Below the pieces are notes generated by a model. It was given only the letters and a program-made list of their open reading frames with translations. It was not told the origin of the DNA and did not search any database. The position numbers and the translations under genes were made by a program. DNA of 32,000 nt, from contig CAZPUN010000020.1 of NCBI GenBank assembly GCA_964589775.1, positions 30,001 through 62,000 on the forward strand, written 5' to 3'. The stretch is from an uncultured archaeon. GTDB taxonomy: Archaea; Asgardarchaeota; Thorarchaeia; Thorarchaeales; CAZPUN01. This document shows positions 1-32,000 of this stretch, piece by piece. Within the stretch, counting starts at the first letter, position 1, and every line of letters starts with the position of its first letter.

Positions 1-81
1 TATTTCATATTAAAATAATTAGCAAAATAGGCAACATTTGCCTAAATATTATTTCAGAGTAAAAATAAAAAAATAAAAAGT

Positions 82-804
82 TTAAGAAATCGTAAAATAA
101 ATCCGTCTCTTTTTTGAACCCATATTTTTTTGTTTAACTATCTTAAAAGTCCCAATTTCGGAAAGATTACGAACATGAGTACCAGCACAAGATGCTGCAT
201 CATAATCATCAATAATTACAATTCTAAATTCTTTCACGCTTTCAGGAACCATTTCAAGATATTGGGTTTGATATTTTCGCGCTTTTAGAAATTCTATTGC
301 CTCTTGGCGTGCCATAAATTTTATTTCAACATCATATTTTTTTGAAAGGATTTCATTTATATTAGACTCAATATTAGAAATTTCATCATCAGACAGTTTT
401 TCCATCGGATGAAAATCCGCATGAGATTTTGGAACATTGACTGATGAACTAATTGTTTGAGCAGAATATGTATTTTGCATATAACGGGAAAACACGTGTT
501 GAAGCGTATGCATCTTCATAAGCATATATCGGCGATCCCAATCAATTTCTCCATGAACCATATCACCAACTGAAAATGAGACATCCCCATCGAAATAATG
601 GCGTACTTCACCCGATTCTTTTGTTACTTTTGTAATATTTACCGTGGAATTTCCTTTTTTGATTATGCCATGATCGCATGCTTGCCCACCACCTCGAGGG
701 TAAAAAGCAGAACGATCCAAAACCAAATAGTTTTCACCCACGTTTATTACTTTAGCATCAAATTCTTTAATGTAGTTGTCATGCATATGTAGAAGTTCGG
801 TCAT
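82..804 (-). CDS. alaX: Alanyl-tRNA editing protein, AlaX-M type
   Basis: FYPRGGGQACD N-terminal motif; Zn-binding HxxxH (HTLQH) and CxGTH (CAGTH); 240 aa. Confidence 0.92.
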   Translation of the reverse strand: MTELLHMHDNYIKEFDAKVINVGENYLVLDRSAFYPRGGGQACDHGIIKKGNSTVNITKVTKESGEVRHYFDGDVSFSVGDMVHGEIDWDRRYMLMKMHTLQHVFSRYMQNTYSAQTISSSVNVPKSHADFHPMEKLSDDEISNIESNINEILSKKYDVEIKFMARQEAIEFLKARKYQTQYLEMVPESVKEFRIVIIDDYDAASCAGTHVRNLSEIGTFKIVKQKNMGSKKRRIYFTIS

Positions 805-953
805 GATATTTCACCTAAAAATTCAGTTGAATTTTTGATATTAACGTTTTACCATATAATACAAAAAGAAATTTTCGTTTTGTAGTACATTTTAATTATT
901 TTGCGTAAATTTACAAAATATGAATGAAAAATCGTTACATTGCATAAACAATA

Positions 954-1400
954 CTATTCCAAATATTCACGTTTTGCAAGCTCAATGACATCATCAATTT
1001 TATCGGGTGAAATACCAGAACCTTGCAGAATATTTTTCCAGTCCGATATTTCAGAATCTTCAAGAACTTCACAAATTGCATCAGCTTCACTATAGGAAAA
1101 TCCACATTCAACTAAAAATTCAACTAAAGGCTTTCCAGATAATAGAATCTCAGTACTTATTGTGGAAGGTTTTGATTCGGGTGGTTCAAGTTTTGATTCC
1201 TTTAATTTTTTATAATAATAATCATGAACGATTTTTTCAAACGACCGAACTTTTATTTCTTTAATCTTCTTTTTGTTTTCTATAGCATTAGCAAGAGATT
1301 TTATCTGCTTTTTTATAAATCTCCGTCTTAAGAAACTCCCAGCTATTATTATTGAATACAGTAGAGGTATATACATGTGAATTGATAATGTATTAAGCAT
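954..1400 (-). CDS. Hypothetical protein with N-terminal membrane anchor and small C-terminal helical domain
   Basis: ORF track starts at 1508 in AT-rich sequence; ATG at 1400 has a GAGGGG SD-like motif upstream; hydrophobic YIPLLYSIIIAGSFL followed by RRR; charged C-terminus. Confidence 0.6.
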   Translation of the reverse strand: MLNTLSIHMYIPLLYSIIIAGSFLRRRFIKKQIKSLANAIENKKKIKEIKVRSFEKIVHDYYYKKLKESKLEPPESKPSTISTEILLSGKPLVEFLVECGFSYSEADAICEVLEDSEISDWKNILQGSGISPDKIDDVIELAKREYLE

Positions 1401-1545
1401 GTCTGGCCCCTCAATAATATATGTTTGACAATACATATAAAAAACATATTTAAAACATTTATGTAAAAATAAATCAATAATAAAAAAAATAATAAAGAAA
1501 AGATACAATGAATATTGTGAGGGATAAGTCTGCGGAGATATTTCT

Positions 1546-2265
1546 ATGATTCAATGCTTATATATAATTTCACATAATGGGGACGAATTGTTTTCAAAAG
1601 CATATATAAAGGAAATGTGCCATCTGCCATCACATATCGCAAATGTAGCAGTAATGATCTTTCAACCGGGAATAAGTAATCAATCGATTTATTACCTTAA
1701 TGAAAATGGAACATTATGGACGTATTCTGTATATAGCAGGTTTATTCTTATAATTAAAAGTTCAAAGGAAACAGACCCAATTGAACTAAAACTGAAGACT
1801 CTAGAAATTGGCGAGTATATGACTCAAATAATGAAGAAATTACCAGACAATTGGGAAGGTAAATTAAACGATTTCAAAGACATTGAAGATGAAATAAATA
1901 AAATTGTACATAAGAAGATATCTATGGCACCCTCATTAGTTGTGTCATTAAAAAATATTGCAGAGGTATATGAGGAAACAAAAAAAGAAATCGACTATAT
2001 TTCTTTTTATGACATGTATGGGAACCGTATTACCTCACAATTACCAGCATACCTCGAAAACACAATAATTGAGCATATTAACAATTCAAAAAATGCAATT
2101 GAAAATGATAATATTACTGAATATGTAGTAGACAAACAGCCATTAATTATATGCAAGATCAATAAAATATACATGACGGTAGTTCCAGCACCTGGAGCAC
2201 ACCATGAAAAAATATTGGATATAATTAAAGATATATCCGAACAAGTTGAAGGCTTACTAACTTGA
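1546..2265 (+). CDS. Longin-like domain protein, possibly with a second roadblock/profilin-like domain
   Basis: N-terminus MIQCLYIISHNGDELFSK matches the longin beta1-beta2 pattern of adaptin sigma/TRAPP-type proteins; second half IDYISFYDMYGNRITS resembles the roadblock beta-hairpin; GGAG SD upstream. Confidence 0.55.
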   Translation: MIQCLYIISHNGDELFSKAYIKEMCHLPSHIANVAVMIFQPGISNQSIYYLNENGTLWTYSVYSRFILIIKSSKETDPIELKLKTLEIGEYMTQIMKKLPDNWEGKLNDFKDIEDEINKIVHKKISMAPSLVVSLKNIAEVYEETKKEIDYISFYDMYGNRITSQLPAYLENTIIEHINNSKNAIENDNITEYVVDKQPLIICKINKIYMTVVPAPGAHHEKILDIIKDISEQVEGLLT

Positions 2266-2277
2266 TATTAAAAATAT

Positions 2278-3417
2278 TCACTTTAGTATTCGTTTTGCTA
2301 AGCCATAATAGATCTTTGCAGCCTTAATAACGGATTCTAGTTCAACATACTCATTTGGTTGATGTGCTTGCTCAATGCGACCAGGGCCAAAAATCACATG
2401 GGGTATTTTTAATTGTGGCTCAAATATTGATGCATCAGTACCATATGGTGCTCCAAAAATGTTCGGCTTTTTACCAGTGATTCTATTTGTTTCCGCAATA
2501 AGTTCTGAAATAATCCAGTGATTGAGATCAATTTCAACAGGAGGTCTAGATATAATTTCAGATAATTCAAAAGTAGAACCATCAAAATATTCAGAAAGCC
2601 TTGTACGTAGCATATTGAGAATTTCATAAGGCATTTGCCCAGGTATTAATCGCATATCAATGTGCAGTTCGCAATAATCAGGAACAATATTGATTTTTGT
2701 ACCTCCGGAAATTATGCCAAAGTTGAGTGTTGTAGATTTTAATATCGAATGATGTTGTATTGGAACTATTTCTTTAATTTTCAACATCAATTGCGTCATT
2801 AATTCGATAGCATTTATACCAAGTTCTGGTTGGGACCCATGTGCAGATTTACCAAATGTTTTAACTTTAAACCAAAGCATTCCTTTTTCAGCTATTCCAA
2901 TATTAAGATCTGTGGGCTCTGCACAAATAGCCACGTCAATCTTACCAAGCTTTCCCGAATCAACAACCGTTTGTGCTCCGCTACTACCTGCTTCTTCATC
3001 AGAAGTTGCTACAAAAATGAAATCACCATTAATTTCATCTTTAGATAGGCATACAGCAGTTTCAGCAATTGCAGCTATTGCTCCTTTCATATCTGCTGTA
3101 CCACGTCCATACATTCTGCCATTAATAATTTTAGCCTCAAAAGGATCATAATGCCACAAATCGATGTTACCAATTGGAACCGTATCAAGATGCCCATGAA
3201 TCATTAAAGATTTATCCGATGTTCCTTTCCCTATATGAACAAGAACATTTGGTCTTTTTGAGTCTCCAATTATTTCCGAAGAAATATGATGGTCATCTAA
3301 AAAGTCAACAAGAATTTTCGCTGCGCGATATTCATTACCGGGAGGATTTTCAGTATTTGCTTGTACAAGTTCTCTAAGGAGATCTGTCATTCGTTTAGAA
3401 TTTATGCAGTCTGACAT
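2278..3417 (-). CDS. M20 family metallopeptidase (ArgE/DapE-like deacylase)
   Basis: GHLDTVP, GRGTADMKG, DEE, EPT, GKSAHGS and AHQPNE motifs. Confidence 0.92.
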   Translation of the reverse strand: MSDCINSKRMTDLLRELVQANTENPPGNEYRAAKILVDFLDDHHISSEIIGDSKRPNVLVHIGKGTSDKSLMIHGHLDTVPIGNIDLWHYDPFEAKIINGRMYGRGTADMKGAIAAIAETAVCLSKDEINGDFIFVATSDEEAGSSGAQTVVDSGKLGKIDVAICAEPTDLNIGIAEKGMLWFKVKTFGKSAHGSQPELGINAIELMTQLMLKIKEIVPIQHHSILKSTTLNFGIISGGTKINIVPDYCELHIDMRLIPGQMPYEILNMLRTRLSEYFDGSTFELSEIISRPPVEIDLNHWIISELIAETNRITGKKPNIFGAPYGTDASIFEPQLKIPHVIFGPGRIEQAHQPNEYVELESVIKAAKIYYGLAKRILK

Positions 3418-3511
3418 AAATTTCTAAAAGAGATTCTAAATATATTTACTTTTTTATTATAGAACGCTATTTTTAAAAACTCACAAGTGAGCTATAAGAC
3501 TGTGAATTACA

Positions 3512-3880
3512 ATGATTGAAAAACCAAGAGGCATCATATTTTCAGTAGTCATCTTGATAATTAGCGGAATAATATTAAATGTATCAGGCATTGTATTGAT
3601 AATATTTGGCTGGAATGTTGCACCACCACCAGGATGGAGTGCAGACTTTGTATTATTATATGCAACTATATCAATTATAGTTGGAACTATCGAGATCATA
3701 TCTGCATATGGGTTATACAAAATAGAATTTTGGGGATGGGTAATTACGGAATTTTCATTAATTGTAATTATTGCGGCATTGTCAGAAAACTTAGCAATGT
3801 TCTTAATATATGTGATTATATTTGTATACTTAATTTATGAACGAAAACTATTCATAAAAGTGGAAGACACAAATAGTTAA
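3512..3880 (+). CDS. Small membrane protein (about 4 TM segments)
   Basis: KPRGI N-terminus followed by hydrophobic segments; YGLYKIEFWGW motif typical of small archaeal membrane proteins. Confidence 0.75.
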   Translation: MIEKPRGIIFSVVILIISGIILNVSGIVLIIFGWNVAPPPGWSADFVLLYATISIIVGTIEIISAYGLYKIEFWGWVITEFSLIVIIAALSENLAMFLIYVIIFVYLIYERKLFIKVEDTNS

Positions 3881-3889
3881 ATCATACAA

Positions 3890-3969
3890 TTTATTGAGGC
3901 GATGATGAAGTTACCCCTGTAGGACCTACCCCGGAATGACTCAAGAAGAGCAGGCTGAGCCTCAATAAA
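3890..3969 (+). ncRNA. Box C/D 2'-O-methylation guide sRNA
   Basis: 11-bp terminal stem TTTATTGAGGC (3890-3900)/GCCTCAATAAA (3959-3969); perfect C box ATGATGA 3902-3908; D box CTGA 3955-3958; internal D' AGGA 3921-3924 and C' ATGACTC 3936-3942 can form a K-turn; two 12-nt guides; GC-rich island in an AT-rich intergenic region. Confidence 0.88.
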
Positions 3970-4041
3970 AAGTATATAATTTTAACAAATTCATAAGCAG
4001 TGTAAACCCAGCAAAATGAAACTTAAAAAATAAAAAAAGAA

Positions 4042-4206
4042 TTATTTAATTCTCCTAATGATCGGAGAACCATTCTTTTTGATCAGTTCATAAGTCGCAT
4101 TACCAAAAGTCAACCTTATTTTATCGCCTTCTTTCATACGATTTAAAAACTTGTCACCGTAAGCGTTTATGAACTTGCTCAAATTTTCGTATGTGGGATC
4201 AGTCAT
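4042..4206 (-). CDS. Small 54-aa hypothetical protein (MTDPTYENLSKFINAYGDKFLNRMKEGDKIRLTFGNATYELIKKNGSPIIRRIK)
   Basis: Manual translation; ATG to TAA ORF filling an otherwise empty gap; TATA-like boxes upstream, oligo-T tract downstream on the minus strand; below the ORF-track length cutoff. Confidence 0.65.
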   Translation of the reverse strand: MTDPTYENLSKFINAYGDKFLNRMKEGDKIRLTFGNATYELIKKNGSPIIRRIK

Positions 4207-4287
4207 TGGGGGCACTCTATTTAATTTTAATTAAAATATATAAAAAATATATAAAAAACTTATGCTGTATTATTAAAATTGATTAAA

Positions 4288-4602
4288 ATGTCAGATTATT
4301 ATATAATTTTTTCAACAATTGATAACAAAAATTCGAAAAAAATAGCACATGATATTGTACAGAAAAACTTAGCAGCGGCCGTCTCTATTGTTCCTATGGT
4401 GCAAACATACAAAGCATGGAAAAACGGCATGACTGAATATTTAGAGAATTTATTGATAATTAGAACGACATCACAGAAACTTGATGAGCTGAGACAATTC
4501 ATCAAAGAAAATCATCCTGATGAAAATCCAGAGTTTGTTGCAACTCCTATAGAGTATGGATCACCAGAGTACTTTATGTGGATTTCAAAAAATACAGAGT
4601 AA
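4288..4602 (+). CDS. cutA: Divalent-cation tolerance protein CutA
   Basis: IAHDIVQKNLAAAVSIVP, HPDENPEF (HPYEVPE-like) and YFMWI C-terminal pattern; ~105 aa. Confidence 0.85.
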   Translation: MSDYYIIFSTIDNKNSKKIAHDIVQKNLAAAVSIVPMVQTYKAWKNGMTEYLENLLIIRTTSQKLDELRQFIKENHPDENPEFVATPIEYGSPEYFMWISKNTE

Positions 4603-4610
4603 TGGAGGCG

Positions 4611-7025
4611 CTATTTATGCCTCCGAATATATCTCAATGATTCATTAAAGTATTTACCGATAAGAGACGCCATTGCAGGACCAACGATTTGCTCAATTTC
4701 ACCTGGAAGCAATTCCTCAATATTTGTTTTTGATGATAGTTTCCCAGATTGCCTCAAACGACTTATTTCACGATCAACAATTGTGCGTGCTTCAGACATT
4801 GAAACTGTTTGCTCTTTTTGTGATAAATGCGTTCGGATCGATGTTAAAGCCTTAGATAAGAAATATACAAGATTTTCATAATCGTTCGCAACAACTACGC
4901 TTGCAGAACCATGAATGGGACAATAATCTCCTGTTACAGTAGCACCACATTCTTTACACATTTTTATTCCACGTCGGTTCACAAGGAAATATGTAAGCAA
5001 GTTTGAGGCCTTCTGAGTATCGCGTTGAGTCCATTCAAGACCAGCTACACCACGCCTACCGGCACGGAATATTGATATCGCACGAGAATCGATCCAGCTT
5101 AGAATATCTACTCGCTTTCGTTTTTCCTCAAGTAAGCGTTTTTCTTCTTCAGCTCGCGCAAGCCATAAATCTTCTCTAATTGTTTTCTTCTTGAATTCTT
5201 GAACAATATACCGATGGGATATATCATAGCCAATTGCATAATTACGATAATCAAGCTTATCAATGGCTAAGGGCATGTCGACAATTCCAGCAAATACAGG
5301 ACTAGGTGTCGTCATGAGATCTTGCTTTGCGGTTTCGATAGATTGACTGCTAAATCGTGCCCATATGAACGATGCAATATCTAATGCAGGAAGATATGGT
5401 AAAACTATCTTGAATTCACGTGCTGTATTATTTAGAGCGTCTGTAAGAACTTCTTCACGTGCAGGTTGTAGCTCAGATATAGTATCCTCAAATATCCACT
5501 TTATTACAGATTTTACACGTTCCAAATCTTTACGTGCTTTTAGATAAACTTCAATGACTCTACTAAGATGTCTTAAAAAGTCACCAATAGACATATATGC
5601 AACATCAAGAACGATTTTATCTCCAACTTTCGAGCTTGTCATTGCAGACTGTAATTCGGAAATAGATTTGAAACCTAATTTGTTTAGTGATTCAGTTACT
5701 TTTTGTTCAAGTTCAAGCATGGACTTTAATTTATCAGGAGGCGGAATAGTGACAATTTTTGATAATTCAGATAATACTTGATTTTCAATTCCAAATAGTT
5801 TTTCGCGAGGCTTTAGCAAAAAGTCGATATGGATCTGCATTAATGCATCTCCACGAAGACCACGTGCGAGCAATCTAGGCTTTACTTTCTTCTCAAGCGA
5901 TTGACGTATTTTTGCAAGATGTCGTAGATCGCGTTGAAGAACATCCATATCCTCTACAAAATCAAGTTCAATAGTTGTACCACCTGAGGAACCAGTTGCC
6001 TTCAAAGTTTCAAAAAGCTGTGAAGCTGTAGAAATTCCAGAGCGTCTCAGATCCATCATAACTTCAGACTTTGAAATATCAAATAACGCTGCAATTGCAT
6101 CAATAGTTTTATCGCGAAGTGATTCAAAAACTTCAAGTAATGCATTACGAATTATATTACTGAATAGTGTATCAATGTTATCAAAATTAATTTCTTTATC
6201 AATATATTCAGAAATCTTGGAAATTATACTTAATTTAATTTTGTACATTCCAGCCAGTACATCTATAGAATATTGATTTCGCTCGAGATTTTCAATGATT
6301 GATTTTATAATATCATCTTTCACTTTACTAAATTTATCCCACGTTAATGTTTCTTGAAGCATAGATTCAGTAAACTTCAATCTGTTAAACACCGCAATAA
6401 ATGTGGAAATTTCAATTACCTCTTCTTCATGACGACGAAGCATTTCTTGCTTTAGACTCAGAGATGTTTCTTTTAGACTGGATGCCTTTTGATATAATTT
6501 ATTCTTATAATACTTAGACCAACCGGTGATGTATCCGATTAGATCAATTATTAAAAAGGAGGGATACTTATTAGCATTTTCAGAAAGATATGCTTCTAAA
6601 ATTTCATTTACTTTATTAATTTGCTCTTCACGCATACGAGTTGATTTCAAACTATCTATTATGTCGAGCATAATTTTTATTTCATCTATTGCAATACGAA
6701 TTTCATCAATATGGTGATTATTTACTAAAAATCGAATCTCTGAACGAAGTAATGATTTTTCTTCCTCAATTTTTTTCTGCTGCTCTTCTGCATTTAGTTG
6801 AGACTCCGAAATATCGAATAAGCGAACACCTTGAAAATGATAAAGATACATTGCAGCAAAATCTAACAGCGCATCATTTAGAGTAATACGATCACTGCCC
6901 ACAAATTGTATCAGATTTCTACGGTCGCGAGAAGACCGCATATGAAGGGGTAATGCCTCTGTGAGGATTAGTTCTTTTCCTGCTTCACGCATTTGACGAG
7001 ACCGGATAATATTTACCATGGACAT
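4611..7025 (-). CDS. Large alpha-helical hypothetical protein (804 aa) with C-terminal Zn ribbon
   Basis: Long uninterrupted ORF; CKEC-x8-CPIH motif; coiled-coil segment; start overlaps the upstream stop (TAATG). Confidence 0.85.
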   Translation of the reverse strand: MSMVNIIRSRQMREAGKELILTEALPLHMRSSRDRRNLIQFVGSDRITLNDALLDFAAMYLYHFQGVRLFDISESQLNAEEQQKKIEEEKSLLRSEIRFLVNNHHIDEIRIAIDEIKIMLDIIDSLKSTRMREEQINKVNEILEAYLSENANKYPSFLIIDLIGYITGWSKYYKNKLYQKASSLKETSLSLKQEMLRRHEEEVIEISTFIAVFNRLKFTESMLQETLTWDKFSKVKDDIIKSIIENLERNQYSIDVLAGMYKIKLSIISKISEYIDKEINFDNIDTLFSNIIRNALLEVFESLRDKTIDAIAALFDISKSEVMMDLRRSGISTASQLFETLKATGSSGGTTIELDFVEDMDVLQRDLRHLAKIRQSLEKKVKPRLLARGLRGDALMQIHIDFLLKPREKLFGIENQVLSELSKIVTIPPPDKLKSMLELEQKVTESLNKLGFKSISELQSAMTSSKVGDKIVLDVAYMSIGDFLRHLSRVIEVYLKARKDLERVKSVIKWIFEDTISELQPAREEVLTDALNNTAREFKIVLPYLPALDIASFIWARFSSQSIETAKQDLMTTPSPVFAGIVDMPLAIDKLDYRNYAIGYDISHRYIVQEFKKKTIREDLWLARAEEEKRLLEEKRKRVDILSWIDSRAISIFRAGRRGVAGLEWTQRDTQKASNLLTYFLVNRRGIKMCKECGATVTGDYCPIHGSASVVVANDYENLVYFLSKALTSIRTHLSQKEQTVSMSEARTIVDREISRLRQSGKLSSKTNIEELLPGEIEQIVGPAMASLIGKYFNESLRYIRRHK

Positions 7026-9664
7026 TATTGAACCCTCCTGAAATAGTTGTTTCCTGCACGCATTATCATTTTACCATCCTTAAATTCATATTCGATAATG
7101 TATTTCAAATCATGATCATTAATATCCCTAAGACGTACAACATAGCTCTGTACATATAGATTTCCTAATGCTTTTGCACCATGTTCAATAATGGATGCGA
7201 TCATATCTTCTTTTGATGTCAATCCAAGTTCTGACAAAACTGGTAACTTGTTTTCCTTCAATAATTTGATTTTATTCTCGATTTCTCTTTGAATTCGGAT
7301 TCGCTCAGATGAAATTTCATTGTATAGATTTCCAATTACATCAGCAATAATCTCGAAAGTGTATAGTCGCTCAGGAGGTAAAGGCTCCTTAGGTAATGGA
7401 AGATCTTTCAATTCCTCAGGAACAACATAAGATGCGCGAACCTCATCTAATGTAGGAACATGAACTGAAGAGGGATCTGGAAACTCAGGTTCCGGCGGGG
7501 GCTCCTCCCCAATTTCTAAAGCGGCTCTAACCTGTGCCTGATAAAGCTCTTTAGCTTGCTGCAATTCAACTGATAATTTTTGCTTCTCATCCATGGCTTT
7601 CTTGAGAGCTGTTTCATAGATCTGCTGAATTTCTTTTTCACGTGCCCAGCGTCTCTTTTCATTCTCTTGTTGGACTTTTTGCACTTCAGCCTCCCAAGCC
7701 TCTATCAGTTTATCGTATGTAGTACGTAATAGCTTGGCTTTCTGAAGAATTGGAGTGACTGTATCTTCAAGAGTGATTATTTGCTCAGATGAGTTCTTGA
7801 GAAATGCGAACCATTCATTTAAAACTGTTAATAGTTCCCCATCAATATTTGTCTTTCCAAACAAATCTAAAAGATTTTGAATATCATGCATTTCAGATTC
7901 TGATACATCAAAATCTTGGGCAATAATTGACATTGCTGAAACAAATTCACTTGAACTTTTAATATCCATATTAAGATCAAGCAACCGCGATATCGTCTCC
8001 CTTGAACTTAAAAGATCAAGTATATGAGGCGAAACTCCAGACAATCTAGCTTTAATTTCATTTAGAATTGTTTTTGCATCTTCAATATCAGCCGCAGATA
8101 CTCCGGGTTTGTCTACAATTGAGCTGTCATTCTCAATTTTATCTAGGGAGATATTTATGAATTCATCTAGTGTAATTAGATCATCTATCTTTAGTGAATT
8201 CATCTTTTCAAATACACGAGATAAAATGTTCAAACTGATTTCTACAGGAGTTTTATTAAATTGACCATAATAGTCTACACGACCAAGTTCAGAGATAATA
8301 TTCTCATCAAAATAATTTTTCAGCCTATCCGAAATTATATCATGAACTGATTGTGTATCTTCGAAACTTGGTTGAATATTCTCAGTAATATTATCGATTA
8401 TCGCCTTAGTCATACTCATAATTAGGAATCGTTTCAATTCATATGCAAAATAGGAAGCCACTTTCTGAGCGTAGGAAGTGAAATAGACCAGAGTACCCTT
8501 TAATTGCCATGCTTTAAATGAATTGGAAGAATCAAGTACTTTGTAAGACTTGATTAAATTCTGGGCAAATAATAGAGCAATGCCACGCTTAATTCCATCA
8601 AACTCTGAACCACGAGATTTTATTTCTTCTTGTAATTTATTAATATGGTCTTCAGGAGTACCTTCAAACCCACTTCGAAGATGTTCGTCAACAAGATCTT
8701 TGAAAGATTCGCTCGCGGACTTGAACTCTTCTGCATATTCGTTTGCAGCCTTAAAATATGTGTCCAGCGTCGTTAATTTTAGATTCGAAAAATCAATAAA
8801 ACGCATAAATCCTTCAACAGCAATTTTTATAATATCAATCTCTTCTTGCGTGTAGGAATACTTGTTTATGAATTCTAAAATTTCTCGACCTGCAGAAGGT
8901 ATATAAACAGCCAAATTCTGAATAGCTGATAAGCCAAGTAATCTGTATCGTAGATGTTGTAATGCTTTTGATTTTACCTTAAATGGATTGAGAAACGTGA
9001 TATTATCAATTTTATCAACAATTGATGCTGCAGGTCTAAATGAGTAATCTTCTAAGTAAGAACCTTGAACTTCTAAATCAACATCAACATCTGTAATTCT
9101 CAATTTTCGTGTATCATAGTCTTCTTGATATTCACGGTCCATAACATTACTATAGATTATTGTGGCAAAACGATCTGCAAATGTCGAAAGAACCGATAAT
9201 TTTTGATCTTCAGATAAACCAGATAATTCGGAGGCAATATCAATATCATTCATCTTTCGTGTAATTGCATCGCCATCTAATATTAACTTTCTAGGGTCTA
9301 CAATGCCGCGCTCCCATTCTAAAACAGTGAGAAAACCACTTGTTTCCAAAGAACTACCGCGAGTCAATAGCAAGGTTTCTGGAAAAATTCTATGACTTGA
9401 TTCGCTCATTATTTTCCATTCAATCGATTCCAACTCGAATTGCGATGACTTTTTCAAACTTTCATAAATGAAATTAAATATCGACGAAATACTCATAACA
9501 ACATCTTCAGCTCTATTGGACAGTTCTCGCCCAGCTCCACGAGCGCCACCAATTGATGACCCATCCTTTGTAGTATAACCAATTATTGCTGCGGAAGCAC
9601 GCCTAATCTCTTCCACTGTGCTCGGTGATGAAACACTTTTCTTCGAGACCCTAGTTATGGACAA
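7025..9664 (-). CDS. Large hypothetical protein (879 aa) with coiled coil and Pro/Glu-rich segment
   Basis: Long uninterrupted ORF; TTG start with strong GGAGGAG SD (9671-9677); EEPPPEPEFPDP...PLPKEPLPPE after a long charged helix. Confidence 0.85.
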   Translation of the reverse strand: MSITRVSKKSVSSPSTVEEIRRASAAIIGYTTKDGSSIGGARGAGRELSNRAEDVVMSISSIFNFIYESLKKSSQFELESIEWKIMSESSHRIFPETLLLTRGSSLETSGFLTVLEWERGIVDPRKLILDGDAITRKMNDIDIASELSGLSEDQKLSVLSTFADRFATIIYSNVMDREYQEDYDTRKLRITDVDVDLEVQGSYLEDYSFRPAASIVDKIDNITFLNPFKVKSKALQHLRYRLLGLSAIQNLAVYIPSAGREILEFINKYSYTQEEIDIIKIAVEGFMRFIDFSNLKLTTLDTYFKAANEYAEEFKSASESFKDLVDEHLRSGFEGTPEDHINKLQEEIKSRGSEFDGIKRGIALLFAQNLIKSYKVLDSSNSFKAWQLKGTLVYFTSYAQKVASYFAYELKRFLIMSMTKAIIDNITENIQPSFEDTQSVHDIISDRLKNYFDENIISELGRVDYYGQFNKTPVEISLNILSRVFEKMNSLKIDDLITLDEFINISLDKIENDSSIVDKPGVSAADIEDAKTILNEIKARLSGVSPHILDLLSSRETISRLLDLNMDIKSSSEFVSAMSIIAQDFDVSESEMHDIQNLLDLFGKTNIDGELLTVLNEWFAFLKNSSEQIITLEDTVTPILQKAKLLRTTYDKLIEAWEAEVQKVQQENEKRRWAREKEIQQIYETALKKAMDEKQKLSVELQQAKELYQAQVRAALEIGEEPPPEPEFPDPSSVHVPTLDEVRASYVVPEELKDLPLPKEPLPPERLYTFEIIADVIGNLYNEISSERIRIQREIENKIKLLKENKLPVLSELGLTSKEDMIASIIEHGAKALGNLYVQSYVVRLRDINDHDLKYIIEYEFKDGKMIMRAGNNYFRRVQ

Positions 9665-9730
9665 AATATACTCCTCCGTTTTTTGTCGTTCTATAAATGT
9701 ATAATAGTGAAACTAGATAAAAAGTATTTC

Positions 9731-10669
9731 TCAAGTTTTCAATACCCAAACGTTCTTTTCCAATTCCGAAACAAGTCCAGCCGTTGTAAGAAATCTTAAT
9801 GCCACTAGGATTGTTGTTCTAAGACCTACACGATAAATTCGCGGAATCGGAAATAGACCCATGACATATAGATCATTTTCAATTTGGTCAAGGTCCGCAC
9901 TACCACGAGTTTCCAAAATATCCAAAATCGATTTCTGTAGAGTTTTTACGCCTTCAATACTTTGCTTAATTACACCCTTTGCATCATCAAATACGTATGT
10001 TTCATCATGAGTGGGTAAAACATAGTCAATATTTATCTTAGAAAGTGCATTTAATGTATTCAACTTTCGTACAAAATCACCAGTTAAATCCATATAGAAT
10101 AATTCAGGATGATTTGGAATTTGCGCAAATTCATCCCCAGAAAAGACAAGTTTTTCGGATGGCGAATACAAGATTATATGATCGTTCGAGTGCCCTCCAG
10201 AATATATAACAGCAAGTTTCATGGCACCAACAATAATTTCGGACCCATGAGATACTGTTTGATCAACATTTACAGGTGGAAAATCAAAATTCAATGGATG
10301 CCCGGGTCTTTTAGGTAATGATGCTTCGATAAATCCAATTGCAAATCGCTTCTTGTATGCCTTTCTGGGATCTTTCAATGTTTCTACAGCATTTTCGTGA
10401 GCGATAATTTTTGCTTTTGTCTTTTTAGCTAGCCATTTTAGTCCGCCTGCATGCATTGGATGTGAATGAGTAATTACAATCTGTGTAACATCTTTTTCCG
10501 GATTTTTACCGAGATCTTTTATGGCATCAATAATTGCATTTTTTGGAAAATCTGTCGAACCTGCATCAATAATAGTTACTTTATCTTCAACAATTAGATA
10601 TACTGAGCTGTAACCGACATCGCTCTGAAAATGCCCATAAATTCGGTAAACGTTATCTTTAATTTCCAT
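9731..10669 (-). CDS. MBL-fold metallo-hydrolase with C-terminal winged-helix-like extension
   Basis: IIDAG, THSHPMHAGG (variant of HxHxDH), GGHSNDH, FSGD, LPTHD; ATG at 10669 preferred over 10693. Confidence 0.85.
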   Translation of the reverse strand: MEIKDNVYRIYGHFQSDVGYSSVYLIVEDKVTIIDAGSTDFPKNAIIDAIKDLGKNPEKDVTQIVITHSHPMHAGGLKWLAKKTKAKIIAHENAVETLKDPRKAYKKRFAIGFIEASLPKRPGHPLNFDFPPVNVDQTVSHGSEIIVGAMKLAVIYSGGHSNDHIILYSPSEKLVFSGDEFAQIPNHPELFYMDLTGDFVRKLNTLNALSKINIDYVLPTHDETYVFDDAKGVIKQSIEGVKTLQKSILDILETRGSADLDQIENDLYVMGLFPIPRIYRVGLRTTILVALRFLTTAGLVSELEKNVWVLKT

Positions 10670-10773
10670 TAATGACAAAGCTTCCCACCACATTAATATG
10701 TATAAACATGTTCCTTATATTGATTTTCAATTGATAAAGGAGTTGCCAAAAACTGAAGCGCTTTACGGTAGAA

Positions 10774-11832
10774 ATGGTTACAAAATTAATAAAAGAATCA
10801 CGCGAACAGCTCGGATTTAACAAACATGGACATCCAAGTGTGGATGATGTCATCTATGATGCAGAATCAGATACATTATACATTATAGTTCCCGATAGAC
10901 CAGAAAAAAGCGCAATAGTAGGAAAGGGCGGTTGGGCAATAGCTGAGTTGCGTAAGAAGTTAGATGTATGGAGTGTATCTGTACATACTACGATAGATCT
11001 GACAATTAAAAAAATGCGAGTACAGAATAGTATCAATTATTTAAAGAATGAACTAAAAGACCATCTAAAACCACAAGTACACGAATGCCTATTAAAAACA
11101 ATATTACCATTATTAGAAGATGAATTGAAATATCCATTAAATAAGAGAAAAATAAATCCGATCCATGAATGTAATATAAAAGTTGGAGTCGCACTTTCAG
11201 ATGGCCCAGACAGTATGGCAACATTAGCACTTGCAAAAAGAATCGGACTCAACCCAGATGCTTTCACGGTTGATTTAGGACCGTTATTTATACCACCTAA
11301 AGTTAACAAAAGAATTGATGAAATACTTGCTGCACACGATATTAATAGGTATTTTATACCAAGACCGACAGGACATACGGAAATTCAAGAAAAAGCACGA
11401 AAAGGAAGAATTCATCCATGTGGTGCATGCCACGATCTAACAACTCAAGCATTGTACAATTATGCTAAAGAAAATAAATATGACATAATAATGTTTGGAG
11501 AATTTTTACCTACTGGCCGATATGCGTTTGAAATCATAGATAATGATCTCTTGCGAATTAACTTACCCGCAGCTCTTGCATTGAATAAAATTGATACGAT
11601 CAAACTTGCCGAAAGCATGGGTGTTGACAAAATTTCAGGAAAATTTGGTTGCCAATTCTTGAATATGGTGCATATTGTGTATCCCGAGATGCGATACCCT
11701 TCAATAAAAAGAGTACTTCGAGAGGCACACGCAGGAGTATTACCACCATCAATCGCTTTGAAATATATAAAAAGTATAATAGTACATCGTAAAAATCCAA
11801 AAGCAGAAGCAAAGTTCCGAGGCGAAGGATAA
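10774..11832 (+). CDS. Archaeal PP-loop ATPase with N-terminal KH-like domain (COG1365-like)
   Basis: DRPEKSAIVGKGG KH GxxG loop; VALSDGPDS PP-loop; HPCGAC and FGC cysteines; RINLPA. Confidence 0.82.
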   Translation: MVTKLIKESREQLGFNKHGHPSVDDVIYDAESDTLYIIVPDRPEKSAIVGKGGWAIAELRKKLDVWSVSVHTTIDLTIKKMRVQNSINYLKNELKDHLKPQVHECLLKTILPLLEDELKYPLNKRKINPIHECNIKVGVALSDGPDSMATLALAKRIGLNPDAFTVDLGPLFIPPKVNKRIDEILAAHDINRYFIPRPTGHTEIQEKARKGRIHPCGACHDLTTQALYNYAKENKYDIIMFGEFLPTGRYAFEIIDNDLLRINLPAALALNKIDTIKLAESMGVDKISGKFGCQFLNMVHIVYPEMRYPSIKRVLREAHAGVLPPSIALKYIKSIIVHRKNPKAEAKFRGEG

Positions 11833-12296
11833 TTACAACAGGTGCATATATTCTAATATTGAAATTAAGTGAAGAAAAAACAATTCAAATTGGAAAGTTA
11901 GGAACATACAGATTCCGTAAAGGATTTTATATCTATGTAGGTTCAGCAATGGGAAAATATTCAACTTCTTTATTTGGTAGGATCAACAGACATATATCAG
12001 AGCAAAAGAAAAAATTCTGGCACATCGACTTTTTGCTTATGCAATCAAAAATTATGGATATATTTTGGGTAATTTCCAGAGAAAATATCGAATGCGAATT
12101 AAATAAACAGATTTTAAATTGTAATGTACAGATACCAGTAAATGGATTTGGCTCGTCAGATTGCAAATATCACTGTAAAGCACACTTGAGTTTTACAACA
12201 GATTATGATAAAATCAGATACTGCATAAAACAAATAATAAGTAAATATGGAGAGTTTGGCATTTTCAATCTAGCCAGACCCAATAATACTAATTAG
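11829..12296 (+). CDS. GIY-YIG/Uri superfamily endonuclease (DUF123)
   Basis: GAYILIL...GFYIYVGSA, RINRH, WHIDFL, IEC, GFGSSDC, HL motifs; start uncertain (ATA 11829 or TTG 11859). Confidence 0.88.
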   Translation: MITTGAYILILKLSEEKTIQIGKLGTYRFRKGFYIYVGSAMGKYSTSLFGRINRHISEQKKKFWHIDFLLMQSKIMDIFWVISRENIECELNKQILNCNVQIPVNGFGSSDCKYHCKAHLSFTTDYDKIRYCIKQIISKYGEFGIFNLARPNNTN

Positions 12297-12884
12297 TTCA
12301 GATAATCTATTTTTGACTTCATTTTCAACAATCTGTAGCTGAGCTAGTTCATGTAGATAATCCAACCGCTTCGCACGATATTCATCCTTTGTTATTTTAT
12401 CACTCTTAGCAAGTTGGTCAAGCTTCCGAAGCTCTTCATCAATTTCAGCCCTACGCCTATCAATATTTTCAAATGATGATTTAAGTGCAGTCCATTCAAC
12501 CATTGCTTCAGCACGCCTTTGCATTTCTTGACGCCTAAGTTCTCGCTGCCTTTTAAGTTCCGCTTCTTGCTGTTTGGATAACTCCTTAGCAATCTTTATG
12601 TTATCAAGAAGTTCTTGAAGACGTACTTCCAATTCACGCTTAATTTGAATTATATTAACAACCTCAGACCACACTTCACGATATATTTTGTTATGTTGCT
12701 CTTCTGTGATCTCTTTACGCTCTAAAGCAATATCATTCTCATTGAGCTTTTGTTGTAATTCCTGCAACTTTGTAATAATTTCATTTAAGCTCTTTCTAAG
12801 GGCTGTGTATTCTACTGTCGATTCGGCAATCGCAAGAGCTGGATCCTTTATTACGTGATCATCTATTTTTTTATTCTTACTCAT
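12270..12884 (-). CDS. Coiled-coil protein made of two tandem helical-hairpin repeats (CdvA/SHOCT-like turns)
   Basis: Internal repeat AESTVEYTALRKS...KEITEEQH...RLQELL vs AEAMVEWTALKSS...DKITKDEY...RLSELI. Confidence 0.75.
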   Translation of the reverse strand: MSKNKKIDDHVIKDPALAIAESTVEYTALRKSLNEIITKLQELQQKLNENDIALERKEITEEQHNKIYREVWSEVVNIIQIKRELEVRLQELLDNIKIAKELSKQQEAELKRQRELRRQEMQRRAEAMVEWTALKSSFENIDRRRAEIDEELRKLDQLAKSDKITKDEYRAKRLDYLHELAQLQIVENEVKNRLSELISIIGSG

Positions 12885-12959
12885 ATAAAGTCCCCAATAA
12901 TAATTATGTACAAGTTACTATAAAAATTATCTTTAAAATAAAAAAATGAAAAGCATAAA

Positions 12960-13181
12960 TTATTTTTGGATTTTCATTGGAATTGCAACATATAAAATGT
13001 CTTCATAACCTACAATACCATAGCCATTCTTATTTTGAAGTACTACTCTATCAGGATGTACTTCAACAACTATAACATTTACAATTTTGACAAGTTCGCC
13101 TTTCATTACACCACGAATATAAACAGTACATGTAACTCTACGTTGCTTCAAGTCTTCAAAAACTTCCATCCAATTCGTCAA
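12960..13181 (-). CDS. Small 73-aa protein, possible Sm/Hfq-like beta-barrel
   Basis: N-terminal helix followed by five beta-strand-like segments; TTG start with GGGGA SD-like motif. Confidence 0.6.
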   Translation of the reverse strand: MTNWMEVFEDLKQRRVTCTVYIRGVMKGELVKIVNVIVVEVHPDRVVLQNKNGYGIVGYEDILYVAIPMKIQK

Positions 13182-13240
13182 TTAAACACATCCCCATACA
13201 GCTATTTTGTATCATATTATGTAGATTATGAATATAAGTA

Positions 13241-13519
13241 TTAGCAAGCAAGCGAACAAATTTCATTATTATTACTTAATATAAATTGATAAAGGGCTGA
13301 TTTTACATCATCAAAACTAGGAAGACCTGAAAATTCTAAATCGCCAATTTTTATTAAAGGTACAGAATAGATGTCATCTCGGGATTTATCAGCGTCAATT
13401 ATGTATAATGCAGGTCGAACTTCGGAGGGAAATGCACGAATAGCATTCAATACAATTTTAATAGCCGCTTCGCAGAATATACACTTTTCGCCTGTATAGA
13501 TAAATACTTTCTTTTTCAT
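13241..13519 (-). CDS. Thioredoxin/glutaredoxin-like protein
   Basis: VFIYTGEKCIFC (CxxC), SVP cis-Pro loop, FSGLP; ATG at 13519 preferred. Confidence 0.85.
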   Translation of the reverse strand: MKKKVFIYTGEKCIFCEAAIKIVLNAIRAFPSEVRPALYIIDADKSRDDIYSVPLIKIGDLEFSGLPSFDDVKSALYQFILSNNNEICSLAC

Positions 13520-13641
13520 ATTAGACTCACTATTAGTAGGTGATTGATGAATATAATATATAAACACCACAAATAATAGAAAAACCATGAGAAATTGAAA
13601 CTTAATTGTTTTACGAAATCCATGAAAAATAATAAAAAATA

Positions 13642-14361
13642 TTAATCAAAAAAGTGGCTTTCAAGGTTACTTTGTGTAAAAATACGTTCATCGGTATAAT
13701 CAACATCCATATCAAATATATGCTCGGTATTAGATTCAGAATATATTTCGGAAGCACATTTTTCACATAGAAGACCTTTTACGGTATTTAAGGCAACAAT
13801 CGATTCACAACGAATACAAACCCACATACCAGCTTCTAATAGCTTTGTCTTACGGACAACAGCTTTTGCAATTTCTCTTAATGATGGCGGGCATTTTTCG
13901 GAAATTCCAGCAATTCCATTTTCATCCCATTTACATATCAAAGAAACAAGCGTAGTAAGAAGTTCAATTAATTCCGTAATGATTTGATCTATGTGTTCTT
14001 CATCAGATTTCCTTCTTTTAGTGGGTGACGCATTTTTCAGAATTTCGAGAAACGCAAAAAATGCAGGATGTGGTATCTTAGGAGGCGCTGAAGTGTCGGC
14101 CATTTGCCCTAATACTGCAGAGATCAATAATGTTTGAGATAAACTATAATTTAGATATTTCAAAATTTCATTATATACATCAATTGGTGAAATATAGAAT
14201 TCTTTATCGGAAATACCATGCTCTTTTGCAATAGACTTAACTGTAAATACAATATCATTCCCGGTTTTTAATTTATTTTGCACTAAATTTAATGTATTTT
14301 GATAATCTAGTTTAATTTCCTGTGCCAACTTTTGAACTAATTGCCTTGCAGTAAGTATCAC
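13642..14361 (-). CDS. Hypothetical protein with C-terminal Zn finger
   Basis: 239-aa ORF, GTG start; CIRC...CEKC; acidic tail. Confidence 0.75.
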   Translation of the reverse strand: MILTARQLVQKLAQEIKLDYQNTLNLVQNKLKTGNDIVFTVKSIAKEHGISDKEFYISPIDVYNEILKYLNYSLSQTLLISAVLGQMADTSAPPKIPHPAFFAFLEILKNASPTKRRKSDEEHIDQIITELIELLTTLVSLICKWDENGIAGISEKCPPSLREIAKAVVRKTKLLEAGMWVCIRCESIVALNTVKGLLCEKCASEIYSESNTEHIFDMDVDYTDERIFTQSNLESHFFD

Positions 14362-14528
14362 ATCTTTACGCCTCTATATTGCCCGCATTTTTTATTCAAA
14401 TAAATTATTGTATTATATTATAAAATAGATTTCTATTGGTATATATATTATTGGTATTCATCAAAAATCACTAGATAGATAAGAGAAATACTTTTGACCA
14501 GAATAAATTAATTATTTTATGAACTAAT

Positions 14529-15224
14529 ATGGAAATTCTGACTGGAAAAAACATATCAAAAATCTATAATAAGAAAAATCGAAAGATCACTGCGGTAAAA
14601 AACGCAAACATTTCAGTAAATGCTGGAGAATTAATCATAATATTTGGGATCAGCGGGTCAGGAAAAAGTACGTTACTAAGAATATTAGGTACTATCGAAA
14701 AACCAACAACGGGAGAGTTAATAATCGACAGTAAGAATATAACAGACACCTCATATGCGGAACTAGCAAAAATTCGAAGACATACCATAAGTTTTGTATT
14801 CCAAAAACACAATTTAATGCCATATCTCACAGTATATGAAAATTTATTATTACGCACTGCAATAGCCGGAATTCCAAAGAATGAAGCAAAAAAACGCATA
14901 GAGCATGAACTAAAAGAACTTAACATTCTCAATTTAATTGATCGATATCCGGATGAAATTTCCGCGGGTCAATATCAGAGAGTGGCAGTAGCACGTGCAA
15001 TAATTACAAATCCAAGAATAATTTTAGCGGATGAGCCTACTGCTATGCTAGATGAAAATATGGCAAAAACGCTAATGGACATTTTACAAAAAATCGCAAT
15101 AGAGCGTAATTGTGCAATAATTATGACATCTACAAAAACAAATATTCTTAACTACGCAACAAAAATGTACGAAATGAAAAATGGAATTTTAAAATTAAAA
15201 CAAGATGTGAGAAATAATGGATGA
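14529..15224 (+). CDS. ABC transporter ATP-binding protein (LolD/MacB-like)
   Basis: Walker A GISGSGKS, Q-loop FVFQ, signature ISAGQ, Walker B ILADEPT. Confidence 0.92.
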   Translation: MEILTGKNISKIYNKKNRKITAVKNANISVNAGELIIIFGISGSGKSTLLRILGTIEKPTTGELIIDSKNITDTSYAELAKIRRHTISFVFQKHNLMPYLTVYENLLLRTAIAGIPKNEAKKRIEHELKELNILNLIDRYPDEISAGQYQRVAVARAIITNPRIILADEPTAMLDENMAKTLMDILQKIAIERNCAIIMTSTKTNILNYATKMYEMKNGILKLKQDVRNNG

Positions 15225-17040
15225 AACCGCAAAAGTAAAAGAAACTGTACGTCTATATCGAAAGCTTTGGAGATTTCCTTCAGCAAAAGTCATCTTTAGC
15301 GCAGCAATTATTACATTAGTTATTGGTTCAATAATCATAACATTCTTAACAAAGGGAGTAGTTTCCGAATCATTTTTAATATCTTCAGTTATGTATTTTG
15401 GAATTATATTATTCATTCCGCCAATAATTGATTTCATCTTAGCTTTTGGCCAGAGAAATGTTTTGAGCTTAAGACGATTTATGGCAATTTCATATATTAA
15501 TTTCATAATGATTATTATATTTACAATTATCGCATTTCCATTTTATATAGGTACTATGACAGGCTATGCGAAGCTATTGCTATTCTCAATAGGGTTTAAC
15601 ACATCTCTGAGATTTCTTGCGATACTTGCAATGTGGAGAAGAACAGATATTTTTGGGATACTTGCATCAGCATCACATGGATTAATCGCTCTCACGTCAG
15701 CAAAAATATTAGATGTGTATAATGCATTAATATTTGATATTCCGACCAATTGGCTTATAATTGGATTCTTAATTATGTGCATTTTCGCGATTTCTGAGTC
15801 AATTCTATTCTACAGAGTAAATAAACCATTCATAGAAGAGTTAAATGTATCAGGATTAACATTCTTCAGAGGATTTTCTGCAGTATATTTAGCAAATGAA
15901 CCAAAATTATTCGAGGAAGCAATGGACAAAATCGGTGAAAACCAAGATTTGAAAATATCACGCATAACAATTTGGAATGAAAATTCAGAAAAATACATCG
16001 GGTCGATCATAGTTCCCGAGGTACATCCAGGTCCGTTCAGAGAAGTTGGCAGTAGCGCAATGCCTGTTAGAATAATAGAAGCACTAGAAGATGATACACA
16101 AGCAATATCGGTAGTACATGGAACTTGCACCCATGCACAAAATCTTACAAAATCTGAACAAATTCAAACACTAATAGACTCATTAAAATCGATGAATAAA
16201 GAGAATATCTCGGAGGATATACACGAAATCGTGACGACACAGCATAATCAATTCAAGTTTGTTTCTTGGAGGATTGGAAATAAAATTTTCTTAATTACAA
16301 CAAGAGCACCAGAACCTACAGATGATATTGAATTGGAACTGGGAAAAAAGGCTATTGACAATATTAGAACGCGTATTCCAGACGCAGAAGAAATCATTAT
16401 TGTTGATGCACATAATTGTATAGTTCAGGATACCCCGAGTTTGTCGGCAGATAGTGAAGAAGCAGCAGATTTTATTGATGCATGTACTCGAGCAGCAGAA
16501 ATCGCATGGAATACAAAAATTGTAAATACACAAATAGGAACCGCACAAAATAGAAACCTCAGATATAGTCTTGATGAAGGATTTGGCAAAGGAGGTATTA
16601 CGGTATTTTCGATAATGCAGAAGGGTAAGAAAATTGCACTTATATCTATTGATGGGAACAATGCAAATTGCGAGTTCAGAAAGCATCTAATTACAAAGGT
16701 AAAAGAACGTGGGTATGATATTGTAGAACTAATGACCTCAGACACGCATACAGTTAATGCGATCTCAATGAATTCTAAAGGATATCTACCTGTTGGAACA
16801 ATAGATCAAGAACAACTAATTACAGATATTTTAGAACTATTAGATATTGCCGAGAAAAACACCCAAGATGCAAAAATTATGGTACATACAGAGATAAATA
16901 AATTAAAAGTATATGGGCGTAATGGATTTGAAAGGTTAACAAAGTGTGTGGTAAAAGCAGCGCATATTGCAAAGAACACGGGAATTGCAGTTTCACTCAT
17001 TGCAATGGGATTGAGCATAATAATCTTAATGATGATTTGA
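15217..17040 (+). CDS. DUF2070 family membrane protein
   Basis: N-terminal multi-TM region; VHPGPF, HGTCTH, VDAHN, DGNN and TSDTH motifs; C-terminal TM helix. Confidence 0.85.
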   Translation: MDETAKVKETVRLYRKLWRFPSAKVIFSAAIITLVIGSIIITFLTKGVVSESFLISSVMYFGIILFIPPIIDFILAFGQRNVLSLRRFMAISYINFIMIIIFTIIAFPFYIGTMTGYAKLLLFSIGFNTSLRFLAILAMWRRTDIFGILASASHGLIALTSAKILDVYNALIFDIPTNWLIIGFLIMCIFAISESILFYRVNKPFIEELNVSGLTFFRGFSAVYLANEPKLFEEAMDKIGENQDLKISRITIWNENSEKYIGSIIVPEVHPGPFREVGSSAMPVRIIEALEDDTQAISVVHGTCTHAQNLTKSEQIQTLIDSLKSMNKENISEDIHEIVTTQHNQFKFVSWRIGNKIFLITTRAPEPTDDIELELGKKAIDNIRTRIPDAEEIIIVDAHNCIVQDTPSLSADSEEAADFIDACTRAAEIAWNTKIVNTQIGTAQNRNLRYSLDEGFGKGGITVFSIMQKGKKIALISIDGNNANCEFRKHLITKVKERGYDIVELMTSDTHTVNAISMNSKGYLPVGTIDQEQLITDILELLDIAEKNTQDAKIMVHTEINKLKVYGRNGFERLTKCVVKAAHIAKNTGIAVSLIAMGLSIIILMMI

Positions 17041-17043
17041 GAT

Positions 17044-18228
17044 GTGGTAAATATGAGATATGTGGCATATATCATGATAATTCTATCGATCATTTCGCAA
17101 ATACCCGTCTTACACTCAAATGCCACATATCAATCTAATATAGAAATTAGAGGCACAGATACAGAAAATACAATATTTTTAAATATTACAGACAGAACTG
17201 GAATAATAAAAATAAACACTACAATTCACAATATAGAATTAATAGATATTAAACACAACATAGATAACTATGATTACGTACTAACATATTTGGGAAGAAA
17301 TACTACAAATTTCATAGTTGTAGATGTATCCACAAATCAATCAGCAACGCAATTCGAAGTTGAAATTTTATTATATAGAAATGGCAAAATGAATTCTAAA
17401 GATGCGTTTTGTACAAATTTAAATATACAACTCTATGGTCATGTTCAGATATTAAATACAATAACACCAATGCCAATGATTATCGAAAATTATATACCAA
17501 AGGGGTTCATACCGGATTACAACGATACCGATTTTATTATTGATATTTATGGAATATATATTACACCCATTGGTGGCACAATTAATCGAGATATTTATTA
17601 CATGCGTGTATATCCAATATCTTTTTCAAAGGAAGATTCAAAAATATTGATCTGGGCATTGGGAGTATCGAGAACTAATGGAACAATATATGCAATTAAA
17701 ATTGAACAAAATAAAGAAATGACATTTATTAATCTAGGAACTGGAAGAATTGATGAACGTTTCCCGACTATAATTGAGGAAATATCAGCGATTCGCCTTG
17801 TTCGTAGAGAAATAGTACTTGGAGACACCGAAAAACCAAATGTAGAGGTACAAAACCTTCAGAACAACAGCCTCATAGAATTTGAATATCAAATTATCAT
17901 AAATGCAAGTGATGATATCGCTATAAAATACATTATTATCAGAATAGATGATGATTATTACTTGACATTATTTAATACGCCATATACCTTTAAAATAGAT
18001 CCGTCAAACTATAAAGAGGGATTACACAAAATAACTATAATTGCAGTAGATTATACACGTAAGACAACAGAAATAAACCTCGAAATCGAATTTAGAAATG
18101 GAATACTACACCAAATTCCAACTGCATTCCTAAAAACAGCAATAATAATAACAGGACTCACAATAATTTATGTTGTAATTGATAAATTAGAGAAAAAACA
18201 ACAAATAGTGAAGAGTAATGGTTTATAG
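17044..18228 (+). CDS. Secreted/surface protein with Ig-like domain and C-terminal membrane anchor
   Basis: Signal-peptide-like N-terminus; many N-x-S/T sequons; DTEKPNV...ASDD...EGLHKITIIAVD Ig-like pattern; C-terminal TM plus basic tail. Confidence 0.8.
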   Translation: MVNMRYVAYIMIILSIISQIPVLHSNATYQSNIEIRGTDTENTIFLNITDRTGIIKINTTIHNIELIDIKHNIDNYDYVLTYLGRNTTNFIVVDVSTNQSATQFEVEILLYRNGKMNSKDAFCTNLNIQLYGHVQILNTITPMPMIIENYIPKGFIPDYNDTDFIIDIYGIYITPIGGTINRDIYYMRVYPISFSKEDSKILIWALGVSRTNGTIYAIKIEQNKEMTFINLGTGRIDERFPTIIEEISAIRLVRREIVLGDTEKPNVEVQNLQNNSLIEFEYQIIINASDDIAIKYIIIRIDDDYYLTLFNTPYTFKIDPSNYKEGLHKITIIAVDYTRKTTEINLEIEFRNGILHQIPTAFLKTAIIITGLTIIYVVIDKLEKKQQIVKSNGL

Positions 18229-19459
18229 AAGTATAACAATTAAAGATGTCGTATATGGATATATTGACTTTGAAGATGAATGTAGTGAAATAGTAGATTC
18301 GGACCCGATTCAAAAATTTAGAAGTGTAAAAAGTCCTCTTAGTATCCATTATGTATATCCCGGAGCCGAAATTTCACAATTTAGTCATATATTGGGAAAT
18401 GCAAAAGTTGCACAAGAATTCATGGAATATATGTCTGCAGATGAAGAAACAAAGTTCAAGGCACAAATGGTAGGATTATTTTCTGAAGCTTACCTGGGTC
18501 CATTTGTATATGCTTTTGATGAATTATTAGAAGAAGAAAATATAACACGTGACATGGTATTAGAAAAAATCATAACAAAGACAGAAATAAAAGATATTCT
18601 AAATAAAAAGGGATATACATACAGGGACATACTAAAATGGATCAATGAAGGCATCGACATAAGAGGTTCTACAATCAATCTAATAAACACAATACTTAGT
18701 ATCAATTTAGTGGACCGATTAGAACGTGATGATTATTTTACAGGGTTGCGATACCAAATAGAACATCATAGACTATATTTAATGACATTTCCCATTGAGA
18801 ACAAGCTTGCATTAGCAAGAACTTACATGAACAGTCTTGAGGCTTTTATATTTTCAGCAAATAACTTATTCACAGAAGTATATTACAATCCAAAGATAAG
18901 ATCTGCAGATTTAATGGCACTTGAATTACTAAAGTTAGTGAAAGATGAATTTCAGTTATTAGATTATAATGATGTTGATAAATACGTATTTGAAGATGAT
19001 GGAACATTACAATTAAAGATTATGCGGTTAGATAATTCAAAAAACGATTATATTTTAGCAAAATCAATTTTAAATGACCTTAGAAATTCTAGATTATATC
19101 CGCGAGTATATGAGGCAATACTTCCTGAAAATGCAAAAACAGAGGTCCTGGAAAATTACAAAACACGAAGAGAACTTGAAGAAGAAATAGCTGCCACAGG
19201 AAATGTAGACCCACGTAGGATACACATAGATTTCCCAAGAAGAAAATCTGTCGCATATTATCCAGATCGGTATGAATGGGAGAAATTCCATTTGTTTGAA
19301 AAATACGGTGATGAAATTAAGCTTATGATGTTCAAAGATGAAAGTCCTGCTACAGAATCTCTACAAAAATATACAAAAATCGTAAGAGTCTATGCTCCAA
19401 AGGAATATAAAAATAAAATAAAAAATGCAGAAAAAATAATTCAAGAAGCCGTGTTTTAG
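18218..19459 (+). CDS. HD-superfamily (COG1078/SAMHD1-like) protein with degenerate active site
   Basis: IKDVVYGYI, YVYPGA, FSHILG, GPF, DRLERD and EVYYNPKIRSA align with family motifs, but HD is replaced by SE. Confidence 0.8.
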   Translation: MVYRSITIKDVVYGYIDFEDECSEIVDSDPIQKFRSVKSPLSIHYVYPGAEISQFSHILGNAKVAQEFMEYMSADEETKFKAQMVGLFSEAYLGPFVYAFDELLEEENITRDMVLEKIITKTEIKDILNKKGYTYRDILKWINEGIDIRGSTINLINTILSINLVDRLERDDYFTGLRYQIEHHRLYLMTFPIENKLALARTYMNSLEAFIFSANNLFTEVYYNPKIRSADLMALELLKLVKDEFQLLDYNDVDKYVFEDDGTLQLKIMRLDNSKNDYILAKSILNDLRNSRLYPRVYEAILPENAKTEVLENYKTRRELEEEIAATGNVDPRRIHIDFPRRKSVAYYPDRYEWEKFHLFEKYGDEIKLMMFKDESPATESLQKYTKIVRVYAPKEYKNKIKNAEKIIQEAVF

Positions 19460-19483
19460 GCTTCTATATTTCTATAATATAAA

Positions 19484-19657
19484 CTATAGATCGTGTGCCA
19501 TTAAAGTAACTCTCTTGTTTGCCTTTGCACGTTCAATTGCTTCAGCAAGCAAGTTTTCGATCTTCTTGTTCAAAGCGTCGTAAACCGTCTGGCTTACTTT
19601 CATGTTTTTAGATGCTACGAAATCTTTTACTGCTTTTTTCACGGCATAGTCGGCCAT
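19484..19657 (-). CDS. Minimal 57-aa histone-fold protein (MADYAVKKAVKDFVASKNMKVSQTVYDALNKKIENLLAEAIERAKANKRVTLMAHDL)
   Basis: Manual translation; AIERAKANKRVTLMAHDL is the histone L2 RxTxxxxD motif; GGAGGT SD at 19664-19669; absent from the ORF track. Confidence 0.9.
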   Translation of the reverse strand: MADYAVKKAVKDFVASKNMKVSQTVYDALNKKIENLLAEAIERAKANKRVTLMAHDL

Positions 19658-19777
19658 TTTTTAACCTCCATCTCCCGTGTATAGAGTATAATCCATTTAT
19701 AATATGCTAGAAGTATTATAAAAGATTAACTAGTAAAATTATCGAAAAATGAAAAAAATAAAAGAAAAATTATGATT

Positions 19778-20701
19778 TTATAATTTATCAACGGGTTCTC
19801 CAAAGGCCTGGAATAGCAATTCCCATTTTTTATTGACCCATTCTTGGATCTCTTTCAGCTTTTCTTCGTCTCGCTTGGGTCTGAATAGGGGAGCAAAACG
19901 ACCTTGAGGCTTCAGATACTCTTCAATTGGCTTTCTTTTTGCAGGATCACGATATTTACGACTGGGCCTAGAAATAGTCCATTTTTCGCCAATGCGTTCC
20001 CAGAGTATCCAATCACCAGTTTCAACTGCAAGCTTGCCAATCTTTACAGTATCCTGGACGGGATATTGCCATGCGGGAGGACATGGAGACAGTATGTGAA
20101 TGACCTTTGGACCCTTAATTTGTGAAGCTCTCTTGAATTTATCATAGAGGTCAAATGGATACGAGGGATTTGCTGTTGCTTGATATACGGGTCTGTGAGC
20201 AGCTACAATAAGATCGAATAATTTCTCATGCTCCTGTTTTCCAGTCCATGTTGTGGTAGTTTTAGCACCCATAGGTGTAGCACCACTTCGCTGTACACCA
20301 GTGTTACTGTAGACATTGTTATTATAACAAACATACAAGAAATTAGTACCGCGCTCAATAGCACCACTTAGAGCTTGAATACCGATATCAAAAGTACCGC
20401 CATCACCAGCCCAGACTACGACATTTGTATCAGTCTTGCCTTGAGCTTCCAATCCTGCAACAACACCCGAAGCAGCTGCTGCAGCAGAAGCAAATGCAGT
20501 ATTATAAATTGGAACATTAAAACCACTATAGGGAAATAGAGCTTGAATAACAGAGGTACAACATGCAGGTATGACAAGAATTGTCTTTTTACCTAATGCT
20601 TTTAATGCGTGACGTAAGGCAAGTGTATCCCCACAGCCAGCACATGCAGCGTTTCCGGGAAGAATGAATTCCTCACGAGGTATGTCTTTGATGCTTACCA
20701 T
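19778..20701 (-). CDS. porB: 2-oxoacid (pyruvate/ketoisovalerate):ferredoxin oxidoreductase beta subunit
   Basis: CAGCG, TPP-binding GDGG...NN, YSNTGVQRS, SPCP; SD GGAGGT before ATG 20701. Confidence 0.93.
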   Translation of the reverse strand: MVSIKDIPREEFILPGNAACAGCGDTLALRHALKALGKKTILVIPACCTSVIQALFPYSGFNVPIYNTAFASAAAAASGVVAGLEAQGKTDTNVVVWAGDGGTFDIGIQALSGAIERGTNFLYVCYNNNVYSNTGVQRSGATPMGAKTTTTWTGKQEHEKLFDLIVAAHRPVYQATANPSYPFDLYDKFKRASQIKGPKVIHILSPCPPAWQYPVQDTVKIGKLAVETGDWILWERIGEKWTISRPSRKYRDPAKRKPIEEYLKPQGRFAPLFRPKRDEEKLKEIQEWVNKKWELLFQAFGEPVDKL

Positions 20702-20706
20702 TTGTA

Positions 20707-21894
20707 TTACCTCCTCTTGATGCCGAACCACTCAAAGTCTTGCTTTTGCTCGCCAGACTCCATTTCGGCATACGCTTTCTTAATCATCTCTTTGATGTCT
20801 TTTATAGTGATATCACGACCACCTAAACCTGCCATGTATCCTTTAACCATAGGACGCTTCTCACAGTCATACAATGCGGCACGAACTTCAAGATTCGCAG
20901 CAGGCCTTGCACCAAATGCTGTAGCACGATCTAGTGTAACAATGCTATCGACCTTAGATGCCAAATTCCGAATCTCTTCTTCAGGGAATGGACGAAATAC
21001 ACGTATTCGAGTTAATCCAACATTGTAGCCTTCTTCACGCAGCTCATCAATTGCGTCTTTTGCCTCTGCTGCAACGGTACCTTGAGTTACTAGAGATAAT
21101 TTTGCACCATCCATCTTGTATTCTTCAACGAGGTCTCCATAATAACGACCAAAACGCTTACTGAAGTCACGACTTGCTTCACGAATGACTTCACGAGCAC
21201 GATTCATAGCTTCTTCCATCTTATAACGGAATTCCATATAGAAGTCTGGAAATACAATATTACCCAATGATACTGGATGGTCTGGGTCTAATTTCCAATG
21301 CTTTGGTTCATAGGGTGGCAGGTATGGGTCTACCTCTTCAGGATCAAGCAAATGAACTGGAAATGCCGTGTGACTTAGAATAAACGCATCCAAATTTACC
21401 ATTGCAGGCAAATATACTCGTTCATCCTCTGCAACCTTAAATGCCTGAATAATTGTATCATAAGCTTCCTGAGCACTGGTAACGTAGTATTGAATCCAAC
21501 CATTATCACGCATAGCCATAGAATCGGTTTGATCTACATGAATATTCCATGCAGGTGCAAGAGCTCGATTTACGTTTGCCATGACGATAGGTAATCGAGA
21601 ATTTGATGCCCAGTGAATCATTTCATACATATATGCAAGACCTTGTGAAGCCGTTGCTGTGAAAGCACGTGCGCCTGTTGCACTTGCACCGATACTTGCA
21701 GCCATGGCACTATGCTCACTTTCTACACGAATGTATTTACCATTCCATTGACCAGATTCATATAACTTTGCAACAATTTCAACAATGACTGTTTGTGGCG
21801 TAATCGGATATGCTGCAACAACATCTGTTCGAGATGCCATAATAGAATATGCCACAGCATAATCAGCAGTCATAATTTTTGTTTCACCCAACAT
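20707..21894 (-). CDS. porA: 2-oxoacid:ferredoxin oxidoreductase alpha subunit
   Basis: AYPITPQT, VESEHSA, TATASQGL, NRAL, FRPFP, GLGGRD. Confidence 0.94.
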   Translation of the reverse strand: MLGETKIMTADYAVAYSIMASRTDVVAAYPITPQTVIVEIVAKLYESGQWNGKYIRVESEHSAMAASIGASATGARAFTATASQGLAYMYEMIHWASNSRLPIVMANVNRALAPAWNIHVDQTDSMAMRDNGWIQYYVTSAQEAYDTIIQAFKVAEDERVYLPAMVNLDAFILSHTAFPVHLLDPEEVDPYLPPYEPKHWKLDPDHPVSLGNIVFPDFYMEFRYKMEEAMNRAREVIREASRDFSKRFGRYYGDLVEEYKMDGAKLSLVTQGTVAAEAKDAIDELREEGYNVGLTRIRVFRPFPEEEIRNLASKVDSIVTLDRATAFGARPAANLEVRAALYDCEKRPMVKGYMAGLGGRDITIKDIKEMIKKAYAEMESGEQKQDFEWFGIKRR

Positions 21895-22217
21895 TATCCC
21901 TCCAATTCAATGCCTGCGCGTTTCATATCAATACATTTCTTAGGACAAACTTGAGCGCAAACACCACAGCCTTTACAATAATCATAATCGATCTCAGGAA
22001 AATCATCAGATTCGCGAATGAATATAGAACCTTCAGGACAATAAAGCCAACACAATTTACAATTTATACAATTATCATAATCAATAATTGGAATGAATGT
22101 TCTCCAGTTTCCGGTCTTCCCAGTAGACCCAATTTTAGGCATAGATATGGGAGCTTCTGGGAGATCTTCTATTGTTTCTGGATGTGGATTGACTTCATTT
22201 ATCAACTTCAACACCAT
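21894..22217 (-). CDS. porD: 2-oxoacid:ferredoxin oxidoreductase delta subunit (2x[4Fe-4S])
   Basis: TGNWRTFIP, CINCKLCWLYCP, DYDYCKGCGVCAQVCP. Confidence 0.93.
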   Translation of the reverse strand: MVLKLINEVNPHPETIEDLPEAPISMPKIGSTGKTGNWRTFIPIIDYDNCINCKLCWLYCPEGSIFIRESDDFPEIDYDYCKGCGVCAQVCPKKCIDMKRAGIELEG

Positions 22218-22335
22218 CCGTAATTTAAACAATAAAAAAACAAACCAATTATGTTATAAACTCTTTGGGTTTGTGAGTTAATGATTTAAAGCCAATAAAC
22301 AAAAAAATTTGTAAAAAAAGAAGAAGAAAATTAAT

Positions 22336-22758
22336 TTATTTAAGAATTTTAATAAATCCTCTATTGTTTTCACACCATGCTTCAATTGATAAACCTGTGC
22401 GTAACTTATCAAAATCAGTATCCGAAAAATTACCAATCATTGGGATTTCCCCAAAAATCGCACCGGAGATGGTAATAGGTTCAGGATGCTGTACAATTAA
22501 GAGTTTGGGCGCAACATTATTTTTCGCAAGGCCATACAGTACATTGGACCCAACGGTACTACCGCGTGAAGTTCTAAATACTAGTATTTTCCCAGTTATT
22601 TTTTCTTTGAAAATATCACTATTCGAATCCATGATAATTCCAGTGTTTATGTCTACATCTCCAAGGAAGGATATAGCACGCTCTGTACGTAATATTGTAC
22701 CTTTCAGAACGCCTTGCCATTCTTGTATAACGGTTCCATTAATAACTTCACTCATCAT
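22336..22758 (-). CDS. DUF126 / aconitase X swivel subunit (probable phosphomevalonate dehydratase small subunit)
   Basis: ISFLGDVD, GKILVF, RGSTVGS motifs; overlaps the end of the UbiD gene. Confidence 0.88.
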   Translation of the reverse strand: MMSEVINGTVIQEWQGVLKGTILRTERAISFLGDVDINTGIIMDSNSDIFKEKITGKILVFRTSRGSTVGSNVLYGLAKNNVAPKLLIVQHPEPITISGAIFGEIPMIGNFSDTDFDKLRTGLSIEAWCENNRGFIKILK

Positions 22759-24064
22759 CTTCACCAGGTATTTTTGCTCGCGATAACATATCTACAGTCA
22801 ATTCTTGGTGCTTTACAGGATGACGGACCTCATAAGGGATCGTAGCATCAATACCCCACTTGTTTCCACGACCAAGTAGATCCAATGTACTTCCAGCGGC
22901 TTCATATACAATTATATCTTTTAGGGGATCTGTTCGAACTGCAATAGCCCATTCAACTGAAAATGGATCAGTAATGTCAATATCTTCATCAACAACCACA
23001 ACGCGTTTTAAACTTGGATGCCCTGAAAAAGCAGCCATAATCGCATTTTTTCCTTCTTTTGGCTTCTTCTTTTTAATAGATACAACTGCATGTAGCCAAC
23101 CAGCACCGCCAGGTGTTAAATATACGTTTTGTACATTAATATTTGCAGCTTTAAGAGCACGATAAATTCTAGGTTCCTGTGGAAAGCCCATTAAAGTATA
23201 ATGTTCATAACCTGCAGGTAGTAGTGCTTCAAAGATTGGATTTGATAATACAGATACAGATTTCACTTCAATTACAGGCTCCATACGAACTTCATCATAG
23301 GATCCTGTAGCATCACAAAATGGACCTTCAGCTACGCGTTCAGAAGTTAATTCACCTTCTATTAAAATCTCACAGCCATAAGGAACCTCAATCTTGTTCA
23401 TAGGACTAAGATATGTTCGTAAGCCACCCATCAACTTAGAGGCAACATTTAATTCGAAAATATTAGGCGGAACAGACGAAGCTGCAGCAATGGATACTGC
23501 AGGAGGAGCACCATTACAAATAACAATTTTAAGAGGTTCATTTCGTTCAACAACAGATTCTTGATACATTTCGTAAAGATGACGAGGTACGATCCGAATA
23601 GCCAAATGTGTCTCGTCAAGATACATCATTCGATGAATTGAAACATTTCTGCGTCCAGTTTTCTTATCCTCCGCAATAACTGATGCTGCAGTAAAGTAAT
23701 AACCACCATCTTTCTCAAAATATTTTGGTATAGGTAGGTCTGATAATTTAACCGAAATGCGTTCCTCAGGTTTATCTTCGCGTATTAATTCTGCAGGATT
23801 ATCAAATGCTTCAACTAATTTATACAAAATTTGATTTGAAGGAACACCCAATATATCTCCGAGAAGTTCTCTATTTGTGAATATTCCCGCAACAACAGGC
23901 ATGTTACTATCCTTAACATTTTCAAAAATCGTTGGTCGTTCGCCGTGCTTTTTCAAATATAAACCAATCTCAAATTCTCTAGAAACCTGTTCTTTTACAT
24001 GCTCTAACTTACCCTTCTTATCAAGCCAGTCGATAAATTCCCGTAGAGTTGAAAACCCAGTCAT
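22748..24064 (-). CDS. UbiD family prFMN-dependent decarboxylase (probable anhydromevalonate-phosphate decarboxylase)
   Basis: DGGYY, NVSIHR, PRHL, EGPF, VVVVDEDID, GIDAT motifs; short (438 aa) form; linked to DUF126. Confidence 0.9.
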   Translation of the reverse strand: MTGFSTLREFIDWLDKKGKLEHVKEQVSREFEIGLYLKKHGERPTIFENVKDSNMPVVAGIFTNRELLGDILGVPSNQILYKLVEAFDNPAELIREDKPEERISVKLSDLPIPKYFEKDGGYYFTAASVIAEDKKTGRRNVSIHRMMYLDETHLAIRIVPRHLYEMYQESVVERNEPLKIVICNGAPPAVSIAAASSVPPNIFELNVASKLMGGLRTYLSPMNKIEVPYGCEILIEGELTSERVAEGPFCDATGSYDEVRMEPVIEVKSVSVLSNPIFEALLPAGYEHYTLMGFPQEPRIYRALKAANINVQNVYLTPGGAGWLHAVVSIKKKKPKEGKNAIMAAFSGHPSLKRVVVVDEDIDITDPFSVEWAIAVRTDPLKDIIVYEAAGSTLDLLGRGNKWGIDATIPYEVRHPVKHQELTVDMLSRAKIPGEDDE

Positions 24065-24153
24065 TTTTTACTCACCAATACACTCTAATAGGTTTCCAGT
24101 CTTACCCAATAATAGGTTTTTCGTAACGAATATACATCAAAGGTGAATCGTAA

Positions 24154-24894
24154 GTGGAGAAAATTATATTACTAACCAACGATGATGGCCCGGAATCAAT
24201 CGGATTGGAAGCTGCCTATAATGCAATAAAAAATTTAGGAAGAGTCGAAGTAATCGTTCCAGAACATCAGAGAAGCGCAACCGGTAAGGCACTAACCTTA
24301 GATCGCCCATTAAGATTACGAAAAATCAGATGGAACAATATATCAATTTGGGTACATGACGGAAAACCTGCAGATTCAATAATTTTTGCAACTCATTTAT
24401 TTGGAATTGAAAATATACGTCTCGTAGTTTCAGGAATAAATTCAGGAGCAAACGTATCATATCAAAGTATGTTCACCAGTGGTACTGTGGGAGCCGCAAT
24501 GGAAGCCGCAATGCTATCAATTCCTGCAATTGCATTATCTATGGAAGTCAAACCAGAATTCTGGTTCACTAATAACAAGCCCCCAAACAATCTAGATAAG
24601 ATTATAGAGATCTCATCTGAAATAGTTAGAAATGTTCTTGAAAATGGACTTCCAGATTGTGATTTCCTAAATGTAAACTTTCCAGAAATTGTCGATGAGA
24701 ATACACAAATAAAATATACGAAACCTGCTATGACTAGAATTTTTAATTCGATGATGGAATGTACAGATCCACATGGAGTAAAATGCTACTGGATTTCAGG
24801 AGAACAGATTAAAACAAACAAGGGTGAGGACGCTTATGTCCTAACAGTCGAACAGAATATAACAATATCAAAAATAAAGATCAATATGGTTTAA
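24154..24894 (+). CDS. surE: 5'/3'-nucleotidase SurE
   Basis: LLTNDDG, SATG, GKPAD, SGINSGAN, SGTVGAAMEA, NVNFP. Confidence 0.95.
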   Translation: MEKIILLTNDDGPESIGLEAAYNAIKNLGRVEVIVPEHQRSATGKALTLDRPLRLRKIRWNNISIWVHDGKPADSIIFATHLFGIENIRLVVSGINSGANVSYQSMFTSGTVGAAMEAAMLSIPAIALSMEVKPEFWFTNNKPPNNLDKIIEISSEIVRNVLENGLPDCDFLNVNFPEIVDENTQIKYTKPAMTRIFNSMMECTDPHGVKCYWISGEQIKTNKGEDAYVLTVEQNITISKIKINMV

Positions 24895-24993
24895 AAAAAT
24901 ACATTTATTAATAAATAATTATAGATTTTAAAAAGAAAAACTTATTTTTAAAAAATATAAAAAATAAATTATATTGGGAAGGGGTATAGAATA

Positions 24994-25953
24994 ATGAGTA
25001 GTGAAAAAACACTTATTACACCGCTATTAAAAATTATGAATTCAATAATGGAGATTATAGACCCAGAACAAAATGAACAGTTCGTAATTTTAACAGAAAA
25101 AAACATTGACAAGGCAAGCTTAGAGATCTTATTGAAAGAGGGATTATTATTAAGAACCCAATCAGAATCATACAAGGCTAATTTATCAGGAATAGTAAAA
25201 AAGACCCTGAAAATTATTGAGATAATGTACGATAATGACATAAAAGAACCTAACGAAAAAAAGAAACTTAGGGATTTATCAATCGAATATAGCAAACAAG
25301 CAGCTGCGATAATCCACACTTTTATCGACAAGCATATAATAAATGAAAGTTTAATCAATATTCTACTAAATTTCGAAGACCTAACACATGCAATCGAAGA
25401 ATTACAAGGATATAAGGACCAACTTACGGTCGCAGGATATTATGTAAAACTAAGTGATGGAACATATAAATTCAATATGTCTTCTGATTTAATAGACGTA
25501 ATAGAAAAGTGCAATGTGCAAATTGATTATGTATCCACATTAATTGAAGAATACATGAATAGGGTAATAGAAATAGAAGATGCATTAGACAAATATCCAC
25601 GGTCTATTAAAAAGATTGATGATAAACACATTCAAATAACACTCACAGATTATGTTATCACAAAGGACCATCCATATTATGCACAATATGTTATGTTACT
25701 ACAAGAAAATCTTGACGACATTGAAAATGCGGTTAAAAACAAATATGTTGAACTACAAAAGAATCATGAGATATTACAAGATATCATTCCAACATTAAAA
25801 GAAATATTGATAACTGATGATCGCTTTATTGAAATAGTTTCAGATAACATGTATGCAAATCTCATAAAATTACGAGATTCACACTTTACATTTCTAAATA
25901 AAATGGAAATAATATTAGAGCATGTTGCAGAGATAAAAAATACATACAATTAA
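24994..25953 (+). CDS. Hypothetical helical protein
   Basis: 319-aa ORF with no recognisable catalytic motif; C-terminal coiled-coil character. Confidence 0.75.
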   Translation: MSSEKTLITPLLKIMNSIMEIIDPEQNEQFVILTEKNIDKASLEILLKEGLLLRTQSESYKANLSGIVKKTLKIIEIMYDNDIKEPNEKKKLRDLSIEYSKQAAAIIHTFIDKHIINESLINILLNFEDLTHAIEELQGYKDQLTVAGYYVKLSDGTYKFNMSSDLIDVIEKCNVQIDYVSTLIEEYMNRVIEIEDALDKYPRSIKKIDDKHIQITLTDYVITKDHPYYAQYVMLLQENLDDIENAVKNKYVELQKNHEILQDIIPTLKEILITDDRFIEIVSDNMYANLIKLRDSHFTFLNKMEIILEHVAEIKNTYN

Positions 25954-26981
25954 CTTAATTTACAATTCAATGCAGACCATAATGCATCAGTGTCAGGACG
26001 TACCAAATATTCAGATTTCCCATTTTTAATTAAGATTCTTTCGTTTGGATCGTCAAGAATAACGCCAATAATATCTGCAGGTATTCCATTTTTATTCAAT
26101 ACATCAACAATATTTTTTGCTAATTCATTCTTAGCAACAATAAGAAGAGCTCCACTACTAATGAGTTCCAGTGGATTAATATTAAGCAAATTACAAATCA
26201 TTTTCGTCTCTTCTGCGATTTTTAATTTTTCAAAATAAACTTTAAATCCAACTTCGGATGCATCTGCAAGCTCATGCAGCGCATTTGATATACCACCCTC
26301 AGTAGGATCGTGCATTGCAACAACTCCACCGGTTTGATATGCCAATACACCATCATTTACAACACTAACGTATTTGCGAAATGATTTTGCACTTTCAACA
26401 ATAGAACGTGGTAAGTGGTCTAGTAGAAGTGATTCACATTCCTCAGCAATTATTGCAGTGCCTTCAATACCAACAGATTTTGTAAGAATTAATACATCAC
26501 CTGCTTTTGCACCTGAAGAGGTTACAAATTCATTGTGACTGGTCTCGCCAATCATGGTACCAATAATAATGGGCTGCTCTAAGAAATCAGTGACTTCAGT
26601 ATGACCACCAATAATGAAAATACCCAATTCACCAGCAGCTTTTCGGATTTGCGAAACAATAATATTTAGCATGTCCTCCGTTGATCTTTTAGGCAGCAAA
26701 ATTGTAGTAAGCATCCATTTAGGTCGAACTCCATGTGTCGCAACATCATTTGCATTTATATGAACAGATAACCAGCCAATACTTTTGATTGACCCAGTTA
26801 TAGGATCTGTTGTAATTATAAGATCTCGGTCTGAAATCCGTATTATAGCCGCATCTTGTCCTAGTGCAGGTCCTACAATCACATTTTCATCATTAATTGG
26901 CAAATTGTTGAAGACGACTTTTGTGAGAATCTCTGGCGGAACCTTTCCAGGAAGAAGATATTTTTCCATTTTAGACTTCAC
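25950..26981 (-). CDS. AIR synthase-related (PurM/HypE-like) family protein
   Basis: GKVPP, GQDAA, TTDPIT, NANDVA, GGHTE, MHDPTEGG, ISSGALL. Confidence 0.88.
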   Translation of the reverse strand: MKSKMEKYLLPGKVPPEILTKVVFNNLPINDENVIVGPALGQDAAIIRISDRDLIITTDPITGSIKSIGWLSVHINANDVATHGVRPKWMLTTILLPKRSTEDMLNIIVSQIRKAAGELGIFIIGGHTEVTDFLEQPIIIGTMIGETSHNEFVTSSGAKAGDVLILTKSVGIEGTAIIAEECESLLLDHLPRSIVESAKSFRKYVSVVNDGVLAYQTGGVVAMHDPTEGGISNALHELADASEVGFKVYFEKLKIAEETKMICNLLNINPLELISSGALLIVAKNELAKNIVDVLNKNGIPADIIGVILDDPNERILIKNGKSEYLVRPDTDALWSALNCKLS

Positions 26982-26998
26982 TCCCTACTAGGTACGGG

Positions 26999-27099
26999 TG
27001 CGTGCCACTTTGTTCCTGCTCATGAGACAGAATATCATCGTATTCAAATGAACTCTCAATTCTGCACTATGAGAGCTAGGAAAATACAAGTGGCACGCA
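26999..27099 (-). ncRNA. Putative H/ACA pseudouridylation guide RNA (single hairpin with K-turn) inside an extra 12-bp outer stem
   Basis: Minus-strand fold: lower stem UCCU(A)GCUC/GAGCAGGA followed by ACA (27011-27013); pocket UCAUAGU/CUCAU; upper stem GCAGAAU/AUUCUGU; U.U pair, tandem G.A/A.G pairs and 3-nt GAU bulge (K-turn); ACA begins 14 nt from the pocket top; outer inverted repeat 26999-27010/27088-27099. Confidence 0.75.
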
Positions 27100-27160
27100 A
27101 TTCAAATATGGAAAAGTTAATTTAAAGATTGTCTATAAAGACATACGAGGGAGAATTAAA

Positions 27161-28000
27161 TTGAACGACCAAGTAAAAATTGCACTAATTGGAGGTTCTG
27201 GCTTATATCATTTAATTGAGAATCCTAAAATTACTATTTTAGATACACCATGGGGCAAGTCTCCACGTATTGATATTGGGTACATTGGGATACATAAAAT
27301 TGCATTTGTATCGCGACATAGTAAACCTGGAGTGTCGGATAAACAGACGCACGCTGTACCACCGCATATGGTAAATTATAAGGCATATATTTATGCATTA
27401 AGACAATTAGGTGTTGAAAGAATTATTGCGACTACGGCAGTAGGTTCATTAAACAAAAAAATTAAACCGGGTGATTTCGTCATCTTAGATCAGTTAGTTG
27501 ATTTTACGAAAAGAAGAAGCTACACATTTTTTGACGGAACAGTACCTATAGAAGTTGAACCAAATAAGATAATCAATGGCGTCGCACATGTTGATTTTAC
27601 TGAACCATATTGCCCAGAAATCCGAACTGCATTAATTGAAAGTTGCAAATTACAAAACATAAAGTGTCATACAAGTGGAACATATGTAGCAATGGAAGGT
27701 CCACGTTTTGAAACTAGAGCCGAAGTAAAATTACTTTCGTCATGGGGAATGGATGTAGTAGGCATGACACAATCGCCAGAAGCAATATTGGCACGCGAAT
27801 TAACCATGTGCTATGGGGTTGTATCAATTGTAACAAACTATGCCGCAGGAATAAGTAACCAGAAAATCACGCATGAAGAAGTTGTTGAACTATTTAATCA
27901 AAAAATGAAAGATTTAAAAAGTATTATACAAAATGCGATTAAACTCATTCCAGAAGAAAGAAATTGTACGTGCAAAAGTGCTCTCGATGGTGCTCAATAG
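27161..28000 (+). CDS. mtnP: MTAP-family purine nucleoside phosphorylase (MTA/MTI or 6-oxopurine phosphorylase)
   Basis: IGGSG, SRH, PPH, AVGSL, EGPRFET, VVGMT, VTNYAAG. Confidence 0.92.
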   Translation: MNDQVKIALIGGSGLYHLIENPKITILDTPWGKSPRIDIGYIGIHKIAFVSRHSKPGVSDKQTHAVPPHMVNYKAYIYALRQLGVERIIATTAVGSLNKKIKPGDFVILDQLVDFTKRRSYTFFDGTVPIEVEPNKIINGVAHVDFTEPYCPEIRTALIESCKLQNIKCHTSGTYVAMEGPRFETRAEVKLLSSWGMDVVGMTQSPEAILARELTMCYGVVSIVTNYAAGISNQKITHEEVVELFNQKMKDLKSIIQNAIKLIPEERNCTCKSALDGAQ

Positions 28001-28011
28001 GAGGCAAAATA

Positions 28012-29133
28012 TTGTCTGAAGAACATGAAAAGCATTCAGCATGGAAAGTACGAAAGTCAGAAGCGTTAATAGTAATTTTACTAATTTTAGGGTACATAAA
28101 TTTTAGGTTTATAAATCACAATGAAATTCTTATGATCATATTAGGTTTGACATTAGGCGTTTGGCTTGCATTCAGACCATCAGAATGGGCAGTAGAAGGT
28201 TTAGAGAATACTGCGGCATATATGGGATTATCAGCATATATGGTAGGTGTTATTTCATCACTCGCATCAAATACGCCTGAGGCAGTTATTTCGGGTCTTA
28301 CTGCTGTGCGAGGGTTTACAACAGGTAATGCAGCAATGTTAGATATTGCAGTTATTAGTGTTTTAACAGCTGTTGGATTTAATATTATGATTTTAGGAAT
28401 TATGATCGCAATTACTATTAAAAAATACGGAAAAGTAAAGATACACAAAGATGTAATTGAAAAGGATTCAGAATTGATGACATGGACTTTCATTGTGTTA
28501 CTAATCATATTTTCACTTGGAGTTATGGAAATGATTGGTTCTTTGCGTGCAGGCATTCCAGAGGAAAAATTTAGCCTAAGTCCATGGATCTCTGCAATTC
28601 TTGTAATTTCATATATAACGTACATAATCTTCGTTTATCAAGGTCAAGAAGAAAAAGGTATAGCAAAACCCCATTTTTCAAAGAGATTAGGATATACACT
28701 CGCAATTGCAGGCTTTGCAGGAATATTCATGGGCGGCGAAATAATTACATCAAGTATTGAAACTATGCTTGAAAGTATAGATCTTTCACAATATGGAAAT
28801 CCAGTCATATTAATTTCACTAATTATTGGTCTTGCGGGTACTGTGCCAGAGCATGGTATTGCAATAACTGCAGCACACAAGGGGAAAGTCGATATCTCGA
28901 TAGGTAACCTAATGGGCGGCATATTACAAGTAATTCTGTTAGTATTAGGCGGCATTGGCATGTTTGTCCCAATTCCACTTGATAAATATGTGATGTTTCA
29001 ACTTATGGTTTCAGGGGGTGTCATTCTATTCTTAAAGTCGACAATTGTAGATGATGGACATCTAGACGCCTTCGAAGGAATAATGATGATAATATTACAA
29101 CTAGTCGTATTCATCACAATGATCATCGAATAA
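28012..29133 (+). CDS. Na+/Ca2+ (CaCA superfamily) antiporter
   Basis: Alpha-repeats SLASNTPE and GLAGTVPEH...IGNLMG; about 10-11 TM segments; TTG at 28012 with GGAGG SD. Confidence 0.88.
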   Translation: MSEEHEKHSAWKVRKSEALIVILLILGYINFRFINHNEILMIILGLTLGVWLAFRPSEWAVEGLENTAAYMGLSAYMVGVISSLASNTPEAVISGLTAVRGFTTGNAAMLDIAVISVLTAVGFNIMILGIMIAITIKKYGKVKIHKDVIEKDSELMTWTFIVLLIIFSLGVMEMIGSLRAGIPEEKFSLSPWISAILVISYITYIIFVYQGQEEKGIAKPHFSKRLGYTLAIAGFAGIFMGGEIITSSIETMLESIDLSQYGNPVILISLIIGLAGTVPEHGIAITAAHKGKVDISIGNLMGGILQVILLVLGGIGMFVPIPLDKYVMFQLMVSGGVILFLKSTIVDDGHLDAFEGIMMIILQLVVFITMIIE

Positions 29134-29148
29134 GATTTTATATTCCTA

Positions 29149-29799
29149 TTATTTTTTTATCCATGCATCTAGATACGGAATGATGTCACTAATATCCTCT
29201 GATTCAACAATGACTTCTGCAGAATTAGCAACTTCTTCAGAGTCAGGATTAAATGCAATTGAATGACCAGCTATCTTGAATACAGGAATATCATTATCAC
29301 CATTTCCAACAAAGATTGTATTTGATAATGAAATGTTTTGCTCTTTTGCGATTTCTCTAAGGATCTTATCCTTGTTCCAATATTCAACAAAAACTTTTAC
29401 TTTCCCATTCAATACACCATTATCATGCAAGAGTACATTTGAAATCGAATAATCAAGATTGAATTTTTCTTTAATAATATCTGTAAGTATTGTAAGACCA
29501 CCAGAAATTGCCGCAATAACCACATCATGTTTTTTTAAATAATTCATCAAATCTTCAGTACCCTTACGAATACGAGTACGCTTTGCAATTTTTAGAATCC
29601 TATCGTAAGGAATACCTTTCCATAGTGCAGCATCTAACCTAGCCCACTCAGCGTAATCAAATTCACCTCGGAAAAAACGCTCGTAATATTCTTTTCCGGG
29701 GCCATCCCAGGTTCCTAATTCCATATGTAGCCTGCCCCATATACTACGCTCAATGGTTAGAGTCCCATCTACATCAAATGCAACGATCCACCGAGCCAT
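29149..29799 (-). CDS. HAD-superfamily phosphatase, SerB-like
   Basis: FDVDGTL, ISGG, conserved K, VGNGDND motifs. Confidence 0.9.
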   Translation of the reverse strand: MARWIVAFDVDGTLTIERSIWGRLHMELGTWDGPGKEYYERFFRGEFDYAEWARLDAALWKGIPYDRILKIAKRTRIRKGTEDLMNYLKKHDVVIAAISGGLTILTDIIKEKFNLDYSISNVLLHDNGVLNGKVKVFVEYWNKDKILREIAKEQNISLSNTIFVGNGDNDIPVFKIAGHSIAFNPDSEEVANSAEVIVESEDISDIIPYLDAWIKK

Positions 29800-29816
29800 A
29801 TTAAAACACCATTCAA

Positions 29817-30503
29817 CTATTTCTTTCGCTCTGCTTCAGCTTCCTTTTTTAGTTCTTCAAGCTCTCTCAAAATATCATCACTATCTGAGCTACTCTCAGA
29901 TTTCTTAGATTCTTTTTCATGGGTCTTTTCAGCAGGTTCTTTATCGCTTGCAATAGATGGTAAGCTAGCTTCTTTTTCGAGCGCAATTTCAGTTTCAAGT
30001 CGAACTAATTCAGAATCAACTTCGCTTTCAACATCAACATCCTCAGAGGCAAACCCAACATCAGTTGCAAGAATATCGCTTGCATCCATAATTAAACCGA
30101 TAGACGCTTGTATATCCATAAGCATCTGTTGCATTTTGGCAGGGTCAAGCATTCTAACAGATTCATCCAGAAGAACTTTTGCATGGGATAGAGCTACTCC
30201 AACTTCCTCAGTATCAGCTGCAGTTTGAATTGCAAGAATTGTATCCTCTAGATTCATAATTTGTTGACTGTATCGTTTTCTAATTATTTCCAATGCCTTT
30301 TTTCGTTTCAAATATTGCTTTGCTTGCTCTACATCACCTTTTGCTATAGATTCTTTTGCTAATCTACGAAGATTAGAAATATCCTCGTCAGTCTTTCTTT
30401 TCCGAAGAGTGAGCTTATTAATTGTTGACCTAATTTTCATAATAGCTTGATCTCGTTCCTTAGATTTATCAGCGTAAATGAAACCTTTTAGCTTATCCCA
30501 CAT
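29817..30503 (-). CDS. ESCRT-III / Snf7 family protein (Vps20/32/60-like)
   Basis: Basic N-terminal hairpin with AKQYLKRKKALE...NLEDTILAIQTA; acidic C-half with DVDVESEVDSELVRLE; amphipathic N-terminus MWDKLKGFI; C-terminal helix DDILRELEELKK. Confidence 0.88.
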   Translation of the reverse strand: MWDKLKGFIYADKSKERDQAIMKIRSTINKLTLRKRKTDEDISNLRRLAKESIAKGDVEQAKQYLKRKKALEIIRKRYSQQIMNLEDTILAIQTAADTEEVGVALSHAKVLLDESVRMLDPAKMQQMLMDIQASIGLIMDASDILATDVGFASEDVDVESEVDSELVRLETEIALEKEASLPSIASDKEPAEKTHEKESKKSESSSDSDDILRELEELKKEAEAERKK

Positions 30504-30721
30504 ATTAAAGACCGCCTTAATATTTGCCCATTGACAATTATTTATTGTATAATTATATATAATATATTTTCCATTTGATTATATAATAGAATATATCTTC
30601 ATTTCGCAAATTAATAAATTTTCAGCCAAAGAGAAAAATTGATAATCAAATAACATAATCCGATAATGTTAATTATTAAAGTTGTTCTTTTTCCATAAAT
30701 ATTTAAAAAAGGCGATAAAAC

Positions 30722-32000
30722 ATGGCACTCAGAAAATGTCCGATGTGTGATGGCACTGGGGAAATAACATTAAACAAAAAGAAATGTGATGCATGTGGCG
30801 GTCTAGGAAGAACAAAAATAGTTCTTGGATCTGCAATGAGCTCAAAGAAGAGTGATAAATACATATGCAAGAAATGCAATGGAACAGGATATATAGCACA
30901 GACAGATACCTGTCCAGTATGTAAAGGTAAAGGAAAAATTTCTGTTTGCTGGCTTTGTGGAAAAGAGATTCCATCCAGATTTACCTTATGTGAAAAGTGT
31001 CATGTTGATCCTGTAATTTATAGATTAGTAAAACCATGCAGCGTGGATACTATTGAAGAAGGCCACGCATATATCGGTCGCGTACAACAAAAGAAAGATT
31101 TTGGACTATTTGTTGATTTAACAGAAGACATACATGGGCTCATTAGACCCCACAATCTTCCAAAACGAAAATATAAACCAGGCGAAAGAATTGCAGTACG
31201 TGTTATTATGATTACACCAGATAAAAAGATAGAACTTGAACCGATTCCAATTAAGAGATACACTATAAGAAATGTACATGACCCCATACCAAGACGAAAG
31301 ATCTCGGAAATCGATAATTTAGCAAAAGATGTTGGAGTATATATTTGGGGACTTGTAACAAATGTGACTCAAACACCCGGGCCTACAGCATTTACAGTTA
31401 TGGATGAAACAGGCATAGTTTCTGCAGTAGCTTTTGAAAGTGCAGGCGAAAGAGCATATCCAGAAATAAACCAGGGCGACTATGTTGAACTAAGTGGTAG
31501 AATTACAGAACACAAAGGCGAAATTCAAATCGAAATTGAGGATATGTCAAAACTAGGCGAGGATGATGCAGCCAACTTTGCACGCGCAATCGAGGAAGCA
31601 TTAGATAAGAGAGCAGAACCCGAAGAAATTGATTTCTTAATTAAAAGTGATGTACTAGAACGACTAAAGCCAGATCTTCGAAAAGTAGCAAAACGCATTA
31701 GAAGAGCAATCTTTACTGGTCAAACGATTATAATACGACATCATGCAGATACCGACGGAATTAGCGCAGGTGTCGCATTAGAAACAGCAGCTTCTGCCTT
31801 AATCCAAGAAGTGGCAAAAAATCCGGATGCAGTACGATATAAACTGATAAGATCACCAAGTAAAGCGCCATTTTATGAATATGAAGATGCAGTAAGAGAC
31901 CTATATACCTCAATTGAAAATTCAGAAAGATTTGGAGAAAGTATGCCATTAGTTGTAGTATTAGATATGGGCTCATCTCATGAAAGTATTAATAGTTACC
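30722..32000 (+). CDS. Archaeal RecJ-like DHH phosphoesterase with DnaJ-type Zn finger, S1 and OB domains (COG1107-like); runs off the window end
   Basis: Manual translation MALRKCPMCDGTG...CDACGGLG...CKKCNGTG...CPVCKGKG; S1-like FGLFVDL; OB QTPGPTAFT; DHH motif I IRHHADTDG; RSPSKAPFYE; no stop before 32000. Confidence 0.9.
   Translation, partial: MALRKCPMCDGTGEITLNKKKCDACGGLGRTKIVLGSAMSSKKSDKYICKKCNGTGYIAQTDTCPVCKGKGKISVCWLCGKEIPSRFTLCEKCHVDPVIYRLVKPCSVDTIEEGHAYIGRVQQKKDFGLFVDLTEDIHGLIRPHNLPKRKYKPGERIAVRVIMITPDKKIELEPIPIKRYTIRNVHDPIPRRKISEIDNLAKDVGVYIWGLVTNVTQTPGPTAFTVMDETGIVSAVAFESAGERAYPEINQGDYVELSGRITEHKGEIQIEIEDMSKLGEDDAANFARAIEEALDKRAEPEEIDFLIKSDVLERLKPDLRKVAKRIRRAIFTGQTIIIRHHADTDGISAGVALETAASALIQEVAKNPDAVRYKLIRSPSKAPFYEYEDAVRDLYTSIENSERFGESMPLVVVLDMGSSHESINSY

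Follow-up and report, generated by a model that had tools for sequence, protein, structure and literature searches.

Within a window of 32,000 nucleotides from an uncultured thorarchaeon (contig CAZPUN010000020.1, positions 30,001 to 62,000), the minus strand encodes two long proteins, termed here P1 and P2, in immediate succession. The locus raises the question of whether the two form an undescribed heteromeric complex, as had been predicted from the DNA letters, and what such a complex would do. P1 and P2 are real genes, as full-length homologues are present in more than 220 genomes, and the TTG start of P1 is supported by homologue alignments that begin at residues 2-8. The 1-nt TAATG stop/start overlap named in the original prediction is borne out at base 7025 (the junction reads ...CAA TAA TG..., with the P1 TAA at 7027-7025 and the P2 ATG at 7025-7023), and the strong GGAGGAG Shine-Dalgarno sequence is likewise present 6 nt before the start codon, which is TTG. 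Translational coupling at this junction would lead to P1 and P2 being made in matched amounts. The label "giant" was overstated for proteins of 100 and 93 kDa. Positions of the genes and their features are collected in Table 1.

Table 1. The P1-P2 gene pair and its features, in window coordinates
Feature	Position	Strand	Remarks
P1 gene	7025-9664	minus	879 aa, 100.4 kDa, pI 4.9, 0 Cys, TTG start
P2 gene	4611-7025	minus	804 aa, 92.7 kDa, ATG start
Shine-Dalgarno sequence of P1, GGAGGAG	9671-9677	minus	6 nt upstream of TTG 9664-9662, read from sequence
P2's own AGGAGGG	7033-7039	minus	upstream of P2 ATG
P1 residues 14-180, predicted longin-fold domain (alpha0-beta1-beta2-alpha1-beta3-beta4-beta5-alpha2-alpha3)	9125-9625	minus	
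P1 residues 136-176, longin helices alpha2/alpha3, predicted P2-binding surface including invariant R165	9137-9259	minus	complex prediction
P1 residues 231-631, helical body	7772-8974	minus	
P1 residues 632-804, long coiled-coil hairpin	7253-7771	minus	AF2 model
P1 residues 718-766, Pro/Glu-rich tip of hairpin, 49 residues	7367-7513	minus	
P1 residues 818-879, conserved C-terminal helix and three-stranded sheet	7028-7213	minus	
P2 residues 518-597, most conserved P2 stretch, predicted P1-binding surface (E525, S575, L586, Y596)	5235-5474	minus	
P2 residues 366-445, helical module, consensus VKP..L.ARG.R ... VPPPEE	5691-5930	minus	
P2 residues 688-712, C3H zinc ribbon (C690, C693, C702, H705)	4890-4964	minus	

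Among 400 Asgard genomes, P1 orthologues were found in 173 with the single sequence and in 230 with a profile, and P2 orthologues in 224. The two proteins occur in identical families (f2, f15, f16, f19, f20, f21, and f22). The pair is conserved in Thor-, Jord-, Frey-, and Lokiarchaeia, and among Loki- and Thorarchaeia it is nearly universal. None of the remaining sampled Asgard families yielded it, and of 1.84 billion protein representatives searched with a P2 profile, only 102 matched. P1 is followed by P2, adjacent and co-oriented, in all fetched loci of five of these families, and adjacency and order are conserved over at least six family-level groups. Fifteen of 16 loci have a junction of -8 to +17 nt; in family f19, P1 and P2 are found on separate contigs. 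Both genes are missing in genus g16 (genomes 96-99% complete) and in G333, which retain the flanking MBL-fold gene, two Fae-like genes, and M20 peptidase gene. The pair has been excised cleanly as one unit, at least twice, with synteny otherwise intact. Homologues that never co-occur had been named as one outcome that would speak against a complex, and the phyletic profile and synteny show the opposite. Cultured carriers are Promethearchaeum syntrophicum MK-D1 (DSAG12_00801/DSAG12_00802) and Lokiarchaeum ossiferum, and in MK-D1 the two genes are expressed at 163 and 200 RPKM, respectively (PMC7015854, Supplementary Table 3). Given this expression and the presence in both cultured Lokiarchaeia, the pair is now open to purification, imaging, and interaction screens.

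Searches for known relatives returned little. Neither Pfam nor NCBIfam matched P1 or P2 at cut-off, and over both proteins and all alignment members Pfam, NCBIfam, and PADLOC gave only sub-threshold or generic coiled-coil matches. PDB sequence searches with single sequences and profiles gave no match, and the ESM Atlas, searched by features and by structure, yielded TM scores of at most 0.27. The claim that the proteins carry no recognisable enzyme motif held up, with no enzyme-family match for either, and the proposed Foldseek comparison of the whole P1 and P2 models with the PDB found nothing at E ≤ 0.001. For P2, about 800 residues long and confidently modelled, no fold relative could be detected. 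P1 and P2 were also considered as paralogues, which was rejected (hhalign profile-profile probability 3.6%).

AF2 models (P1: pLDDT 84.2, pTM 0.72; P2: pLDDT 85) agree with the description of both proteins as mostly helical, and their solubility is consistent with a lack of TM-like segments (maximum Kyte-Doolittle 19-residue window of 0.93 for P1 and 1.39 for P2). The coiled coil, Pro/Glu-rich segment, and beta-rich C-terminus ascribed to P1 correspond in its model to an 86-residue helix (632-717), a loop (718-766), and three strands (837-872). P2 is modelled as helical throughout save for a small ribbon at 688-712, where the only three cysteines of P2 (C690, C693, and C702) and the neighbouring H705 account for the C3H zinc ribbon that had been read from its sequence.

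The Gly-rich N-terminus of P1 had been called alpha/beta-like. This character is seen in the AF2 model, in which residues 25-45 supply the first two strands (beta1 and beta2) of a domain of mixed alpha/beta type, but its longin identity had gone unrecognised. Secondary structure assigned by DSSP (E25-31, E37-43, H52-74, E76-86, E97-104, E109-116, H124-147, and H152-175) shows that P1 14-180 fits the longin topology beta1-beta2-alpha1-beta3-beta4-beta5-alpha2-alpha3, its five-stranded sheet being flanked by alpha1 on one side and alpha2/alpha3 on the other. The domain structure matches dozens of longin and roadblock chains across its whole length; longins align as far as P1 residues 173-183, and roadblocks stop at about 140-148. 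On the strength of the model, P1 opens with a longin-fold domain, and most of the invariant residues of P1 (T16, G39, P95, F162, and R165) sit within it. At the level of sequence, none of 25 N-domains matched a longin or roadblock Pfam family at E ≤ 5 (Longin, Robl_LC7, Sybindin, Sedlin_N, Clat_adaptor_s, Mon1/Ccz1, and others), and searching PDB sequences with a profile likewise brought up nothing relevant. The beta-hairpin at 194-224 and the C-terminal strands at 837-872 of P1 may form a second, split roadblock-like domain, an idea drawn only from secondary-structure order and one weak TagF alignment (residues 24-861).

Co-folding of domain fragments predicts that the longin domain contacts P2. 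With P1 14-228 and P1 800-879 supplied together with P2 100-804 in a three-chain design, ipSAE was 0.69, compared to 0.00 for the best of three controls, a score that is the model's own confidence, from fragments in which trimming of P1 bares surfaces buried in the whole protein. Runs agreed in at least 98% of contacts, with partner pLDDT of at least 72. In the calibration of the method, 58 of 80 solved complexes and 2 of 110 mismatched pairs attained this mark, counts that are only rough here because of self-supplied alignments and the three-chain design. In the predicted docking, longin helices alpha2/alpha3, including invariant R165, pack onto P2 518-525 and 575-597. P2 interface residues are more conserved than other P2 residues (0.537 vs 0.421; random-set p = 0.003), and when the interface pattern was slid along P2, 5.8% of positions were equally conserved. 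On the P1 side, conservation of the interface residues does not exceed that of the remaining longin domain. P1 800-879 takes no part in the confident interface, an absence that is uninformative. Opposite subunit charge was considered as a further sign of pairing and rejected, as the pI difference is not conserved.

We judge it very unlikely that P1 and P2 are merely co-transcribed neighbours that do not bind one another. Seven of 44 blindly chosen neighbours also passed the complex test and the genes are unlinked in f19, as such a reading would have it, but it fits poorly with phylum-wide adjacency in fixed order, at least two joint excisions, occurrence in the same families, and a co-fold score far above its controls with the predicted interface on the most conserved stretch of P2. 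A complex of the two proteins with no predicted or observed interface would have been hard to maintain; modelling of the domain fragments predicts one. The original prediction that two undescribed proteins assemble into a stoichiometric heteromer stands in part: gene order, tight junctions, co-occurrence and joint loss, and the co-fold support it, with adjacency and co-occurrence observed and the interface given by prediction only. Taken together, P1 and P2 are probably subunits of an undescribed cytoplasmic heteromeric complex (about 193 kDa if 1:1) in Thor-, Jord-, Frey-, and Lokiarchaeia, in which the helical bodies of both proteins would build a scaffold.

The longin fold is used by eukaryotes in membrane-traffic regulators. 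By analogy with eukaryotic longin complexes, the P1-P2 complex would offer a small GTPase, or a partner close to the membrane, an adaptor or platform. Against this, the alpha2/alpha3 face of the P1 longin is taken up by P2 in the predicted arrangement. A stricter version, in which P2 would hold the P1 longin so that it serves an Asgard GTPase of the Rab, Arf, or Rag type as a platform for GEF or GAP action in the manner of Mon1-Ccz1 or FLCN-FNIP, appears unlikely. Tri-longin Rab GEFs (Mon1-Ccz1, Fuzzy-Inturned/CPLANE, and BLOC-3) contain three longins, whereas P1 has one clear longin and P2 has none; they show no sequence similarity to P1 or P2, and their longin-longin contact differs from the predicted docking of longin alpha2/alpha3 on a helical partner. 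LD1 domains of both subunits pair into the GTPase site in complexes of the Mon1-Ccz1 type, whereas P2 is all-helical save for its zinc ribbon. Because P2 contributes no longin, the canonical platform made of two such domains is absent. FLCN-FNIP, GATOR1 Nprl2-Nprl3, and C9orf72-SMCR8 resemble the pair in having two subunits with an N-terminal longin followed by a large C-terminal region, and Asgard FLCN/SMCR8-type longins share its Asgard setting (PMC12290439). Longin GAP complexes, however, are marked by a C-terminal DENN domain, a GP motif with an arginine finger, and a longin partner, and P1-P2 is without the DENN domain, the GP motif, and the longin in the partner. The P1 model shows no DENN domain of alpha/beta type, its remainder being helical, and the beta1-beta2 loop, which carries the GP motif in GAP-type longins (PMC12290439), reads TTKDGSS in P1, with a family consensus that has no Gly-Pro there.

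Gene context offers no support for a tie to a GTPase, be it as adaptor or as regulator. The pair has no linked GTPase gene, and a Roadblock gene lies near it in family f22 only, a proximity that seems to reflect shared synteny and not an operon, since the P1-P2 segment is inverted relative to the Roadblock gene in one locus. An MBL-fold gene stands beside the pair in the Thor-type order only and, in Jordarchaeales only, a HEAT-repeat (adaptin-N/Cnd1-like) gene in the same operon overlaps the end of P2. Among the loci compared, no neighbour is conserved beyond the family level, so a cellular role draws no support from gene context. A conserved third gene was rejected because neighbours switch between families, and a defence island was rejected given stable chromosomal synteny and the lack of a PADLOC match.

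The HEAT-repeat gene bears on another explanation, also put forward in the original prediction, that the pair is a structural coiled-coil element (a tether, cytoskeleton-associated scaffold, or coat) with the hairpin arm as its working part. The large, helical nature of both proteins, the 86-residue helix of P1 with its return helix and 49-residue Pro/Glu-rich tip, and the overlapping Jordarchaeales gene are all compatible with it. Nevertheless, we consider this quite improbable, and no result singles out a coat, tether, or cytoskeletal role. In Loki-type lineages, the arm measures about 110 aa less; in families f19, f21, and f22, this shortening goes with the lack of a Pro-rich tip, while the rest of P1 and P2 is conserved, which argues that the arm is not the conserved function. 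Moreover, matches to CATCHR, adaptin, coat, and nucleoporin folds did not rise above noise, and no polymer-forming domain was found. AP/COPI cores, in which sigma, mu-N, and zeta-/delta-COP longins sit on large alpha-solenoid subunits, resemble the pair both in the predicted placement of a longin atop a large helical partner and in the HEAT/adaptin-N-like gene directly after P2 in Jordarchaeales; P2 showed no adaptin or importin match above noise in a whole-model search, which for an 804-aa protein may miss single domains.

That P2 binds DNA or RNA through its zinc ribbon and HTH-like helices, making the pair a nucleic-acid-associated factor, is scarcely probable: family f22 and one f21 genus lack the ribbon, the pI of P2 is not consistently basic (5-6 in the Thor type), every match fell below its cut-off, and the neighbours vary by lineage and lie on other strands. 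The coiled coil with its Pro/Glu tip and the zinc ribbon, both rightly noted in the original prediction, are therefore lineage-variable features rather than core ones. In the heteromeric complex that we favour, the ribbon and the arm with its tip, the latter in Thor-type lineages only, would be accessory.

The notion that precursors of membrane-trafficking regulation exist in Asgard archaea draws on a set of "eukaryotic signature" folds, the longin and roadblock domains among them. To our knowledge, the Asgard longin and roadblock proteins studied so far are small, stand-alone ones. Here, a longin domain stands instead at the front of a large assembly with two subunits: the small Asgard proteins form homodimers from chains of 120-270 aa (e.g., 8yqg, 9jue; PMC10933270), whereas the P1 longin opens a protein of 100 kDa whose 93-kDa partner matches no fold. 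As the pair was not found in other sampled Asgard families, it is more likely a lineage innovation than a eukaryote precursor, an origin that matters when reading Asgard "eukaryote-like" inventories.

The helical module at P2 366-445 points to a possible membrane connection. This 80-residue module recurs in Thorarchaeota as the cytoplasmic tail of single-pass surface proteins, the SBBP surface protein MHA2262572.1 being one example, and a k-mer search for further receptor tails returned the query alone. Given its reuse in surface-protein tails, the module would be an autonomous docking element. A more far-reaching proposal, which we regard as rather doubtful, is that the pair is the core of a machine exclusive to these four Asgard classes (Thor-, Jord-, Frey-, and Lokiarchaeia) and without counterpart elsewhere among archaea, in bacteria, or in eukaryotes: a longin-headed submembrane scaffold of about 190 kDa plugged via the P2 module into the tails of surface receptors. 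If true, this would be a prokaryotic path from surface proteins to an intracellular longin platform that arose independently of eukaryotic adaptors.

Two genes encode P1, from the upstream gene (100.4 kDa, acidic, no cysteine), and its downstream partner P2 (92.7 kDa). ORF listing and reading of the sequence bear out the original description of the pair, that is, its ORFs, one-base TAATG overlap and GGAGGAG Shine-Dalgarno sequence; the TTG start codon of P1 went unmentioned there, and 'giant' is inaccurate at these masses. The C3H zinc ribbon described in P2 is formed by its only cysteines, C690, C693 and C702, together with H705. Neither sequence contains a TM-like segment. Pfam and NCBIfam scans of both proteins returned nothing up to the curated cut-off, PADLOC and PDB sequence searches gave no match, and close homologues are annotated as hypothetical proteins of Thorarchaeota or Promethearchaeota; both sequence families are without any annotation.

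Positions of the features discussed (window coordinates, P1 residues, or coordinates in fetched loci, L, and genomes, G)
Feature	Position	Strand	Basis or remark
P1 gene	7025-9664	-	ORF listing, 879 aa
P2 gene	4611-7025	-	ORF listing, 804 aa
P1 start codon TTG	9664-9662	-	read from sequence
P1 Shine-Dalgarno GGAGGAG	9677-9671	-	6 nt upstream of TTG
P1-P2 stop/start junction TAATG	7027-7023	-	one base common to both genes
AGGAGGG near P2 start	7039-7033	-	read from sequence
MBL-fold (Lactamase_B/ODP) gene	9731-10693	-	66 nt upstream of P1, same strand
352-aa protein without family	10774-11832	+	divergent from MBL-fold gene
DUF123 gene	11859-12296	+	divergent from MBL-fold gene
P1 two-strand hairpin	residues 194-224		AF2 model
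P1 helical body	residues 231-631		AF2 model
P1 86-residue helix	residues 632-717		AF2 model
P1 Pro/Glu-rich loop	residues 718-766		AF2 model
P1 return helix	residues 767-804		AF2 model
P1 C-terminal helix and three strands	residues 818-872		AF2 model; conserved
HEAT-repeat gene	L036:9812-11026	+	
HEAT-repeat gene	L046:2927-4141	-	
HEAT-repeat gene	L047:3002-4201	-	
240-270-aa protein gene	L037:10181-11909; L040:9716-10432		also other f21, f22 loci
SBBP/DUF7948 surface protein	L060:6001-8841		P0121; also P0126, P0155
Extra module copies	G328:C13:18918-19208; G319:C1:3056043-3056306		
239-aa ORF	1546-2265	+	no Pfam match
Run of four co-oriented genes	14529-19459	+	Pfam scan

AF2 models were built from 30-sequence alignments (P1, pLDDT 84.2, pTM 0.72; P2, pLDDT 85.3, pTM 0.68). 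In the Foldseek comparison proposed earlier, the whole P1 model had no significant match; VIA-align matched dozens of longin and roadblock chains to P1 14-180 over the entire domain. This segment has the modeled order alpha0-beta-beta-alpha-beta-beta-beta-alpha-alpha, and the invariant residues T16, G39, P95, F162 and R165 cluster within it. We consider, with moderate confidence, that P1 and P2 are obligate partners in a previously undescribed heteromeric scaffold of Loki-, Thor-, Jord- and Freyarchaeia, with a longin domain at its head. Reasoning from all longin complexes characterised to date, the scaffold would most likely serve a small GTPase or a membrane-proximal partner as platform or adaptor. 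A role strictly as GEF or GAP is less likely, because P2 has no longin, P1 is without the GP motif seen in GAP longins, and the pair has no linked GTPase gene. The longin fold itself is known, as is the notion of heteromers that contain longins; a single longin at the head of a 100-kDa helical protein, paired with a 93-kDa protein whose fold has no match, is not a known architecture.

Core and variable parts were distinguished by segment lengths across families (family-level genome groups, f). The coat, tether or cytoskeleton-like roles offered originally lean on the coiled-coil arm of P1, but this arm is not conserved: in f19, f21 and f22 the hairpin is ~110 aa shorter and its Pro-rich tip is absent. 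Similarly, a nucleic-acid function would draw on the zinc ribbon of P2 and HTH-like matches, but the ribbon is dispensable (it is missing in f22 and one f21 genus), the matches are sub-threshold, and a basic pI is not conserved.

As had been suggested, complex prediction was run, here on fragments: P1 was represented by its conserved end segments (14-228 and 800-879), which were co-folded with P2 100-804, each supplied as an alignment. Three runs scored 0.69, 0.69 and 0.68, compared to 0.00 for the best of 3 controls, with at least 98% of contacts in agreement and partner pLDDT of at least 72. When the tool was calibrated, 58 of 80 solved complexes and 2 of 110 mismatched pairs attained this mark, counts that are a rough guide here because our own alignments and the three-chain job are unlike the calibration. 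The confidently predicted interface joins P1 136-176 (longin alpha2 and alpha3, the last two helices, including invariant R165) to P2 518-525 and 575-597, a face that includes the nearly invariant E525, S575, L586 and Y596. Conservation is higher at the P2 interface than in the rest of P2 (0.537 vs 0.421; random-set p = 0.003), and 5.8% of positions were equally conserved when the interface pattern was slid along P2; the P1 side displayed no conservation enrichment. As a prediction made on fragments, the co-fold supports, rather than shows, P1-P2 binding.

Of 400 genomes searched in the phylum, 173 yielded P1 with a single sequence and 230 with a 30-sequence profile; 224 yielded P2 with a single sequence. 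In line with the co-occurrence expected of a complex, both are distributed over the same seven families, named by exact look-ups where names are given (P1 by profile, P2 by single sequence): f2, Thorarchaeota (78/86 and 79/86); f15, Jordarchaeales (each 5/5); f16, Freyarchaeum deiterrae (each 5/6); f19 (each 2/2); f20 (each 1/1); f21, which contains Lokiarchaeum ossiferum (NEF87_002841) and Promethearchaeum syntrophicum MK-D1 (14/14 and 13/14); and f22, Promethearchaeota MAGs (122/135 and 117/135). The remaining sampled families, the larger being f8 (31 genomes), f10 (12), f11 (22), f13 (12) and f14 (19), had neither protein save single weak hits in f8 and f23, an absence that speaks against a direct connection with eukaryote origins. 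The P2 profile, searched against 1.84 billion protein representatives, gave only 102 matches: full-length proteins of ~800 aa, fragments and three odd surface proteins. The literature searched did not contain the pair's locus tags or accessions, and a term search of two Asgard-longin papers (PMC10933270, PMC12290439) brought up no such pair. The pair is widespread, expressed, found in cultured strains and readily testable.

Synteny likewise held: in 18 loci from six families, P2 follows P1, adjacent and co-oriented, in all but f19, where they lie on separate contigs, and in 15 of 16 junctions the P1 stop lies -8 to +17 nt from the P2 start. Genetically, the strongest evidence is that the two genes are lost together. 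Both are missing from the three genomes of genus g16 (96-99% complete) and from genome G333, while the G387 and G389 (g16) and G333 loci retain the MBL-fold gene, two Fae-like genes and an M20 peptidase; the two g16 loci additionally retain DUF123 and the 352-aa unknown, and 89 nt are left in g16 at the expected P1-P2 site. The other three g10 genomes carry the pair, so it was removed in one piece on at least two occasions. In MK-D1, DSAG12_00801 and DSAG12_00802 are transcribed at similar levels (163 and 200 RPKM), lack any COG, arCOG or KEGG assignment and carry no ESP flag (Imachi et al. 2020, PMC7015854, Supplementary Table 3). DSAG12_00802 is P2 by exact sequence, and DSAG12_00801 is P1 by position after the MFS gene.

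Flanking genes are conserved within families only. In the Thor-type order the MBL-fold gene lies upstream of the pair, and the block of MBL-fold, 352-aa and DUF123 genes is syntenic throughout and survives loss of P1 and P2. TATA-like TTTATA (9697-9692) and TTTTTAT (9723-9717) in the 66-nt gap before P1 suggest that the pair may have its own promoter. A Roadblock gene lies near the pair in f22; one locus has P1-P2 flipped with respect to this gene, so the proximity appears to reflect shared synteny. Within Jordarchaeales, the gene for a 404-aa HEAT-repeat protein (HEAT_2, E 1.7e-32; Cnd1 and Adaptin_N at lower scores) lies directly 3' of P2 on the same strand, as a lineage-specific three-gene operon, and overlaps the P2 end (by 4 nt in L036). 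In eleven Loki-type loci a 240-270-aa protein is encoded once or twice just 3' of P2, mostly convergent, with a weak PD-(D/E)XK match in one member (E 2.9e-4); this is probably family-level synteny. Some f22 genomes have duplications near the pair: L051:3894-15748 holds two complete pairs ~5 kb apart, the second P2 being without ~68 aa of the 360-484 segment, and L052:2176-10104 holds two P1 genes and a single P2.

The three odd P2 matches come from Thorarchaeota and bear SBBP or DUF7948 beta-propeller annotations. They have beta-propeller and TSP3 repeats, a signal peptide in full-length members, and a single TM helix followed by basic residues and a cytoplasmic tail of 110-130 aa. The tail aligns ungapped with P2 366-445, a helical stretch, with hhalign giving 96.6% probability and 38% identity across 80 columns; it is 31-33% identical to the window's P2, a closeness comparable to that of other Thor-type P2 modules. 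Extra copies are rare (2 of 87 genomes of the order). The homologous tail and these rare copies outside P2 mark the module, as judged from sequence, as a portable unit that sits just below the membrane in the surface proteins; we treat this as a pointer to a possible membrane-proximal role and not as evidence of it.

Elsewhere in the window, an AIRC (PurE-like) gene occupies the syntenic position of the 239-aa ORF in Thor relatives, and the run of four co-oriented genes encodes an ABC ATPase, DUF2070 (E 1e-101), a Big_7 Ig-like domain protein and an HD_assoc_2-region protein.

Follow-up and report, generated by a model that had tools for sequence, protein, structure and literature searches.

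A candidate H/ACA-type guide RNA for helix 69 of 23S rRNA, enclosed by an outer helix at the head of an AIR-synthase-family gene in an order of Asgard archaea

In bacteria, pseudouridines 1911, 1915 and 1917 of 23S rRNA are made by the protein-only synthase RluD, and U1911 is the nucleotide predicted as the target of the archaeal RNA described here. RluD is a stand-alone enzyme that works with no guide RNA, whereas the site of the archaeal RNA would be chosen by base pairing. Cbf5-dependent guides for the loop of helix 69, the predicted target region here as well, have been described in Haloferax volcanii (stem-loop 2 of sR-h45) and S. islandicus (sR148) (PMC7075261, PMC11077068). These guides make the equivalents of E. 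coli 1915 and 1917 (and of yeast 2266), whereas the present RNA would position U1911 and hold 1913-1919 inside the guide duplex; the 1915/1917 equivalence has been confirmed (bioRxiv 10.1101/2024.02.02.578723). [quoted passage not shown]

The closest relatives in architecture are the classic single-hairpin archaeal H/ACA sRNAs, represented by Pf9/Pab91 of Pyrococcus (fold codes 10/5/9 and 10/6/9) and by sR115 and sR435 of S. islandicus, which share with the present RNA a GA stem of 10 layers, an ACA at guide spacing after the lower stem, and a bipartite rRNA complementarity that leaves UN unpaired (PMC4652768, PMC11077068). In comparison with these, the fold code is 10/5/8, one base short; the ACA is not on a free 3' tail but within an internal loop that a conserved helix of 12-14 bp closes off; and the RNA appears to start an mRNA in place of being a stand-alone gene, and matches no Rfam family. 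Internal hairpins of the Pab40/Pf7 type and the eukaryotic H box likewise have an ANA box followed directly by another helix (PMC7075261), but there that helix belongs to the next guide hairpin, whereas in the present RNA the strand after the ACA returns to pair with the 5' end, and the helix surrounds the very hairpin to which the ACA belongs.

The RNA occupies positions 26999-27099 on the minus strand of the 32,000-nucleotide stretch of DNA that was analysed (the window), which comes from contig C20 of a 2.16-Mb archaeal assembly of 35% G+C, the host genome. Its closest named protein homologues are in keeping with an Asgard archaeon of Thorarchaeota type. It is 101 bases long, RNA base i being window coordinate 27100-i, and sits in a divergent intergenic region of 179 bp, in which the upstream divergent gene encodes an MTAP-type phosphorylase. 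The original prediction of an H/ACA-type hairpin on this strand was borne out base for base, and the features of the locus, in the order in which the RNA would be read, are these:

27119-27126, minus strand: TATA-like box TTTAAATT, 20-27 bases upstream of RNA base 1
27088-27099, minus strand: 5' strand of the outer clamp helix P0, UGCGUGCCACUU, 12 of 12 bases paired with the 3' arm
27081-27087, minus strand: 5' linker GUAUUUU of the internal loop between P0 and P1, facing the ACA; length kept, sequence variable
27073-27080, minus strand: P1a, 5' strand of the lower stem, CCUAGCUC, with a bulged A; from sequence and fold
27066-27072, minus strand: 5' guide strand of the pocket, UCAUAGU, complementary to A1913-A1919 of 23S rRNA
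27059-27065, minus strand: P2a, 5' strand of the upper stem, GCAGAAU; from sequence, fold and covariation
27034-27058, minus strand: K-turn module (5' U-GA, C-stem with AUUU loop, GAU bulge, 3' GA-U); from sequence, key bases invariant
27027-27033, minus strand: P2b, 3' strand of the upper stem, AUUCUGU; from sequence, fold and covariation
27022-27026, minus strand: 3' guide strand of the pocket, CUCAU, of which CUC can pair with G1908-G1910 of the host's own 23S rRNA
27014-27021, minus strand: P1b, 3' strand of the lower stem, GAGCAGG, plus one spacer A; from sequence, fold and covariation
27011-27013, minus strand: ACA box, beginning at the 14th base after the upper stem, with 13 bases between the two and P0 directly after it
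26999-27010, minus strand: 3' strand of the outer clamp helix P0, AAGUGGCACGCA; from sequence, fold and covariation
26970-26998, minus strand: linker to the start codon, beginning with a conserved CC and containing the Shine-Dalgarno-like GGGAGUGA; from sequence
25950-26969, minus strand: gene for an uncharacterised AIR-synthase-superfamily protein of 339 aa (Pfam AIRS and AIRS_C)

The lower stem, CCU(A)GCUC/GAGCAGG, has 7 pairs and one bulged A, and the upper stem, GCAGAAU/AUUCUGU, has 7 pairs with a G.U pair at its base; the K-turn consists of a U.U pair, tandem G.A/A.G pairs, a 3-base bulge (GAU), a short C-stem and an AUUU loop. Minimum-free-energy folding recovers the same anatomy (-40.1 kcal/mol, z = -5.5; none of 200 shuffled sequences folded equally well). 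In the DNA the arms of P0 form a palindrome, so the plus strand comes close in score (z = -5.1), and folding energy alone therefore cannot pick the strand. Evidence for the minus strand is of three other kinds: the ACA and the K-turn are correct only in this reading; the basal G.U pair of the upper stem is invariant (44 of 44 sequences), where the other strand would have C.A; and the orientation of the RNA with respect to the downstream gene is constant across relatives.

Given that the host genome is the sole representative of its own family among the reference genomes, a BLAST search of the RNA against 60 relatives returned chance fragments only, the two inspected being coding sequence, and a covariance model built on the single sequence (R1) found nothing in the order under strict filters. 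Relatives were reached by synteny. The protein most similar to the product of the neighbouring gene, at 72% identity, is encoded in GCA_053994715.1, and that genome has the RNA in the same place (locus L031); R1 recognised L031, and weakly a further locus, L033, once synteny had supplied both. The L031 RNA is 91% identical to that of the host, with P0 arms that match at 24 of 24 positions, as compared with 62-66% identity in the flanks and 51% at third codon positions of the gene; it replaces the U.U pair beside the tandem G.A pairs by C-G. Genomes of a sister family carry a more diverged version of the RNA, again just upstream of the orthologous gene. A second covariance model, R2, built from 14 sequences, found exactly one copy in 75 of the 87 genomes of the order, representing 16 of 17 genera, and in genus g4 the AIR-synthase-family gene is present and the RNA was not found. 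When 124 genomes were sampled across 25 further families of the phylum, the same model recovered no copy under strict filters, a result that is not proof of absence.

Pairing was counted in 44 distinct sequences aligned to R2, an alignment that is itself fitted to the model: 92% of the cells of all modelled pairs are paired, and both partners change in 26 of 33 pairs. In a control in which partners were slid by 1-3 columns, 23-52% of cells are paired. The outer 12-bp stem, already proposed from the single sequence, is real and is the best-supported helix of all by covariation, with 11 of its 13 modelled pairs changed on both sides and 96% of cells paired across the 44 sequences. Likewise, double-sided changes occur in 7 of 8 pairs of the lower stem, 5 of 6 of the upper stem and 3 of 6 of the C-stem. 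A MAFFT alignment, which is not fitted to structure, still gives 88% paired and 16 pairs with double changes; on it RNAalifold predicted only P0 and a pairing of the invariant AUGA with UCAU, and the H/ACA structure was tested explicitly instead.

The bases that do not vary are those expected to matter in an H/ACA RNA. K-turn columns G50, A51, G52, C71, A73, U74, G75 and A76, comprising the tandem G.A pairs, the closing G-C and two bulge bases, are invariant in all 44 sequences, as is the ACA; CAUAGU of the 5' guide is found in 43-44 of the 44, and UCAU of the 3' pocket strand never varies. The host and L031 have C as the first base of the 3' guide and 13 bases from the upper stem to the ACA; the 42 sister-family sequences have U at that position, and a spacing of 14-15 bases. 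The 5' linker facing the ACA has 7 bases in 35 of 44 sequences and is variable in sequence. The outermost U-A pair of P0 is unpaired in 7 of 44 and changed to G-C in two, and the helix termini UGCGC/GCGCA, together with the CC after P0, are conserved in sequence and not in pairing alone. It had been allowed at the outset that relatives might show neither covariation nor a conserved ACA, K-turn and pocket; these three parts are invariant in them, and the stems covary. The minus-strand element is a real, conserved and structurally proven RNA with H/ACA hallmarks.

How closely it conforms to the class is a separate matter. No Rfam family, the curated H/ACA families such as HgcE/F/G and those of Pyrococcus included, reached its gathering threshold anywhere in the window, and 26900-27200 gave only chance-level hits (E > 2), which agrees with the claim that a structured RNA of H/ACA architecture had gone unannotated here. 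The lower stem, two-strand pocket and upper stem of an H/ACA guide are all present and supported by covariation. At the level of sequence, the second G.A pair forms the 10th layer above the pocket (7 pairs, U.U and two G.A), and crystal structures, like 14 of the 15 productive folds of P. abyssi, have a GA stem of this height (PMC4652768). [quoted passage not shown] For the interval from the upper stem to the ACA a rule of n+15 ± 1 has been given (PMC7075261), and productive P. abyssi folds have 14-15 bases (PMC4652768, PMC2377435); the 13 bases of the host RNA lie inside the former and are one short of the latter. The ACA is not on a single-stranded 3' tail, since the 3' strand of P0 follows it directly, and the RNA is therefore called an H/ACA variant and not a plain member of the class. 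Cbf5 (460 bits), Nop10, Gar1 and L7Ae are all encoded in the host genome.

A first genome scan with an H/ACA descriptor of our own was too loose and missed the RNA owing to its bulged A; in a second version the RNA is the clear best candidate, and since that scan did not recover other guides of the host, it affords no comparison of clamps across guides. Several other identities were considered and set aside. A repeat or MITE was rejected, the 12-base P0 arms and their 9-base cores being unique in the genome and the RNA being present in one copy per genome across the order. A bulge-helix-bulge RNA was rejected in view of the uninterrupted 12-bp helix of P0, its unpaired flanks and a 5' end that coincides with the putative transcription start, and a tRNA-like gene because ARAGORN finds none. 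A second K-turn in the loop between P0 and P1 was dropped, as tandem G.A pairs are impossible there. A genome-wide habit of clamping was likewise discarded: perfect, GC-rich inverted repeats with arms of 10 bp or more, 40-200 bases apart, number only 24 in the genome, and the 11 others that were inspected are not H/ACA-like.

To our knowledge, an outer helix such as P0 is not known from described H/ACA RNAs, and its role has to be approached through its effect on folding. In partition-function folding of the leader with 90 bases of mRNA across 44 sequences, the mean probability of the lower and upper stems was 0.64 with P0 and 0.28 without it, and in the host genome that of the guide helices fell from 0.94 with P0 to 0.00 without. 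We read P0, on the strength of these modelled ensembles, as a likely folding clamp and insulator that would keep the guide fold intact inside an mRNA. By tying the native 5' end to the 3' boundary it would shield the guide fold from downstream mRNA, and after cleavage or decay of the message it probably serves, in addition, to set the ends of the small RNA and to protect them. The conserved 7-base linker might let the ACA swing out to the PUA domain of Cbf5 with P0 staying closed. The enclosure of the ACA also counts against the guide reading, as Cbf5 is not known to bind such a layout.

The TATA-like box lies at -27 to -20 from RNA base 1, and the sister family has a conserved CTCGATTA-GTTATTAGC block at the same distance, with TTATTA at -27 to -22 from the 5' end of the RNA. 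The usual archaeal spacing from TATA box to transcription start would thus place the start at or next to RNA base 1, the first base of P0. [quoted passage not shown] Co-transcription with the downstream gene is therefore more strongly supported than had been proposed, by the conserved TATA box as well as by the lack of a second promoter or T-tract. The description of that gene as PurM-like has to be revised: its product scores below every NCBIfam equivalog cut-off (HypE, for example, 129 bits against 252), and is therefore not PurM, HypE, ThiL or SelD, but a member of the AIR-synthase superfamily.

[quoted passage not shown] Among 46 leaders the RNA ends 22-38 bases ahead of the start codon, in an interval that carries the ribosome-binding site, and in eleven same-contig pairs that were compared, 21-27 bases separate its end from the residue at which the alignment of the gene begins. 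Whenever RNA and gene share a contig, the RNA is directly upstream of the same AIR-synthase-family gene. Thermodynamic prediction also gives a weak leader hairpin in which the CC after P0 pairs with GG within the ribosome-binding site; 30 of the 46 leaders have the first C bases paired in their minimum-free-energy fold, and the hairpin, at -2 to -8 kcal/mol, is missing from about one third.

The host's own helix 69 reads GGGAG-UA-ACUAUGA-CUCUC, and so contains the ACUAUGA on which the original prediction depended. The 5' guide forms 7 Watson-Crick pairs with A1913-A1919 and CUC of the 3' guide pairs with G1908-G1910 (E. coli numbering), such that both strands are paired, there are at least 8 pairs, and a U and one further base, U1911 and A1912, are left free. 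The 3' guide stops after these 3 pairs at an A.G mismatch, in which the invariant A of UCAU always faces G1907. Only 5 of 3000 random pockets achieved ten Watson-Crick pairs on the host rRNAs, although once G.U pairs count, a site with 10 pairs turns up for about 10% of them. No site other than helix 69 is shared by the 23S sequences of all relatives. Of the other arrangements tried, a 6+6 site occurs in two of the 23S sequences from genus g9 and is missing from a third, and placing the 3' guide on AUGAG (1916-1920), with U1921 as target, leaves the 5' guide partnerless.

The sister family complicates this picture. Its helix 69, read via the Rfam rRNA model, has C1910-G1920 in all 11 of the 23S sequences read, where the host has G1910. 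All 42 sister-family guides keep U facing C1910, an uncompensated mismatch next to the target, unlike the canonical pair that the host guide C forms with the host G1910. With the usual G1910, the sister-family U would wobble. Pairing by the 3' guide is reported to be more important than pairing by the 5' guide, and a P. abyssi motif whose 3' side had 4 weak pairs was inactive (PMC7075261, PMC2377435). On the other hand, more than 2 bases may stay unpaired in a pocket, a total of 8 pairs can be enough, and bulges and mismatches do not keep one S. islandicus guide from working (PMC7075261, PMC11077068); given this tolerance, the sister-family guides may still work. The assignment to U1911 thus survives in part: the 7+3 Watson-Crick pairs with U1911 and A1912 free speak for it, whereas the mere 3 pairs of the 3' guide, the 13-base ACA spacing and the sister-family mismatch speak against it. 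Judged from complementarity, a U1911 target in helix 69 is plausible in the host genome and about half secure.

Taken as a whole, the element is probably a single-hairpin, K-turn box H/ACA-type guide RNA that forms the first 101 bases of an AIR-synthase-family mRNA and targets U1911 of helix 69, with P0 as a folding clamp. The structure, its conservation, its place in the transcript, the complementarity to the host's own rRNA and the presence of the four protein genes were observed. That the proteins bind and a pseudouridine is made, and what P0 does and becomes, we infer, taking archaeal H/ACA particles of known structure as the model for the mechanism. [quoted passage not shown]

This reading has to be weighed against others that account for some of the same facts. 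The RNA is an obligatory 5' leader in every genome that has it, a weak predicted hairpin brings together the ribosome-binding site and the conserved CC next to P0, and the 3' pocket strand is invariant yet suboptimal for helix 69 and mismatched in the sister family; all of this would suit a mainly cis-acting leader on which L7Ae, and perhaps Cbf5, controls translation or stability of the AIR-synthase-family mRNA and no pseudouridine is guided, and a regulatory role of H/ACA-like RNAs has been proposed earlier (PMC4652768). However, a protein platform needs no invariant 7-base complement of helix 69, nor UA at the top of the pocket, a guide-spaced ACA or a 10-layer GA stem, and the hairpin itself is weak and absent from about a third of leaders; a purely cis-acting role seems unlikely. 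Greater doubt attaches to a guide for some other RNA, be it a tRNA, a small RNA or an mRNA. Such a target is suggested by the start codon of a small Lrp/AsnC-like gene on host contig C59, where AUGAG-UG-ACUAUGA is a perfect 5+7, 12-pair match to both pocket strands, by the shortcomings of the helix 69 match on the 3' side and in the sister family, and by the S. islandicus guides that act on several RNA classes with bulges and mismatches (PMC11077068). One perfect site is nonetheless near chance expectation for the genome size (estimated at about 0.1). Moreover, an order-wide pattern search of 87 genomes for a non-rRNA target found no conserved target and no recurring homologous locus, but only about 107 unrelated coding sites, typically Met-Ser-Asn-Tyr-Asp-like starts, as against about 55 for the reversed control, whereas helix 69 is shared by all relatives; we hold another target to be improbable.

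A different alternative retains the guide and reinterprets the clamp. P0 may be a processing handle on a precursor, cut by an endonuclease (perhaps a tRNA-end enzyme that recognises an acceptor-like minihelix) or opened, with a free ACA tail as the outcome; among described archaeal guides, function has been demonstrated for this layout alone (PMC7075261, PMC4652768). The sequence conservation of UGCGC/GCGCA and of CC, beyond pairing alone, and the unpaired outermost U-A in 7 of 44 sequences are in keeping with such a handle. Yet a transcription start at base 1 would make the 5' strand of P0 a native end that needs no processing; neither a bulge-helix-bulge motif nor, with ARAGORN, a tRNA-like gene is found; the change of the outermost pair to G-C in two sequences fits pairing and not a discriminator base; and CC is equally explained by pairing with the ribosome-binding site. 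Covariation along the whole 12-14 bp helix and the conserved 7-base linker fit a P0 that coexists with the guide fold, and processing through P0 appears quite unlikely. Guide and leader functions might also be combined. In a rather unlikely variant, the guide RNA would double as a cis switch, the assembly of H/ACA proteins on the nascent leader deciding, by way of P0 and the hairpin at the ribosome-binding site, whether a guide particle, a translatable mRNA or both arise. If this is true, expression of the unknown enzyme would depend on how ribosome biogenesis stands, and the RNA would be the first known guide acting inside an mRNA leader with a helix-enclosed ACA.

The preferred reading, that of a guide RNA with P0 as a folding clamp, has implications for H/ACA biology and for ribosome modification. 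Described H/ACA guides have their ACA on a free tail or before the next hairpin, whereas an order of Asgard archaea keeps it in a loop closed by a covarying helix. This layout poses a structural question, how the PUA domain of Cbf5 reads an enclosed ACA, and a question of biogenesis, how a guide RNA arises from the first 100 bases of an mRNA. Asgard archaea are close relatives of eukaryotes. If the target is right, the RNA would represent an RNA-guided route to a helix 69 pseudouridine that bacteria make with RluD. Pseudouridine maps of H. volcanii and S. islandicus do not report the position equivalent to 1911 (PMC7075261, PMC11077068). Further, the link across the whole order between the guide and one uncharacterised AIR-synthase-family gene provides a starting point for the function of that enzyme. 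Finally, the R2 covariance model is clean, with one match per genome, and can be used for annotating this RNA family.

The 23S rRNA of the genome that carries the RNA (G000) is interrupted next to the very helix that the guide is predicted to address.

Contig C23, 101409-102208 (= locus L089, 3558-4357): 800-base insert in 23S rRNA, directly after helix 69.

The junctions read ...ACUAUGACUCUC / insert / UUAAGGUAGCC. Within the inserted sequence lies the gene for a LAGLIDADG homing endonuclease of 197 aa (PF00961, 61 bits), and only 5 bases separate the splice site of the insert from the predicted guide-binding site. None of the 11 sister-family 23S sequences read has an insert at the helix 69 site. 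In all 11 of these (L090-L100) the helix 69 closing pair is flipped to C1910-G1920 (GGGACUAACUAUGAGUCUC); the 23S rRNA of G000 has the usual G1910-C1920.

Both pocket strands find a perfect complement elsewhere in G000.

Contig C59, 7826-7839, minus strand: AUGAG-UG-ACUAUGA, a perfect 5+7 complement of both pocket strands.

This match overlaps the start codon of an ORF (locus L064, 785-1036, minus strand; 83 aa) that, by eye, we take to be Lrp/AsnC-like. As a guide target the site was judged a chance match because no homologous site recurs in any relative. Within the sister family, genus g4 (L060 of genome G004; genomes G003 and G013) carries the AIR-synthase-family gene, and its helix 69 sequence is the same; at the thresholds used the RNA was found neither upstream of that gene nor elsewhere in the genus. 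Stretches enclosed by a helix in the manner of P0, the 12-bp outer helix of the RNA, are rare in G000; five others, of 85-108 bases, whose closing helices are perfect, GC-rich and 11-14 bp long, are not H/ACA-like.

Contig C47, 1895-1979: helix-closed stretch.
Contig C26, 21962-22048: helix-closed stretch.
Contig C37, 42681-42787: helix-closed stretch.
Contig C27, 31556-31663: helix-closed stretch.
Contig C54, 11804-11897: helix-closed stretch.

Two genes flank the RNA and the AIR-synthase-family gene downstream of it.

Window 27161-28000, plus strand: MTAP-type phosphorylase gene, divergent, starting 62 bases from the RNA.
Window 24994-25950, plus strand: 319-aa ORF, convergent to the AIR-synthase-family gene.

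The 319-aa ORF has no Pfam or NCBIfam match, and at the equivalent position the locus with the closest homologue of the AIR-synthase-family protein (L031) has a gene that is about as long (323 aa) and likewise lacks a Pfam hit. The gene order Na/Ca exchanger, MTAP, RNA, AIR-synthase-family gene is kept in L031. Between the MTAP gene and the RNA lies a nearly palindromic box, TTTAAATT/AATTTAAA, which may serve both directions. [quoted passage not shown]
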